A DNA stretch of 64,000 nucleotides from Candidatus Parcubacteria bacterium (GTDB lineage: Bacteria; Patescibacteriota; Minisyncoccia; Phycocordibacterales; UBA2100). Both the position numbers and the translations under genes were made by a program. How positions within the stretch are numbered: the first letter of the stretch is position 1; the number at the start of each line of letters is the position of its first letter. The notes beneath the pieces are model-generated. The model was not told the origin of the DNA and ran no database searches. It saw nothing but the letters and a program-made list of their open reading frames with translations. The stretch lies in the NCBI GenBank assembly GCA_041168925.1, contig JBEEJY010000006.1, positions 2,859 to 66,858 of the forward strand, read 5' to 3'. This document shows positions 1 through 64,000 of this stretch, one piece after another.

Positions 1-356
1 TCGCTCGGCTTGCTTTCCGGCGGCTTCGGAGGCTCCGGCATCTTCGGCGGCTCGCCGCCCTTCTGCGGTTCCCCTTTGCACTTCATCGGCGCCTGGCATT
101 TGCCGGGAGTCGGGTTGCCGTTGGTGACATCGGTGCACGGCATATCCTTGCCGCCTTGCTTTTTCGTCTTCGGATTCATCTGCGGAAACGGGTAGCTGTA
201 GTCTTTGTCCGGCGTGCATTGCATGTCGGCTTCGTTGTCGACTGCGCGCGAGAAAAGCGGTACCAAGAAAAAGGAAGCGAGAACAATTATCAACACGACA
301 TCGAGAGCTTTTTGTCCCTTTGTCAACGTATCCCACGAGCGCTCCATGGCGGTCAT
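1..356 (-). CDS. Partial hypothetical secreted or membrane-anchored Pro/Cys-rich protein; the gene runs off the window start
   Basis: Hand translation of the minus strand from the ATG at 354-356 gives MTAMERSWDTLTKGQKALDVVLIIVLASFFLV (a signal anchor). A Cys- and Pro-rich stretch (CTPDKDYSYPFPQMNPKTKKQGGKDMPCTDVTNGNPTPGKCQAPMKCKGEPQKGGEPPKMPEPPKPPE) follows, with no stop before position 1. It is absent from the ORF track because it is truncated by the window edge. Confidence 0.3.
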   Translation of the reverse strand, partial: MTAMERSWDTLTKGQKALDVVLIIVLASFFLVPLFSRAVDNEADMQCTPDKDYSYPFPQMNPKTKKQGGKDMPCTDVTNGNPTPGKCQAPMKCKGEPQKGGEPPKMPEPPKPPESKPS

Positions 357-388
357 GGGGGTATTATAGCCTCAGTTTTGATGCCAAC

Positions 389-2035
389 TCAGTCGATATC
401 CCCCATGCCGGGAGCGCCTCCCATCGGGGCTTTCTTGTCTTCGGGAATATCCGCGACGGCAGCTTCCGTCGTGAGCAAGACCGCCGCCGCAGAGGCCGCG
501 TTCTCGACGCAGAGCCGCGTCACCTTCACCGGATCGATGACTCCCGCTTCGAACATGTCCGTTATCGCCTCTTCTTCCGACTCGGCGGAAGCATCGAATC
601 CGAAAGCGCCGCCTCGCTTCACGACTTCCTGCAGCACGACCGCGGCATCCTGTCTCCCTGCGTTTTCCGCAATTTGCAAAAGCGGCGCGGAAAGCGCGCT
701 CAAGAGAATGCGATAGCCGACGGTGTACTCATCGTGCGCTTTCGGGTCGAGTTTTTTGGAGAGCTTCGCCGCGACTTTCGCGAACGCCGCTCCGCCGCCG
801 GGAACGATTCCCTCGGCTAGAGCCGCTTTCGTCGCATTGACCGCGTCTTCGATCTTGTCTTTGAGATACTTCATCTCGGTTTCCGTAGCGGCACCGACAC
901 GAATGACGGCAACGCCGCCAGTCAATTTCGCAATGCGTTCTTCGAGCTTCTCACGGTCGAATTTCGAATCAGTCGAATCGACTTGCGTGCGAAGCTGCGC
1001 GACGCGATCATCGATCGCGCTTTTCTTGCCCTTGCCGCCGACGATGACGGTCGAGTCTTTGGTTGCGACGACTCTGTTCGCCCGTCCGAGCATCGAGAGC
1101 TCGGCTTTCTCGAGCGATACGCCGAGATCGTCGGAAACGACCTCCGCGCCGACGGTAATCGCGATGTCCGCGAGCATTTCTTTCTTGCGGTCGCCGTAGC
1201 CAGGCGCTTTGACCGCGAGCACGTTGAAGACCCCTTTCAGTTTGTTAAGGACGAATGTCGCGAGCGCCTCGCCTTCCACGTCGTCGGCGATTATGACAAG
1301 ATCGCGTTTCCCTGCCTGGGCGATTTTCTCGAGAAGCGGGACGATGTCTTTCACCGTCGAGATTTTCTTGTCGGTGATGAGGATCGGCGCATCCTTCGCC
1401 TCGGCCTCCATGCGTTCGGCATTGGTGATCATGTACGCGGAGACGTAGCCTTTGTCGAATTCCATGCCCTCCACGTATTCGGAATCGATGCCGGTCGCTT
1501 GCGATTCTTCGACCGTGACGACCCCGTCCTTTCCCACTTTGCCGACGACCTCCGCGATCTTTTCGCCGAGCTCCGCCGATTCAGCCGAGATCGACGCGAC
1601 TTGCTTGATATCGTTTTTGCCCTTCACTTCGCGCGCCATCTTTTTCAGTTCTTCGACGGTGTCCGAGGCGGCCGCTTCGATGCCGCGACGCACCATCATT
1701 GCGTTAGCGCCGAGCGCGGTGCGCTTCAGTCCCTCGTGGACGATCGCCTGGGTGAGCACGACCGCGGTCGTCGTGCCGTCGCCCGCCTTGTCATTGGTCT
1801 TTGTAGCGACTTCTTTCACGATTTGCGCACCCATGTTTTCGAATTTATCGGCAAGCTCTATTTCTTTGGCGATCGAAACGCCGTCGTTGGTGATCGTCGG
1901 ACCGCCCCAGGATTTGGAGAGGGCGACGTTGCGCCCCTTGGGGCCGAGCGTCACCTTCACGGCGCTGGCGACGATGTCGACGCCGCGCTTGAGCGCGGTG
2001 CGAACATCCTGATCAAATATGACTTGTTTTGCCAT
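389..2035 (-). CDS. groEL: Chaperonin GroEL (60 kDa chaperonin)
   Basis: 548 aa with the N-terminus MAKQVIFDQDVRTALKRGVDIV and the DGTTTA and GGGAAF motifs. It ends in the GGM-like tail PMGGAPGMGDID and lies directly downstream of groES. Confidence 0.95.
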   Translation of the reverse strand: MAKQVIFDQDVRTALKRGVDIVASAVKVTLGPKGRNVALSKSWGGPTITNDGVSIAKEIELADKFENMGAQIVKEVATKTNDKAGDGTTTAVVLTQAIVHEGLKRTALGANAMMVRRGIEAAASDTVEELKKMAREVKGKNDIKQVASISAESAELGEKIAEVVGKVGKDGVVTVEESQATGIDSEYVEGMEFDKGYVSAYMITNAERMEAEAKDAPILITDKKISTVKDIVPLLEKIAQAGKRDLVIIADDVEGEALATFVLNKLKGVFNVLAVKAPGYGDRKKEMLADIAITVGAEVVSDDLGVSLEKAELSMLGRANRVVATKDSTVIVGGKGKKSAIDDRVAQLRTQVDSTDSKFDREKLEERIAKLTGGVAVIRVGAATETEMKYLKDKIEDAVNATKAALAEGIVPGGGAAFAKVAAKLSKKLDPKAHDEYTVGYRILLSALSAPLLQIAENAGRQDAAVVLQEVVKRGGAFGFDASAESEEEAITDMFEAGVIDPVKVTRLCVENAASAAAVLLTTEAAVADIPEDKKAPMGGAPGMGDID

Positions 2036-2043
2036 GGTGGTAT

Positions 2044-2358
2044 TTATTTAATGACGGCTAAAATCGCCGATTCTTCGACGAGAAAAAGATTTTCATCCTT
2101 GTGTCCGACCTCATTGTCCCATCCGGCGTTGAAGATGACCTTCGAGCCGACTTTGACCTGCACCGGTATGAGCTTGCCTTCTTTCGACATCTTGCCGGGA
2201 CCGATGGCGAGTACCGTGCCCGTTTTCGATTTCTCTTTTGAAGCGGTGTCCGGAATTATGATCCCGGCGGGAGATTTTTCAACCGTTTCTTCGCGCTTCA
2301 CGAGTACGCGATCGGCAAGCGGCTGAATCTTGCGAGATGAGTCGGTTTCTTTTTTCAT
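2044..2358 (-). CDS. groES: Co-chaperonin GroES
   Basis: 104 aa containing the IQPLADRVLVKREE...PAGIIIPDTA...GTVLAIGPG pattern of the Cpn10 family, immediately upstream of groEL. Confidence 0.9.
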   Translation of the reverse strand: MKKETDSSRKIQPLADRVLVKREETVEKSPAGIIIPDTASKEKSKTGTVLAIGPGKMSKEGKLIPVQVKVGSKVIFNAGWDNEVGHKDENLFLVEESAILAVIK

Positions 2359-2453
2359 AGAATTATTGATTAGCTGCTAACTCGTGGCCACAATATAAGG
2401 GAATGTCTTCGCAGGAGCAACTTGACAATAAGTGGAGGATAAGATAAAGTTGT

Positions 2454-2723
2454 TTGACGTCTGGTGCCCCTAGTGCTACTGTGCGCGGAATGGTTTTTCT
2501 CCAGCAAACCCTGCCCTACGCGCAGATCGGGCTTTCTGCTCTTCTTATTGTATGCGTGCTTTTGCAGCGGACGGGTGCGTCGCTCGGAGGCGCATTCGGC
2601 GCCGACAACTTCGGCTCCGGCTTTCACACTCGCCGCGGTTTGGAGAAGACCCTCTTTTACACGACGATAATCCTTGGTATACTCTTCGCACTGTCCGCTC
2701 TCGTCAATCTTTTTATCAGCTAA
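2454..2723 (+). CDS. secG: Probable preprotein translocase subunit SecG-like small membrane protein
   Basis: An 89-aa ORF with two transmembrane segments flanking LLQRTGASLGGAFGADNFGSGFHTRRG, which resembles the SecG core (LLQ.GKG..G.AFGGG..FG..G). The true start may be the internal Met (MVFLQQTL). Confidence 0.4.
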   Translation: MTSGAPSATVRGMVFLQQTLPYAQIGLSALLIVCVLLQRTGASLGGAFGADNFGSGFHTRRGLEKTLFYTTIILGILFALSALVNLFIS

Positions 2724-2786
2724 CGCGGCGCGCTCTTTGTTGAGCGATGCCCGCGCTTCGCGCGAGCGTTCACCTGTACTGCCGGT

Positions 2787-4628
2787 ATGGCATTCGACTC
2801 CTTCTCGTACACAACTCCAGAAAAGCTTTCCGTGAAACTGACGCGGCGCCGCGCGGTGCCTTCACTCGCGGCGCTTGAGCGGCTCTTGCGCGCTTTCAGT
2901 CCGGGCGAGCGACTTGCGCTTTACCTCGTCTCGGCGGTGCTCGGGCTGTCGACTTTCGCGCTTCTTGCGGGTTTGAATGCCGCGATATCGACAAACGTGC
3001 CGGCGCGCGGAGGGTCGCTCACCGAAGGCGAGGTCGGCTCCGTTCGGTTTATCAATCCCGTGCTCGCGCTCTCGCAAGCAGATACCGATCTCGCATCGCT
3101 CGTGTATTCAGGCCTCATGCGCGCCATGCCCGACGGTTCGATCGCGCCGGATCTCGCCGAAAGCTACGAGATCTCGCAAGACGGCACGGTCTACACCTTT
3201 CACTTGCGGCCCGATGCGACATTCCACGATGGCTCCCGCGTGACATCGGCCGACGTCATCTACACCGTACAGGCGACGCAAAACATCGAGATCAAAAGCC
3301 CGCGCCGCGCGGATTGGGACGGTGTCGCGGCGGCGGCCCCTGATGAGCGCACGGTCGTTTTCACCCTCCCGCACCCCTACGCTCCGTTTCTCGAGAACAC
3401 GACGCTGGGCATATTGCCCAAGTCGATTTGGCAGAGCGTGCAACCGGAAGAATTTCCCTTCAGCCCCGCCAACACGCGACCGATCGGAAGCGGCCCTTTC
3501 AAGGTAGGTAACATAACGACGGATTCAACCGGTTCGATCACGCGATACGAGCTCACGCCTTTCAACCACTTCACGCTCGGCGCGCCTCACCTGTTTCACT
3601 TGTATTTCTTATATTATCCGAACGAAGATGCGATGATCGCGGCATGGAAGAGCGGCGCGATCGATTCGATGGCGGGTATCTCGCCCTCGAATCTGTCGGC
3701 TCTCGCGCGAACAGACGAGCAGATCGTCCGCGCGACGCTGCCCCGCGTCTTCGGAGTCTTTTTCAACCAGAGCCATGCTCCGGTTCTTGCCGACGCGTCG
3801 GTGCGCGAGGCGCTGGATGCCGCAACCGATCGAGAGGTCATAGTCGATTCGATACTCGGCGGATACGGATCAGCGCTCTCCGGGCCGATCCCGTCTGGAG
3901 TCACCGGTTTCATTGCTCCGGCGCGCGCTCAACCCTTCCTTGCGGCGGCATCCTCGACAATGCGGATCAAGCCGGATGAAAAAGCAATCGCGGCGGCGCG
4001 CGCAATACTTGAGCGGGGCGGCTGGGAGTTCTCGGAGGCTTCGAGTACGAAAGGATCGACTGGTCTCTGGCAAAAGAAGCAAGGGAAAGGCAAGGGCGCG
4101 CAGACGCTTTCGTTTACGCTCTCGACCGCGGACGAGCTGGAACTGGTGGCGACGGCCAACGCGCTCGCGGAGAGTTGGCGAGCGCTCGGCGTAGATGTGG
4201 ATGTGCGGATCTATCCGATCTCCGAGCTTAATTCGAGCGTCATCCGACCGCGCGCTTACGACGCGATTCTCTTCGGCGAGGTTGTGGGGCGCACGCTCGA
4301 CCTATTCGCCTTCTGGCACTCGAGCCAGCGCAATGATCCGGGTCTCAACCTTGCGATGTACGCCAACTCAAAGGCCGATTCGCTCCTGATCCAGGCACGC
4401 GCTACGAAGAATCGCGCCGAGCGAGAAAAGTTGTACGAACGCTTTAGTGAAATGGTTAAAAGCGATACGCCCGCAATCTTTCTCTATGCGCCCGATTTCG
4501 TCTACCTCGTTCCCGACTCGCTCCACGGGGTTTCGCTCGGAGCGCTTACCACTCCAGCCGAGCGTTTCCTGAACGCGTATCAATGGTACATCTATACCGA
4601 GCGCGTATGGAGCGTATTCGCGCGATAA
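2787..4628 (+). CDS. ABC transporter substrate-binding protein, family 5 (peptide/nickel type), membrane-anchored
   Basis: 613 aa with an N-terminal TM helix (LALYLVSAVLGLSTFALLAGL) followed by a length and composition typical of the SBP_bac_5 fold. This is a family-level call made by eye. Confidence 0.7.
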   Translation: MAFDSFSYTTPEKLSVKLTRRRAVPSLAALERLLRAFSPGERLALYLVSAVLGLSTFALLAGLNAAISTNVPARGGSLTEGEVGSVRFINPVLALSQADTDLASLVYSGLMRAMPDGSIAPDLAESYEISQDGTVYTFHLRPDATFHDGSRVTSADVIYTVQATQNIEIKSPRRADWDGVAAAAPDERTVVFTLPHPYAPFLENTTLGILPKSIWQSVQPEEFPFSPANTRPIGSGPFKVGNITTDSTGSITRYELTPFNHFTLGAPHLFHLYFLYYPNEDAMIAAWKSGAIDSMAGISPSNLSALARTDEQIVRATLPRVFGVFFNQSHAPVLADASVREALDAATDREVIVDSILGGYGSALSGPIPSGVTGFIAPARAQPFLAAASSTMRIKPDEKAIAAARAILERGGWEFSEASSTKGSTGLWQKKQGKGKGAQTLSFTLSTADELELVATANALAESWRALGVDVDVRIYPISELNSSVIRPRAYDAILFGEVVGRTLDLFAFWHSSQRNDPGLNLAMYANSKADSLLIQARATKNRAEREKLYERFSEMVKSDTPAIFLYAPDFVYLVPDSLHGVSLGALTTPAERFLNAYQWYIYTERVWSVFAR

Positions 4629-4648
4629 CTCATCAATCAATAAACCGT

Positions 4649-6535
4649 ATGGAACCACAATCGCCCATGAATCACGGCCGAGGCGCAGGCTCGCGCCCTC
4701 ACGCGGCACGCCCGGGAGGGCGCGATGGATCGCCTTCTCGCCGGCCGCGGCGCTTCCCCGGACGCGCGGGCGGTTTTGGCAATCGTCCGCCTCGTCGGGG
4801 TCGCGCGAGAGTCGAACACCAAACGGCCGCCGTACGCAAACAAAACGCAATCATCGCTCCGCCGAGCGAGAAGACGGTGCGCATCATCCCGCTCGGCGGC
4901 GTCGAAGAAATCGGCCGCAACATGACCGCCGTCGAGGTCGGTAATGATATTTTCATTCTCGATTGCGGCTTCCAGTTCAGCGAAGACGAAACGCCGGGCG
5001 TCGACTACATCTTGCCCAATACGGGCTACCTAGAAGAGCGTCGCGAGAAGATACGCGGACTTCTCATTTCGCACGGCCACCTCGACCACATCGGCGGCAT
5101 TCCGTATATCATCGATCGCATCGGCAACCCGATTATTTACACGCGCAAGCTCACGGGCAAAATGATCCAGAAGCGGCAAGAGGAATTCGCATCCGCGCAG
5201 CCCGTACAGATCCGCGAAGTCGAGAAGGACGAGGCGATCAAGCTTGGTGCGGCGACTATCCGCTTCTTCGGCGTGACGCACACCGTGCCCGATTCGATGG
5301 GCATCATTATCGAAACGCCCTGGGGCGACGTCGTTTTCACCGGCGACATCAAACTCAATCACGAAAACGGCGAGCCTTCCGAAGAAGAGAAACGGGAATT
5401 CGGTATTTTCAAGGAGCGAAAGGTGCTCGCGCTCCTCATGGACTCGACCAACGTCTGGCAGCCGGGCTTCTCGATACCCGAGAGCAACGTGTACCGCACG
5501 CTTGAAAACATCATCAAAGACTCAAAGGGCCGTCTCATCATCGCGATGTTCGCTTCGCACCTCGAGCGCTTGATCAGAGTCATTCACTTCGCGGAAAAGT
5601 ACGGCAAGAAAGTCGTCATCGACGGACGCTCAATGCGCACCAATATCGAAATCGCCCGCGAGCTCGGCTTGGTCAAATACAAAGACGAGACCGTAGTACA
5701 GGTCGAAGATATCGACCGCGTTCCGCCCGATAAGATGCTGATCCTCGCGACGGGCGCGCAGGGCGACGAGTTCGCCTCGCTCGCGCGCATCGGCAACAAG
5801 ACGCATAAGAATATCCGTCTGCAGCCGACGGATACGGTCGTGCTCTCTTCTTCGGTCATTCCGGGCAACGAGCGCGCGGTGCAAAAACTCAAAGACAACC
5901 TCTCGCGCCAAGGCGCGCATATCATCACGTATCATGCCTCCGACGTGCATGCTTCCGGCCACGGCAATCGCGAGGAAGCGGCATGGATACACAAACAGGT
6001 CCGTCCGAAATTCTTCATCCCCGTGCACGGCTATCATTACATGCTGCGCGTGCACGCCGATCTCGCGGTCGAGATGGGAGTCGATCAGAAAAACATCGCG
6101 ATTCCCGACAACAGCTCGATCATCGAAATCCACGGGGGTGAAAAGATCGACAAGCATCCGGTGAAAGCGCCGGCGGAATTGCGCGTCGTCGAAGGTCATG
6201 TCGTGTCCGAACTCTCGGAAGTCTTGATGCGGGATCGCTTGGCGCTCGGTAAAGAAGGTTTTTGCGTCGTCGTTGCCACCGTGGATCGCCGCACCGGCAA
6301 ACTCCATAAGTCACCCGACATCATCTCCCGCGGATTCGTCTATCTGCGCGACAACAAGGACTTGATGGACCAGACGCGCCTCATCATCCGCAAATCGGTC
6401 GAGACGTCGCTGCGTAATCCGCGCGCGGCCGACCTCGATGCCGCCCGTGACGATCTCGCCGAATCCGTCTCCCGCTTTCTCTTGCAGCGCACGATGAAAC
6501 GCCCGATCGTCATTCCGGTGATCGTGAGTATATAA
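4649..6535 (+). CDS. rnj: Ribonuclease J (metallo-beta-lactamase / beta-CASP RNase) with an Arg/Gly/Pro-rich N-terminal extension
   Basis: The core starts at RIIPLGGVEEIGRNMTAVEV and includes the HGHLDHIGG zinc motif and beta-CASP region, matching the length of the RNase J family. The ORF opens at 4583, but the upstream gene ends at 4628, so the first non-overlapping ATG is 4649. A GTG at about 4877 is an alternative start. Confidence 0.8.
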   Translation: MEPQSPMNHGRGAGSRPHAARPGGRDGSPSRRPRRFPGRAGGFGNRPPRRGRARVEHQTAAVRKQNAIIAPPSEKTVRIIPLGGVEEIGRNMTAVEVGNDIFILDCGFQFSEDETPGVDYILPNTGYLEERREKIRGLLISHGHLDHIGGIPYIIDRIGNPIIYTRKLTGKMIQKRQEEFASAQPVQIREVEKDEAIKLGAATIRFFGVTHTVPDSMGIIIETPWGDVVFTGDIKLNHENGEPSEEEKREFGIFKERKVLALLMDSTNVWQPGFSIPESNVYRTLENIIKDSKGRLIIAMFASHLERLIRVIHFAEKYGKKVVIDGRSMRTNIEIARELGLVKYKDETVVQVEDIDRVPPDKMLILATGAQGDEFASLARIGNKTHKNIRLQPTDTVVLSSSVIPGNERAVQKLKDNLSRQGAHIITYHASDVHASGHGNREEAAWIHKQVRPKFFIPVHGYHYMLRVHADLAVEMGVDQKNIAIPDNSSIIEIHGGEKIDKHPVKAPAELRVVEGHVVSELSEVLMRDRLALGKEGFCVVVATVDRRTGKLHKSPDIISRGFVYLRDNKDLMDQTRLIIRKSVETSLRNPRAADLDAARDDLAESVSRFLLQRTMKRPIVIPVIVSI

Positions 6536-6628
6536 ATAGGCGGGATGGAGATTGGTCAGACCGGATTGTTATAAATGTTTTGCGCGACAAGGCGGCGAGT
6601 CGCCTTGTCGATTTATTTTACGAATACC

Positions 6629-7432
6629 CTACGCAATCCGCCACTTGCCTTTTTGGCGGACGATGAGTCCGTCGCGCGCAAGACTGGAGAGCGCGCGAGT
6701 CATACGTTCGTCCCCACGAGGTTGTTTGCCCGCATGCAACTGGCGGAGAATCTCTCCGCGCATTTGCCTGAGAGATCCTTCAAATTTCGATTGCTTTACA
6801 TAGTGAACACTGCGGCTGTTGTTGCGCACGCCCGTTTTTTTCAAATACGCTCCGTAGTCCATGAGCGCCCAGTGCCACTTCCGTGGATCCTGCTTTTTTG
6901 CAATCTTTCTTGCGTATACTAAAAGCGTGCTGTCGCTCACCTTTAGCGTACTCCGCGCAAAGTGACGCATGAGCGCGGTTCGAATATTGGTCTCGATGAG
7001 GATGTCGCGCTCATTGAACGAGAATATGCGTACCGCCGATCTGGTATATGGTCCGATTCCCGGCAACGAATGACGTAATGCTTCCCTGAAATCGCCCGCG
7101 TGCATTGTAACTATTTCTTTTGCGGAATCGTGCAGATACTTGCCCCGCCTGTTGTATCCTAGCCCGCTCCATTGCCTCAAAACATCTTTGAGTTCCGCTC
7201 TTGCGAGCGCTCTGATGGTCGGGAATCTCTCGATGAATGATTCGTATCTACCGACGACGCGCGACACTGGAGTTTGCTGCAGCATCACTTCGGAGACGAG
7301 AATTTTGTACGGGTCTGTCGTCTTTCTCCATGGCAAATCATGCCTGCCGTCCTCTTTCCAATGACGCCAGACAAGCCTTAGGAACGCTGCGATCTCTCTA
7401 GAGTTCGTAGACGACATCTTTCCGTTCGACAA
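6629..7432 (-). CDS. HhH-GPD DNA glycosylase, MutY-like (A/G-specific adenine glycosylase family)
   Basis: Contains LPWRKTTDPYKILVSEVMLQQTPVSRVV, matching the MutY N-terminal signature (LPWR....PY.V..SE.MLQQT.V..V), plus the helix-hairpin-helix GIGPYT. At 267 aa it is short and lacks the C-terminal NUDIX-like domain. Confidence 0.7.
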   Translation of the reverse strand: MSNGKMSSTNSREIAAFLRLVWRHWKEDGRHDLPWRKTTDPYKILVSEVMLQQTPVSRVVGRYESFIERFPTIRALARAELKDVLRQWSGLGYNRRGKYLHDSAKEIVTMHAGDFREALRHSLPGIGPYTRSAVRIFSFNERDILIETNIRTALMRHFARSTLKVSDSTLLVYARKIAKKQDPRKWHWALMDYGAYLKKTGVRNNSRSVHYVKQSKFEGSLRQMRGEILRQLHAGKQPRGDERMTRALSSLARDGLIVRQKGKWRIA

Positions 7433-8093
7433 CCACGTTCCAGCCGAGCCGCTTCGCCGTCTTGTAGAGTTTCATGTTTGGATTAAAACAAATGGGTTTT
7501 GCGACAAGTTCGAGAAATGGAATATCGCTCTCCGTGTCGCCCACTCCGATCGAATGCGCGAGTGTCAGATTCTCGCGCTCGACGGCGCGCCTGACAATGG
7601 CCGCTTTGTTGAGAATTAGGTGCTCATCGATCACCTTGCCGGTAAAAAGTTCTTGCGGGCCAGTTTCATAGAGCATGCCGTAGGTCTTGTCGAATCCCAA
7701 CCGCGGACAGAACTTATCGAGCACCGTTTTTGGAGAGTGCGAGACGGCGAGCAAGAAATAATCGCGCTTCTTGAGATCTTTGATGAGGTCGCGCGTGTAG
7801 CGATAAACGCGCCGCCACTGTTCATCGACAATTTCCCGTGCCGCATCGGCAAGCGCGGAGTAGTGAATACCTTTCAAATGTCCGACGAAGGCTTCGACGA
7901 CCGCGCCGATGTACTCTTCATAATCGCCTTCGCGATTGAGCCAGCGTTCGTAATCGCGTTCGTATACGTCGCGCGTTTCTTTCGGAAATGTACCGTTCTC
8001 GATCAGTCGATTTACGACCTGGATCAGAAGCGAGGAGCGAAAGATCGTACCGTCGACGTCGAATATCGCGACTTTCCGCTTCGCATTGGCCAT
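7398..8093 (-). CDS. HAD-superfamily hydrolase (HAD-IB / SerB-like phosphatase fold)
   Basis: The N-terminal motif I VAIFDVDGTIF carries the DxDGT nucleophile, and a later GVGDTESDIPF contains the GDxxxD motif IV. Confidence 0.7.
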   Translation of the reverse strand: MANAKRKVAIFDVDGTIFRSSLLIQVVNRLIENGTFPKETRDVYERDYERWLNREGDYEEYIGAVVEAFVGHLKGIHYSALADAAREIVDEQWRRVYRYTRDLIKDLKKRDYFLLAVSHSPKTVLDKFCPRLGFDKTYGMLYETGPQELFTGKVIDEHLILNKAAIVRRAVERENLTLAHSIGVGDTESDIPFLELVAKPICFNPNMKLYKTAKRLGWNVVVERKDVVYEL

Positions 8094-9387
8094 GTCGACA
8101 TACTACCAAAGCCTGAAAAATTTAGTATTCTGGGCTCTAATGGTGCGAAAAATCAAGAATATCCTCTATTTTTTCGTCGCGTCATACTTCGCCTTCTTCG
8201 CGCGCCTCAAGCTCAAGCGCTGGAAGCCTCGGGTTGTCGCGGTAACAGGCTCCAACGGGAAAACAACGACGCTCCACCTTATCGAAGCGGCGCTTGGCGA
8301 CCTGGCGCGCTACTCGCACGGCGCAAACTCGAGCTTTGGCATCCCTTTCGACATCCTGGGCTTGAAGCGTCGGACATTTTCACCCGTCGAGTGGTTTTGG
8401 CTCGTGCTTGCGGCTCCTTTTTGCGTTCTGAAGCGCCCATATCGAGAACGTATCTACGTCGCCGAGGCCGATTGCGACCGACCGGGCGAGGGTGGATTTC
8501 TGAGCGCGCTTCTGAGACCGGAGATCGTGCTGTGGCTTTCTTCGGCGCGAACGCACAGCATGAATTTTGATAAGAGCGTGCGTGCGGGAGCGTTTCCAAA
8601 CGTCGAGGAGGCGATCGCGCATGAGTTTGGTTATTTCCCCGAATATGCCGCGCGGCTCGTCATCGTCAACGGCGATATCCCGCTCATTGAGGCGCAGCTT
8701 CCGAGAACGAAGACGGTCGTGCATCGCATTCGCGAGAGTGCGCTCGGGCAATACGAAATCGCCGCAAGCGGCACGAGCTTCACGATTCACGGGCGATCGT
8801 ATCGGTTCCCCTATTTGCTGCCAAGAGAAACGTTCTATTCGATCGCGGCCGTGCTCGAACTTGCCGCGTATCTCGACGTTTCTCGACACGTTGATTTTTC
8901 GACGTACGCGATGCCGCCCGGCCGCAGCTCGATATTCAAAGGCACGCAAGGGACGACCATAATCGACAGCACGTACAACGCGAACGCGTCGTCAACTACC
9001 GCGCTGCTTGGCATGGTAGAGCGACTGCCGGGCGAGCAATGGCTCGTCTTTGGGGACATGATCGAGCAGGGTGAAGAAGAAAAGGAAGAGCACGAGAAAG
9101 TCGCGCTGCGTATCGCATCCGGCAACTTCGCAAAAGTATTATTGGTCGGCCCGCGGACAAGACGCTTCGCGCAGCCGCACATTCCAAACGCCATCGCCTA
9201 CGATGCGCCGCGCGACGCGCTTGCATATCTGCTGCGCACCATCAAAGGCGGCGAGACGCTCATTTTCAAAGGTGCTCGATTCCTGGAAGGAATCGTCGAG
9301 CACCTGCTCGCCGACAAGAAAGACGTCGAGAAGCTCTGCCGCCGAGAGGCGATCTGGCGCAAGCGGCGCGCGCAATGGGGATTATGA
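8086..9387 (+). CDS. Mur ligase family protein (MurF-like UDP-MurNAc-peptide ligase)
   Basis: The P-loop VVAVTGSNGKTTT is typical of Mur ligases, followed by the expected central and C-terminal domain lengths. The C-terminal region fits a Mur ligase C-terminal domain. Confidence 0.65.
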   Translation: MAMSTYYQSLKNLVFWALMVRKIKNILYFFVASYFAFFARLKLKRWKPRVVAVTGSNGKTTTLHLIEAALGDLARYSHGANSSFGIPFDILGLKRRTFSPVEWFWLVLAAPFCVLKRPYRERIYVAEADCDRPGEGGFLSALLRPEIVLWLSSARTHSMNFDKSVRAGAFPNVEEAIAHEFGYFPEYAARLVIVNGDIPLIEAQLPRTKTVVHRIRESALGQYEIAASGTSFTIHGRSYRFPYLLPRETFYSIAAVLELAAYLDVSRHVDFSTYAMPPGRSSIFKGTQGTTIIDSTYNANASSTTALLGMVERLPGEQWLVFGDMIEQGEEEKEEHEKVALRIASGNFAKVLLVGPRTRRFAQPHIPNAIAYDAPRDALAYLLRTIKGGETLIFKGARFLEGIVEHLLADKKDVEKLCRREAIWRKRRAQWGL

Positions 9388-10067
9388 AACTTTTCATTCT
9401 TCACGGATGGACCTACCAGACGGCGACTTGGGATGCGCTGCTCGGCGAATTGCGTAAGCGCGGGATCGAGTACGAATTCCTGCTCTTGCCGGGTCTCACC
9501 GACGGTACGAATCCGGTCTGGAACATCGACGACTACATTGACTGGCTCAAATCGAAAATCGGCAACGAACGCGTCGTTCTCTACGGCCACTCGGCAGGCG
9601 GTCGCCTCTCGCTCGCATTTGCGCTCAAGTACCCGACTCAAGTCGAACGACTCATTCTCGAAGACAGCGCGGGCATTCCGCCGCGAGGGTTACGTAAGCT
9701 AAAACGCGACTTTTTCCGCGTGTTTTCCCCGCTGAATAAGATTCTTATGCCGCCGGAGGCGCTCCGTCGCGCGTTCTACAGGCTTATCCGCGAGAACGAC
9801 TACGGCCGCGCAACGCCCGAAATGCGCAAAACGCTCGCAAATCTCGTGTCTATAGACTTACGAAACGGACTCAAGAACATCCGCTGTCCGACCCTGATCA
9901 TCTGGGGCAAGGGAGACAAAACGACTCCGCTCATCGACGGGCAGTTGATGCATGAAGAAATCGCCGGCTCGCGCTTGCAAGTCATCCCGGATGCCCGCCA
10001 TTCCCCGCACATAACCCATCCGAAAGAAGTGGCGGGACTTGTCGCGAGCGAACTGCGAAATACATGA
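9375..10067 (+). CDS. Alpha/beta-fold hydrolase
   Basis: The nucleophile elbow G-H-S-A-G-G (LYGHSAGGRLS) and a C-terminal His motif (DARHSPH) match this fold. The start overlaps the upstream gene by 13 nt. Confidence 0.7.
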   Translation: MGIMKLFILHGWTYQTATWDALLGELRKRGIEYEFLLLPGLTDGTNPVWNIDDYIDWLKSKIGNERVVLYGHSAGGRLSLAFALKYPTQVERLILEDSAGIPPRGLRKLKRDFFRVFSPLNKILMPPEALRRAFYRLIRENDYGRATPEMRKTLANLVSIDLRNGLKNIRCPTLIIWGKGDKTTPLIDGQLMHEEIAGSRLQVIPDARHSPHITHPKEVAGLVASELRNT

Positions 10068-12286
10068 ATATATTCAACTCCCTCGGCTCAAATTACGATC
10101 TTTCGACTGCCATGCGGATCCTCTTCGCCGTCGGGAGCGCCGGCGCGAAGCGACGACTCATCAAGGGGCTTGAAAGTCGGTACGGCGGAAAGGCTATACT
10201 GACGTACAAAGGTCGCGAGGCGCTCCTGCTTGCCCTTCGCGCGCTCCCTGAAAAAGGCGCGGTCGTCATGAACGGCTTCACCTGTCTCGCGGTGTACGAG
10301 GCGATCGTCGCGAGCGGGCATGAGGTGTGTTACGTCGACGTGCCCGCGCACGAACTCGAATTCTCTCCGGAATCGCTGCGCGAGGTGCTTGCGACGCGCA
10401 ACGACATCAAAGCGGTCATCGTGCAAAATACGCTCGGCATTCCCTGCGATATGCGGCAGATTCACGCGCTCTGCCGCGAACATGGCGTCGTTCTCATCGA
10501 AGATCTCGCGCACTCGATCGGAGCACGGTATGCTTCGGGAGAAGAAACCGGCACGATCGGGGATTTTGTGGTTCTTTCATTCGGCCAGGACAAAGTGGTA
10601 GACGCGGTCGCCGGGGGCGTCCTTATCGTTCGCGCTTCTTCTTTTGCGAGCGCCGTCCGAAAACCCGAGCAACACGTCTCGCTCGTGCGGCAGCTGAAAG
10701 ATCGTTTGTATCCGCTCCTCTCTATCAGCGTGCGCGCCGCGTATAAGCTCGGTTTCGGCCCGATCTACCATGCTTGCATCAGGTCGCTTCGATTGCTTTC
10801 CACGCCCCTCGGCGAGCCCAGCGAGAAAGTACGATCCCTTCCCGGATGGTATTGCTCGAATATTCTCCGTCAGATGGACTACCTTCCCGCGATCGCGAAA
10901 CATCGGGAAGAAATCGCGAAAATATACGCCGTGCACTTGGAAGGGAGCCTTCTGCCTCACCGCGTATTCCGGCACATCCCGCATTCGTCGAATGTACGCT
11001 TCCCCATTTTCATACAGGGTCGAAATAGGTTGTGCGCGCATATGAAAACGCATGGCATCCGTATCGCCGATACATGGTACGACGCGCCGGTCGCGCCGAA
11101 AAAGTATCTTCGAAGGACGAACTACCGCAGCGGTACGTGTCCGCATGCGGAACATCTCGCGGAGCGCATCGTGAACCTTCCCACGCACGTCAACGTCTCG
11201 CAAGACGACGCCCGTGCTATCGCATCGCTCATCAACGAATGGGCGCGGGCGGATCTCGCACTTCCCTACCACGTCCGCGCAGCGAACGAATCTGCATGGG
11301 AAGATTTCATACGGCGGCAAAAACCGCACAGTTTTCTGCACTCGTGGAAATGGGGCTTGCTGCAGGAAGAAACAGGCTCGCGCGTGTTTCGACTCGGCGC
11401 GTACAAAGGCGGGAATCTCGTTGCAATAGCGCTCTTGATACGAACGCAAGCGCGGCGCGGGACGTTTTTGCTCTGTCCACACGGACCTTTGATGGCAGCG
11501 GGAGAAGATTCAGCGCCGATCTTCAACTTGTTGGTCGAAGAGTGTACGCGACTCGGCCGCGCTGAAGGCTGCGATTTCTTGCGTTTCTGTCCGCTCGCGG
11601 AGGATTCGGAGCGCGATCGCGCGCTGTATCGCAATGCCGGATTCAGAGACGCTCCGATCCACATGCATCCGGAACTGGCTTGGATGCTCGATATCACAAG
11701 ATCGGAAGACGAGCTCTTGAGAGAGATGCGAAAAACGACCCGGTACCTTGTGCGCAAGATGGAAAAGGATGGCGTCGAAATCGCGCGAAGCAACGACCCA
11801 GCCGACATCGAGAAATTCTGGCCGATTTATGAAGCGACGGCGGCGCGGCAGCATTTTACGACCTTCAAAAAATCCGACTTGCGAAAAGAGTTCGAGCTTT
11901 ATGCAAAAGACGATCAGGCGCTTTTCTTTTTCGGATCCCAACGCGGTTCCCTTGTCGCAGCTGCCATCATCATTTTTTACGGCGGACAGGCTTTCTATCA
12001 TCATTCCGGTTCGGCATCATATGACGCCGGAGGCGCGAATGTCTCATATCTATTGCAATGGCGCGTGATACAAGAGGCAAAACGCCGCGGCTGCACGCTC
12101 TACAATCTCTGGGGTATCGCACCCGATGACCGGCCGGACCATCCGTGGGCGGGATTGTCGCTTTTCAAGAAAGGCTTCGGGGGGTTCGCGGAACGTTACG
12201 TCCATGCGCAAGACAAGCCGCTCTCCGCAAAGTACGGCCTCAACTACCTCGTCGAAACCGCGCGCCGGATCAAGCGCGGATTTTAA
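10064..12286 (+). CDS. Fusion protein: N-terminal DegT/DnrJ/EryC1/StrS-family PLP-dependent sugar aminotransferase joined to a C-terminal FemABX-family (aminoacyl-tRNA-dependent) peptidyltransferase
   Basis: Residues 1-390 show the DegT-family fold markers, including the PLP lysine (VVLSFGQDKVVDAVAGGVL), CDMRQIHALCREHGVVLIEDLAHSIG, and a C-terminal NLPTHVNVS motif. Residues 400-740 carry the FemAB signatures FLHSWKWGLLQEE (F-QS-W-W), FYHHSGSASYDAGGANVSYLLQWRVIQEAKRRGCTLYNLWGI and LFKKGFGGF. The whole forms one continuous 740-aa ORF. Confidence 0.75.
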   Translation: MNIFNSLGSNYDLSTAMRILFAVGSAGAKRRLIKGLESRYGGKAILTYKGREALLLALRALPEKGAVVMNGFTCLAVYEAIVASGHEVCYVDVPAHELEFSPESLREVLATRNDIKAVIVQNTLGIPCDMRQIHALCREHGVVLIEDLAHSIGARYASGEETGTIGDFVVLSFGQDKVVDAVAGGVLIVRASSFASAVRKPEQHVSLVRQLKDRLYPLLSISVRAAYKLGFGPIYHACIRSLRLLSTPLGEPSEKVRSLPGWYCSNILRQMDYLPAIAKHREEIAKIYAVHLEGSLLPHRVFRHIPHSSNVRFPIFIQGRNRLCAHMKTHGIRIADTWYDAPVAPKKYLRRTNYRSGTCPHAEHLAERIVNLPTHVNVSQDDARAIASLINEWARADLALPYHVRAANESAWEDFIRRQKPHSFLHSWKWGLLQEETGSRVFRLGAYKGGNLVAIALLIRTQARRGTFLLCPHGPLMAAGEDSAPIFNLLVEECTRLGRAEGCDFLRFCPLAEDSERDRALYRNAGFRDAPIHMHPELAWMLDITRSEDELLREMRKTTRYLVRKMEKDGVEIARSNDPADIEKFWPIYEATAARQHFTTFKKSDLRKEFELYAKDDQALFFFGSQRGSLVAAAIIIFYGGQAFYHHSGSASYDAGGANVSYLLQWRVIQEAKRRGCTLYNLWGIAPDDRPDHPWAGLSLFKKGFGGFAERYVHAQDKPLSAKYGLNYLVETARRIKRGF

Positions 12287-12941
12287 ACCAGCGATTTGCC
12301 GCTTGTGGCCAGATCGCGGTGAGCGCATGTTTTGAGCAGTCGTGCGGACGCGCGGGGCAGATGTAACGGCCATAGAGGACGAGACCGTTGTTGACATACT
12401 TCCAGTCTTTTTTCGGGATAAGGCGCTCGAGGTCGTGCGAAATTTTCTTGAGATCATCGTTATCTGAAAGATCGAAACGTTTAACGAATCGCTTTACGTG
12501 CGTGTCGGTCGGAATCCCTTCCCATGCGTCGTAGAGCTCGCCGAGAATCACGTGGGCAGTCTTATACCCGACACCCGGCAGAGTTTGAAGCTCTTTCGCA
12601 GTACGTGGTACCCGCCCGTTAAAATCGGCGGAGACTTTCTTCGCGGCCGCAATGATGTGCCTGGCTTTATTCCGAAAAAATGAGACCGACGAGATTTCTC
12701 GCTCGAAAACTCGAGGGTTCGCATCCGCAAAACAAGACGGTTTTTTATATTTCTTAAAAAGACCCGCGGTCACCTTATTCACTTGCTTATCGGTCGTCTG
12801 TGCTGACAGGACGACTGCAACGAGAAACTGGAACGGGGTTTTGTATGCTAGTTCGCTTTTAGGCAGAGGGTACGCTTTTTTAAGGTACGCGACGATACGA
12901 CGCGCTCGCGCCTGTCTCTCCTGTCCTTGCGATGCGTTCAT
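12270..12941 (-). CDS. nth: Endonuclease III (DNA-(apurinic or apyrimidinic site) lyase)
   Basis: Contains the helix-hairpin-helix LPGVGYKTAHVILGE, the catalytic Lys/Asp region, and the C-terminal 4Fe-4S ligand pattern C-x6-C-x2-C-x5-C (CPARPHDCSKHALTAIWPQ is partially visible). Confidence 0.85.
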   Translation of the reverse strand: MNASQGQERQARARRIVAYLKKAYPLPKSELAYKTPFQFLVAVVLSAQTTDKQVNKVTAGLFKKYKKPSCFADANPRVFEREISSVSFFRNKARHIIAAAKKVSADFNGRVPRTAKELQTLPGVGYKTAHVILGELYDAWEGIPTDTHVKRFVKRFDLSDNDDLKKISHDLERLIPKKDWKYVNNGLVLYGRYICPARPHDCSKHALTAIWPQAANRWFKIRA

Positions 12942-13684
12942 TAGCGAATGAAAAACGTCGCGCGAGCCGTGACCATCACCTGCTTGTCGATGGTCGAGGT
13001 GTCGTACGAGCCGTAGTCGGAAATATCGACGGAATTCGGCTGCATCACTTGCACGACTCCGCTTGAAGCGGACTTGAGCGCTCCGACGCTTTGGCCGGTC
13101 GATTTCGCGATCGATTCGGCGCGTGCTTTCGCATCTTCTACCGCTTTTCCGATAAGCGCCACGCGAACGCTGGGAAGCGAAGAAACGTAATATTCGGGCT
13201 GGCCGGCGGACACGAGAATCCCCTGCGCGGCAAGCTCTCCGATATCCTTCGATAAGGATTCAATTTGCGACGGGTCGTCCGATGAGACCGTGATCTGCTC
13301 GCGAATTGTGTAGCGACGCGGCGCGTTGGAATCGTTCGAGTATGAATAGTCCTGGTCGACCGAAACGGGAGTCGTGCTGATGCGGCCTTCAGGAATGCCG
13401 CCCTTCGAAAAAAAGGTAAGAACAGCTTGCGCATCGCGTGCGACCCGGCTTTGAGCGGACGGCACTTCCGATTCGTAGGCGGATCGACTGACCGACACGC
13501 TCCATTTTGCGGAATCGGCCTTCAGAGCCTGCGTCGCGGAGCCGGTCACCGAAAGCGTGTTGTCCATAGAACGGACATTGTAGAAGGTGAGGGAACCGAT
13601 AAGGGCGGCGATAACGATGCCGAGCCCCAAGACCCCCGCCGCTGCCACCATGTCTTTCTGCATCATGGGAATCACTATACGCAC
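12941..13684 (-). CDS. SIMPL/DUF541-family periplasmic protein (YggE-like), membrane-anchored
   Basis: 247 aa with an N-terminal TM helix, then a repeat-like SVTGSA...RDAQAV / KAVEDAKARAESIAKSTGQSVGAL region resembling the SIMPL domain. This is a weak family-level call made by eye. Confidence 0.45.
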   Translation of the reverse strand: MRIVIPMMQKDMVAAAGVLGLGIVIAALIGSLTFYNVRSMDNTLSVTGSATQALKADSAKWSVSVSRSAYESEVPSAQSRVARDAQAVLTFFSKGGIPEGRISTTPVSVDQDYSYSNDSNAPRRYTIREQITVSSDDPSQIESLSKDIGELAAQGILVSAGQPEYYVSSLPSVRVALIGKAVEDAKARAESIAKSTGQSVGALKSASSGVVQVMQPNSVDISDYGSYDTSTIDKQVMVTARATFFIR

Positions 13685-13704
13685 GGTTTTGTCCAGCGCA
13701 ACTG

Positions 13705-14169
13705 CTACTGTATGACGACCGGTATTTCGACCGAATCGTCATTTTCAGGCAGACCTGACGGATTGTCTTTCATGAGCACGAGCGTGGCAGGGCCTCTGTA
13801 CCCCGAAACGGTGACGGCCGCTTCGAACGGGACGAATGATTCGGTCATCCAGTCGCCTTGCGCCTGCGCGATGCCCTGCCCTACTTTATTGTTGTTTGCG
13901 TCTCGCACTTGAACCGGAAAGGAGGCTTCGAAATACCACGCGCCTCTCGCTTCACCGGTAACGGTGAATGTTTTGCCGACAGTAGCGTGCGGGAGCGGGT
14001 TCGAGATTGTCACCTTGTCGGACATGAATGGCGTCTCGATTGAGCGAGGCGTCGAAGTGGATGTCGTCGGCGCAAGCACAGGTGCGGGCGTTGCAAAAAG
14101 TATCCAAGCGAGCACGATAACGACGAGCGTCGCGACGAGCAGTATTGTCCACATCACTCCCCTGTTCAT
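13705..14169 (-). CDS. Secreted Ig-like (Gmad2-type) domain protein, N-terminal signal anchor
   Basis: The ORF extends to 14256, but that overlaps the upstream gene, so the ATG at 14169 (MNRGVMWTILLVATLVVIVLAWILF) is more likely. A beta-rich domain follows (TVGKTFTVTGEARGAWYFEASFPVQVRD...VSGYRGPATLVLMKDNPSG). Confidence 0.4.
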   Translation of the reverse strand: MNRGVMWTILLVATLVVIVLAWILFATPAPVLAPTTSTSTPRSIETPFMSDKVTISNPLPHATVGKTFTVTGEARGAWYFEASFPVQVRDANNNKVGQGIAQAQGDWMTESFVPFEAAVTVSGYRGPATLVLMKDNPSGLPENDDSVEIPVVIQ

Positions 14170-14179
14170 ACCCACCAGC

Positions 14180-15145
14180 CTACAGCTGCGCGATGATCTT
14201 GGCAATCTTCGCCGAATCGTGCCGCGCTTTGTCGCTTCGCGAAGCCAGATTTTCAACGACTACGTGTTTCGCGCACTCTTTGAGAGCCGCGTCGCACACC
14301 ATCGGATACTTCTTTTCCTTTTCATACGCTTCGAGAAGCTTCGAGTCCATGGACGCCCCGTTGCAGATGACGTAATCGAATGTCTTCAGTCCGCTATAGC
14401 GTAATAGCTCGCGGACCATATCGGACGCCTTGAATCCGTGCGTCTCTCCCCACTTCGTCATGAGATTGCATACGACGACGGTCTTGCCGCGCGACGCCTT
14501 GAGCGCGCGTGGCATGCCATTTGTCAGCAGCGTCGGAATCAGCGATGAGTAGAGATCTCCCGGTCCGATTACGATCGTATCCGCGAGATGAATCGCGTCC
14601 GCGGTTTCTTTATAGATTTTTGCCGGCGGATCTAAAAAGACTTTGGCGATACGCAACGCGCCGTCGTGCTTCGGGATATCGATATTGGTTTCGCCCACGA
14701 TCTCCTGCCCGTTCTCAAGGATCGCATGCACGTGGGAGTGATCGAGCGAGACGGGGAGGATTTTGCCGGTAATGTTGAGCAGTTCGGACGCCTTGCGAAT
14801 TCCCTGGATTTCGCCGCCATAAATCGAAGCGAGTGCGACGAGAAAGAGATTACCGAAACTATGGCCGTCGAGCGAGCCGCCACCGTTTTCAAACCGATAC
14901 TCAAAAAGCTCCCGAAGAATCGCAGCCTTCTTCTCATCGGCGAGTGCGAGCATTCCGCGACGCACATCGCCCGGCGGCAGTATGCCGAACTCGTCGCGCA
15001 ATTTCCCGGCCGAACCGCCGGAATCAAAGGAGGTAAAAACCGCCGTGATATCGAGCGGAAACTCCTTGAGCCCGCGCAAAAGCGTGTAGCCGCCGCTCCC
15101 TCCGCCTATTCGGACCACCCGTTTTCGAGCCATTCCGGACAGCAT
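14180..15145 (-). CDS. YvcK/CofD-family protein (UPF0052; gluconeogenesis factor / 2-phospho-L-lactate transferase-like)
   Basis: N-terminus VVRIGGGSGGYTLLRGLKEF with ITAVFTSFDSGGSAGKLRDE, and 321 aa, are characteristic of the CofD/YvcK family. Confidence 0.8.
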   Translation of the reverse strand: MLSGMARKRVVRIGGGSGGYTLLRGLKEFPLDITAVFTSFDSGGSAGKLRDEFGILPPGDVRRGMLALADEKKAAILRELFEYRFENGGGSLDGHSFGNLFLVALASIYGGEIQGIRKASELLNITGKILPVSLDHSHVHAILENGQEIVGETNIDIPKHDGALRIAKVFLDPPAKIYKETADAIHLADTIVIGPGDLYSSLIPTLLTNGMPRALKASRGKTVVVCNLMTKWGETHGFKASDMVRELLRYSGLKTFDYVICNGASMDSKLLEAYEKEKKYPMVCDAALKECAKHVVVENLASRSDKARHDSAKIAKIIAQL

Positions 15146-15185
15146 TGCACAAATCGGCGAAGCTTGCTACCATCGCGTTACAACT

Positions 15186-15300
15186 GAATATCGTATCAAG
15201 AGCGTGGGGAGAGTTCCGGCTCGACGAACCACCGGCAGCGTGCTCCGAGTAGCATCGAGGAGTAATGTGCCTCTTCCGGCCCTCCGGGAAGATACACATT
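15186..15300 (+). promoter_or_regulatory. Candidate SAM-I (S-box) riboswitch in the metK leader
   Basis: TATCAAGAGCGTGGGGAGAGTTCCGGCTCGACGAACCACCGGCAGC resembles the S-box consensus AUCAAGAG-GG-GGAGGGA-CUGGCCC-GAUGAA-CC-GGCAACC. A possible P1 closing segment GATAC lies near 15292 opposite CGTATC near 15192. The element is on the same strand as metK and immediately upstream of it. Coordinates are approximate. Confidence 0.45.
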
Positions 15301-15308
15301 ATCCATAA

Positions 15309-15333
15309 TCTCCCGTCGGGAGATATTTTGTTG
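15309..15333 (+). terminator. Intrinsic terminator-like hairpin plus U-tract between the riboswitch candidate and the metK start; putative expression platform
   Basis: TCTCCC-GTC-GGGAGA is a perfect 6-bp stem with a 3-nt loop, followed by TATTTTGTTG, about 18 nt before the metK ATG at 15351. Confidence 0.45.
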
Positions 15334-15350
15334 CTAGAACGATATACCGT

Positions 15351-16403
15351 ATGTTCCATTCACTAGAACGATACACGACGGAATCAGTCACCTCTGGGCA
15401 TCCGGACAAAGTGTGCGATCAGATATCGGATGCGATCCTCGATGCGTGCCTCGCTCAGGATCCGTACTCGCGCGTTGCCGTCGAGAGTTTCGGCAGCCAC
15501 GGCACGCTGATGCTCGGGGGCGAAGTAAAGACAAAGGCGAAAGTCGATTTCAAAAGAATAGCGCTGGGCGTGTATCGCGATATCGGTTACACCGACAAGC
15601 TCAAAGTTTTCAATACGATCGCGAAGCAATCTCCCGACATCGCAATGGGAGTTGATACCGGAGGCGCGGGCGATCAGGGCATCATGTACGGTTACGCAAC
15701 GAACGAGACGAAAGAGTATCTTCCGAAGGGAGTCGTGCTCGCGCACGCGCTCGCTCGGCGTCTCGAGAGACTGCGCCGCAACGGCACGCTGAAGTGGCTG
15801 AAGCCGGACGGCAAAACCCAAGTGACGATCTCGAAAGGCAAGGTAATCACCGCGTTGTGCTCCACTCAGCACGACAAGAAGGTTTCGCAGGAAGAAATCC
15901 GCAAGCAGCTCATCAAACATCTCTTCATTCCCATACTCGGCTCCGTGAAAGACGTCGAGATTCTTGTAAATCCTACCGGGCAGTTCATTCTCGGCGGTTT
16001 TGCCGCTGATGCCGGATTGACGGGCCGCAAGATCATGGTCGACACCTACGGCGGCGTCATGCCTCATGGAGGCGGCGCATTTTCCGGCAAGGATGCGACG
16101 AAGGTGGATCGCTCCGCGGCATACATGTGTCGATTCGTCGCCAAAAATCTCGTCGCCAACGGTTACGCGAAAAAGGCGCTCGTGTCGGTCGCCTATGCGA
16201 TCGGGCGGGTCGATCCCGTGATGGTGGAAGCATTCGACGAGAAGGGTCGCGATCTCACGTCGATCGTCAAGAAGCATTTCGATTTCCGACCTCGCGCTAT
16301 CATCGAACGCCTTGTATTGAACCGCCCGATCTACCGTGAGACCGCAGCCTACGGGCATTTCGGCGTCCAGGGTCGCCCGTGGGAGAAGATTATCAAGATA
16401 TAA
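15351..16403 (+). CDS. metK: S-adenosylmethionine synthetase
   Basis: N-terminus ...[26 protein letters not shown] is the bacterial MetK signature, followed by [19 protein letters not shown]. At 350 aa it is a little short. Confidence 0.95.
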   Translation: [350 protein letters not shown]

Positions 16404-16479
16404 AAAGTGGTAATGAAATGCCGAGGCGTGCCGTCATGTATACTGTAGGTATGTCATTATCGGCTAATTACCATACAAT

Positions 16480-17409
16480 ATGAACGCTATTAGCAGAACT
16501 GTGGCGACTGCGTTTGTCGCTGCCGCCGTCGTAATGCCCCTTGCGGCATCGGCGCAATCGACCGACCTGCAAAACCAGATCCAGTCGCTCTTAAATCAAA
16601 TCAAGGCGCTGCAAGAGCAGTTGCGAGCGCTTGTTGCCTCGAGCTCGGCTGCGGGAAGCGGCATCTGGATGATGGGCTCGACTACTCCGCCGTGGGGTAC
16701 GCCGCCCGGACAAATCGCGAAGGCTGCGTGCATTCGCCTCAACAGAAACCTGGACATCGGCTCTCAAGGCGACGACGTGAAAAAACTTCAGGAGATACTC
16801 GCGGAAGATTCGGACAACGATTATCATGCCGGCATTACGGGATTTTTCGGTCCGCGCACGGCGCAGGCGATGATGCGATTTCAAATGCGGTTCAACATCG
16901 CCTCGTCGAGCAATGGAAGTGTCGGACCGATGACACGCGGGTTCTTCGAACGCGCGTGCGGCGAGGGTATGGGTGACGACGAAAAGGACGCGCGCTCCAT
17001 CGTCGGAAACATCAGCTCCGTCGGCTCATCTTCGTTCGTGGTTACCATCAACGCAAACACGTCACGGACAATCAACTTCACCGCCTCGACCACGATCGAG
17101 ATCGTACCGAGCGCGACGTCTTCGCCTATAACCGGGTCATCGGCAGATCTCGCGGTGGGCAAAGTGATACACGCAATCGGGACGCCGAATGCGGATGGCA
17201 GTTTGACGGCGACTTTGATCAGAATCGGCGTGCCGCTTCCGCCGCCGCGCCCCCAGAAACCGATCTTCGAGTTTGACAAACTCGGGCGCAAGATCGTCAA
17301 CACCGTCATGGACGACCTTCGCGGCAGAGATAATCGCTTGCCGAACCGTCCTCCCAAACCTGGAATGATGCCCATCAACGGCGGGCCGAACACCGGTCGA
17401 GGATTGTAA
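16480..17409 (+). CDS. Secreted protein with a peptidoglycan-binding (PG_binding_1-like) domain
   Basis: A signal peptide MNAISRTVATAFVAAAVVMPLAASAQS is followed by a coiled-coil-like QNQIQSLLNQIKALQEQLRAL. A domain DIGSQGDDVKKLQEILA...GITGFFGPRTAQAMMRFQ matches the PG-binding pattern (G..G.dV..LQ..L....DG.FG..T..AV..FQ). The C-terminus is Pro/Gly-rich. Confidence 0.6.
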   Translation: MNAISRTVATAFVAAAVVMPLAASAQSTDLQNQIQSLLNQIKALQEQLRALVASSSAAGSGIWMMGSTTPPWGTPPGQIAKAACIRLNRNLDIGSQGDDVKKLQEILAEDSDNDYHAGITGFFGPRTAQAMMRFQMRFNIASSSNGSVGPMTRGFFERACGEGMGDDEKDARSIVGNISSVGSSSFVVTINANTSRTINFTASTTIEIVPSATSSPITGSSADLAVGKVIHAIGTPNADGSLTATLIRIGVPLPPPRPQKPIFEFDKLGRKIVNTVMDDLRGRDNRLPNRPPKPGMMPINGGPNTGRGL

Positions 17410-17463
17410 GGCCACGAGCTGGCAAGGCTGATAACGCCGATTTAATCGTTGAGTAAAACAAAA

Positions 17464-19314
17464 CTACTCGACTGTAACCGATTTCGCGAGATTACGCGGG
17501 CGATCCACGTTGAGGCCTTTTCCTTTGGCGAAGTAGTAGGCAAAAAGCTGTAGGGGTACGACGTTGAGAATCGGCGAGAGCATCTCGAGAGTCTTGGGGA
17601 CGTACATCACGTCATCGGCAACTGTTCGAATTTCCTCGTCCCCTTCGCTCGCAAGCGCGATAACGGGCCCTTTGCGCGCCCTGATTTCGTGAATGTTCGA
17701 AATCATTTTTTCGTACATCGAATCTTTCGGGACGATCGCGAGCGTCGGGAATCGCTCATCGATCATGGCGATCGGGCCATGCTTCATCTCACCGGCTCCG
17801 CAGCCCTCCGCGTGAATGTAGGAGATCTCTTTGAGTTTGAGCGCGCCTTCGTATGCGACCGGATAGTTGTATTTGCGCCCGAGGTAGAGAAAATCACGGA
17901 CGTTTGCATACTTTTTCGCAAGTGCTTGTATGTGATCCTTCGTGTCGAGCACGCGCTGCAATTTCGATGGAAGCTGTTTCAGCTCATCGGCTATTTCTTT
18001 TCCTTGTTTTTCAGTCATCGTGCGCTGGCGACCGAGGAAAAGCGTCAATAGCGCGAGCGCGCTCAACTGCGAAACGAACGCCTTGGTCGAAGCAACGCCG
18101 ATCTCCGGTCCCGCGTGATTGTACACGCCTGCATCGGTCTCGCGTGCGATCGTGGAGCCTACGGTATTGACGATGCCAAGCGTGAGAGCGCCGCGCCGCT
18201 TCCCTTCGCGTACGGCTTCGAGCGTATCGAGCGTCTCTCCGCTTTGAGATATCGCAAGCACAGCCGTGCGCTCGTTGATGACCGGCGCGCGATAGCGAAA
18301 CTCGCTGCCAAGTTCGACTTCGACCGGAATGCCCGCATGACCTTCGAGCATGTACTCGCCCACCAGCCCGGCATAGTAGGCAGTGCCGCACGCGACGATA
18401 ATGATTCGATCGATCTTCTCAAGCTGTTTCGCGACGCTCTCCAGCCCGCCGAGTTTCGCTGTGCCCGTCTCGACGCGCAAGCGACCGCGCAGCGTGTCTT
18501 CGACAACCTGCGGACCCTCCATAATCTCCTTCAACATGAAGTGTTCGTAGCCGCCCTTTTGCGCTTGTTCCGGACTCCAGTCGATCTCGGTCGGCGAACG
18601 ATGTACTTTCTTCGCATCAAGCTTGAAGACGGAATGTTTCTCCGGGGTGATAACCGCGATCTCGCCGTCTTCAAGGAAAACCACCTTCTTGGTGTGCGGC
18701 AAAATAGGCGAGGGATCTGATGCGATGAAATGCTCGCCGTCTCCGAGTCCGAGCACGATGGGAGAACCCATTCGCGCGGCGATGATCTTGTCCGGCTCGC
18801 CGCGATACTGAAGCGCAATACCGTACGTGCCGTGAATGTCGTTCAGCGCTTTGAGTGCGGCTTTTTCGAACTGCTTCTCGGTCTTCAAATGCTCTTCGAC
18901 GAGATGCGCCAAGACTTCCGTATCGGAATCCGATCTGAACGTGTGACCTTGTTTCTCAAGCTTGCGTTTCAGCTCCTGGAAATTTTCGATGATGCCGTTG
19001 TGTACGATCCAGAGTTCGCCTTTGCAATCAGAGTGTGGATGAGCGTTTTTTTCGTTCGGTTCGCCATGTGTTGCCCAGCGCAAGTGCGCAATCCCGCTTC
19101 TTCCCGCATAATCCTTGGGCAATCGCTTGCGAAGTTCGGCGACAGCACCGGGCGTTTTGATACCGCCGCCTTCGGGCGTGAACACCCCGGCGGAATCGTA
19201 TCCGCGATACTCAAGGCTCAACAGTCCGTCGAGAAGAACCCTGCCCGCCTCTTTTCCCTTGTTGCCTGTGTAGGCAAAGATGCCGCACATACCGTAAGAG
19301 GAACACTGTAGCAC
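17464..19314 (-). CDS. glmS: Glutamine--fructose-6-phosphate aminotransferase (isomerizing)
   Basis: N-terminal MCGIFAYTG (Cys2 nucleophile of the Ntn amidotransferase), 616 aa, two SIS domains, and the C-terminal ...KSVTVE. Confidence 0.95.
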   Translation of the reverse strand: MLQCSSYGMCGIFAYTGNKGKEAGRVLLDGLLSLEYRGYDSAGVFTPEGGGIKTPGAVAELRKRLPKDYAGRSGIAHLRWATHGEPNEKNAHPHSDCKGELWIVHNGIIENFQELKRKLEKQGHTFRSDSDTEVLAHLVEEHLKTEKQFEKAALKALNDIHGTYGIALQYRGEPDKIIAARMGSPIVLGLGDGEHFIASDPSPILPHTKKVVFLEDGEIAVITPEKHSVFKLDAKKVHRSPTEIDWSPEQAQKGGYEHFMLKEIMEGPQVVEDTLRGRLRVETGTAKLGGLESVAKQLEKIDRIIIVACGTAYYAGLVGEYMLEGHAGIPVEVELGSEFRYRAPVINERTAVLAISQSGETLDTLEAVREGKRRGALTLGIVNTVGSTIARETDAGVYNHAGPEIGVASTKAFVSQLSALALLTLFLGRQRTMTEKQGKEIADELKQLPSKLQRVLDTKDHIQALAKKYANVRDFLYLGRKYNYPVAYEGALKLKEISYIHAEGCGAGEMKHGPIAMIDERFPTLAIVPKDSMYEKMISNIHEIRARKGPVIALASEGDEEIRTVADDVMYVPKTLEMLSPILNVVPLQLFAYYFAKGKGLNVDRPRNLAKSVTVE

Positions 19315-19330
19315 GATTCTTGATGACTGT

Positions 19331-20326
19331 TTAATGAATATCGGCCAGCACGGAATCGGCTATCGACGCGCGGAAGCGATTGATCGCGGAGTCTACCGAA
19401 TACGCATCGGCCGGTCGTTTTGGATAGGTCCGATTCGATAGGATGACGAGCCCCGCACTGCGTCCCGCATCGACGATAAGCGACGTGCCCGTGAACCCGG
19501 TCTTTCCGAACGTATCTTTCGCACACCGTACTCCCATGAACCATGGCTGCGCGACTTGCCAGCCAAGCCCTTTTCGAGCTCCCGCGAAGATCGCCGGAAA
19601 CCGCCCCGAGAGAAGCGCGCTTAGGAAATTGAGCACGTCGGGTGCCGTCGAGAACAATCCCGCGTGGCCGACGGCGCTGTGTGCGCGCGCGAAGACCCGC
19701 GCGCTCTCGTCGTGCACGATACCGCGCACTTCCTTACCATCAAATACCTCCGTCGGCGCGCAGCGCTTTATGTCGCCGGGGAAAAAAGTAGTATCGCGCA
19801 TGCCAAGCGGTCCGAAAAAATACGCATCGGCAAGATCGGGTATAATCTTCCCGCTCACTCTCTCAAGCGCTGCCCCCAGTACGTATGCGGGAATATTGGA
19901 GTACAGTCCCTCTCCGGGCGGGCCGTCAAAACCTCGCTCGAATATATAGGCACGCATCGCTTCAAACGTCGAGTAGCGCAATTTCGAGAGTTGCGGCCCG
20001 CGCACCCGGTAGCGCAAAAGGTCCTCGACGGTCGCTCCATGATCATGCTGCAATTCCGGAACGTATTGCTTGATCGGATCGCTCAAACGCAGCTTCTTTT
20101 CTTCGATCATCTGCAGAGCGAGGCTCACAAGCGGTATTGACTTCGTGACCGACGCCATGTCGTAGATCGTATCCGCTCTAATTTCGGCCGAATCACTCTC
20201 GTATGTGAACCGTCCGAAAGGGTGCACCGTTTTCTCCTCGCCGGGCCGAATGATTCCGATCACGCAACCGGGAAAGACTTGTTCTTCGATCGCGCGTCTT
20301 GCGATCTGTGCGATTTTCTTATGCAT
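19331..20326 (-). CDS. Serine hydrolase of the beta-lactamase/transpeptidase family (class C beta-lactamase-related)
   Basis: The S-x-x-K active-site motif (MASVTKSIPL) lies in an N-terminal region typical of the Beta-lactamase family, in a 331-aa protein. Confidence 0.7.
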   Translation of the reverse strand: MHKKIAQIARRAIEEQVFPGCVIGIIRPGEEKTVHPFGRFTYESDSAEIRADTIYDMASVTKSIPLVSLALQMIEEKKLRLSDPIKQYVPELQHDHGATVEDLLRYRVRGPQLSKLRYSTFEAMRAYIFERGFDGPPGEGLYSNIPAYVLGAALERVSGKIIPDLADAYFFGPLGMRDTTFFPGDIKRCAPTEVFDGKEVRGIVHDESARVFARAHSAVGHAGLFSTAPDVLNFLSALLSGRFPAIFAGARKGLGWQVAQPWFMGVRCAKDTFGKTGFTGTSLIVDAGRSAGLVILSNRTYPKRPADAYSVDSAINRFRASIADSVLADIH

Positions 20327-21467
20327 CCGGATACGCTTCTTTGATTTCTTTCGCGAGATACGGGTTCCACATGGCTCCGGTCGCGCTCATGACGACATCG
20401 GCTCCCGCATCGCGATACTCCTTAAAATCGCTCGGCGTCGTGACGCCGCCACAGCCGACGATATCGAAGCGTAAGCCGAATTCTTCGCGCAGTTTTTTCA
20501 ATCGCTTCACCATCTCAAGCCCCGCCCACTTCACTGGTGCGCCGCAAATGCCGCTCTTGAGCCTCCATTCTCCTCCCGGAAGCGCCTGTGTGCCGTCTTC
20601 TTTGCGAACTGCGGCGGAGATCGTGTTGATGGCGGATATGCCGTTTACTATCGAACCGACTCTCCGCACGAAACTTCGTAATTCTTCCTCATTCTCAAAA
20701 TACGATACCTTCGCAATGAGCGGCATGTCGCCTATTTCGCGCTTGACGGCTTCGGCTATCGTTCGCGATTTCTCTATATCGTAGCAAAGGAGGCGCTTTA
20801 CGAGGTCGCCCTCGTTGGGACAGGAAAAATTGACTTCGATACCATGAACCCCGGTTTCCCTCATGAGTCGGCCCGCAAGTATCCAGTCGTTGACCACATC
20901 CTCTTCCGTATCCTCTCGACTCCATCGCGTACCTTCTATCATGCCGAGTACGAGCTGTCCCTTGCGTGATTTCGCCCATCGCACCAGATCGATGATATCG
21001 TTTTGCCAGATCTCAACCGGGTAAGATGGATTGCCGAATGAGTTCGTGATCGCGAGCGGTTCACTATACTCAGACTTGATCGTAAGCCCCGCCTTCGCTT
21101 TTTCGAGGGTAAGCTTCCCCTCGACCTTCACCGGCAGCACGTTTGGCCATTCATTGCACTTCTTTTCTCTTGTTCGCACGGTTTTATAAACAGGAATGTC
21201 AAAACCTTTCTCCATCGCCGCGCGCACATACTTGCTGTTGAGGAGCGGGCCGGCGGGAATCCCGAGCGGATAGCTTATTTTGTAACCCAAAAAATCGAAT
21301 CGCGGCTCTTCTTGGGGTAACACGACGCCATCGGTAAAACCGTTGAACGGACCTTGTTCCCAATTTTCGTAGTAGGTTTTTTGCGGATCAAAAAAAGGCG
21401 GGCGCAACATGGGTGCAGTATACGCTCCTCGGATAAGAGCGGCTAGTTGCCAGTAGGCGACACGCAT
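20319..21467 (-). CDS. Dihydroorotate dehydrogenase-family (DHO_dh / dihydropyrimidine dehydrogenase-like) TIM-barrel flavoenzyme
   Basis: Contains the N-SCPN motif (VNFSCPNEGD), GLPNxG-like glycine motifs, the FMN-binding C-terminus (IVGCGGVTTPSDFKEYRDAGADVVMSATG), and an N-terminal extension of about 60 aa. Confidence 0.6.
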   Translation of the reverse strand: MRVAYWQLAALIRGAYTAPMLRPPFFDPQKTYYENWEQGPFNGFTDGVVLPQEEPRFDFLGYKISYPLGIPAGPLLNSKYVRAAMEKGFDIPVYKTVRTREKKCNEWPNVLPVKVEGKLTLEKAKAGLTIKSEYSEPLAITNSFGNPSYPVEIWQNDIIDLVRWAKSRKGQLVLGMIEGTRWSREDTEEDVVNDWILAGRLMRETGVHGIEVNFSCPNEGDLVKRLLCYDIEKSRTIAEAVKREIGDMPLIAKVSYFENEEELRSFVRRVGSIVNGISAINTISAAVRKEDGTQALPGGEWRLKSGICGAPVKWAGLEMVKRLKKLREEFGLRFDIVGCGGVTTPSDFKEYRDAGADVVMSATGAMWNPYLAKEIKEAYPDA

Positions 21468-21724
21468 GCGCCGTCACGAAAAAGCGCCCATTCTTCGCAC
21501 ACGCGACCATCCGTCAAATGACAGTAGCCGATCTGGCTTCCATTGCCGATTTTTGCGATCTCGACGTCTCCTCCGATGTCCGTACAGTGCACCGCCGCAG
21601 GATTTGCGATCCCCATCCGTCCGGCACTCTCCGAATCCGACGTTACGATCTGACCTTGGTACCAATACGCTGCCGCGACCGCAATCGCCGCGAAAAGAAT
21701 CACCCCGATCGAAATCGTGCGCAT
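21443..21724 (-). CDS. Small secreted Cys-containing protein, DUF333-like (putative hemolysin domain)
   Basis: A signal peptide (MRTISIGVILFAAIAVAAA) is followed by NPAAVHCTDIGG...GYCHLTDGRVCEEWALFRDGACV, which resembles the DUF333 pattern. Confidence 0.4.
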   Translation of the reverse strand: MRTISIGVILFAAIAVAAAYWYQGQIVTSDSESAGRMGIANPAAVHCTDIGGDVEIAKIGNGSQIGYCHLTDGRVCEEWALFRDGACVSPTGN

Positions 21725-21752
21725 GCCCCTATCCTAACACGCGCTGCTTCTA

Positions 21753-21920
21753 TTTCATCCGAACCCCTTTCCACGCTCTTCCCTTTTTCGCCATTTGGTC
21801 CATAAACTTTCCCGTGCGTTTGTTGACCTTCGTCCAGCGCTTGTTGCGCCCGCTTAAGACTTGCGTGCGGTTTGTTATCTTGCCCATCCTTCCATGCCCT
21901 CGCGGGCCGTTCTTTGCCAT
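21753..21920 (-). CDS. Small basic 56-aa protein with a ribosomal-protein bL34-like core (possible divergent rpmH-like gene)
   Basis: Hand translation gives MAKNGPRGHGRMGKITNRTQVLSGRNKRWTKVNKRTGKFMDQMAKKGRAWKGVRMK, with stop TAG at 21750-21752. The segment HG-RM-K-NR-QVL--R-K resembles E. coli L34 ([25 protein letters not shown]). It lies in an otherwise empty gap of about 300 bp and is absent from the ORF track because it is shorter than 60 aa. Confidence 0.3.
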
Positions 21921-22028
21921 GAAAAAAGAATAGCACCGACTTCCCGACCTTCAAGTCGCAATCCACAGCCGCGGGTCTTGATTGATATCCTCGCGTTATA
22001 CTGTCCGCATTATCATAATGCCTCTCTT

Positions 22029-22349
22029 ATGTCTCACCCAAAACCGGCGCACCAGAAACTCATGGGCGTTCTTGCGTATCTCGGTATTTTTCTCGTCATT
22101 CCCTTTCTCATGGCCAAAGATGATCCGACCGTAAAGTTTCATCTCAAACAGGGCTGCGTCTTACTCGTCATCGAGGTGGCGCTCTGGGTTCTCGGTATGA
22201 CGATGCTCGGGTGGCAGCTGATGCCACTCCTGCAGTTAGCAAATCTCGGTGTCGTGGTACTCGCGGTTGTCGGCATCGTCAACGCGCTCCAGGGTAAGGA
22301 AAAAGAGCTCCCGCTCGTCGGCTCCTACAGCAGGTACTTTACTTTTTAG
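22029..22349 (+). CDS. Small integral membrane protein (DUF4870-like)
   Basis: The internal ATG at 22029 (MSHPKPAHQKLMGVLAYLGIFLVIPFLMAKDD...) is preferred over the ORF-track start at 21861, whose N-terminus is low-complexity. It has two or three TM helices. Confidence 0.45.
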   Translation: MSHPKPAHQKLMGVLAYLGIFLVIPFLMAKDDPTVKFHLKQGCVLLVIEVALWVLGMTMLGWQLMPLLQLANLGVVVLAVVGIVNALQGKEKELPLVGSYSRYFTF

Positions 22350-22383
22350 CGCCTGCCGGGAATTTTCGCGTCGCTTCGCCCCT

Positions 22384-23010
22384 CTATATCGCCGGAGTAG
22401 TCGTGCCCGCGGGCGTGAACGAGAGAGAGTCGCGGATCTGATCGAACGTGCTCATCAGCGCTCCATGATCGAACTCGCTTACGACGCCCGGTTCGAAATT
22501 GCCTATGTTCATGGAATGAATGAAATACCGTACCGCCGTGCAGGGCCTGCTGTCTTTGATCGCATACACCCACTCTTCGTAGAGATTGCCTGCGGCCGCA
22601 CCAGTCGACGATGCGGTCGAATACGTCGTGGAGCTGATCGTCATATCACGAGGTTTCACGTTCGCCGCGAGATAAATATCGCCGGTGCAATTTTTCGCGC
22701 GGGGCAGCCATTCCACCGATACGTAGCTGTCGTTCGAAAGATTCGTTCCCGTCGCGATCGTAAGCGGGATCGTAAATTTCACCCCGCTGATCGGCTTTTT
22801 CGGATCCACTTGATCGTAAGCATACGCTTCATCCGCGGCGTACCCGTCGGGATAGACGACGGAGAATGTCGAGGTTGCGTATGTGTGCGTCGTCGGAGTT
22901 TGCGGGGTCGGCTCGGGTACCGGAGAAGCCGTACCGCTCGTTTTCCACCAGTAATAGCCGCCAATGCCAAGAATAATAATAACCAGAATCCCAACAATGT
23001 ATTTTGCCAT
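22384..23010 (-). CDS. Hypothetical secreted protein with N-terminal signal anchor
   Basis: Start reassigned to the ATG at 23010 (MAKYIVGILVIIILGIGGYYWWK), followed by a Thr/Pro-rich linker and a beta-rich domain. The upstream 42 codons of the ORF-track call carry no signal. Confidence 0.5.
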   Translation of the reverse strand: MAKYIVGILVIIILGIGGYYWWKTSGTASPVPEPTPQTPTTHTYATSTFSVVYPDGYAADEAYAYDQVDPKKPISGVKFTIPLTIATGTNLSNDSYVSVEWLPRAKNCTGDIYLAANVKPRDMTISSTTYSTASSTGAAAGNLYEEWVYAIKDSRPCTAVRYFIHSMNIGNFEPGVVSEFDHGALMSTFDQIRDSLSFTPAGTTTPAI

Positions 23011-23066
23011 GCAGGCATGATGCCATTCCTGGCATGAATTGCAAATCGGATCGAAAAACCCTCGAT

Positions 23067-23366
23067 TTATGGGCTTTTTCCGTCCCCGCCCATGAAATCC
23101 TTGGTCTGGATCGGACTTTGTACTCCGGGGACCCACTCGGCGTTAATAGCCCCGAATTTTTTCTCATACTCGGCTACCTGGTGCGTCACATACTGCTGTA
23201 GGCGCTTCATGTGCTGCGGCGTGAGCGCATACGTAAGCGCGTTCTCCCCCGTCAGCATGCTCATCACGAAATATTCTTGCGAGAACGCTACCGAAATATT
23301 TTCGCAGAACTGTTTCGGCACTCTGTTGAGATCGAGGTTGGGCATGAGTACATTATACATGCTCAA
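23067..23366 (-). CDS. Small cytoplasmic protein, DUF3467-like
   Basis: A 99-aa ORF with coding-like composition. Weak resemblance to DUF3467 (..QFCENISVAFSQEYFVMSML..). Confidence 0.35.
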   Translation of the reverse strand: MSMYNVLMPNLDLNRVPKQFCENISVAFSQEYFVMSMLTGENALTYALTPQHMKRLQQYVTHQVAEYEKKFGAINAEWVPGVQSPIQTKDFMGGDGKSP

Positions 23367-23370
23367 GACA

Positions 23371-23404
23371 CGCGCCCCGCATGCGCGGGGCGCTTTTGTT
23401 CGGG
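23371..23404. terminator. GC-rich hairpin flanked by an A-tract and a T-tract; candidate bidirectional intrinsic terminator
   Basis: GCGCCCCGC-atgc-GCGGGGCGC is a 9-bp GC stem, followed on the plus strand by TTTTGTT and preceded by an A-tract (AACAAAA in the minus sense). It sits between two minus-strand genes. Confidence 0.4.
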
Positions 23405-23407
23405 CGT

Positions 23408-23905
23408 TTATTGCACCCTTGAAAAATCAAGCTCACTGCCACGGTCCAGATAGGTCAGCTGGAGCGTATCGCCTGCGGCGGTAATGATGGAGAAAAACAT
23501 CGGCGCGCCGCCTTCGACGATTTTGAGGTAAACGACGCCAGGTGCCGCGGCTCCGGAAAACTCCGCGTCTTTCTCGGGGGCGCTAAAAACGCTCCATGAG
23601 CCGTGCGCAGTCGCGTTCGGATCACCTTCATACATATCGATGACCGTGCCATCGTCGCTGAATTGCCGGGTGAATTTCTGGTCATCCGAAGAACGCCATG
23701 TGCCGATTATAGCTTGTGAGACGACGGTCATCGCATCATGCGAGCGATCCGTCTCCTGCAGACTTTTTTCGCCGGTGCCGGCGATCGGGTTTGACGTGCT
23801 ATCCTCCGGAATCACGCTCGCGAAATAATACCCAAGCAAGATAATCGCGAATACGATGATGACCCACAGCCACGGATGCCCTTCGTTTTTTTCCGCCATA
23901 GGCAC
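23408..23905 (-). CDS. Hypothetical membrane-anchored protein
   Basis: An N-terminal TM helix (HPWLWVIIVFAIILLGYYFASVI) is followed by a soluble domain of about 130 aa. Confidence 0.5.
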   Translation of the reverse strand: MPMAEKNEGHPWLWVIIVFAIILLGYYFASVIPEDSTSNPIAGTGEKSLQETDRSHDAMTVVSQAIIGTWRSSDDQKFTRQFSDDGTVIDMYEGDPNATAHGSWSVFSAPEKDAEFSGAAAPGVVYLKIVEGGAPMFFSIITAAGDTLQLTYLDRGSELDFSRVQ

Positions 23906-23911
23906 ACAATA

Positions 23912-24304
23912 CTACGTTTGCTCAAGACCTAAACACACCGAGTTGATGCAGTAGCGCTTGCCGGTAGAGGTCGGGCCGTCATCAAACACGTGCCCGAGAT
24001 GCGATCCGCACCGCGCACAGGTAATTTCAGTGCGCCGCAGATCGTGAGACGTATCCAGGCGCTGCTCGATCGCGTCGGGCAGCGCTTTGTCGAAGCTTGG
24101 CCAGCCCGTACCGGAATCGAATTTCGCATCCGAGGAAAAAAGCGGGTTGCCGCACGCTTTGCACTCATAGGTGCCATCCGTCTTTTCGTGCACATACGCG
24201 CCTGAGAAAGGCGCTTCGGTCCCTTTTTCGCGTAACACGACGTATTCTTCCGGCGTGAGGATTTTCTTGTAATCTTCTTCGGTCTCCGGCATCGGCCGCT
24301 TCAT
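23912..24304 (-). CDS. msrB: Peptide-methionine (R)-S-oxide reductase
   Basis: SelR-domain signatures are present: CxxC...GWPSF...RTEITCARCGSHLGHVFDDGP, with the catalytic Cys and zinc-binding CxxC pairs. Confidence 0.9.
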   Translation of the reverse strand: MKRPMPETEEDYKKILTPEEYVVLREKGTEAPFSGAYVHEKTDGTYECKACGNPLFSSDAKFDSGTGWPSFDKALPDAIEQRLDTSHDLRRTEITCARCGSHLGHVFDDGPTSTGKRYCINSVCLGLEQT

Positions 24305-24324
24305 GCGCGTAGTATAGCAAAACG

Positions 24325-26109
24325 TTACTTGCGTTTGGCCTTCGCCCGCTCTACTTCGGTCAGGAGCTGTTTGCGCAATCGAACGTTCGCGGGCGTAATT
24401 TCCAGGTATTCGTCTTCGGCCATGACTTCGAGCCCGCGCTCAATCGATAGAAAAAAGGGCGGAATGAGCTGGATCGCGTCGTCGGAGGCGGAGGCGCGCA
24501 CATTGGTGAGATTCTTGCCTTTCGTCGGATTCACCGCCATTTCCTCGCCCTTCGACGTATTGCCGATCACTTCTCCCTCATACACTTCTGTCGCTGGAGC
24601 GATATAGAGCACGCCGCGCTCCTGCAAATTCCATAGCGAGTAACCGAGCGCTTTCCCGCCCGCCATCGATATCATCGAGCCGACCTGCCGCTTTTTTATC
24701 TCGCCGACGTATGGCCGAAATCCGATGACGCGGCTCGACATGATTCCTTCGCCTTTCGTGTCGAGGACGAATTGGCTGCGATAGCCAAGAAGCCCGCGCG
24801 TCGGCCCTTCAAAAGTGAGCCGCACTTGGTTCTCATGGACTTTGAGATCCTTCATGACGAACTTGCGCGTACCGAGCCGCTCGATGATGGCGCCCTGATA
24901 TTCCTGCGGGGTATCGATCACGACTTCTTCGAACGGCTCCCGTTTCTCGCCGTCCTGTTCATGCAAAATCACTTGCGGCTGCGACACCTGCATTTCGTAC
25001 CCTTCCCGGCGCATATTCTCGAGTAGGATCGCGATGTGGAGCTCTCCGCGGCCCGATACTTCGAACACATCGGCTCCGAATTCGATGCGCAGGCCAACGT
25101 TGACCTCAAGCTCGCGTTCGAGCCGCTCGCGCAACTGGCGCGAGGTGACGAATCTCCCTTCGCGACCCGCAAATGGCGAGTTATTGACGAGGAAGTCGAG
25201 CGTGATCGTCGGCTCATCAATTGCGATCGCGGGAAGCGCCGGAGCGTCTTCTTTCGTCGTGATCGTCTCGCCGATATAAATTTCGGGAATCCCGGCGATC
25301 ATCGCGATATCCCCCGCCTGAACCTCGTTCGCGTCCACCTTCTGCAATCCGCGGAACGTGAACATCTTCGTGATTTTCGCCGAATGAGTCTCCCCGTCGA
25401 GTTTCTTGACGAAGACCGCGTCCCCGGTATTCAAGATTCCTTCGTATGCGCGCACGATCGCGAGGCGTCCGAGAAAATTGTCATAGCCGAGATTGAACGG
25501 CTGAAGACGCACGGGTCTGCTGATCGCATCGGCACTTGAAGCGACCGGTACATGACGCAGTATCGTCTCGAGAAGAGGCGTCAAGTCTTTAGACGAATCT
25601 GCGAGCGAGGTTTTCGCGATTCCTTGCTTGCCGATAGCGTATACGATCGGAAAGGTCGCTTGTTCGTCGGAAGCTCCGAGTTCCAAAAAGAGCTCGAGCA
25701 CTTGCTCCTCGCACCGCTTCGGATCGGCGGCGGGTTTGTCGATCTTGTTGATCACCACGATGGGGCGTAATCCGAGTTCGAGTGATTTCTTCAAAACGAA
25801 ACGCGTCTGCGGCATCGGGCCTTCCTGGGCATCGACGACGAGCAAGACGGAATCGATGGATCGAAGCACGCGTTCGACTTCGCTGCCAAAATCCGCATGG
25901 CCGGGCGTGTCGACGAGATTGATTTTGGTGTTTTTATAGAAAATCGCGGCATTCTTGGAATAGATTGTGATGCCGCGTTCACGTTCGAGCGAATTCGAAT
26001 CCATCGAGATCCCCTCTTCGGCAACTCCCGTTTGACGCAGCAGGGCGTCCGTCAGCGTCGTTTTGCCGTGGTCGACATGCGCGATGATTGCGATATTGCG
26101 AATTTCCAT
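24325..26109 (-). CDS. typA: Translational GTPase TypA/BipA
   Basis: Start [22 protein letters not shown], with the G-domain motifs DTPGHADF and NKID. The 594-aa length and C-terminal domain fit BipA rather than EF-G or LepA. Confidence 0.9.
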
Positions 26110-26169
26110 GCTCTAAACAAAATGCCCCGCTGCCGAGGCATGTGCTTGCATGATACACCACGACGCTCG

Positions 26170-26919
26170 TTACTTCAATTGCGCATCTATTGCGCTGACG
26201 AAGGCTGAGAGCGGTTGCGCGCCGTCGATCAATGTCTTGCCCGTAATGAATCCCGGCGTGCCCTGGATGCCGAATTTCGTACCCTCATCCCGATCAGCGG
26301 TCATTGCTGAATCGTACTTTGCCTTATTCGTCGCGACCGCTTCTTTGATCTTCCCAAGATCGAACTGCGGAAATTTATTCTTGATGAGCTTGTCGACCGA
26401 TGCGGCATCTCCGAATCCCTGATCCCCTTCCTCGTCTTGCGCTTCATAGAGCGCGCTGCGAAACGCGAAATATTGCGACTTGTACAGATCCCATACCGCA
26501 CGCGCATACTCGCCATCCGTAATCGAGTCCTCGCCGAGAAACGGGTAGTCCTTGAAAACGATTTTCAGCTTCCCGGTATCGACGTACTGTTTGATGAGAT
26601 CCGGGACAGCCGGGGGTGTCTGAATCTGCGGATGGCCGATCTCGACTGCCCGACAAAACGGACACTGATAATCTGCCCAAAAAGCGAGAACAACCGGCGC
26701 GTCTTGTTTGCCGACGTACGGATTCCCGTCGATATTGACGTCTTTTATATTGACCGCTTTGGCCACTGGAGCGCCGCTCCCTCCCGTGCGCGAAAGACCG
26801 AGAAAAAGTCCGCCGCCGATGAGAATCCCCGCTATGACGATTGCCGCGGGAACATACAGGGGCGTCCAATCTCGAACACGCGGTCGGGATGGCGTTTCTT
26901 CTTGTCGTTCGTCCGGCAT
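26170..26919 (-). CDS. Thioredoxin-fold thiol:disulfide oxidoreductase (DsbA-family), membrane-anchored
   Basis: An N-terminal TM helix (LYVPAAIVIAGILIGGGLFL) is followed by a CPFC active site (YQCPFCRAVE) in a DsbA-like domain. Confidence 0.75.
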   Translation of the reverse strand: MPDERQEETPSRPRVRDWTPLYVPAAIVIAGILIGGGLFLGLSRTGGSGAPVAKAVNIKDVNIDGNPYVGKQDAPVVLAFWADYQCPFCRAVEIGHPQIQTPPAVPDLIKQYVDTGKLKIVFKDYPFLGEDSITDGEYARAVWDLYKSQYFAFRSALYEAQDEEGDQGFGDAASVDKLIKNKFPQFDLGKIKEAVATNKAKYDSAMTADRDEGTKFGIQGTPGFITGKTLIDGAQPLSAFVSAIDAQLK

Positions 26920-26955
26920 CGACCTATTCTACACCATTTTTCTAATCCGCAATGG

Positions 26956-28164
26956 TTATTTCGTGACTTCGCGCAGCATTGCCCACATATTCGGATCTTC
27001 GCCGCCGTCAAGCTTGAATATCGCGACTCCCCGTATCCCAAGACGTTGGGCAAGCTGCGTCTTGCCCGCTATCGAGATCGCATCGGGCCAATCCATGAGT
27101 CTGAAATTCGTGTGCGAATTCGTCGCGTCCGCAAATGCCGCGGCGGCAGTTGCCGCTATCATCGCCCCGAATCCCGATGCCTGCGGGAGAGTCGAACTTC
27201 CCGCCGGAGTGTAGGTGAAGTACATCTCTCCGGCCATGTTTCGCGCGGGCGTCACTGCGTATTGGGCGGCGATGGGAAGCGCGTAGCCCGGATTGAAGCT
27301 CCAAAGAATATCGTAGGCATACTCGCCGCCAGCGTACGCGGTGACTTCGTACTCATAGCCGTAGGTCGGGACGCCGATCACGATTTTGCTCTTCTTGATG
27401 TCTTTCGCGGCGAGCTTCACGACCTTCTCGACCCAGAATGGATCGGCTACCGGCGCATAGAGCGCCGACGAGGATGCGGCCTTGGCGGAAAGCGCGAGAT
27501 CGATTCCCTGCTGGTCATACGCCATGATGCGTACACGGTCGCAGTATTTGTTGATCGCTTTGAAATCGTTCGCATACATACCGGCATCTTCTGGTATTTG
27601 CGTCCCGTAGTATCGGCTATCAATCGGCGTGCGCGCTTCGATATCGCACATCACCCACTTTGGTCCCATGCGCATATAAAGTCCTTTCAGAAAGGTCGAG
27701 AAGTAATTCCTATCCTCGGCGCGCTTGCCTTCAAAATCGATGTCGACGCCGTCATACCCCTTTTCTTTGACAAGCGCCGCGATTCTGTCCTCAAGCGCGA
27801 TGCGGGACGTTTGGTTGGAAAGTAGCGAATGCAGGAGCTCGCCGTTCGACGTCATGATAGTCGGGATGATTCGTACTTTTTTTCCTTTTGCGGCCGCGAT
27901 GAAACTCCTCCACGGCTCTTCGTCGAGCTTGCCGTTGTCAAGAAGCGTCCCGTCGCTTTTGAGCGTATAGACGAAAGGATTCACTTCGGTCAATTGATCG
28001 AGGTGCGATAATGCGTCCGCCGTGCCGGTCGCCGCACGCCAGTACGGAATCCAGCCTGAAACTTCGAATTTTGGAGTCGAAGCGGCCGCAGCCGAAAACG
28101 GCATGCAAAAACACGCCGCAACAGCAATAAAGCGCAAATATCGCATGCTCATAAGACGAATCAT
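26956..28164 (-). CDS. Secreted glycoside hydrolase family 18-like protein (chitinase / peptidoglycan-hydrolase-like)
   Basis: A signal peptide (MRYLRFIAVAACFCMPFSAAAAS) is followed by the catalytic-motif variant YDGVDIDFEG (DxxDxDxE of GH18, with F in place of W). Confidence 0.6.
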   Translation of the reverse strand: MIRLMSMRYLRFIAVAACFCMPFSAAAASTPKFEVSGWIPYWRAATGTADALSHLDQLTEVNPFVYTLKSDGTLLDNGKLDEEPWRSFIAAAKGKKVRIIPTIMTSNGELLHSLLSNQTSRIALEDRIAALVKEKGYDGVDIDFEGKRAEDRNYFSTFLKGLYMRMGPKWVMCDIEARTPIDSRYYGTQIPEDAGMYANDFKAINKYCDRVRIMAYDQQGIDLALSAKAASSSALYAPVADPFWVEKVVKLAAKDIKKSKIVIGVPTYGYEYEVTAYAGGEYAYDILWSFNPGYALPIAAQYAVTPARNMAGEMYFTYTPAGSSTLPQASGFGAMIAATAAAAFADATNSHTNFRLMDWPDAISIAGKTQLAQRLGIRGVAIFKLDGGEDPNMWAMLREVTK

Positions 28165-28185
28165 TGTACCAAACGTTACCGATTA

Positions 28186-28986
28186 TTACGGGCCCTCGGC
28201 TTCGAATCGCGCGATCAGGCCTTTTCGTACGACCGTGCGGTAAGTCATGCCGAAAAAAAAGTACGAGGCGGCAATGTAGAAAATCGCCAAGATAAAGGCC
28301 GCCGCAAGTGGGCGGAGCGAAAGCTGACCGGAAAGTATCGCCGCGCGCATCCCTTCAAATACATACGAGGGCGGCAGTGCGTGCGATACCCACTGCATCC
28401 ATGGCGGCAGCGTCGTCACGGGATAAAAGACGCCGACGAACGGATTGAGGAGCGCGGGAATCGGCCACACGAGCCATTCTGCGGATGGTCCGATGCGCAA
28501 TACGATTGCGACACCGAATATTCCGAGGGCGATCCCGAAGAGAAACAGTATGAATAGAAACGGTATGATCTTTAGCCCCAGGGCGAAAAACGAAAATCCG
28601 AAGGCGACATAGGCAAGAAGCAAAACTCCCGCGATTACGACCGAGCTCGTAAGAATACTGGTAGCGACGAGCCCGCTTATGTACTCTGCGATTTTAAGCG
28701 GCGAAGCGAAGAGGTTTAGGAAGTTCTTTGACCATACATCTTCGAGAAACGAAGTTGTCATTCCTTGCATGACGCGCAACAAAAAACCCCACAAGATGAC
28801 TGCGCCGAGAAAGAACGTCACAACGCCAAAGGTGGGCGGTACGACACTCGAGAGATACTTCGTGATGAAACCCCATATCACAAGATCTACCGTGACCCAT
28901 ACGAACAGCTGGAACGTGCGGGTGGGGTTGTCGCGCAAAAGATAGAGCTGCCGGAGCACTATCGCATATATGCGTCGGGCATTCAT
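28186..28986 (-). CDS. ABC-2 type transporter permease
   Basis: 266 aa with six predicted TM helices. It is translationally coupled (4-nt overlap) to the upstream ABC ATPase. Confidence 0.7.
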   Translation of the reverse strand: MNARRIYAIVLRQLYLLRDNPTRTFQLFVWVTVDLVIWGFITKYLSSVVPPTFGVVTFFLGAVILWGFLLRVMQGMTTSFLEDVWSKNFLNLFASPLKIAEYISGLVATSILTSSVVIAGVLLLAYVAFGFSFFALGLKIIPFLFILFLFGIALGIFGVAIVLRIGPSAEWLVWPIPALLNPFVGVFYPVTTLPPWMQWVSHALPPSYVFEGMRAAILSGQLSLRPLAAAFILAIFYIAASYFFFGMTYRTVVRKGLIARFEAEGP

Positions 28987-29729
28987 ATGGTTTCAAGTTC
29001 GAGAGAGAGCGGTTCGCGCGCGACCGAAATAAACAGTTCTTCCAGGTTTTTCTTTCCGTACTCGCGCGGAAGTGCGGCCGGATCTCCTTCGAGCAAGACG
29101 GTGCCGTGTGAGAGAAAAAAGACCCGGTCGCACATCGCCTCGACTTCATGCATATTGTGCGATGTCCACAGCACGCCACCGATACCGGAGCGAGCAAACG
29201 TGCGAATTTGTTCTCGAATTATCTGCGCCGTCGACGGATCGAGCGAAGCGGTCGGCTCATCGAGCAGCAAGAGCGCAGGCGTGTTGAGCATCGCTTTGGC
29301 GAGCGACACTCTCGTTTGTTCGCCGGATGAAAGTAATCCGCACTTCACATGCGAAAACCTCTCCAGATCAAACTGCGCGAGGAGCTCGGCAATGCGTCGT
29401 TGTAAATCCGGCACGCCGTAAATGAGGCCGAAAATCCGCAGATTCTGCGCGACCGTCATATTGCCCGGCAATTGCGCGTAGACCGCGGCAAAATTCGTTT
29501 GACGCATAGCTTCGCTGCGATGCGTCTTGAGATCTATGCCGTCGATTCCGATTGTGCCGCCACTCGGCTCCAAAACGCCCAAAACCATGCTGATCGTCGT
29601 TGTTTTTCCTGCGCCATTGGGTCCGAGGAGTCCGACAATCTCGCCGCGCTCAAGAGAAAATGTGATATCGTTCACCGCGACTATTTCCTGATAGGTTTTA
29701 CGCAATGCGCTGACTTCGAGTACCGACAT
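28983..29729 (-). CDS. ABC transporter ATP-binding protein (ABC-2 exporter type)
   Basis: Walker A GPNGAGKTT, signature LSSGEQ, Walker B LLLLDEP. The start is trimmed to the ATG at 29729 (MSVLEVSALRKTYQ), which follows the usual ABC ATPase N-terminus. Confidence 0.85.
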   Translation of the reverse strand: MSVLEVSALRKTYQEIVAVNDITFSLERGEIVGLLGPNGAGKTTTISMVLGVLEPSGGTIGIDGIDLKTHRSEAMRQTNFAAVYAQLPGNMTVAQNLRIFGLIYGVPDLQRRIAELLAQFDLERFSHVKCGLLSSGEQTRVSLAKAMLNTPALLLLDEPTASLDPSTAQIIREQIRTFARSGIGGVLWTSHNMHEVEAMCDRVFFLSHGTVLLEGDPAALPREYGKKNLEELFISVAREPLSLELETI

Positions 29730-29751
29730 CGCGCCAGTATAACAAAGGGGC

Positions 29752-30543
29752 GTGTATGATGGGTGGATGCGACCCGCACCGCAGATCACGCTCAATAATG
29801 GCGTCGAGATGCCGATTTTCGGATTAGGCACGTGGAAGATGTCCGATGGAACGCAGTGCTACGAAGCGGTCCGAAGGGCGCTCGATATCGGCTACCGGCT
29901 CATCGATACGGCGACACTCTATGGCAACGAGAGGAGCGTCGGGAAGGCGGTGCGCGAGAGCGGCGTCCCGCGCGAAGAGATATTCGTGACGACGAAGCTC
30001 TGGCCGACCGATTTTTTCTCTCCGGAGAAAGCCTTCGAAGCGAGTTTTGAACGGCTCGCGATCGAGTACGTCGATCTTTACCTCGTCCACTGGCCGATAC
30101 CGCTCATACCTCATTCAGTGTGGTTCGCGATGGAGAAACTCTACGAAAGCAAGCGGGTGCGGGCGATCGGCGTGTCGAATTACCACATCGGAGACATCGA
30201 GAAATTACTCGAGTACGCGCACGTCGTCCCGGCGGTCAACCAAGTCAAATTCAGCCCGTTCGACTACGAAGAAGAAGTGTTGAAGTGCTGCCGCTCTCAT
30301 TGCATCAGGCTCGAGGCCTACTCTCCGCTCACGCGCGGCGCGCACTTGGATGACGCGGTGGTTGCGGCGATCGCGAAAAAACACCGCAAAACTCCGGCGC
30401 AAATCATGATTCGATGGTGTATCGAGCACGAAGTCGCGGTGATACCAAAATCATCCTCGCCGCGGCATCTTGCGGAAAATGCCGAGGTGTTCGACTTCTC
30501 CCTCGACGGGGAAGATATGCAAACTCTCAACGCCTTAAGCTGA
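29752..30543 (+). CDS. Aldo/keto reductase (2,5-diketo-D-gluconate reductase-like)
   Basis: ITLNNGVEMPIFGLGTWKM, the catalytic DTA..YGNE and LWPTD segments, and IPKSSSPRHLAENAEV are typical of AKR family members. Confidence 0.85.
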   Translation: MYDGWMRPAPQITLNNGVEMPIFGLGTWKMSDGTQCYEAVRRALDIGYRLIDTATLYGNERSVGKAVRESGVPREEIFVTTKLWPTDFFSPEKAFEASFERLAIEYVDLYLVHWPIPLIPHSVWFAMEKLYESKRVRAIGVSNYHIGDIEKLLEYAHVVPAVNQVKFSPFDYEEEVLKCCRSHCIRLEAYSPLTRGAHLDDAVVAAIAKKHRKTPAQIMIRWCIEHEVAVIPKSSSPRHLAENAEVFDFSLDGEDMQTLNALS

Positions 30544-30912
30544 TCACTGAATCACGACTACCGCCCTGAAGTGATCGTCGGAGAGGATGCAGCTGCCGGC
30601 CGCAGCGGCCTCGAACGTGACCGCATAGAGAGGCAAAGTGACCCGTAGCGCGTCCGGTATTTCCCCGATAACGCCTTGAGGGATGCACGAGAGCTTCGCG
30701 CGCGGATTCTCCCGCTCATCGAGAAATACGCTGAAACGAGTTGCGACGCCGTACAGGAGCGTCTTTCCGGAATCGCTTTGATGAAGCTTGAGCGGACACT
30801 CCCCGAGCACGCAGGCTGTTTGCGTATGGCTCAGGCTCGAGAGTGATAGCGCCCCCCAGATCAGACCGACGATGAGGAGCGACGGCACGAGGATAAGAAG
30901 CGAGGTGCGCAC
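30544..30912 (-). CDS. Hypothetical small secreted or membrane protein
   Basis: The ORF-track call 30544..31020 overlaps the upstream gene. The TM helix SLLILVPSLLIVGLIWGALSL is followed by a Cys-containing domain. The start is uncertain. Confidence 0.3.
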   Translation of the reverse strand: MRTSLLILVPSLLIVGLIWGALSLSSLSHTQTACVLGECPLKLHQSDSGKTLLYGVATRFSVFLDERENPRAKLSCIPQGVIGEIPDALRVTLPLYAVTFEAAAAGSCILSDDHFRAVVVIQ

Positions 30913-30934
30913 GCTTTTTATAATACCATCTGGG

Positions 30935-31606
30935 CTAGTACCATGTTGACTCGCCGTCTTGCGATAGCGAAATCGGAGGTCCGAGATACCGAGGCTCGCG
31001 CTTTGCGACAATATCAACAATCGCTTTCAGCGATGCGGGTATCTCGCGGGCATAATCCGCAAGAGACCCTTCGCCGCCTTCTGCGGGAATGCCATACGCT
31101 TCGATTCCTGAATGTCGCGCGATCCAAAGCGCACGCGGGAGATGGAAATCCTGCGTCACGATCGTCATTGAATGCACGAGAAATACGGAGCGGGCCCGAT
31201 ACATGCTCGAGTAGGTGTCGAATCCCGCATGATCGAGGAATATGTCCGCCGCCGGAACTCCCGCGGCGAGCAGGTAGTTGCGGACCGGGGTCACTTCGTC
31301 GTGCGTGAGCGCGCCGTTGTCACCCGTCACGAGTATCTTCGAAACTTTCCGCGCCCGATAGAGGGCGATGGCGAGATCGGCTCGTTTCGCGAGTATGGCC
31401 GACGGTTCTCCGCGGACGACCGACGCGCCAAGCACAAGCGCAACCTCAGTCTGAGGGACGGCATCGATCGACTGTCTCAAAAAAGCATCGACGTCGGCCC
31501 GCATGCCGATCGGTATCGAGAGAAAAACCACGAGTAAAAGAAGTCCGGCGATGAGCCACGACTCGACTCGATGGCGCACGCTCCGCCACGGTTGCATATC
31601 GGGCAT
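30935..31606 (-). CDS. DUF218 (YdcF/SanA/ElyC-like) domain protein, membrane-anchored
   Basis: An N-terminal TM helix is followed by ALVLGASV...LAKRADLAIALYRARKVSKILVTGDN and AGVPAADIFLDHAGFDTYSS, which are typical DUF218 blocks. Confidence 0.7.
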   Translation of the reverse strand: MPDMQPWRSVRHRVESWLIAGLLLLVVFLSIPIGMRADVDAFLRQSIDAVPQTEVALVLGASVVRGEPSAILAKRADLAIALYRARKVSKILVTGDNGALTHDEVTPVRNYLLAAGVPAADIFLDHAGFDTYSSMYRARSVFLVHSMTIVTQDFHLPRALWIARHSGIEAYGIPAEGGEGSLADYAREIPASLKAIVDIVAKREPRYLGPPISLSQDGESTWY

Positions 31607-31685
31607 TATGCATGAGCGAAGCGATTTGTCGCCAGTGACGAAAACACCCGCGCCGACCTTCGGTCGGCGCGGGTGTTTCGCGCGA

Positions 31686-33494
31686 TTAGTAGTTAACCTG
31701 GAAAGTCAGTTGTTGAGTCGCTCCGGCGCTGTTGGTGATGTAGACCGGATATGAACCCGGAAGAACCGGCTGGAGATACTGCGCGCACACGCCGCCCTGC
31801 GGGGTAACGTCGCACGGCGAGAGGTAGGAAGGCACCGTGTAGTAGAGCGTTGTGCCGTTTTGCGAATAGGCGTGCATCATCCCTCCCGTACCGAAGTGGA
31901 TCGTGTTGTCGCTCGTAAACCCGCTGCCGCTCAAGATGATCTGCGTCCCGACATGGCCCGAAGTAGGCGCGATCGAGGAGAGCGTGACCGAGCCCGCGCT
32001 CGTCCCACCGACGCTTATCGTCGCGGTCGCAGAATTCTGCTGACCGCTCTGGTTGCTCGCCGTGAAGGTGATCGTGTACGTGCCTTGATTCTGGTACACG
32101 TGGGTGAAGGTGATCGTTTGCGCTCCGGCACCGGTAACGATCTGCGGCGTGCCTGCTCCCATGTATCCGAATCCTGTATCTCCCCAATCGACCGAGACCG
32201 AGGTAAACGAGCTGCCGCCCACGTTGAGCGTGAGCGACCACGTGCCGCCTTGTCCAACCCCGAGCGAGGTCGGGCCGGTGACATTGGTGATCGAAGGCGC
32301 ATTCGAGCCGGAGAGGGCCGTGATCGTGAATGGCACTGGATTGCTCGTCGAGCCCCATCCGTTCGTCACGGAAACGTTGTACGTCCCGAGACCGATTGGC
32401 TGATAGCCAAAACCCGAGAGCGTGCTCGGCACCGAGAACGAAAGCGAGGTGCCGTCGAAGGAGCGCAGGTTGGCGATAATGCCGTTGCCGAAATGGACCG
32501 TGTTGTTCGATGACGTGAAGCCGTAACCGAAGATCGTCACATTGGTGCCGACCGCGCCGGATTGCGGCGTGAGATAGTTGATCGACATCTGCCCCTGCGG
32601 ACAATTATACGGAGTGGCGCATGGTTGGGTCGGCGGATACGTAGGCGGATAGGTCGGATACGTGCAATTCTCATACGGATAAGCGCCACACGGGCCAGGA
32701 ACCCCGATCACGTTGAATGTAAGCGCATTCGAGGTGCCGCGCGAGTTGCCGACGGAGATCGAGACCGCGCCGCCGGTCACTGACGGAAGATTGAACGTCA
32801 GCATCGAGCCGTTCGCCGAGGGAACATTCGAGAGTGTCGTGCCGCCGACGTATACGCTGTTGCTGATAGCGTCGAAACCGGACCCGTAGACGGTAATCGG
32901 CGTGCCAGGTGTTCCGGAGGTTGCGGAAAGCGACGAGAGGGTCGGTGCCGAGTTGTAGTTTTGGCATGAGTAGAAGTACGGAAAGGTGCCGCAGGAGCCG
33001 TAGCCGAAACCGCCGGCGACCTGTCCGTAATAATTGGACGGGTATGAGGGAAACGCGCCGTAGTTCGGATAGGTCGGCGTGTACGCATTCCAATTCCAAT
33101 TGTATGCATTCCCCTGCCCGAGCAGCGTTCCAGGCATACGGCAGCTTGCGTTTGAGATCGCGGCACGAGTCCCGGCATCAACAATGCCGGTTGTCGGTAA
33201 GCCTTGTGTTTGCTGAAAATCGCGCACCGCGGCAAGCGTCGCTTGGCCGAAGTATCCGGTAACCATCCACGAGCCGGAACCCGGATAATTTTGCGCGACG
33301 AGGAAGTTCTGGAGATGAGTAACCTGCGAGCCTTTCGCGCCGAACGCGAGATCACCCGTGAGATTCACGCAACCTCCCGAATACGTGCTCATCGGCGAGA
33401 TTCCGTACGAGGGACCATAATAGCTTTGTGCCGAAGCGGCCGAGGCGCTTGCGAGGGTAAGCGCGATAACCGACGAAGCGAGGAGTTTGTTCAT
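31686..33494 (-). CDS. Large secreted surface protein: N-terminal peptidoglycan-binding domain followed by repeated IPT/TIG-like and PKD-like beta-sandwich domains
   Basis: A signal peptide MNKLLASSVIALTLASASAASAQS is followed by the PG-binding pattern LAFGAKGSQVTHLQNFL...TGYFGQATLAAVRDFQ...GLPTTGIVDAGT. Three repeat units have the form LSS.SATSG.PGT.ITV.GSGF...N.V.FG (IPT-like). A PKD-like FTHVYQNQGTYTITFTASN is also present. 602 aa. Confidence 0.65.
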   Translation of the reverse strand: MNKLLASSVIALTLASASAASAQSYYGPSYGISPMSTYSGGCVNLTGDLAFGAKGSQVTHLQNFLVAQNYPGSGSWMVTGYFGQATLAAVRDFQQTQGLPTTGIVDAGTRAAISNASCRMPGTLLGQGNAYNWNWNAYTPTYPNYGAFPSYPSNYYGQVAGGFGYGSCGTFPYFYSCQNYNSAPTLSSLSATSGTPGTPITVYGSGFDAISNSVYVGGTTLSNVPSANGSMLTFNLPSVTGGAVSISVGNSRGTSNALTFNVIGVPGPCGAYPYENCTYPTYPPTYPPTQPCATPYNCPQGQMSINYLTPQSGAVGTNVTIFGYGFTSSNNTVHFGNGIIANLRSFDGTSLSFSVPSTLSGFGYQPIGLGTYNVSVTNGWGSTSNPVPFTITALSGSNAPSITNVTGPTSLGVGQGGTWSLTLNVGGSSFTSVSVDWGDTGFGYMGAGTPQIVTGAGAQTITFTHVYQNQGTYTITFTASNQSGQQNSATATISVGGTSAGSVTLSSIAPTSGHVGTQIILSGSGFTSDNTIHFGTGGMMHAYSQNGTTLYYTVPSYLSPCDVTPQGGVCAQYLQPVLPGSYPVYITNSAGATQQLTFQVNY

Positions 33495-33684
33495 AAGATG
33501 CCTATAAATAAGGCTATTTACCTTGACCTTTTAGTGATTTCAATGGCTAATGCGTGCACTATAGCGGCTAGCGAGCGGAATCGCAAGCCTCGGCTTTGAG
33601 ACTTACGGTCCGCGAGCGAAGACGCCAAACGAGCGGAGCGACTATGCACCAGGGCCTTTTTTTATGCAAGTCTCGAGCATGCCG

Positions 33685-34941
33685 CTAATGCCGCCTCGGA
33701 AAGAAAAGCAGTACCGACCAGGCGCATACGATGACGAAGCCGCCAGCGATAAAGGGCGCGCGCACGCCGAGTGCTCCCGAGCCGAAACCTGCAAGGAGCG
33801 GAATGATGCCCTGTGAAAGCGCGATGAGAGATCCGTTGATGCCAAGCGCCGCTCCTTGGCGCTCCGCGGATACGCTTTTCGAAACAAGCGAGGTCAAATT
33901 AGCCATCGTGAGCCCCTGCGGCACCGCAAGGAGCGGCATTGTCGCATACAGTGCTGCAGGAGAGGGCATGAAGGGATAGGCAAGCATCGTCACGCCCATG
34001 ATCGGCATCGTGTAGCGCACGATCTGACGCTCCCCGTATTTGTTCGCGATGACGCGCAGGATGAATAATTGCGTGATGACGACCCATGCGCCGATCACTC
34101 CGAAGAAAGTACCGATTCCCGCTTCGTCAAATGAAAATCGCTGCACCAAGAGCACGCCCATGAACGAGGTCAGAAATGAAAAGCCCGACATGTAGAGGAA
34201 CGTCGCGAGGTAGACAGGCCGTGCATGGACATCTCGGATAGCCGCGCGGATATTGTGAACACCCTTCAAAAGCGTGAAGCGGCGGCTCGCAAGCGGGTTC
34301 TTGTTCGTCTCCGATAGAAAATAGGTGATGAAAAGCAGATTGATGACACCCAAAATCCCCGCAAGCCAGAAAGGCGAGGCGGGATTGTGGGTAAGACCGG
34401 CAACCCATCCGCCGAGCACGGGGCCGATGATGAATCCGATACCGAAAGCCGCTCCGACGAGGCCGAAATTTTTCGCGCGTTCGCGTGGCTCGGTCACGTC
34501 GGCGATCGCGGCCTGTGCGATCGAGAAATTCGCAGCCGCAAGCCCCGCGATTGCGCGAGAAAAGAGAATGAGCCCGACCGACGCGATCTCGATGCCGAAT
34601 CCGAAAAGCACCTGCGAGATGGCGAGGACGCCCACGCCGAACGTTAGCAGGCGTTTACGGCCGTACACATCGGAGAATTCGCCGAGCAATGGCGCCGCGA
34701 TGAATTGCATGATCCCGAAGAGCGAGGTCACGAGGCCCGCGACGATAAACTGCATGCTCTGCGAATAACCGTGCAAGAGGAACGAGGATGACGCCGGATC
34801 GGTAAAGATAACGGGAATGATCGGAAACACCATACCCGTCCCCACCATGTCGAGGAGAAGCGTCCCGAAAAGGATGGGCAATATTTTCTTCTGCTGTTCG
34901 CTCATGTGAATGGCGGGCATGTCAGCCCGCGACGCGCTCAT
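33685..34941 (-). CDS. MFS transporter
   Basis: 418 aa with 12 predicted TM helices and the G-x-L-x-D-x-x-G-R-K/R-like motif ([13 protein letters not shown]) in loop 2-3. Confidence 0.85.
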
Positions 34942-34975
34942 GCTATCACGCCGGACTGGGAGACTTGGAGTCGAA

Positions 34976-35046
34976 CCAAGATTAACTGATCCAGAGTCAG
35001 TTGTCCTACCATTAGACGATCTCCCAATGCGGGTTAAGGATAACTG
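34976..35046 (-). tRNA. tRNA-Gln (anticodon CUG)
   Basis: Reverse complement TGGGAGA-TC-GTCT-AATGGTA-GGAC-A-ACTGA-CTCTGGA-TCAGT-TAAT-CTTGG-TTCGACT-CCAAG-TCTCCCA-G folds as a 71-nt cloverleaf. The anticodon loop is CU-CUG-GA. CCA is not encoded. Confidence 0.8.
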
Positions 35047-35253
35047 AAAAGGTACGCTGCTTCAATCTCCGACTGCGCTCGCGTCGATCGATGAGTTGGA
35101 GGCGTCGGTAATATTCACGCTACCAGGACCGCACGCCTTGGCAGCCGTTTTGAATTGCGACCATGCCGTTTGCTGGGCGCTTTTCCAATTTCTATGCGCA
35201 CTGCGCAACGATACCCATCTTGTATCTTGCTATATAGCGGGTGAGATATGAAG

Positions 35254-36177
35254 TCACGATGAAAGACAAGTGCGTCTGTCGCGCATGAGCTCGATAGGAA
35301 TTTCGCGCGTTGATCGCACGCCTTCGCGTCCGAACATGACGTCCAGTAAAAGACCGTGACTCACGGCGTCGTTCCAATACTGGTCAAAAATGAAATTGCC
35401 GAGTGAGTAGTAAATATCTTTCTCCCGATAGACTTCGCGTTCCTGAACGATGTGGGGATGCGAACCGATGACTATCGAAGCGCCCGCATCGATAAATTGA
35501 TGCGCGAGTGCGCGCACGCGCGGCAGAGGCTCGACATATTCTTCTCCCCAATGCGCGTATACGACCACCACTCTTCCTTCGCGCGCCTCGACACTGACTT
35601 GCGCGACCGTGTGATCGGGCTTGTCCGATGTCCAATCGCTCCAATTGACGAATGAAAGTGGCACGCCGCCTACTTCGAGGCGCGCAACCCGCTCGCCCTC
35701 AAGAGCGTCTGGATCGCCGAAAAATGCGATCCCCGCTTCACTCAGATGCTGCTTCGTTTCGCGAAGCCCGGCTCTACTGAAATTCAGTATGTGGTTGTTC
35801 CCGATCGAGACAAGGCGAATGTTGTGGGCGAAGAGCAATGGCGCAGTCGAAGTCGGGAAAGTGAAGATGTAGTTGTCGGGTACTCCTACCCCGCTCCCAA
35901 CGCTGCGGGAGAGATTGACGGTTATGGGTCCTTCGAGATTCGCAACAACAAGATCGGCATCGGCAAGAAAATCACCGATGCAGGAAAATAGATATTCGCC
36001 TCCTTGCGCCGCCATCGCGGTGCGAATGGAGCGATCGAACATCATGTCGCCGCCAAAGATGATTCTGGCTTCAGGTTCCCGTGGAAGCGAGACCGGAGCG
36101 AAATACGCGACGGCATGAGAAGGAAGCAGTCCGGCGAAGAGTGCCGAGAGTGTCGCAAGGAATTCCGCGAGTCCCAT
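35254..36177 (-). CDS. CapA/PgsA-family (PGA_cap) metallophosphoesterase-fold protein
   Basis: IIFGGDMMFDR, VVANLEGPIT, IVIGSHPHIVQ and YSLGNFIFDQ are the conserved blocks of the CapA family (poly-gamma-glutamate capsule biosynthesis-like). An N-terminal TM helix is present. Confidence 0.75.
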   Translation of the reverse strand: MGLAEFLATLSALFAGLLPSHAVAYFAPVSLPREPEARIIFGGDMMFDRSIRTAMAAQGGEYLFSCIGDFLADADLVVANLEGPITVNLSRSVGSGVGVPDNYIFTFPTSTAPLLFAHNIRLVSIGNNHILNFSRAGLRETKQHLSEAGIAFFGDPDALEGERVARLEVGGVPLSFVNWSDWTSDKPDHTVAQVSVEAREGRVVVVYAHWGEEYVEPLPRVRALAHQFIDAGASIVIGSHPHIVQEREVYREKDIYYSLGNFIFDQYWNDAVSHGLLLDVMFGREGVRSTREIPIELMRDRRTCLSS

Positions 36178-37223
36178 TATCGAATGATACCAGCGAGTGA
36201 GTGCGGCTTCCCTTCCGCAATCGCCGCATGGGTGATGCGGATGAATTGCGCTTTCTGTTCGAATTCGGGGATCGTTTTCGCCCCGACATAACCCATGCCG
36301 ACCTGTACGCCGGAGGCGAGAGTCGCCACGATGTCACCGACAGGACCTTTGTATGGGACCATCGCCTCGACGCCTTCGGGCACGGCTTTGCGACCGTGCG
36401 TGAAATACCGCTCGCTCCCCGAAGCGCTCCTGATAACCGCTTCGGATCCCATGCCGCGGTATTCTTTGAATTTCTTCCCCTCTTTTTCGACAATATTGCC
36501 CGGCGCCTCATCGGTGCCAGCAAAAAGGTTGCCGAGCATGACAGCCGACGCTCCGGCGGCAAGAGCTTTGGCGATATCCCCGGATGTGCGAATGCCGCCA
36601 TCGGCAACGACCGGTATTTTTTTCTTTTTTGCGACCGCAACAACTTCAAGCACGGCAGAGAGCTGAGGTACGCCTACGCCCGAAATGAGGCGAGTTGTAC
36701 AAATTGAGCCGGGTCCCACCCCCACCTTCACGGCATCGGCGAATTCACACGCGGCTTTTGCGGCATCTCCCGTTGCGATATTGCCGAAGATTACTTTCGC
36801 ATGATTCAGGCTCTTTTTGATCTTCTTTGCGCTCGCGACGACATTGAGATTATGTCCGTGCGCGCAATCGATGACGATCGCATCCGCTCCGGCCCTATCG
36901 AGTGATCGAGCCCGATCGACCGCGAACGGTCCGCACGCCGCGGCGACTTTTACTCCCGCGGCTTTCACTTCCCGTACCATCGCGACCTGCTCCTCGACGG
37001 AGCAGTTGCGGTGCAATACGCCCAAACCGCCGAGTTTGCCGAGCGCGATTGCCATGGCGCTTTCCGTCACGCGATCCATTGCGGCGCTCAGAAACGGCAT
37101 CAAGAGTTCGATGCCTGCAATTTTTGTCTTGAGAGACGCCTCCGCAGGCTCCATGGAACTCGCCCCAGGGCGGATAAGCACGTCGTCGAAGGTAAACCCT
37201 TCTTTGAGAATTTTGACACCCAT
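36177..37223 (-). CDS. IMP dehydrogenase / GMP reductase family protein lacking the CBS subdomain
   Basis: The catalytic loop [11 protein letters not shown] with its Cys, the phosphate-binding [23 protein letters not shown], and the 348-aa length (no CBS pair) fit either GuaC-like or CBS-less GuaB. Confidence 0.8.
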
Positions 37224-37252
37224 GCGCTATTATACTTTCTCGAACGAAAAAG

Positions 37253-37987
37253 TCAACTTTTTTTACTGACGACCGCGACTATCGCCTTGTGATCGGACAC
37301 TCCTTCAACGAGCTCGACGTCGTCGACAACGTAATCGGGAGTTGAAAAGATGCCGTCTACCATGCGCTGCAGATATCCGGCGCGATGCAGCTTCGGATCG
37401 AGACTCGAGGTGTAATGTTGCGGGATATTGTCTTTATACCGCGCAGCCAGTTCGTTCCATATCTCTCCTCCCCGCGGTGCGTTGAAATCTCCCGTCAGTA
37501 TGAGGCTGCTTTCTCTTTTAAGCGCGGCAAACAGGGCCGCGAGGTCAGTCCGCTGCTTTTCGGATACGGCGCCATCGGATGTCCACGTGAAGTGGGTCGT
37601 ACCGACCGTGAATACTTCACCACCTTTTTCTATCTCGCACAGCGCGACTACTAGATTCTTTGCATTGAAAGTCGCGGGGTCTTTCGGATCCATCGTCGGT
37701 ACATGTTCGGGAGTGCCGCCGTAGTAGAGAATCTCGGAGCGCTTGAATGGCTCACGTGAGAATATGCCAACACCCATCGGCTGTGGCGGCGTTTCAGTCG
37801 CGTGTCGCGTCATCGCGATATACATGCGTGAAGCGCATTCCAATGCGTTCGCGGCGCGCTCGAAATCGCGCTCGTAGAGCTCCTGCAGACAAACGACGTC
37901 AGAGGCAACTCTCTCCAAAAACCGCAGGGACGAATCGATATGCTTCGCGTGCTCAACGTTAAGCGAGACAAGCTTGAATCCGGCCAT
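37253..37987 (-). CDS. Endonuclease/exonuclease/phosphatase (EEP) family protein
   Basis: The N-terminal LVSLNVEH...VVCLQEL and C-terminal SDHKAIVAVV motifs are characteristic of the EEP fold. Confidence 0.7.
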   Translation of the reverse strand: MAGFKLVSLNVEHAKHIDSSLRFLERVASDVVCLQELYERDFERAANALECASRMYIAMTRHATETPPQPMGVGIFSREPFKRSEILYYGGTPEHVPTMDPKDPATFNAKNLVVALCEIEKGGEVFTVGTTHFTWTSDGAVSEKQRTDLAALFAALKRESSLILTGDFNAPRGGEIWNELAARYKDNIPQHYTSSLDPKLHRAGYLQRMVDGIFSTPDYVVDDVELVEGVSDHKAIVAVVSKKS

Positions 37988-37990
37988 GTC

Positions 37991-39640
37991 TCATTTTCTC
38001 TCCACGGCGGCCTTGATGAACGCGTTGAAAAGCGGGTGCGGCGAGAGCGGACGAGCCTTGAGTTCCGGGTGGAATTGAGTGCCAAGCATGAACGGATGCT
38101 CGCTTTTTGGCAATTCCGCGATCTCCATGAGACGCCCGTCGGGAGAACGACCCGAAAAAATGAGTCCGGCACGCTCCAGCTTCTCGATGTATTCAGGGTT
38201 CACCTCGAAACGATGCCGGTGACGCTCCGATATCGCGTTTGCTCCATACGCCTCCCCCGCGATCGTCCCTGCCGTAAGTTCGCACGGATACGCTCCGAGG
38301 CGCATGGTGCCGCCATACTGTTTCTTGGCCAATTTCTCCACCTGCTCGGGCAGGATCGCGATGACGGGATGCGGCGTATGCGGATCGATCTCGGTCGTGT
38401 GCGCGCCTTTCAATCCGGCGACGTTTCGCGCATATTCGACCGTCATGAGCTGCATGCCGTAGCAGAGCCCGAAGTAGGGGATCTTGTGTTCGCGCGCGAA
38501 CCGCACCGCCACGATCTTTCCTTCGATTCCCGTCTCGCCGAATCCTCCCGGCACGATGATTCCTTCGTATCCTTCAAGTTCTGCAATCGTCTCCGGCTTA
38601 TCTTGATATGATTTGGCATTCAGCCAGTGGATCTCGGGTTTGACGCCATGCAGATAGGCCGAGAATTTAATCGCCTCGATGACCGAGATGTACGCATCGG
38701 AAAGCACGAAATCTCCCGTGTCGAAATATTTGCCCACGATGCCGATCTTGACGGTACCATTGCCGTTATGCGCATGTTCGGCGAATTCTTTCCATTCCGA
38801 AAAATCCGGAGTTCGCTTCGGTTCTTTGTCGAGAAGTTCCATGAGAATGTCGGAGAGCTTGTCGCGCTCGAAATTGAGCGGAACGTCGTAGATCGAATCG
38901 ACATCGGGCGCCGAGATGATGCGGTCGGGCACGACATTGCAAGAGACGGCGAGCTTCTCCTTTCGCTTGTGATCGAGCTCGTGAGTCGAACGCGCGATGA
39001 TGATGTCGGGCTGCACGCCGTACGAATTTAGTTCGCGCACGGCGCTTTGCGTCGGCTTCGTCTTCATCTCGCCGACGGTGCCCGGCACCGGAAGGTACGA
39101 GACCATCACGAAGATGACGTCGCCCGGATTGAAAAGGTGCATCACGCGCGCCGCATCGAGGTAAAGGGCGTTTTGAAAATCTCCCACGGTCCCGCCTATC
39201 TCGATCACGGAGACATCCGACCCGCTTACAGAGGCCGCGTGTCGGAGGCGCTCGATCACTTCATCGCGAACATGTGGAATCGTTTCCACGCATTTGCCGC
39301 CGTATTCAAGATTCCGCTCTTTGCGGATGACGGACTGATAAACCATTCCGCTCGTCATGTAATCGTCTGCCCCCAAATCGCGTCCCAAGAAGCGCTCGTA
39401 GTTGCCCATATCCTGATCCGTTTCGAGTCCGGAGTCGAGTACGAAAACTTCGCCGTGCTCGATCGGATTCATGGTACCCGCGTCAACATTGAGATACGGG
39501 TCGATTTTGACGAGGTTGACCGAGAGCCCTCGCGCGGTGAGTAGTTTTCCGATCGACGCGGTCGCGATTCCTTTGCCGACGGCCGACATGACACCGCCAA
39601 CGACGAAGATATACTTGTGTTCACCCCGCGCACGCTTCAT
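37991..39640 (-). CDS. pyrG: CTP synthase
   Basis: N-terminus KYIFVVGGVMSAVGKGIATASIGKLL. The C-terminal glutamine amidotransferase domain carries GLCYGMQ (catalytic Cys). 549 aa. Confidence 0.95.
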   Translation of the reverse strand: MKRARGEHKYIFVVGGVMSAVGKGIATASIGKLLTARGLSVNLVKIDPYLNVDAGTMNPIEHGEVFVLDSGLETDQDMGNYERFLGRDLGADDYMTSGMVYQSVIRKERNLEYGGKCVETIPHVRDEVIERLRHAASVSGSDVSVIEIGGTVGDFQNALYLDAARVMHLFNPGDVIFVMVSYLPVPGTVGEMKTKPTQSAVRELNSYGVQPDIIIARSTHELDHKRKEKLAVSCNVVPDRIISAPDVDSIYDVPLNFERDKLSDILMELLDKEPKRTPDFSEWKEFAEHAHNGNGTVKIGIVGKYFDTGDFVLSDAYISVIEAIKFSAYLHGVKPEIHWLNAKSYQDKPETIAELEGYEGIIVPGGFGETGIEGKIVAVRFAREHKIPYFGLCYGMQLMTVEYARNVAGLKGAHTTEIDPHTPHPVIAILPEQVEKLAKKQYGGTMRLGAYPCELTAGTIAGEAYGANAISERHRHRFEVNPEYIEKLERAGLIFSGRSPDGRLMEIAELPKSEHPFMLGTQFHPELKARPLSPHPLFNAFIKAAVERK

Positions 39641-39652
39641 CCCCCTACAATA

Positions 39653-40591
39653 TCACGCGCGCAAGTATCGACGCACCGCCAAGAAGCTGGATAACGCGCC
39701 GAGCGCTATGCCCGCGCTCATCACGACGAAGGAAAGGTACGGAAATGCCGAGGCATAGTAGGAAAATACATTGAATGAGCCAAAAAATCGCTCGCTTCCT
39801 GGCCCGAGCCACGCAAGGAGCGGATAGAGTACGATAAGAACGATGATCGCCGAAATGACGCCGTATAGGACTCCGGCGATCACGAACGGGCCGCGTACGA
39901 ACCAATGCGATGCGCCGACCAGATTCATGACCCCGATTTCGTCTCGCGAGGTGTAGATCGCGAGACGGATCGTGTTGAATGCGATGAGTAGCGAGGCCAG
40001 CCCGAGAATGAGTGCGATCCCGCCGCCGAGACTCTTCGATGTTTGAATGATGTTGGTGAGTCGATCTATCGCGGTTTTGTTTTGATAGAAATTGACTTTG
40101 TCGATCGAAGCGCCGAGATCTCCGCCGCTTCCCTGCTCGGTCTCAAGATACTTCGCGATCGATTCATACTGGGACGTGTCTTTGGCTCTGATGCTGAGCG
40201 ACGCGCCGAGCGGATTGTCCCCAAGCTCTTGCAGTGCTTGCATCGTGAGCTGATCGTTTTTGTGGCGCTCTTCAAATGCGGCGAGTGCATCCGTTCGGGA
40301 GGTGTAGGAAACCGCAGCGACTTCCGGCAACGCTTCGAGCGCTCTTTTCACCTGCATGATCTGGCTCTCGCTCGCGCTCGTAATAAAATACACGCTGACG
40401 TCCACTTTATCGGTGAGCTGCTTCAACACCGAATTGAGCGCGGCGCCTGAAATGAGAAGCGCCGCGACGACGAAAAGCGTGATCGTCATGATGAGCACTG
40501 CCGCGAGCGAAACGAACCCATTGCGGATAAATCCGACAAGCCCATACCTCGCGACACGTTTGGTAGTTACCCACAATGACATAACTTTCAT
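39653..40591 (-). CDS. ftsX: Cell division ABC transporter permease FtsX
   Basis: 312 aa with an N-terminal cytoplasmic segment plus TM1, a large periplasmic loop, and three C-terminal TM helices. It lies immediately downstream of ftsE with a 2-nt gap. Confidence 0.85.
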   Translation of the reverse strand: MKVMSLWVTTKRVARYGLVGFIRNGFVSLAAVLIMTITLFVVAALLISGAALNSVLKQLTDKVDVSVYFITSASESQIMQVKRALEALPEVAAVSYTSRTDALAAFEERHKNDQLTMQALQELGDNPLGASLSIRAKDTSQYESIAKYLETEQGSGGDLGASIDKVNFYQNKTAIDRLTNIIQTSKSLGGGIALILGLASLLIAFNTIRLAIYTSRDEIGVMNLVGASHWFVRGPFVIAGVLYGVISAIIVLIVLYPLLAWLGPGSERFFGSFNVFSYYASAFPYLSFVVMSAGIALGALSSFLAVRRYLRA

Positions 40592-40592
40592 T

Positions 40593-41276
40593 TTACAATA
40601 CGTACTTACCCTGCCTGTCGTCGCGAACGACTCTGCCTTGATCCATCGTCACGACTCGCCTGCCCACGGAGTCGACGACCGACTTGTTGTGTGTCGTGAG
40701 GATGACGGTGGTACCCAGGTCGTTGATCTTCTTTAATATCTCGACGACATCATGCGTGTTGATGGGATCGAGATTGCCTGTCGGCTCATCCGCGATCAAG
40801 ACGTCGGGCTGATTGACTATCGCGCGCGCGATCGCGACGCGTTGCTGCTCTCCTCCCGAAAGTTCATGCGGGAAACTCCACGTTTTGTCGGCCAGGCCTA
40901 CAAGCTCGAGCACGTGCGGCACGTCTCCCTCGATGTCTTCGTCGCTCTTGCCGCCGACTTCGAGCGCGAAGGCTATGTTTTCATAGACGTTTTTCGTCGG
41001 CAGCAAGCGGAAGTCTTGAAAAATCGTGCCGATGTTGCGGCGTAGTTTCAGGAGCTCTTTGGGCGCGAGTTTGCCGATATCGCGCTCGCCGAAATAGACG
41101 GAGCCCTCGGTCGGCTGCACCTCGGCGAAGAGCATCTTGAGAAGCGTCGTCTTTCCCGCTCCCGAGTGCCCGACGATCGAAACAAACTCGCTCGGCTCGA
41201 TGCTGAGCGTTATATCGTACACGGCCGGCGGGCCGCCGATGACGTATGTTTTCGTGACCTTATCGAAATAGATCAT
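40593..41276 (-). CDS. ftsE: Cell division ATP-binding protein FtsE
   Basis: Walker A GHSGAGKTT, signature LSGGEQQR, Walker B VLIADEP. It is 227 aa and paired with ftsX. Confidence 0.9.
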   Translation of the reverse strand: MIYFDKVTKTYVIGGPPAVYDITLSIEPSEFVSIVGHSGAGKTTLLKMLFAEVQPTEGSVYFGERDIGKLAPKELLKLRRNIGTIFQDFRLLPTKNVYENIAFALEVGGKSDEDIEGDVPHVLELVGLADKTWSFPHELSGGEQQRVAIARAIVNQPDVLIADEPTGNLDPINTHDVVEILKKINDLGTTVILTTHNKSVVDSVGRRVVTMDQGRVVRDDRQGKYVL

Positions 41277-41293
41277 GGCACGTTATCGCGCCA

Positions 41294-42175
41294 TTATACC
41301 GTACTCTCCCGTCCGGCAATATCTTTCTCCGAGTCGATGAAAGATTGAATGTCTCCTTCGAGCACATGCTCGACGTCGCGGCGCTCGTGTTCGGTGCGGT
41401 GATCTTTGACGAGCTGGTACGGATGGAGCACGTATGAGCGTATCTGACTTCCCCACTCGATCTTCGTCGAGGCGCCGGCAGATAGCCCGCGTGACTGATT
41501 GATCTGTGCGGTTTCCTTGAGCTGAAATAATTTTCCGCGAATCATCTCGAGCGCTTTTTCTCTATTTTGCGCCTGGCTCCTCTCGCTTGTAACGTGCACG
41601 GTGATGCCCGATGGCTTGTGCGTCATCCGTACCGCAGTATCGCGTTTGTTGACGTTTTGCCCGCCCGGGCCGCCAGAACGGGCGACCGTGATCTCAAGCT
41701 CGCTTTCTGGAACGTGCGTGTCGTCGACATCGGGAAGCCTCGGCAGTACCTCGACGAGCGAGAAGCTCGTTTGTCGCTTGCCGGCCGCGTTGAAAGGCGA
41801 CATGCGCACCAGCCGGTGCACCCCCGCTTCTTTTTTCAAACTGCCGTACGCGTCACGTCCGACCACTTCAAACGAAACACTTCGGTATCCGCCCAGCGAA
41901 TTCGCGTTCGAAGAAAGCAGCACTGTTCGCCAGTCGCGCGAGGCGGCGTATTTCCCGTACATTTCAAAAAGCATTCGTGAAAAATCTTCGGCGTCGTCGC
42001 CGCCTGCGCCGGAAATTATCGAGACAATGGCGTCTCCTTTGTCGTATTGCCCTACACCTGCGATCTTTGCCTTCAGCTCTTGGTACTCTTTCACGGCGGT
42101 CTGTGCCTTCTCCTTATCATTCCAAAAATCCGCGGAACCCATAGCAGCTTCTATCTCCGCGATTCTAATTTCCAT
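41294..42175 (-). CDS. prfB: Peptide chain release factor 2 (N-terminally short form)
   Basis: Contains the GGQ motif ([20 protein letters not shown]) and the SPF tripeptide (RMSPFNAAG), which marks RF2 rather than RF1. The ORF-track start at 42190 lies 1 nt from the tRNA-Thr 3' end, so the ATG at 42175 (MEIRIAEIE) is preferred. No +1 frameshift site is visible. Confidence 0.8.
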
Positions 42176-42191
42176 TTTTACTTTATCCATG

Positions 42192-42263
42192 AGCCGACCC
42201 GGGGAGTTGAACCCCGAACCTACGGTTTACGATACCGTTGCTCTACCATTGAGCTAGGTCGGC
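42192..42263 (-). tRNA. tRNA-Thr (anticodon CGU)
   Basis: Reverse complement GCCGACC-TA-GCTC-AATGGTA-GAGC-A-ACGGT-ATCGTAA-ACCGT-AGGTT-CGGGG-TTCAACT-CCCCG-GGTCGGC-T folds as a cloverleaf with anticodon CGT. CCA is not encoded. Confidence 0.8.
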
Positions 42264-42365
42264 AACAGTGCGAATATATCATATTTTTGGTTCTGTGAGA
42301 CGCATTCGTTTCAGCATTCGTTTCAATAATTCCCGGCGGCGAAACCCTGTTGGGTTTGATTCTTG

Positions 42366-42607
42366 AGCCGATGGCCGGAATTGAACCGGCGACCTACTCC
42401 TTCATTGCTACCTCCGTTTATGTATTATCGGAGGATTAGACTGTATATCCGACTCAACGAGTCGCTCTTGTCAGTCGTTCGGGCGCAAGCGCCACGGTCT
42501 GAACCTCGTACAGGCCTTTGACCGTTATTCGAGCGTGCAACAACAGATTGCTCTGTTGCGGGCAGTTGTCTACCATGGAGTTGCTCTACCAACTGAGCTA
42601 CATCGGC
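42366..42607 (-). tRNA. tRNA-Thr (anticodon GGU) interrupted by a 169-nt intron (42403..42571) in the anticodon loop between nt 36 and 37; candidate group I intron
   Basis: The 5' exon (42572..42607 reverse complement) is GCCGATG-TA-GCTC-AGTTGGTA-GAGC-A-ACTCC-ATGGT. The 3' exon (42366..42402 reverse complement) is AA-GGAGT-AGGTC-GCCGG-TTCAATT-CCGGC-CATCGGC-T. All four stems pair, and the variable loop AGGTC matches E. coli tRNA-Thr(GGU). The 5' exon ends in U and the insert ends in G, as group I splicing requires. The insert contains GGATATACAGTC, reminiscent of the P7 3' strand (GAUAUAGUC). Confidence 0.6.
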
Positions 42608-42609
42608 TT

Positions 42610-43260
42610 CTATGTACTTCCTTTGGCCACCCCTTCGATGGCATTGCAGAGAATATCACGAAGCTTCTTATTATTGAAATACACCGTGAGTATGCCGTAT
42701 CTGGTCTTCCGGCGGTAGTTGCCGATGCCGCGATGCGGCGTCACAACAATCGTGGGAAGAAATTGTTGGCGAGGAGCGCGAAGCAGGCGCATCCAATATC
42801 GTATGGCTTCAGTTTTGTTCATATCTCCGAAAATCTGAAGGCCGAAACGTAACTTCTTTGTTTGTATCCCATAACACTTCACCAAAAATTGTATGAATAT
42901 GCTAATAAGTTTCGGATCGCTATTCCCCAACCGAATCGAGCCTCTGTTCGCTTTAGTACCTTCACCCCAGTACAAGCCTATACCAATGCCGTACAAGATT
43001 GCTTCATTAATGGTTCGCGGAAAACTGACCTTGAAGGGGTCGCCGGCCGGATTCCACATTTCATATAAAGCATCGCTTATTGACCGTTTGGGAATCTTGA
43101 ACTTCGAGAGCCAGTAGTTCACCTGATGCTGCGAACATTTGAGTTGCTTCGCAATAGTTGATACCGACAATTTCTTTTCTTGATATAGCTTTAACAGCGT
43201 CCCCCTCCCAATCATTAGAGTAATATACCACGCTGTACCTAATCTACTGGATACTCCCAT
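42610..43260 (-). CDS. Low-GC ORF encoding an N-terminal helix-turn-helix plus a LAGLIDADG-like single-motif domain; candidate free-standing homing endonuclease
   Basis: The 216-aa ORF ends 2 nt upstream of the intron-containing tRNA-Thr 5' end. LSVSTIAKQLKCSQHQVNYWLSKFKI is HTH-like. EAILYGIGIGLYWGEGTKANRGSIRLGNSDPKLISIFIQFLVKCYGI resembles the LAGLIDADG helix plus the following beta strand (L.G..DGDGS.........I..). The segment is about 45% GC against about 60% for its flanks. Confidence 0.4.
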   Translation of the reverse strand: MGVSSRLGTAWYITLMIGRGTLLKLYQEKKLSVSTIAKQLKCSQHQVNYWLSKFKIPKRSISDALYEMWNPAGDPFKVSFPRTINEAILYGIGIGLYWGEGTKANRGSIRLGNSDPKLISIFIQFLVKCYGIQTKKLRFGLQIFGDMNKTEAIRYWMRLLRAPRQQFLPTIVVTPHRGIGNYRRKTRYGILTVYFNNKKLRDILCNAIEGVAKGST

Positions 43261-43922
43261 AATTCCTCGATAACCGGCGCAACCGCTTCATCGGTGATGT
43301 CTTCGGGCTTTATGGACGCATGCGCAAATATTTGCCGCTCCAGCTCATGACCGAGTTCCACGAGCGTTTCATAATCGTCCGGCGCAGCAATGACTCCACT
43401 CGCGAACGACACACCGACCTTACCATTGTTTTCCATACGAGCGAGGTATCTTTTCCGACCATCTTCCCAGCGCTCCCGCATCGAGCGCACGCCGTATGGT
43501 GTCACACGGGAGTCCGCATATTCGAGGATCTTTAGTTCGTAGGATCGACTTTCGACTATCCGCTGCATCTTTGCAAATCCGGTATCGCCAATGTATGCGA
43601 CAACTTGCTGCGGTAGCCCAATCTCTGCCGCGATCTTCATGCTCGCATGATGTTGCTCCTTGCCGTATTTTTTTTTGAAATCCATCTTCACGTGCTCCCA
43701 ATATTCACGCCCTTCTGGTTCAAGTGCCTCCGGGAATTTCGACAGGTCGAATTTCAAGATGTTGCCCATGTCGTGGAAAAGACATGCGAGCACTATTTCA
43801 TCGATATCAACGCTTCGCATGCTCTCGGCAATGATCTTTCCCACCGCAGCCACTCGCAGCTGATGTAGCCGCAGATTCGGCATGATGTCGTACGCTTCGT
43901 ATATCTCGCGCGCGGTGCGCAT
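43239..43922 (-). CDS. HD-domain phosphohydrolase
   Basis: The H...HD motif (LRLHQLRVAAVG...ACLFHDMGN) and later His/Asp residues fit this family. 227 aa. Confidence 0.75.
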   Translation of the reverse strand: MRTAREIYEAYDIMPNLRLHQLRVAAVGKIIAESMRSVDIDEIVLACLFHDMGNILKFDLSKFPEALEPEGREYWEHVKMDFKKKYGKEQHHASMKIAAEIGLPQQVVAYIGDTGFAKMQRIVESRSYELKILEYADSRVTPYGVRSMRERWEDGRKRYLARMENNGKVGVSFASGVIAAPDDYETLVELGHELERQIFAHASIKPEDITDEAVAPVIEELWEYPVD

Positions 43923-43948
43923 GCGGCGATTTTAGCACGCAATGCTTC

Positions 43949-44464
43949 TTAGTGATCTCCGGCCTCGAGAGAGAAAAAATGTCGCATTCCGACTCCGGCG
44001 CTATGGTATACGCGCCGAAGTTCCTCGCTCGGGTGCGGAGCCTTCAATACTGCGCTGTCGCACCGTACAAAACCATTCAAAAGATGTTCTTGGGCCGAGG
44101 CGAGCAGCGTTTCGATGACTCGTTCTTGGTGATGCGCGTCGCGAAGCCATATATCGTCAATGATTCCGACTCCATTTCCACGATTCAACGTGAGTACGCC
44201 GACAATCTTCTCCCCGTCGCGAGCGACGATGACTGCGCCGTGACTGCTTTGTTTAAGGTGCTGCGAGCGCAACCTTTCGCTCTTCATCGACTCCCGACGC
44301 TCGGCAATGTTTCTTTTCTTGGACGTATCGAGTGCGCTGAAATCCAACTCTACGAGCAGGTCTTCTCCGAGTTGAGAGAGTCCCTCGGCGTCAATAAGCT
44401 CGGCATGAACGCCTTCTCGCTGCTTTGGCTTCTCGGGTATCGCTCCTTCGCGCGACATGTCCAT
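43949..44464 (-). CDS. Putative GNAT-fold acetyltransferase (weak)
   Basis: The segment HGAVIVARDGEKIVGVLTLNRGNGVGIIDDIWLRDAHHQERVIETLL resembles GNAT motifs C, D and A by eye only. Confidence 0.3.
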   Translation of the reverse strand: MDMSREGAIPEKPKQREGVHAELIDAEGLSQLGEDLLVELDFSALDTSKKRNIAERRESMKSERLRSQHLKQSSHGAVIVARDGEKIVGVLTLNRGNGVGIIDDIWLRDAHHQERVIETLLASAQEHLLNGFVRCDSAVLKAPHPSEELRRVYHSAGVGMRHFFSLEAGDH

Positions 44465-44641
44465 ACGTTTACTATATCACCCGACGCCGAGCGCGTGCAT
44501 AATGCTGCGAAAAAGTACGAGAAAAAACGAGAGAATCGTTACGATCAACTCGATAAAAAGGGAGAACGCCTTCCATGCGATCGACAGAAGCGTGTTCACT
44601 AGCGCCGTAAAAGAATCCACCGCTTCATGCTAACACAAGTG

Positions 44642-44715
44642 CGCGAGTGACGGGACTCGAACCCGCAACCTCGTCCGTGACAGGGACGCGCTCTAACCAA
44701 TTGAGCTACACCCGC
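44642..44715 (-). tRNA. tRNA-Asp (anticodon GUC)
   Basis: Reverse complement GCGGGTG-TA-GCTC-AATTGGTTA-GAGC-G-CGTCC-CTGTCAC-GGACG-AGGTT-GCGGG-TTCGAGT-CCCGT-CACTCGC-G folds as a cloverleaf. CCA is not encoded. Confidence 0.8.
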
Positions 44716-44823
44716 AAGTGAGGAATAAAGAACGCGTCAGCATGTTCTTTTTCCGAGTGCCGCGGATGTATGAGTACGCGATTACATCCGCAACAGCACC
44801 ACAATACTTGAAATTCCCATCAC

Positions 44824-44897
44824 TTTCAATCCATGCCGGGAGACAGATTCGAACTGTCGACCTAGCGCTTATGAAACGCTCGCTCTAACCGACTGAG
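44824..44897 (-). tRNA. tRNA-Met (anticodon CAU); elongator Met or lysidine-modified Ile2 cannot be distinguished
   Basis: Reverse complement GCCGGGA-TA-GCTC-AGTCGGTTA-GAGC-G-AGCGT-TTCATAA-GCGCT-AGGTC-GACAG-TTCGAAT-CTGTC-TCCCGGC-A folds as a cloverleaf. It has a paired G1-C72 and no run of three G-C pairs in the anticodon stem, so it is not an initiator. Confidence 0.75.
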
Positions 44898-45178
44898 CTA
44901 TCCCGGCCTCACGGGAAATATAGTTGATTTGGGTAAAAACTGCCAGTACACTTTCACTATGTGGGGGATTATGCTGCAGATCAATTCGGCCTGTTTCATC
45001 ATAACGAGCGTCTACCTCGTCTATTCGTTTGGCACTGCGATCATGATGTGGGCGTGGAAGCCGTTTGGCGTAGCGCTCGTGCTCTTTATTTTCTTTGCAC
45101 TTGCCGAAATCGCGCTCGCCGCGATCGCGGAGCCGTGAATTTCATTGCGCCGCTTCTGCGCGTGTAGTACAGTACGAA

Positions 45179-45249
45179 TAGCGGGGTGGAGCAGTAGTAG
45201 CTCGCAAGGCTCATAACCTTGAGGTCGCGGGTGCAAGTCCCGCCCCCGC
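45179..45249 (+). tRNA. Initiator-type tRNA-fMet (anticodon CAU)
   Basis: AGCGGGG-TG-GAGC-AGTAGTA-GCTC-G-CAAGG-CTCATAA-CCTTG-AGGTC-GCGGG-TGCAAGT-CCCGC-CCCCGCA-A matches the E. coli tRNA-fMet framework (CGCGGGGTGGAGCAG...CTCATAA...CCCCCGCAACCA). Positions 1 and 72 are mismatched (A:A). Two of the three initiator G-C pairs at the base of the anticodon stem are retained. CCA is not encoded. Confidence 0.7.
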
Positions 45250-45257
45250 AACAACAA

Positions 45258-45968
45258 TCAGCTGATGAATCTGAATTCTTTGAAAACGCTCTCGTAGAGC
45301 GAAATGACGCGGCGCACCTCGCGCGGGCTCAAGAGATTCGCGTCGGGTTGATGAACGACGCGATTGCGCACACGATGCGCCTCCCACGCGCGATCGAGCG
45401 TCTGGAATGTCGTTCGATCGGCATTGCGCATTTTGTCGGCCATCGTTTCCCCTTTCAATCCAAGCACGTCGAGCAGTTCGTTGAGCATGATGTCTGCTTC
45501 GAGAATTGCCACGCGCCTGCTTTGTTCGGAATCCGACGCCGCTTGTTCGATTATGCGCTGCCAGCGCAGGTGTGTTTTCGGGACATCGCGGGCAGCGACA
45601 GAGCGCTGTGCGTGCGAGAAGCGGCGACGCTCCAGTTGCCGCACCTGGAACATTCGGATCGTGCAATAGAGGATAAGCGTGGTGAGTGCCAGGGAAATGA
45701 GGAGCGAAAACGCCACGAAACCGCTCCACCTCTGGAACAGTGCATCATACGCTCCGGGCGGCGAGGCGGTTTGCAGGTACTGTACGACCTGCGGCGCCGT
45801 TACAGGATTCGCGAGCGTCATTGAGAGCGCGGGTGACACGTCGGAAGGCGCTGGAGCGCCGGTGCCGACTGCGGTTTCGACGGCACCCGGCACCCATTTG
45901 AACGCGACTTCGCTCAAAAACCAAAGCGCCCACCCGAGATTGGTGCCTGCCGAGGCGTCCGGACTCAT
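45258..45968 (-). CDS. Hypothetical membrane protein
   Basis: 236 aa with a Pro/Ala-rich N-terminus, one central TM helix (FVAFSLLISLALTTLILYCTI), and a charged C-terminal domain. Confidence 0.5.
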   Translation of the reverse strand: MSPDASAGTNLGWALWFLSEVAFKWVPGAVETAVGTGAPAPSDVSPALSMTLANPVTAPQVVQYLQTASPPGAYDALFQRWSGFVAFSLLISLALTTLILYCTIRMFQVRQLERRRFSHAQRSVAARDVPKTHLRWQRIIEQAASDSEQSRRVAILEADIMLNELLDVLGLKGETMADKMRNADRTTFQTLDRAWEAHRVRNRVVHQPDANLLSPREVRRVISLYESVFKEFRFIS

Positions 45969-45980
45969 TGGAAAAGTATA

Positions 45981-47396
45981 CTACGCGTTTTCTATCTCTT
46001 TCCCGATTCTGAACAGCACATCCTCGCTCTGATTCGCGCCGATGATCTGCAAACCGACCGGCAGCTTCAAGCCGTCGCGCTCGACGCTTCCCATCGGGAT
46101 CGCAAGGGCCGGGATCCCCGCGAGGTTAACCGGCACCGAAAAGATATCCTCCGCATACATCGCGAGCGGATCGCTCGCTTTTTCTCCGATTTTAAACGCC
46201 GGCGACGGCGTCGTCGGCAACGCAATCGCGTCTACGCTCTCGAATGCGCGCGAGAATTCTTCCGTAATGAGCGAACGAACGGCGCGAGCCTTGCGGTAGT
46301 AGGCATCGGCGTATCCCGCGGAGAGGACGAACGTGCCGACGAGAATCCGACGACGAGTCTCTCTGCCAAAACCCCGCGCCCGCGTTTTCGCGTAGGAATC
46401 CATCATTGTCTCGGCCGGCACGGAGAGCCCGTAGCGCACGCCGTCAAGCCGCGCAAGGTTCGTGGAAACTTCCGCGGGCATGACGATGTAATAGACAGCG
46501 AGTCCGTACGGCAAGGTGGGCAGCTCGATATCGCGCACTTCGTACCCGGCGTTCTCCAATACGCGAAGAGAGCGTTCAAATGCTTCGAGCAAATCCGCGT
46601 CTATGCCGCTTTTGAGAAATGCGCGCGGCACACCGATCCTCTTGCGCTCGGGATCTTTCTTTCCGACGCCATCAGGCAAAGAGGTGCTGTCGTTCGCGTC
46701 GTGTCCGCGGACGGCATCGAAAAGAATTTTCGCATCTTCGACCGTTTTTGCGAGCGGGCCGATTTGATCGAGGCTCGAGCCCATCGCGATAAGACCGGAA
46801 CGGGAGACGGCACCATAGGTGGGCTTGAGCCCGACCAAGCCGCAGTGCGCCGCGGGCTGGCGGATTGAGCCTCCCGTATCGCTTCCAAGCGCCGCAAGCG
46901 CGAGGTCGGCGGCGACAGCGGCCGCCGAACCGCCGGAAGAACCGCCCGGCACCCGCGCGCGGTCGTGCGGATTCTTGGTCGGACCGAATGCGGAATTCTC
47001 CGTCGAACTCCCCATCGCGAATTCGTCCATATTGGTACGACCGAGAAATATCGCGCCGTGTTCTTTCAGCTTCTGTATGACGTTTGCATCGTAGCTCGCG
47101 CGATAGTTTTCGAGCATTTTCGAAGCGGCCGACGCGATGCGTCCCTCGATGAGAATGTTGTCCTTGATCGCAAGAGGGATGCCCGTAAGCGGACGAGACG
47201 TTGCCGATGCAATCATCGCGTCGGCCGCTTTCGCCTCCGCGCGCGCGGAATCAGCCCACACTTCGAGGTACGCGCGTATCTCCACGTCTTTTTCCGCGAT
47301 AGCGTCGAGATACGCGTTCGTGAGTTCAAGCGCGGAATATTCTTTCGCATCCAACGATCTTCGCGCCGCCGCAATCGTGAGCCTCGAAAGATCCAT
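45981..47396 (-). CDS. gatA: Glutamyl-tRNA(Gln) / Asp-tRNA(Asn) amidotransferase subunit A
   Basis: The amidase signature GGSSGGSAAAVAA and Ser-cisSer-Lys triad context are present. It is 471 aa and follows gatC. Confidence 0.95.
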   Translation of the reverse strand: MDLSRLTIAAARRSLDAKEYSALELTNAYLDAIAEKDVEIRAYLEVWADSARAEAKAADAMIASATSRPLTGIPLAIKDNILIEGRIASAASKMLENYRASYDANVIQKLKEHGAIFLGRTNMDEFAMGSSTENSAFGPTKNPHDRARVPGGSSGGSAAAVAADLALAALGSDTGGSIRQPAAHCGLVGLKPTYGAVSRSGLIAMGSSLDQIGPLAKTVEDAKILFDAVRGHDANDSTSLPDGVGKKDPERKRIGVPRAFLKSGIDADLLEAFERSLRVLENAGYEVRDIELPTLPYGLAVYYIVMPAEVSTNLARLDGVRYGLSVPAETMMDSYAKTRARGFGRETRRRILVGTFVLSAGYADAYYRKARAVRSLITEEFSRAFESVDAIALPTTPSPAFKIGEKASDPLAMYAEDIFSVPVNLAGIPALAIPMGSVERDGLKLPVGLQIIGANQSEDVLFRIGKEIENA

Positions 47397-47398
47397 GG

Positions 47399-50329
<2,931 letters not shown>

Positions 50330-50332
50330 ACG

Positions 50333-50989
50333 CTACGAAGAGGTGCCGGCTCCGTCATTGACCCAGCGATAGAGATTCTCGGAGATCGTGAAGTTCTTGA
50401 TCTCAAATGCGCCTGTTCGCCAGGTGATCGTCACGGATACCCGTATCTCGTTGTGACCGCTGTCGACGTAGGCGGCCCGCACCATGCGAGTGAAATTCGT
50501 GTTCGTCCATCCGGTTCCGTATCCGTACAAGGTCCCATCGGTTTGAAGCGGAGGACAGGCGCTCTGCGGACATTCGGCTATCGAAGTAGAGGAATCGCCC
50601 GTATGGGCGTCGACGGTGAAGGGTCTTGCGCTCGCAAGCGATGTGCCGATCAGTCCCCTGTCCTCAAGAGGGCCGAAAATACTGACCGACGAAGCGTTTG
50701 CCGTGAGCGCGATCGTCAGTATTTGCGAATCTCGGATGCTTCGCAGCGCCTCGATCGCCTCCTGCGCCATGTAGAAAGCGGTGATCTGATCGCGCGCGTA
50801 ATAGGCAGACGCGAGGCTTTGCGCCGTGAGCGACATCGGAGCGACGATCGCTACGGTGAGAAGCGAGATGGCCACCAAGGTCTCGATGAGAGTGAATCCG
50901 GCGTTTTCCGCATATTTGAAAAACGTGGTCTTCTTTCCTTCGCCATCAGGACGGATTCGAGAAGGTCGATTTTTTAGGTGCCGGGTCAT
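50333..50989 (-). CDS. Type IV pilin-like protein (minor pilin)
   Basis: The class III signal AGFTLIETLVAISLLTVAIVAPMS has Gly-1, Phe+1 and Glu+5. Confidence 0.7.
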   Translation of the reverse strand: MTRHLKNRPSRIRPDGEGKKTTFFKYAENAGFTLIETLVAISLLTVAIVAPMSLTAQSLASAYYARDQITAFYMAQEAIEALRSIRDSQILTIALTANASSVSIFGPLEDRGLIGTSLASARPFTVDAHTGDSSTSIAECPQSACPPLQTDGTLYGYGTGWTNTNFTRMVRAAYVDSGHNEIRVSVTITWRTGAFEIKNFTISENLYRWVNDGAGTSS

Positions 50990-51585
50990 AGATCGAGAAC
51001 ACGCTGCACAGCGGTCGCTTCGATATGGAACGTCGTGACGGCCGAGGAACCGGCGGCACCTGCGCTTCCCCGTATCACAATGACGACTTTGGGCTGAACG
51101 GTGTCCGTCTTTTGCGTGCCGACCACATAGAATTGCATGTCGTCGATCGTGACTTCTGGAGCGGTAATCGCCACCGCGGTCTGATTGTTTTCGGATTTCT
51201 CAATTTGATGCGTCGAGCTATTGAAACTGTAGGTCCATTTCTGCGAACCGCAGCTTCCCGACAAGCAATACGGACGAAATGAAAGGGTGGCCGATCCGTG
51301 CGAGCAATCCGTCGCATACTCGCTCGAGTGATTGTTGCAGTTTATGGATGCGTCGTAGTTGCTACCCATGCGGATCGAGCGCACCAGGCCGTCGAGGGTG
51401 ATGTTCAGGTTGTTCATGACGGACTGCAGCGCGTGAGCCTTGCGATTCGCATTGACGAGAGCCAGAAGCGTGCTTACGCATACGAGTATGACGACCGCGA
51501 ACAATGCGATGGCGACGATCATCTCAACGAGCGTGAAGCCACTCGAGCCATTTTTTATTTTCTTTCGCGACGTCTCGTTTCTCAT
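50986..51585 (-). CDS. Type IV pilin-like protein (minor pilin)
   Basis: Start set to the ATG at 51585 (MRNETSRKKIKNGSSGFTLVEMIVAIALFAVV) rather than the long ORF-track extension. The leader carries the G/FTLVE signal. The Cys-containing C-terminal domain and the 4-nt overlap with the downstream pilin suggest coupling. Confidence 0.65.
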   Translation of the reverse strand: MRNETSRKKIKNGSSGFTLVEMIVAIALFAVVILVCVSTLLALVNANRKAHALQSVMNNLNITLDGLVRSIRMGSNYDASINCNNHSSEYATDCSHGSATLSFRPYCLSGSCGSQKWTYSFNSSTHQIEKSENNQTAVAITAPEVTIDDMQFYVVGTQKTDTVQPKVVIVIRGSAGAAGSSAVTTFHIEATAVQRVLDL

Positions 51586-51589
51586 GGCG

Positions 51590-52186
51590 CTACGAACTGG
51601 TACGGCGTACCGAGATTTGGCCGTTAGCCTCGACGACGATGTCCATGCGCTCTCCTCGAGGAGAGACCACGGTGATGCGCAGGGCTCTCTGACAGAGACT
51701 GGTGTCGACCACGCAGGAGGCTCCCGCATTACTGATCCACGCATCAGGTTCGGGACGCACGAAAATAACATCCACGCTGCCGACGCCGCAAATCTCGCTT
51801 GCCCCGGTTTGGGGCGGCGTGACGCAGAGATCCGAAATTTTGTATCCTTGCGCGATGGTCGTTTGCTGTACGATTTCACTCGCATTCTGCGCCGGATCGA
51901 ATATGCCCGTCCCGGCCGAGTCGGCAAACAGAACATAGGTATTCGGGCTCGAAAGCGCGAAGTGCATGCCGTACCCCGCGCTGAATGTTGATGAGCCGAA
52001 GCGCTGTACCGATATTCCGTACACCTGCGCTTGGCGGATGGAAAGACCGATGTCGTAGGCAAGACTCTCGAGCTGGACGATGCCTCCGAAGCGGTTGTTG
52101 TTCGCAAGAACGACGCTCGTCACGACGACGATGATGGCCGTTACGACAAGAAGTTCCACCAGCGTAAAACCCCGAGTACCTCTCAC
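51590..52186 (-). CDS. Type IV pilin-like protein (minor pilin)
   Basis: The leader ...VRGTRGFTLVELLVVTAIIVVV is read from a candidate GTG start at 52184..52186. This GTG overlaps the TGA stop of the upstream prepilin peptidase as GTGA. The alternative ATG at 52258 would give a 30-aa leader that overlaps pilD by 75 nt. Confidence 0.55.
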   Translation of the reverse strand: MRGTRGFTLVELLVVTAIIVVVTSVVLANNNRFGGIVQLESLAYDIGLSIRQAQVYGISVQRFGSSTFSAGYGMHFALSSPNTYVLFADSAGTGIFDPAQNASEIVQQTTIAQGYKISDLCVTPPQTGASEICGVGSVDVIFVRPEPDAWISNAGASCVVDTSLCQRALRITVVSPRGERMDIVVEANGQISVRRTSS

Positions 52187-53088
52187 TGGAGCGGAAACAG
52201 ACGGGCGAGCAAATCGAAACCGTACAACATTGAGTACCAAAGAATGAAGCAGCTGCATATGAGAAAAGGCCCGAATGGGATCTCGCTTTTCATTGTAAAC
52301 CCCGGCCCGTCGTTCGAAATGGCTTTTCCCCACGGTGAGACGGGGAGCGGGATATCTCGCATAAATGAACGCCAGCGTTCTGATGAGACGACCAGCAAGG
52401 GTATGCTTACGACGCCCCCGATTATGAATGCAAGGACGATCGACGCAAGGCCATGCACCGGACCAAGCAGCCAACCGATCCCGAGAGCGAGCTTCACGTC
52501 GCCAAATCCCATCCAAGCGCCGCGGGAAAACATCCAGAGCGCGAAGAGCGGCAGCGCCGAGAGCGGGCCGGCGAGGAGGTACGGGAGCATTGATTGGTCG
52601 GATTGCAATAGTGCGCCAAACGGAGGAAAAATAGAGAGAAACGCGAGCGCGTCGAAAGTGTATACCCATGCGTCGGGAATGATCGTATGATACAGATCAT
52701 AGACGGCGATCGCGATGAGAAGCGCCGCGATGGCGCAGAAGATCGCTCGATACTCGTATCCGGGAAAGGGGGCGCCCCCGATCAGCGCGAACGCGACGGC
52801 AGTGAAGAGTTCGACGAGCGGATACTGGATCGATATCCTTTCTTTGCAGCCGCCGCAACGGCCGCGCAAGAAGATCCACGAGAACACCGGTATCATTTCG
52901 TACCACCGCAACTGGCGGGCGCAGCGGGGACACTGGCTCCTGCCACGCAACGTGCGCGCGTCGTATCGCAAGATAAGCACGTTGAGAAAGCTGCCGATGA
53001 TGAGACCGAAAAGGCCGAACACGAGCGCGATCACGATATGAGTATACCCGAAAAACCCGCCGTTCGGCGGGTTTTTATCACTTTTCAA
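52183..53088 (-). CDS. pilD: Prepilin peptidase (A24 family, PilD-type) with N-terminal zinc-ribbon domain
   Basis: CPRCARQLRWYEMIPVFSWIFLRGRCGGCKE (tetra-Cys N-terminal domain) is followed by the A24 membrane domain with conserved Asp residues. 301 aa. Confidence 0.85.
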   Translation of the reverse strand: MKSDKNPPNGGFFGYTHIVIALVFGLFGLIIGSFLNVLILRYDARTLRGRSQCPRCARQLRWYEMIPVFSWIFLRGRCGGCKERISIQYPLVELFTAVAFALIGGAPFPGYEYRAIFCAIAALLIAIAVYDLYHTIIPDAWVYTFDALAFLSIFPPFGALLQSDQSMLPYLLAGPLSALPLFALWMFSRGAWMGFGDVKLALGIGWLLGPVHGLASIVLAFIIGGVVSIPLLVVSSERWRSFMRDIPLPVSPWGKAISNDGPGFTMKSEIPFGPFLICSCFILWYSMLYGFDLLARLFPLQ

Positions 53089-53094
53089 ACTGAA

Positions 53095-53595
53095 TCACGG
53101 TTTGACGCAGTAGACGACCTCGCTCGATAAGCCCGCGTTCGCGCTGCAATCGGTCGCTGAACCGTTGATCGTGATCGCTTGGGCCGCATCGCTATCACTC
53201 GACAGAGCGCTGTGGCCCGCAGTCTCAAGAATCGCGCCGAGCGCATAGCTCGAACAGATCGTGGCGCTGTTGTCGCAGCTGGCCGGAAGCGCCACAAAGC
53301 CGTATGAATTGCTTCCGCCGCTCGGATCGTTCGGAATCGTGGAAATGTAGCCAGGGGTAACGAGGTTCGCGGTGGTAACACCGGCGGCGAACGTGCCGCC
53401 CGAAGGATACTTGCCATTCGCATCGTAGTAGAGCTCGAGCGCGAGCTGGAGTTGCTTGATGTCCGCGACGCGTCGGGCGTCACGGCCCTTTTTTCGAGCA
53501 CTGTTGAGTGATGCGAGGACAATCGATGAAAGAATCCCTATGATGGCGATGACCACCAGAAGCTCGATAAGGGTGAAGCCGCGTCGTGTATTCAT
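53095..53595 (-). CDS. pilA: Type IV major pilin-like protein (PilA-type)
   Basis: MNTRRGFTLIELLVVIAIIGILSSIVLASLNSARKKG is a canonical short-leader class III signal with a hydrophobic helix. 166 aa with a C-terminal Cys pair. Confidence 0.8.
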   Translation of the reverse strand: MNTRRGFTLIELLVVIAIIGILSSIVLASLNSARKKGRDARRVADIKQLQLALELYYDANGKYPSGGTFAAGVTTANLVTPGYISTIPNDPSGGSNSYGFVALPASCDNSATICSSYALGAILETAGHSALSSDSDAAQAITINGSATDCSANAGLSSEVVYCVKP

Positions 53596-53649
53596 ATGGG
53601 CTCATTATACTGTAGTCGCGCTCCCCTGTCGCCCCTCTGTGGATATCCG

Positions 53650-54858
53650 CTAGAAGGATGAGGCGATGTTATAAATCGGAAGCAAGACAGACGCAAGAAG
53701 GACGGCGACGCCGACTGCCAGAACGACGATCATGAGGGGCTCGATCAAACTGACGAGCGTGTCCACCGCGTTGTTGACCTCGCGGCGATAGAATCGCGCC
53801 ATCGTCTCGAGAATGGTGCCCATGTTGCCCGTTTCTTCGCCGATCTTGATCATAGCAACGACGATGCCGGGAATTTCCGTATGTTTGCGCAGCGCCTCCG
53901 AAAGCGGCAGCCCGCCCTTCACATCGTTCGCCGCTTCCGCGAGGATTTTCTCGTAGACCGCATCGCCGACGACCGAGCCGGTAATCTCGAGACCGCGCAG
54001 GATTTGGATTCCGCTTTTGAGCATGGTCGAAAGGTTGTCGGAGACGCGCGAAAGGAATATCTTTTTATAGATATTGCCGACTGCGGGCATCTCAAGCCGC
54101 GCCCGGGAAAGCATCTCCCGCCCGCGCTCCGTGCGCGAGAATCGGAAAAGGAACCCGACGCCGACAACGAGCAGGATGATGATAAGCAGGATGTAATGCG
54201 CCACGAATGACGACATGGCGATGACGACCTTGGTGTAGATCGGGATATCTTGTCCGACTTCCGCCAACATGTCCGCGAGTTTCGGAATGACGAGCGTCAT
54301 CATGAGCGTCATCACGACAAGAAATGTAAGAATGATGAACGCGGGATACACGAGTGCATTGCGGGCTTTTTGCGTGATCTCGTAGTTGCGATCGAGATAG
54401 TCCGCGAGAAAGGAGAAGGTCTCGTCGAGCTTGCCCGATTCTTCCCCGGCGCGCACCATGTTGACGTAAAAGGCGGAAAACACCTCCGGGTGCCGCGCGA
54501 GCGCCGCGGAGATCGAGCTGCCGCTTTGAAGGTCGTTGGCGACGGCGGTCAGCTTATCGGCGAGCGCAGGCGTGCGCGCTTCCGCCGCAAGGAGCCGAAA
54601 GGCGCGCAGCGCCGACACCTGCGCTTCAAAGAGCGTCGTGATCTGGCGCGAAAGCATGACGATGTCGGCGTTGGTCACGCGGTCGAAAAGCGCGAGGCGC
54701 CGCCCGAGCATCGAGGCGCTCTCGGATGGATCGATACCGGAAATGATGAGGCCGCGGCGCTGCAGTGCGCCGATCGCGACGTCCATGTTGACCGCATCAA
54801 TCGTGCCGTGCCGCTCGTTTCCGTCGACATCGAGCGCGGTGTATTTGAAAAGACTCAT
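53650..54858 (-). CDS. pilC: Type IV pilus platform protein PilC (GspF family)
   Basis: 402 aa with a duplicated T2SSF domain pattern (two cytoplasmic domains each followed by a TM segment); for example ...GLPLSEALRKHTEIPGIVVAMIKIGEETGNMGTILETMARFY. Confidence 0.9.
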   Translation of the reverse strand: MSLFKYTALDVDGNERHGTIDAVNMDVAIGALQRRGLIISGIDPSESASMLGRRLALFDRVTNADIVMLSRQITTLFEAQVSALRAFRLLAAEARTPALADKLTAVANDLQSGSSISAALARHPEVFSAFYVNMVRAGEESGKLDETFSFLADYLDRNYEITQKARNALVYPAFIILTFLVVMTLMMTLVIPKLADMLAEVGQDIPIYTKVVIAMSSFVAHYILLIIILLVVGVGFLFRFSRTERGREMLSRARLEMPAVGNIYKKIFLSRVSDNLSTMLKSGIQILRGLEITGSVVGDAVYEKILAEAANDVKGGLPLSEALRKHTEIPGIVVAMIKIGEETGNMGTILETMARFYRREVNNAVDTLVSLIEPLMIVVLAVGVAVLLASVLLPIYNIASSF

Positions 54859-54874
54859 ACCTCAACCGCGAAGA

Positions 54875-55939
54875 TCATAGCAATTTCTGCAGCACCGCAG
54901 GATTGAGCGAGTATTCGTAGGCCGTTTCGGGAGTGATCTCTCCGCGCGCGACGAGCTCAGCGAGCGAACGGTTCATGTCGATCATGCCTTCGGTCGACCC
55001 GGTCTCGATAACGGTATTTATCTCGTGCGTACGCTTCTCCCGGATCAGGTTCGAGACCGCTTTGTTGTTGATGAGAAGCTCGTACGCGGGAATGAGACCG
55101 CCGGAAATGCGCGGCAAGAGACGCTGTGAAAAAATGCCGGCAAGCGAGGCGGCGAGTTGCAGTCGGATCTGGTCTTGCTGCGAACCCGGAAAAGTATCTA
55201 TGACGCGATCGATCGTCTGGGCCGCGTTGTTGGTGTGCAAGGTCGAAAAGACGAGATGGCCGGTTTCGGCGGCCGTCACGGCGGCCGACATCGTTTCCGG
55301 TCCCCGCATTTCCCCGACCAGAAGCACGTCGACATCCTCGCGAAACGCCGAGACGAGCGCCGAGGCGAAATCTTTGGTGTCGATCCCGACCTCGCGCTGA
55401 TCAATGAGGCTTTGCTTCGGTTCGAAAATATACTCGATCGGATCCTCTATCGTGATGATGTGCTCCATGCGCTCCGTATTGATGAGTTCGATCAGCGAAG
55501 CGAGCGTCGTCGTTTTCCCCTGTCCGACCGGCCCGACGACGAGAAAAAACCCTTGCGATTTGCGCGCGAAGGATTGCAGCACTTCCGGCAGATTGAGTTC
55601 CTGCACCGTTCGAATCGTCTTCGGGATGAGTCGAAGCGCGATGCCGACCGCTCCGCGCTGGAAAAAGGCGTTGCCGCGAAACCGCGTGCTGTCGGCGCTC
55701 TCGAAGGCGAAGTCGAATTCTTGGCGCTCCTCGAAGCGCTTCTCCTGTTCCGGCGTCAGAAGCGCTTTCAGAAACCCGCGCGTGTCTTCCGGCGTCAAGA
55801 CGGGCTCTTTGAGCATCGGCGTCAAGTTGCCCGCGACGCGAATCGTCGGGTGCGCGCCGGTCGAGAAATGCATATCGCTTCCGCCTTCATGGGCGACGAC
55901 ATTGATGTATTTTTTCAGTAATGCGGGATAATCGTTCAT
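54875..55939 (-). CDS. pilT: Type IV pilus retraction ATPase PilT
   Basis: Walker A GPVGQGKTTT, an Asp box, Walker B, and His box HLVFSTLHTNNA. It is 354 aa, with no N-terminal GSPII domain. Confidence 0.9.
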   Translation of the reverse strand: MNDYPALLKKYINVVAHEGGSDMHFSTGAHPTIRVAGNLTPMLKEPVLTPEDTRGFLKALLTPEQEKRFEERQEFDFAFESADSTRFRGNAFFQRGAVGIALRLIPKTIRTVQELNLPEVLQSFARKSQGFFLVVGPVGQGKTTTLASLIELINTERMEHIITIEDPIEYIFEPKQSLIDQREVGIDTKDFASALVSAFREDVDVLLVGEMRGPETMSAAVTAAETGHLVFSTLHTNNAAQTIDRVIDTFPGSQQDQIRLQLAASLAGIFSQRLLPRISGGLIPAYELLINNKAVSNLIREKRTHEINTVIETGSTEGMIDMNRSLAELVARGEITPETAYEYSLNPAVLQKLL

Positions 55940-55951
55940 AGATGAATACTA

Positions 55952-56359
55952 TCAGCCCGCGCGGCCGCGTTTTTGCAGCGCGTCGGAAACCGTGTTGACA
56001 ACTTCCGAGGGGATCATGCTCGCTTTCACGATGTATTGGGACGCGCCGAGATCGGTCGCTTGCTTGCGCTCGTTGTCGTCACTCTGATTGGTGAGCGAGA
56101 TCTTGAGCGCGTCCTCGGCGAGGTGCTCGTCTTTGATCGCTTTCAAAAAAGCGAAACCGTCGAGCTCCGGCATGGTGAGGTCGAAAAGAATGACATCCGG
56201 CTTGAAACCGCCGCGCAGCACGCGGAGCGCCTCATTTCCCGAAATACACGCCTCGACGACGAACCCCGCCTGGGCGAACTTGAGACCGTACATGTTGAGC
56301 AGGAACTTATCGTCATCGAGTAGGAGCACGCTTCCCTTCTGTGCGGTCGCGTCGCTCAT
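55952..56359 (-). CDS. Single-domain response regulator (CheY-like receiver), embedded in the pilus locus
   Basis: The acidic pocket (LLLDDDKFL), the phospho-acceptor Asp in DVILFDLTMPELDG, and the conserved Lys region (SLTNQ...K) are present. 135 aa with no output domain. Confidence 0.8.
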   Translation of the reverse strand: MSDATAQKGSVLLLDDDKFLLNMYGLKFAQAGFVVEACISGNEALRVLRGGFKPDVILFDLTMPELDGFAFLKAIKDEHLAEDALKISLTNQSDDNERKQATDLGASQYIVKASMIPSEVVNTVSDALQKRGRAG

Positions 56360-58062
56360 ACGGTGTTATCTTGCGCGGCTTCTTGACTCGCGGGAGGGCT
56401 CTCAGCGCTTTCTTCGCCGCCCATGAGGAGGGTCGAGAGCGTGCTCACCTCGGAAAACGGAACTAATTTGGCGAAGGCTTTTTGCATGGCGTCTTCCTGC
56501 ATGGTGAGCATCCCCTGTTTGCGCGCGGCCTCCCAGAGTCTTGATTCGACTGGATTATCGAGCACGATGCGCTCGATGTCGGACGACATTTCGAGCACTT
56601 CGAATACGGCCATGCGTCCTCGCAAACCGGTGGGACACGTCGGGGTCCGCTGCGGCTCGTACACGGTCGAGGGAATCGCGAACCGGTACTCGGACGGAAG
56701 CGTTTCAAGCTGCGCTTCGATATTTTTTTTGTCGGACGCGCTCAATGCGGTTTCTTTGGCGCCATCCGGACAAAATGTGCGGACGAGGCGCTGCGCTATC
56801 GCGAGAATAAGCACGGGCGGGATAAGATAGGGCTCGACTCCCATGTCGACGAGGCGCGGAATGACGCCGACGGCATCGTTGGTGTGGATGGTCGAGAGCA
56901 CGAGATGGCCCGTGAGCGCGGCCTGGATCGCGAGCTTGGCAGTCTCGCCGTCGCGAATCTCGCCTACCATGATGACATCCGGATCTTGACGCAGCGTCGT
57001 GCGCAACCCGGTCGCGAAGTTATAGCCGATCTCGGGATGCACTTGCGATTGGATGACGCCGTCGACATAGTATTCGATCGGATCCTCGAGCGAAAGCACG
57101 TTTTTGTGCTCGCGATCGACCTCGGTTAGCATCGAATAGAGCGTCGTCGACTTTCCGCTCCCCGTCGGGCCAGAGATGAGGATGAGGCCGTGCGGCGCGC
57201 TCGCCGCTTTGCGGATCAGTTTTACATTGCGCTCCGTCAGCCCGATCTGGTCGATCGGAATGAAACCTTGCTGGCGATCGAGGATGCGGATCACGACCTT
57301 CTCTCCGTTGTATGACGGGAAGGTAGAGACGCGGAAATCGATCTGGCGATTGTCGATCGAGGCGCTGAAGCGGCCGTCCTGCGGCTTGCGCATTTCGTCG
57401 AGACGGATCGAGGCGAGCACCTTCACGCGCGCGACGAGCGCGCGGTGCGTGTTGATCGGCAGAACGACGCTCGTGTGCAATTCTCCATCGACGCGGTAGC
57501 GCACGCGCACGCCTGACGGTTGCGGCTCGATATGCACGTCGGAGGCCTTGCCGTCGACCGCATAACGCAAAATGGTCGAAACGATCTTGATCGTCGGCGC
57601 GTCTTCCTGAATTTTCGGAGCCGTCTCCCCTGGCCCGCGCCCGATCGAAGGATCGTTGAGATCGATCGGCGCCGCTTCGGCATTCTCGCGAAGTTTTGTT
57701 TTATTGCCGCCTTGTTCTGTTTCAAGATCGCTCACGGCCCGCTGCACTTCCCCGCCCAGACCGCGGTACATGCCGAGCACGCGGTCAAAATCCTCTCGCG
57801 AGATCTGAAAGATTTTGAACGGCATGCCCGATGTGCGCGCGATGAAGTTGAGCGCATCCACGGCCTGAATGTCGTCCGGATCAACCATCCCGACTTCAAG
57901 CACCCCTTCGGCAACGCCGATCGGGACAATGCGGTAGTGCGTCGCCGATTCTTCCGGAATGTATCGAAGCGTCTCGAACGGGATCTTCGTATCGGCGACC
58001 GGGCGCAGGGGGGTGCTTGGAGGAGATACCGGGGCGCTCGCCGCAACTGTCTGCTGAGGCAT
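56356..58062 (-). CDS. pilB: Type IV pilus assembly ATPase PilB (GspE family)
   Basis: Walker A GPTGSGKSTT, a tetra-Cys-less C-terminal domain, an N-terminal GSPII-like domain, and His box HLVLSTIHTNDA. 568 aa. Confidence 0.9.
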   Translation of the reverse strand: MPQQTVAASAPVSPPSTPLRPVADTKIPFETLRYIPEESATHYRIVPIGVAEGVLEVGMVDPDDIQAVDALNFIARTSGMPFKIFQISREDFDRVLGMYRGLGGEVQRAVSDLETEQGGNKTKLRENAEAAPIDLNDPSIGRGPGETAPKIQEDAPTIKIVSTILRYAVDGKASDVHIEPQPSGVRVRYRVDGELHTSVVLPINTHRALVARVKVLASIRLDEMRKPQDGRFSASIDNRQIDFRVSTFPSYNGEKVVIRILDRQQGFIPIDQIGLTERNVKLIRKAASAPHGLILISGPTGSGKSTTLYSMLTEVDREHKNVLSLEDPIEYYVDGVIQSQVHPEIGYNFATGLRTTLRQDPDVIMVGEIRDGETAKLAIQAALTGHLVLSTIHTNDAVGVIPRLVDMGVEPYLIPPVLILAIAQRLVRTFCPDGAKETALSASDKKNIEAQLETLPSEYRFAIPSTVYEPQRTPTCPTGLRGRMAVFEVLEMSSDIERIVLDNPVESRLWEAARKQGMLTMQEDAMQKAFAKLVPFSEVSTLSTLLMGGEESAESPPASQEAAQDNTV

Positions 58063-58065
58063 ATA

Positions 58066-58452
58066 TTATCGCCGAGGCGTGAATATCTGGTCGGTCTTTT
58101 TATTGTTGCTCTCGGCTGCTTGATCAGGGTTCGGAGAAGCCATGCGCGTTTCGAGCGGCGCAAAGGGATTCGGACGGCCGACCGGTTCCTGCACGATTTC
58201 CGTGGAGAAATCTTTGAGGCTCAAGAACGATGGGTCTCCAAATATCCCGCCATCGAGCTTCACCGCCCGGAGTGCAAGGAGCGTAGAGACAAGTTCCTGT
58301 TCCGACTTGCTCGTCACGCCGCCCGAAGGCGCAGAGGTCACAAGCGCGGGCTCGGGTGCCGAGGATGAGGATAGCCCATACCACGCCCCGCCCGCTACAA
58401 GCAGCGCGATCACGATAAGAAGTATTTTGTTGTGGAGAAGGCTTTGCATCAT
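58066..58452 (-). CDS. Hypothetical bitopic protein (possible PilP-like pilus assembly accessory)
   Basis: An N-terminal TM helix (ILLIVIALLVAGGAWYGL) is followed by a Ser/Pro-rich linker and a small C-terminal domain. Function is inferred only from position between pilO and pilB. Confidence 0.35.
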   Translation of the reverse strand: MMQSLLHNKILLIVIALLVAGGAWYGLSSSSAPEPALVTSAPSGGVTSKSEQELVSTLLALRAVKLDGGIFGDPSFLSLKDFSTEIVQEPVGRPNPFAPLETRMASPNPDQAAESNNKKTDQIFTPRR

Positions 58453-58456
58453 AGTA

Positions 58457-59074
58457 TTACTTGAGCCAGTAGGTGCGGAGCGTAATATTGTAAGCGTAGA
58501 TCGGTTCGGGTGTTTGGACCGGCTCGCCTTTCTTCCCTGCAGGAGCAGCTACTGGGGAGCGCGATTCGGGAGTGAGAGAGAGCGACGCGAGATCGACGAT
58601 GCGCAGTGACGATTCGAGATCGCTCAAGAATTGATAGAAGTTTGCATAGGTGCCGCGCGTTGAGAATGTCAGCGTGAGCGAGTCGTATTTTTGACTCGAC
58701 GCACCGATCGCTCCGATCGCGGTCTGGCTTTTCTTGTCTTGTGCGGCGGAACTCGAGATATCGACGTTTTGCAGCGAGAGTCCGTATCGATTCGCGAGAT
58801 TATCAAGATCGAGAATGAGTCGGACGTTGTCGACATGATCGGGAAGGAGTTTTTGGAGACGGTCGAGATTGGCCGGATCGAAGGCATTGAAGCGCGAGAG
58901 CAGCGTTTGTTTGAGCTGTTGCAACTCCCGCGCCTTGTCGAGCGCTGCATTGTAGCCGACGATCTCTACCTGCGAAGCCTGCACGTTATCGTACGCCGGC
59001 CGCGTGTAGAATATAAAGATGCCTCCCGCCAAGATAAGTCCGACCAGTGCGAAAAGAAGACGCGTCATACTCAA
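58457..59074 (-). CDS. pilO: PilO-like type IV pilus biogenesis protein
   Basis: An N-terminal TM helix, then a coiled coil (ALDKARELQQLKQTLLSRF), then a ferredoxin-like C-terminal domain. It has a 4-nt overlap with pilN upstream. Confidence 0.55.
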   Translation of the reverse strand: MSMTRLLFALVGLILAGGIFIFYTRPAYDNVQASQVEIVGYNAALDKARELQQLKQTLLSRFNAFDPANLDRLQKLLPDHVDNVRLILDLDNLANRYGLSLQNVDISSSAAQDKKSQTAIGAIGASSQKYDSLTLTFSTRGTYANFYQFLSDLESSLRIVDLASLSLTPESRSPVAAPAGKKGEPVQTPEPIYAYNITLRTYWLK

Positions 59075-59820
59075 TTGCTGTATGTCGGCACGCGCGGGAG
59101 CGAATTGCCCTGCCCTTGCGATGGCGCGGCTGGCGATTGATTCGATTCCGGATTCTCAAACGGCGATGGAGCTGCGGGGGCTGGAGATTGCTGCGGCTGC
59201 TGCCCTTGCGGATTAGAATTCATGGCACCCGTTAAGACGGACGCGTAGTTCACCGTCCCGGGATTGACGACCGCGGTAAGATCGAAGTGCACCCCGTCTT
59301 CTTGCCGCGCGATATTCGAAAATATCGGTCCGGTGATGACGCCGTTTTTTGAAAAGATGTCCGCCTGAAGCGCAATCGCATTGACGCTTTCGGCGACTCC
59401 TGCCATTTTCACGGCCATATGCTGCACGTCGGGGGCTTCGAAATCGAGCGTCTGGAATGCGACAGTTTGCAGCGTCGCTTGTTCAAGCGCGCGAAAGAAC
59501 GCGGTCGGAGCGACATGCGCGCCGAGAATCAGATCGCCCGCATGCATGCGGTCGTCGAGACGGGTCAGCTGCTGTATGAGCGACGGTTCGAATGCGGCTT
59601 TCGCGCGCTGCAGTTGATCTACCTTTGATTTTTTCTCCGTCGTCAAGAACTGCGCATAGAGAAATACGCCGATCGCAAGCGCGACCGACGCGACAAGAAG
59701 CACGATGGCACTCAAAAGCAAGAGATCGTTGAGACCGCCTTTATGCTTCGGTTTCGCAACAGCGGTAGTAACCGCCGTGTCGTGCGGTATGAAAGATCCT
59801 GGTACGACTTTATCTGCCAT
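59071..59820 (-). CDS. pilN: PilN-like type IV pilus biogenesis protein
   Basis: A short cytoplasmic N-terminus, a TM helix (LLLLSAIVLLVASVALAIGVFLY), a coiled coil, a periplasmic domain, and a Gln/Pro-rich tail. It follows pilM. Confidence 0.55.
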   Translation of the reverse strand: MADKVVPGSFIPHDTAVTTAVAKPKHKGGLNDLLLLSAIVLLVASVALAIGVFLYAQFLTTEKKSKVDQLQRAKAAFEPSLIQQLTRLDDRMHAGDLILGAHVAPTAFFRALEQATLQTVAFQTLDFEAPDVQHMAVKMAGVAESVNAIALQADIFSKNGVITGPIFSNIARQEDGVHFDLTAVVNPGTVNYASVLTGAMNSNPQGQQPQQSPAPAAPSPFENPESNQSPAAPSQGQGNSLPRVPTYSN

Positions 59821-59973
59821 ATTCTTTCATACAGAACGCGTCGCCGCGACAATGGATCGAAAATCTTTTGCGGTTCTCGTACCACAATCTAGACCGGGGT
59901 ATTTTGCAAAAATTGGCTGATGATGGAACATATATTGTTTGATCCAGGGGCATATTTCGCTGCGGAGCATAGC

Positions 59974-61119
59974 CTACGAATTTCGAAGCTTTCGGAGCGC
60001 GACGCCGACTGCGACCGCAAAACCCGGTCCGATCTCTCGCAGTACCTGCTCGAGAAACGCGGGAGCTTCCGTGCGAGAAAACGGATTCGCGATCTCGACT
60101 TCCGTCGAGAGCGAACTTCTTGCCACCTCCGAAAGTCCGGGTAGCGACGCGCCGCCCCCCGTCAGGACTACGCGCGACACATTTTTATTGTATCGCTGAC
60201 CGTAGCTCAATAGTACCCGATTCACCTCGGAAAACACGCGTGAGAGTGTGGATAGGAGCGCTTGCCTGATGCGGTCGTTCTCGTCGGGGCTATAAGCGGT
60301 CGAATCGACGAGGCCGCGTTCGCGTTTGATGCGCTCCGCTTTGTCGAACTCCCAATTGAGGGAACGCGCGAGGCCTTCCGTCATATGCTGCCCGCCCACC
60401 GAGGTGAGGTGCGAGAGACGGACGACGCCGCGCTCTACGACGTAGATTTTTGTCGTCGCGGCGCCAAAATCAACGACGAGGATCGGCGCGATTCCGTGGC
60501 CGACGGACGAGCGCACCGCACTAAAGATTTCGATCTCATAAAAATTGACTGTTAGGCCGGCGTTGGTCGCCACCGTCTGGTAACTCTGCAAAATATTGTT
60601 GTGTATCGCGACGAGCAGCACCTCTTGGCCCTTGGCTTGCATCACGGTTTTTGGCTGTATGCGATCAAAGGCGCTCTGCTCGCCTTCCTCCTTTGGGATC
60701 ACGAACCAATCGAGCGTGACCTCATTGACCGGTATCGGAATATACTTGCGCGCCTCGATCGGGATCATGCGCTTCAGCTGCTCCGGCTCGGCGTTTGGAA
60801 GATCGAGCACCGAGACGAGGCTCGACGCAAACGGGATCGAGAGTCCGCCAGAGCGTGCCGTCACGTTGGCCTCGCGCATGACATCGGTGAGCGCTTCGGC
60901 GATCTTTTCCGGGGCGAGCTTCACGGCTTTACCGATCGGCTGGCCGCCGTATGGGCCGAGCGCGATCTCGCCGTACGTTTCCAGTATCGCCGCGCCGCGC
61001 GAGGAGCGCAGCTGCACTATCTTCGCGCTCGATGCGCCGATATCGATGCCGAGCACGCTTCCCTCCGCGCTCTTCCCGAGTCCGATATTCTTAAATATAC
61101 CGCTGAGCGAGAACGCCAT
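59974..61119 (-). CDS. pilM: Type IV pilus assembly protein PilM (actin-like ATPase fold)
   Basis: VLGIDIGASSAKIVQL (phosphate-1-like) and ILVVDFGAATTKIYVV (second ASKHA repeat) fit this fold. 381 aa. Confidence 0.8.
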   Translation of the reverse strand: MAFSLSGIFKNIGLGKSAEGSVLGIDIGASSAKIVQLRSSRGAAILETYGEIALGPYGGQPIGKAVKLAPEKIAEALTDVMREANVTARSGGLSIPFASSLVSVLDLPNAEPEQLKRMIPIEARKYIPIPVNEVTLDWFVIPKEEGEQSAFDRIQPKTVMQAKGQEVLLVAIHNNILQSYQTVATNAGLTVNFYEIEIFSAVRSSVGHGIAPILVVDFGAATTKIYVVERGVVRLSHLTSVGGQHMTEGLARSLNWEFDKAERIKRERGLVDSTAYSPDENDRIRQALLSTLSRVFSEVNRVLLSYGQRYNKNVSRVVLTGGGASLPGLSEVARSSLSTEVEIANPFSRTEAPAFLEQVLREIGPGFAVAVGVALRKLRNS

Positions 61120-61140
61120 CCAAAAATTATACCACCTCGA

Positions 61141-61470
61141 TCATACGAGCTTGTCTATTTTTGCGGCGAGGATGAAATCACTCTCGGAAAGACCTTTGAT
61201 GGCGTGCGTCGTAAGCTCGGCGGTCGTCTTGCCCCATGAGATCTGCAGATCGGGATGATGTCCTTCTTTTTCCGCGATGTCGGCTATCTTTTTCGCGAAC
61301 GTGAAGGCCTCGGCGAAGTCTTTGAATTTGAATTCTTTCGATATCCAGCGCGCGTCGCCGGAGAGCGTCCAGCCGATTAGCTGCTTCATGAGCGCTTCCG
61401 CTTCATCGCGCGAGAGGGGCGACTGACCGCTTTTGCATGCGACGCAGTTCTTCGCGGCAAGATCTTGCAT
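61141..61470 (-). CDS. Pterin-4-alpha-carbinolamine dehydratase (DCoH/PCD family)
   Basis: Start set to the ATG at 61470 (MQDLAAKNCVACKSG...), not the ORF-track 61716. The EGHHPD motif (AEKEGHHPDLQISW) is diagnostic of PCD. 110 aa. Confidence 0.75.
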   Translation of the reverse strand: MQDLAAKNCVACKSGQSPLSRDEAEALMKQLIGWTLSGDARWISKEFKFKDFAEAFTFAKKIADIAEKEGHHPDLQISWGKTTAELTTHAIKGLSESDFILAAKIDKLV

Positions 61471-61509
61471 CGCCGAAGTGTACCACGTACGCGCGTTAGA
61501 ATTAACACG

Positions 61510-62154
61510 ATGTGGAACATTTTGGAAACGATAATCGATGTTATCTTGCCGCTGCGCGAGAGAAGCGCTCGCACAAAAAAGCGTTCGCTCGAAGACATCC
61601 CGCTGCAACCTGTCACTCACGAACTCCTTGGCGCGCGAATCACGACTCTGATGGATTACCGCGATCCCGCCGTACAAGATCTCATCAGATCCTTGAAGTA
61701 CGACCGCTCCGCGCATGCGGCGCGCCTGGCGGCGGAGTTGCTTGCCGATTATCTGAAAGAAGAGATCGCGTCATCGCGCGCGTTTTCGGCCAGGGAGTTT
61801 CTCATCATGCCCGTGCCGCTGCACAAAGCGCGCGTGCGCGAGCGTGGCTACAATCAAATCGAGTTTGTCTTGCGAGCGCTCTCGATCGAATTTCGAGACG
61901 GCACGATCGCGAGGCTCGTATGCGATGCGCTCGCGCGCACGCGAAACACGCAGCCGCAGACGCGACTGCCGCGCTCGCAGAGGCTCTCGAACGTCGCCGG
62001 TGCTTTCGACGTGCCGCTCCCTTATCGCGTGGAAAAAAAGAGAATATTTCTTATTGATGACGTCACGACGACCGGTGCCACGCTCGTCAACGCTGGCAAC
62101 GCGCTGCGACGCGCGAATGCCGAAGTTGATTTGATCGCGCTTGCCCGTGCGTAG
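61510..62154 (+). CDS. comFC: ComF-family protein (ComFC-like phosphoribosyltransferase domain)
   Basis: The PRTase-fold PRPP-binding loop IFLIDDVTTTGATL sits in a context typical of ComFC/GntX-like proteins. Start set to the ATG at 61510 (MWNILETI). Confidence 0.7.
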   Translation: MWNILETIIDVILPLRERSARTKKRSLEDIPLQPVTHELLGARITTLMDYRDPAVQDLIRSLKYDRSAHAARLAAELLADYLKEEIASSRAFSAREFLIMPVPLHKARVRERGYNQIEFVLRALSIEFRDGTIARLVCDALARTRNTQPQTRLPRSQRLSNVAGAFDVPLPYRVEKKRIFLIDDVTTTGATLVNAGNALRRANAEVDLIALARA

Positions 62155-62222
62155 ATTTCGGCAAGCGGCGCTTGTCCGGACAAGGCGGGGCGTGCAATGG
62201 CTGCGCGGCGATTGCGTACGAC

Positions 62223-62660
62223 TCAGGAGATTTCATCTCGCAACAATCTCCCCCGTTGAGAGCGGGCGTTTTTTGCGCTCATCCGTTTGGTCACTTCCGC
62301 GACGAGCTCTGAGGGAGTGTAATTGGCCTTGAGTAAATGCGCGTCAGCGCCGAGATCAGCGAGACGCGATTTTTCCGCGTCCTGGCCTTCGTTGGTGAGC
62401 GCAAGTTTCAAACTGCGCTTCGCCAATCGCTCGGCCTGCACCGCCTCGATAAATTCGTATCCGCTTCTGCTATCCGGCATCGTGATGTCGAAAAGTATTA
62501 CGTCGGGCGTAAAGCCGCTTCGCAGCACCTGCAGCGCGTCGTCCGTCGAATAATACGTGGAAACCTGGTATCCGCTCTTCTCGAATTTCAATCTATAGAT
62601 CGTGAGCAAAAATTTCTCATCGTCCAGCATGAGCACCGTCGGTTTTCGTTCGGCCTTCAT
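62223..62660 (-). CDS. Single-domain response regulator (CheY-like receiver); paralog of 55952..56359
   Basis: VLMLDDEKFLLTIYRLKFEKSGYQVSTYYSTDDALQVLRSGFTPDVILFDITMPD aligns closely with the regulator inside the pilus locus. 145 aa with no output domain. Confidence 0.8.
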   Translation of the reverse strand: MKAERKPTVLMLDDEKFLLTIYRLKFEKSGYQVSTYYSTDDALQVLRSGFTPDVILFDITMPDSRSGYEFIEAVQAERLAKRSLKLALTNEGQDAEKSRLADLGADAHLLKANYTPSELVAEVTKRMSAKNARSQRGRLLRDEIS

Positions 62661-62726
62661 AGGCTTGCCTCCATTCTATATCGCGCCGTGAAAATAAGTA
62701 GCCGATGTGGTATTTTGAGCATTCAA

Positions 62727-62814
62727 GGAGAGGTGGCAGAGCGGTCGAATGCAGCACACTGCTAATGTGTTGAGCCTCAAAAGGGCTCCGAGGGTTCGAA
62801 TCCCTCCCTCTCCG
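62727..62814 (+). tRNA. tRNA-Ser (anticodon GCU)
   Basis: GGAGAGG-TG-GCAGAGC...-GCACA-CTGCTAA-TGTGT with a long variable arm (TGAGCCTCAAAAGGGCTCCG), then GAGGG-TTCGAAT-CCCTC-CCTCTCC-G. The 88-nt class II structure carries anticodon GCT. Confidence 0.8.
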
Positions 62815-62816
62815 AA

Positions 62817-63302
62817 ATGACTCTCACCGCTCATGCAATTGTAGGCGCGGTTTTGGTGAGTCTGGTGCCGGAGCACCCGGCGCTTGGCGTGTCGGCGGCA
62901 TTCGCAAGCCATTTTTTAGTGGATGCGATACCTCATCTCGACTACAAGATATTCTCCGCTTCGGTACACCCTAATGGCGGTGCGCCGATGAAATACGATC
63001 GAGCGCTCTTGCTCGATGCAATTCGCATCTGCGCCGACGGGCTGATCGGGATGGCGCTCTCATTTGCGCTCTTCGCGACACGGGATACCTGGCTTCTGAT
63101 CATGATCGGGGCGACCGCCGGTATTCTTCCCGATTCACTGCAATTCGCCTATGCGCGTCTGCGCAAAGAGCCATTGGCGTCTCTCCAGCGATTTCACGAG
63201 TGGATGCACACGCGTCATCATTTTCGCGAACATCAGGTACTGGGCGTCGTGTCCCAAGTGATGTTCGTCGTTGCGGTAGCGGGTGTTGCGCTCTACCTTT
63301 GA
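62817..63302 (+). CDS. Hypothetical integral membrane protein (possibly a YdjM-like membrane-bound metal-dependent hydrolase)
   Basis: 161 aa with four hydrophobic segments. His/Asp residues sit at the helix ends (HAIVGA..., HFLVDAIPH). It starts 3 nt after the tRNA-Ser. Confidence 0.4.
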   Translation: MTLTAHAIVGAVLVSLVPEHPALGVSAAFASHFLVDAIPHLDYKIFSASVHPNGGAPMKYDRALLLDAIRICADGLIGMALSFALFATRDTWLLIMIGATAGILPDSLQFAYARLRKEPLASLQRFHEWMHTRHHFREHQVLGVVSQVMFVVAVAGVALYL

Positions 63303-63353
63303 CTCTGGCTCTGACTCTGGCGCAGGACAGTTTATCGGTTATACTATTTATCG

Positions 63354-63629
63354 ATGCATCCATTCGGCATGTGGGACGGGATGGGCTGGGGCTATATGCC
63401 ATCCGGTGTTGGGACGCTATTTCTGGCAGTCATCGCGTGGAGCATTCTTTGGAAGGGACTGGCATTATGGAGAGCGGCGAAACGCGGCGAAAAAATTTGG
63501 TTCATTGTCTTTCTCTTTGTAAATACCGCGGGCATTCTTGAAATTATTTACCTCTTCCTCATCACGGGCGCAAAACTCTCCGACTTTTCGCCATCGGGAA
63601 AAAGACACGAACACCAAGGCCAACACTAA
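63354..63629 (+). CDS. Small membrane protein (2 TM helices)
   Basis: 91 aa: MHPFGMWDGMGWGYMPSGVGTLFLAVIAWSILWKGLALW...IWFIVFLFVNTAGILEIIYLFLITGAKL. Confidence 0.4.
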   Translation: MHPFGMWDGMGWGYMPSGVGTLFLAVIAWSILWKGLALWRAAKRGEKIWFIVFLFVNTAGILEIIYLFLITGAKLSDFSPSGKRHEHQGQH

Positions 63630-63997
63630 AGAATCTGGTAAATGAGCCAGGTGATGACGGAAAGCGCGAGTGCGCCGAAAAAGGCGGCGAGAAATCCGCT
63701 TACGACGAATCCGGGAACGATCGCCGACATGAGCCAGAAAAGAAGCGCGTTTAATATGAGAGAAAACAAACCGAAGGTGAGGATGGTGATCGGGAGCGTG
63801 AGGAGCGAGAGCACGGGCTTGATGACTAGCGAGAGCACCGACCACACGAGCGCGACGATGAGAATCGTTTGCCATCCCCCGGCCACCGAAACCCCCGGCA
63901 CGAGCGAGACGGTAAGATACACTGCCGCGGCGGTCCCCAGATACCGAAGAATGGTGTGCATATGGCCAGTGTAGCACTTCATTCCCTCCTCTTTCAA
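63626..63997 (-). CDS. DUF360 / phage-holin-4-like family membrane protein
   Basis: 123 aa with four TM segments. The pattern ...LIVALVWSVLSLVIKPVLSLLTLPITILTFGLFSLILNALLFWLMSAIVPGF resembles DUF360 (mycobacterial 4-TMS holin superfamily) proteins. Confidence 0.45.
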   Translation of the reverse strand: MKEEGMKCYTGHMHTILRYLGTAAAVYLTVSLVPGVSVAGGWQTILIVALVWSVLSLVIKPVLSLLTLPITILTFGLFSLILNALLFWLMSAIVPGFVVSGFLAAFFGALALSVITWLIYQIL

Positions 63998-64000
63998 ACC

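Follow-up and report, generated by a model that had tools for sequence, protein, structure and literature searches.

A free-standing helix-turn-helix protein with a LAGLIDADG-type domain, encoded at the 5′ edge of an intron-containing tRNA-Thr gene in Patescibacteria, as a candidate homing endonuclease

Homing endonuclease genes are characterized by a conserved target site, by sporadic presence and by the existence of decayed copies. They are also found outside introns, an example being SegB of phage T4, a free-standing GIY-YIG gene within a tRNA gene cluster. In phage trans-homing pairs an endonuclease gene is associated with a separate intron; in cyanophage S-PM2 the free-standing F-CphI adjoins the psbA intron, and in phage T4 mobE is paired with the defunct I-TevIII intron. 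Collaborative homing has been defined for two phage systems (PMC3984707), and the concept is also treated elsewhere (PMC6083498; PMC2790892).

The tRNA introns of Patescibacteria were the subject of a 2026 survey, in which the homing endonuclease genes of bacterial tRNA introns are listed. The survey searched inside the introns only, found most of them to be without homing endonuclease genes, and took this to mean that their horizontal spread is limited (PMC13011429). The class of introns at site 36/37 of tRNA-Thr(GGU) is already published in that work; in Patescibacteria these introns escape the Rfam model RF00028, and only a bacterial tRNA-intron model detects them (PMC13011429, Table 1). 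Here, we describe a gene located just outside an intron of this class. In the window, by which we mean the whole 64,000-nucleotide stretch of Candidatus Parcubacteria DNA that was analysed, the gene and its neighbours are arranged as follows.

43239..43922, minus strand: HD-domain protein, the upstream neighbour, outside the element (Pfam HD, E = 3e-7)
42610..43260, minus strand: maximal ORF of 216 aa (ORF list)
42610..43215, minus strand: probable CDS of a 201-aa protein with a helix-turn-helix and a single LAGLIDADG-type domain (NCBI protein P0001 and homologue starts)
42572..42607, minus strand: 5′ exon of tRNA-Thr(GGU), positions 1-36, ending in the anticodon GGU (sequence reading and exon-pairing script)
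42403..42571, minus strand: group I intron without an ORF, 169 nt, at site 36/37 (U-1, omega-G and conserved core)
42366..42402, minus strand: 3′ exon of tRNA-Thr(GGU), positions 37-73, CCA not encoded (complementarity with the 5′ exon)
42191..42263, minus strand: intronless tRNA-Thr(CGU), the next gene downstream (ARAGORN and Rfam)
41294..42190: prfB, abutting tRNA-Thr(CGU)

A first-pass annotation, made from the sequence alone, had singled out a free-standing 216-aa ORF that ends 2 nt before the 5′ exon of an intron-containing tRNA, and this arrangement is indeed present. The TAG stop codon occupies 42612..42610 and is followed by two letters, ‘aa’, before the exon begins at 42607. The ORF is the only copy of its family in the window. 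An identical protein from a Candidatus Parcubacteria MAG (NCBI P0001) is annotated at 201 aa, and aligned homologues begin at or near the equivalent of M16 of the 216-aa ORF; the CDS is therefore probably 42610..43215, in which case it does not overlap the HD gene, whose end lies at 43239. The overlap between the two genes that the first-pass annotation described is thus probably an artefact of choosing the longest ORF. A scan for promoters and terminators returned counts at the level of shuffled sequence, and on the minus strand none fell in the gaps that separate the HD gene, the ORF and the tRNA.

Two nucleotides past the stop codon, GCCGATGTAGCTCAGTTGGTAGAGCAACTCCATGGT forms the 5′ exon of tRNA-Thr(GGU), and the same exon was found downstream of the ORF in homologous loci. 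The 3′ exon restores the anticodon stem, the T arm and the acceptor stem, and in intronless form the window tRNA reads ...ACTCCATGGTAAGGAGT.... ARAGORN and Rfam RF00028 both overlook the split gene and its intron in the window. The intron contains the core CGAACGACUGACAAG...AUACAGUCUA, and is the shortest among the 54 unique introns of the Thr(GGU) 36/37 class that were compared. In an alignment of 45 homologous introns, compensatory changes were seen in 30 of the 48 predicted pairs, with covariation in P1, P2, P5, P6, P8 and P9, whilst the U.G wobble of P1 at the splice site was invariant, as were P4 and P7. These compensatory changes, together with the invariant wobble and core, identify the insert as a genuine group I intron without its own ORF, and confirm the proposed intron-bearing tRNA-Thr next to the gene, with both exons and the 169-nt insert at 36/37.

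From its sequence, the protein had been suggested to combine an N-terminal helix-turn-helix with the layout of single-motif LAGLIDADG enzymes. The corresponding features are:

43054..43215, minus strand: N-terminal helix-turn-helix, residues ~1-54 of the 201-aa form
42619..43020, minus strand: predicted LAGLIDADG-fold domain, residues ~66-199 of the 201-aa form
42952..43002, minus strand: LAGLIDADG-like motif helix AILYGIGIGLYWGEGTK, with the invariant residues (helix 69-85 of the model)
42963..42961, minus strand: codon of Glu85, a putative metal-binding residue at the end of the motif helix

The helix-turn-helix is borne out by a Pfam HTH_23 match (E = 2.7e-5, aa 21-54 of the 216-aa form) and by an AlphaFold2 model built from 35 relatives (pLDDT 86.5), which places an N-terminal module of three to four helices ahead of a C-terminal alpha/beta domain. 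The helix-turn-helix itself best matched the corresponding segments of two PHROG families whose annotation is phage HNH endonuclease. In the C-terminal domain, the motif region of the window protein reads ..LYGIGIGLYWGEGTK, and the helix AILYGIGIGLYWGEG terminates in a Glu that is invariant in the 35 relatives, as are G76, G78, the run G80-L-Y-W-G-E-G86 and K88; in the model, helix 69-85 ends at Glu85. The best fold matches of the model are LAGLIDADG endonucleases or LAGLIDADG_3 domains (the TliVMA intein, I-DmoI and I-Tsp061I), followed at lower Z by PI-PfuI, I-CeuI, I-Vdi141I and I-CvuI.

Curated models were far less informative. Pfam LAGLIDADG_1, LAGLIDADG_2 and LAGLIDADG_3 gave zero matches to the window protein at E <= 10, and LAGLIDADG_3 was matched weakly by 6 of the 35 relatives (best E = 0.038); searches for a nuclease family in Pfam, NCBIfam and PDB, with the single sequence and with a profile, returned helix-turn-helix matches or noise only. 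An hhalign comparison with one Pfam-positive protein, which has a helix-turn-helix and a LAGLIDADG_3 domain and is encoded at the same genomic site elsewhere, reached E = 0.0013 and paired helix-turn-helix with helix-turn-helix and motif with motif. According to DSSP, the order of elements in the model is a-b-a-b-a-b-b-a, with an extra helix relative to the textbook LAGLIDADG order a-b-b-a-b-b-a, the core of which bears a DNA-binding beta saddle, and this counts against a homing endonuclease. In view of the non-textbook order and the lack of a Pfam match, we describe the protein as LAGLIDADG-type by fold and motif, not by curated models. The HMM and structural comparisons that had been recommended therefore gave a divided answer, in which HTH_23 and the fold matches speak for the suggested layout whilst the LAGLIDADG Pfam models remain silent. 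Overall, the model and the motif support a protein predicted to consist of a helix-turn-helix and a single LAGLIDADG-type domain, with an acidic residue closing the motif helix.

The window protein has 692 relatives at E <= 0.001, whose named sources are Patescibacteria, Parcubacteria, Adlerbacteria or plain ‘bacterium’, and which are annotated as ‘hypothetical’, ‘DUF3606’ or ‘HTH’. The family is present in at least 310 species-level genomes, and the nearest relative found in a search of 5.8 billion proteins is 68% identical. In all 81 non-duplicate loci examined the ORF occupies a constant position, outside introns and inteins and with a tRNA-Thr gene immediately 3′ of it. The two genes overlap by 10 nt in 34 of 75 loci, where the stop codon of the ORF coincides with U8-A9-G10 of the tRNA and the ORF end, K-P-M-stop, is read from A|GCCGAUGUAG. 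Divergent members adjoin other tRNA genes, namely an intron-containing tRNA-Tyr(GUA) at L205, where the ORF runs through the exon into the intron, an intronless tRNA-Thr(UGU) at L214, an intronless tRNA-Val(GAC) at L215 and an intronless tRNA-Thr(CGU) at L032. The family is thus one of Patescibacteria, unnamed in Pfam and NCBIfam, whose members flank tRNA genes on the 5′ side, in most cases tRNA-Thr(GGU). We found no description of this gene family, or of its tie to tRNA 5′ flanks, in the literature searched.

Direct repeats flanking the ORF were looked for, and most candidates proved spurious. The majority of tRNA-like matches upstream of the ORF are complete tRNA genes located nearby (Thr(UGU) and Tyr, for example); a true tRNA 5′-half fragment upstream of the ORF occurs in L205 only, and short duplications in L044, L061 and L204.

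At a GC content of 0.453, the ORF is the lowest of all in the window, where 53 long ORFs average 0.562 +/- 0.026. The first-pass annotation had been accurate on the ORF, at about 45% GC, but had put its surroundings at about 60% instead of about 56%. Around half of the deficit comes from an amino-acid composition rich in Lys, Ile, Asn and Tyr (expected GC 0.512), and the remainder is synonymous (GC3 0.537 against an expected 0.667, z = -4.1). The low GC content had been read as a sign of recent horizontal acquisition, an interpretation that did not survive comparison with other loci. In every one of the 80 homologous loci that had over 1.5 kb of flanking sequence, the ORF exceeds its surroundings in AT content (mean difference, 8.7 points), and in 53 of 57 loci its GC3 falls 12 points below that of neighbouring genes; across the 80 loci the GC of the ORF tracks that of the host (r = 0.72, slope 0.71). 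The genomic context is also shared, as 11 related loci also have the HD gene immediately before the ORF, and the order HD - ORF - tRNA-Thr(GGU) - tRNA-Thr(CGU) - prfB - ftsE - ftsX recurs in close relatives. Low GC is therefore a family-wide trait and no sign of recent acquisition in the window genome, and the universal AT-richness, the GC tracking, the shared synteny and a nearest relative at 68% identity together argue against the recent transfer that had been proposed. What stands of the composition and codon analysis is that the ORF is atypical, not that it records a recent event.

The gene is long resident and has been inherited mostly vertically. Clusters of the ORF broadly agree with taxonomy labels, and ORF distances correlate with those of PrfB (Mantel r = 0.37, p = 2e-4), in a test that cannot separate vertical descent from occasional transfer because ORF distances saturate near 0.5. 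There are outliers, for example L032 and L155, which are 82% identical in PrfB and 52% identical in the ORF. With 50-68% identity across classes and many invariant residues, the protein is unusually well conserved for the product of a selfish gene, and no near-identical copies in distant hosts were seen among the relatives found; both observations count against a selfish element.

Strong conservation and mostly vertical descent are what a domesticated protein would show, and the gene could in principle encode a WhiA-like combination of LAGLIDADG and helix-turn-helix domains that does not cut DNA but is inherited vertically as a regulator of the tRNA-Thr/prfB unit or in some other host function. 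WhiA, a domesticated transcription factor of Gram-positive bacteria that is found almost throughout its lineages, combines two degenerate LAGLIDADG domains with a C-terminal helix-turn-helix and no longer has the catalytic acidic residues. In contrast, the window family has one domain, an N-terminal helix-turn-helix, a conserved motif Glu where the sites of WhiA are degenerate, and a sporadic distribution that takes in only some 310 species-level genomes. The gene is also dispensable, being absent from 55% and decayed in 10% of the intron-bearing tRNA-Thr(GGU) loci described below, and other nuclease genes substitute for it at the same site. Furthermore, its synonymous sites are shifted towards AT, a bias consistent with weakly selected or selfish genes. 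We therefore regard domestication as unlikely, whilst giving it more weight than the other two alternatives discussed below.

The relationship between the ORF and the intron was approached from both sides. Amongst the 81 loci that carry the ORF, 56 (69%) contain an intron of 169-229 nt and 25 contain none. Conversely, a metagenome scan with a conserved intron-core pattern yielded, once redundancy was removed, 86 tRNA-Thr(GGU) loci that bear the intron and extend 700 nt or more upstream, of which 30 (35%) have a full ORF, 9 (10%) have a partial or decayed one and 47 (55%) have no same-strand copy, an inverted family member being present in one of the latter (L174). Three of the four possible combinations of ORF and intron were seen, in scans that could not retrieve loci without both. 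One UPGMA cluster is intronless (L074, L079, L052, L066, L073, L022 and L084, most labelled Peribacteria), and another, with several Saccharibacteria-labelled records, mixes intron-bearing and intronless loci. The comparison of loci across genomes thus upheld the expectation that ORF and intron can each be present or absent without the other. The intron frequency of 69% in ORF-bearing loci nevertheless compares with 3 of 95 complete Patescibacteria genomes (PMC13011429, Table 1), as raw counts uncorrected for phylogeny. The ORF and the intron vary independently, yet they co-occur.

Co-occurrence far above the base rate might also be expected of a maturase-like splicing cofactor, encoded beside the intron and aiding the folding of a very small tRNA-Thr intron. 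Some LAGLIDADG proteins are maturases (see PMC3984707), and none of the introns compared in its class is smaller than that of the window (169 nt). An obligate maturase is ruled out by the 47 of 86 intron-bearing loci without the ORF, and a facultative role is also very improbable. The ORF is present at 25 loci that have no intron for it to assist, family members adjoin intronless Thr(UGU), Val(GAC) and Thr(CGU) genes, and other tRNA introns of Patescibacteria self-splice in vitro (PMC13011429). Maturases are typified by being encoded inside their own intron, and this ORF lies outside.

Several loci retain decayed copies without the catalytic core that still have their 3′ end beside the tRNA. 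The remnant at L160 keeps the helix-turn-helix and the last 30 codons, the LAGLIDADG core having gone, and that at L094 is similar; at L089 the first 92 codons are missing, and at L187 only the last 28 codons are left, and the homology with the ORF-bearing L193 begins some 76 nt ahead of the tRNA. When the family is grouped into 60 clusters at 50% identity, the shared motif is [LA][GA].[GAM]L[YF][WLI][GA]EG.K, and its Glu is retained in ~51 of the 60 (~85%). Such common decay, the loss of the motif Glu from ~15% of clusters and the atypical codon usage would all suit an inactive relic, in which a gene that once encoded a homing endonuclease has stayed open by chance or under weak selection. 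However, the copy in the window has kept its full length and all the residues that do not vary in the family, and invariant positions across hundreds of species imply purifying selection on the protein, which makes a relic improbable, though less so than a maturase. As the window copy is full length and its motif intact, the protein may be active, to judge from its sequence.

Other nuclease genes occupy the same site. A two-motif LAGLIDADG_3 gene reads into the tRNA on the same strand at L180, an intron-bearing locus without the family ORF, and at the intron-bearing L198 another is found on the other strand, 49 nt ahead of the tRNA (Pfam E = 3e-11 and 8e-14, respectively); small GIY-YIG genes take this position in the intron-bearing loci L093, L126 and L200 (E = 1e-14 to 7e-16). 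The site is a nuclease hotspot, which the family shares with two-motif LAGLIDADG_3 and GIY-YIG genes. Between L093, with its GIY-YIG gene, and L114, with the family ORF, DNA identity is ~80% from the first base of the tRNA onward and there is none upstream. A clean empty site with both boundaries was sought and none was found: in the ORF-less loci L201 and L093 homology to ORF-bearing loci sets in exactly at tRNA base 1 and the genes upstream are different ones, so that the downstream boundary alone is defined. Likewise, the search for a within-species pair differing in presence or absence, or for a conversion tract, recovered solely identical duplicates or pairs of <= 80% identity.

Taken together, the LAGLIDADG-type domain, a helix-turn-helix of the kind seen in the phage HNH families, the fixed site, the sporadic presence, the decay, the replacement by other nucleases and the atypical codons favour a homing endonuclease. 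On balance, we think that the window protein is probably a free-standing, single-motif LAGLIDADG-type homing endonuclease with an N-terminal helix-turn-helix, possibly cooperating with the intron, a view that draws on sequence comparison and a predicted structure and is held with no great margin of confidence. The first-pass annotation had arrived at the same candidate; the fold, the sporadic presence, the decay and the sharing of the site sustain that part of its proposal, whereas its suggestion of a recent arrival has to be given up.

Single-motif LAGLIDADG enzymes act as homodimers and cleave specific sites to leave 4-nt 3′ overhangs. If the protein is such an enzyme, it would be expected to dimerize through the glycine-rich motif helix, and the dimer would bind the conserved DNA of the tRNA-Thr gene with the assistance of the helix-turn-helix. 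Alleles without the ORF would then be cut, plausibly within the pseudo-palindromic DNA of the anticodon arm near site 36/37; this insertion site lies 36 nt from the ORF, and the pseudo-palindromic arm could be read by a homodimeric enzyme. Repair from an ORF-bearing chromosome would copy the ORF and, when present, the adjacent ORF-less intron, in a form of collaborative or trans homing. By analogy with the phage pairs, collaborative homing, an idea raised by the first-pass annotation, would fit the co-occurrence of ORF and intron. The carrier chromosome may be shielded from its own enzyme by the intron or by changes in the anticodon stem.

The alleles at the target offer some agreement with this scheme. 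Intron-bearing alleles have the anticodon-stem end CC..GG in 37 of 38 cases, against 5 of 24 ORF-bearing intronless alleles, as would be expected if changes in the stem give immunity; the other 19 of the 24 differ in two stem pairs next to the loop (example stem ends from ORF-bearing intronless genomes are ACGCAATGGTAATGCGT). The five remaining ORF-bearing intronless loci share the anticodon arm of spliced intron alleles, and a simple model in which the target is the intronless anticodon arm does not explain these apparently ‘sensitive’ alleles. The fuller proposal, that this is the first cellular case of collaborative homing, with anticodon-arm DNA as its target, immunity conferred by intron or stem variants, and the tRNA 5′ flank serving as a landing pad for several endonuclease families, is accordingly put forward as a tentative one, which we consider possible but clearly less probable than the endonuclease itself.

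The 2026 survey looked within the introns. Of the tRNA-Thr(GGU) introns, between roughly one third and one half have an endonuclease-like gene just outside, placed 36 nt before the insertion site. Were the protein a selfish endonuclease, the view of these tRNA introns as being without a mobility partner would need to be revised. Were it to cut intronless alleles, it would provide a mobility route for tRNA-Thr introns, carry collaborative homing beyond phages into bacterial chromosomes and tRNA genes, and capture a proposed intermediate in the origin of mobile introns, in which the nuclease is beside the intron and not yet inside it. Should the 5′ flank act as a landing pad, this would explain the spread and persistence of ‘HEG-less’ tRNA introns. 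The family would also represent a compact new LAGLIDADG scaffold with a helix-turn-helix clamp and a naturally conserved target in a tRNA gene.

Of the described systems, the closest to the protein itself are single-motif enzymes of the I-CreI/I-CeuI type and the LAGLIDADG_3 domains of intein and archaeal intron endonucleases. The window protein shares with them one LAGLIDADG-type domain, in which a helix rich in small residues and ending in G-E-G is followed by a beta sheet; in the superfamily, the acidic residue that closes this helix binds the catalytic metal. The window gene differs from single-motif LAGLIDADG enzymes in its location outside an intron or intein, its N-terminal helix-turn-helix, its lack of a Pfam LAGLIDADG match and its extra predicted helix. 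Enzymes of the I-CpaI/I-SspI type and SegB are, in the same way, nucleases centred on tRNA genes, but they belong to other enzyme families and another type of host, and those of the I-CpaI/I-SspI type are encoded inside introns. The arrangement of the locus resembles the phage pairs, as in both cases the two elements vary independently and co-occur. The phage pairs, however, involve protein-coding genes and Endo VII-like or HNH enzymes, whereas the putative pair in the window resides in a cellular chromosome, at a tRNA gene, with a LAGLIDADG-type protein. To this set of systems, our work adds a new LAGLIDADG-type family with an N-terminal helix-turn-helix, free-standing beside a tRNA intron in a cellular genome.

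The 5′ flank of tRNA-Thr(GGU) looks like a landing pad common to several nuclease families. In five loci from outside the window, tRNA-Thr(GGU) carries an intron and the family ORF, the free-standing gene for an HTH protein with a single LAGLIDADG-type motif, is missing. The equivalent upstream spot is occupied by canonical two-motif LAGLIDADG_3 genes in L180 and L198 (Pfam, 3e-11 and 8e-14), and by small GIY-YIG genes in L093, L126 and L200 (1e-14 to 7e-16).

L180: LAGLIDADG_3 gene (Pfam), oriented with the 3′ end of the ORF within the tRNA
L198: LAGLIDADG_3 gene (Pfam), 49 nt 5′ of the tRNA, on the opposite strand

The family ORF itself often runs into the tRNA. In 34 of the 75 homologous loci, the 3′-terminal 10 nt of the ORF, including its stop codon, double as the 5′-terminal 10 nt of the tRNA, as in the following examples.

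L001, 4603-4612: 10-nt ORF/tRNA overlap
L004, 4609-4618: 10-nt ORF/tRNA overlap

If an overlapping ORF and tRNA were co-transcribed, cleavage at the tRNA 5′ end by RNase P would leave the mRNA without its stop codon, and this could couple expression of the nuclease to tRNA processing or trans-translation. The window itself holds an extremely compact run comprising the HD-domain protein gene, the family ORF, two tRNAs, prfB, ftsE and ftsX, in which no spacer separates the last base of tRNA-Thr(CGU) (42191..42263) from the prfB start codon at 42190 on the minus strand. The run from the HD-domain gene through ftsX is probably a single transcription unit.

A divergent family member, P0256, lies 5′ of a tRNA-Tyr(GUA) with an intron at position 35/36 in locus L205. 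Its ORF continues across the tRNA-Tyr 5′ exon and into the intron, and just 5′ of the ORF start lies an incomplete duplicate of the 5′ half of tRNA-Tyr, which stops at about the anticodon loop and may be the scar of a one-sided (illegitimate) insertion. Short duplicates of tRNA 3′ or 5′ ends also stand beside intact genes in L001, L205, L044, L061 and L204, and suggest that recombination or integration repeatedly hit the loci bearing them.

L205, 2457-2497 and 3102-3412: ORF/tRNA-Tyr arrangement with the partial tRNA-Tyr copy
L205, ~2425-2450: duplicated tRNA-end piece
L001, 4849-4886 and 4990-5011: duplicated tRNA-end pieces
L044 and L061, between ORF and tRNA: duplicated tRNA-end pieces

Whole clusters are rearranged in two loci. 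L214 (555-1598) reads Thr(GGU), Tyr(GUA), ORF, Thr(UGU), Tyr(GUA), Thr(GGU), and the members of each pair, Tyr(GUA) and Thr(GGU), are unlike in sequence; it looks as though a resident tRNA cluster had received a foreign tRNA/ORF block. The order in L032 (2676-3700) is intron-containing tRNA-Thr(GGU), ORF, tRNA-Thr(CGU), prfB, so that the family ORF adjoins the CGU isoacceptor instead of tRNA-Thr(GGU); between L032 and L155, PrfB is 82% identical, but the family ORFs only 52%.

Units much like the N-terminal module of the family also occur in proteins without a LAGLIDADG domain: P0127, P0133, P0143-P0145 and others (400-820 aa) are made up of 6-14 tandem HTH copies.

ARAGORN made no call for the intron-containing tRNA-Thr(GGU), either at 42366-42607 of the window or in L001-L004, which are four related loci, and automated annotation would state that the window organism has a genome without tRNA-Thr(GGU). 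A search of the window with the group I intron model RF00028 gave no match at E <= 1; in this the window intron is unlike that of the L205 tRNA-Tyr(GUA), which the same model scored at 83 bits.
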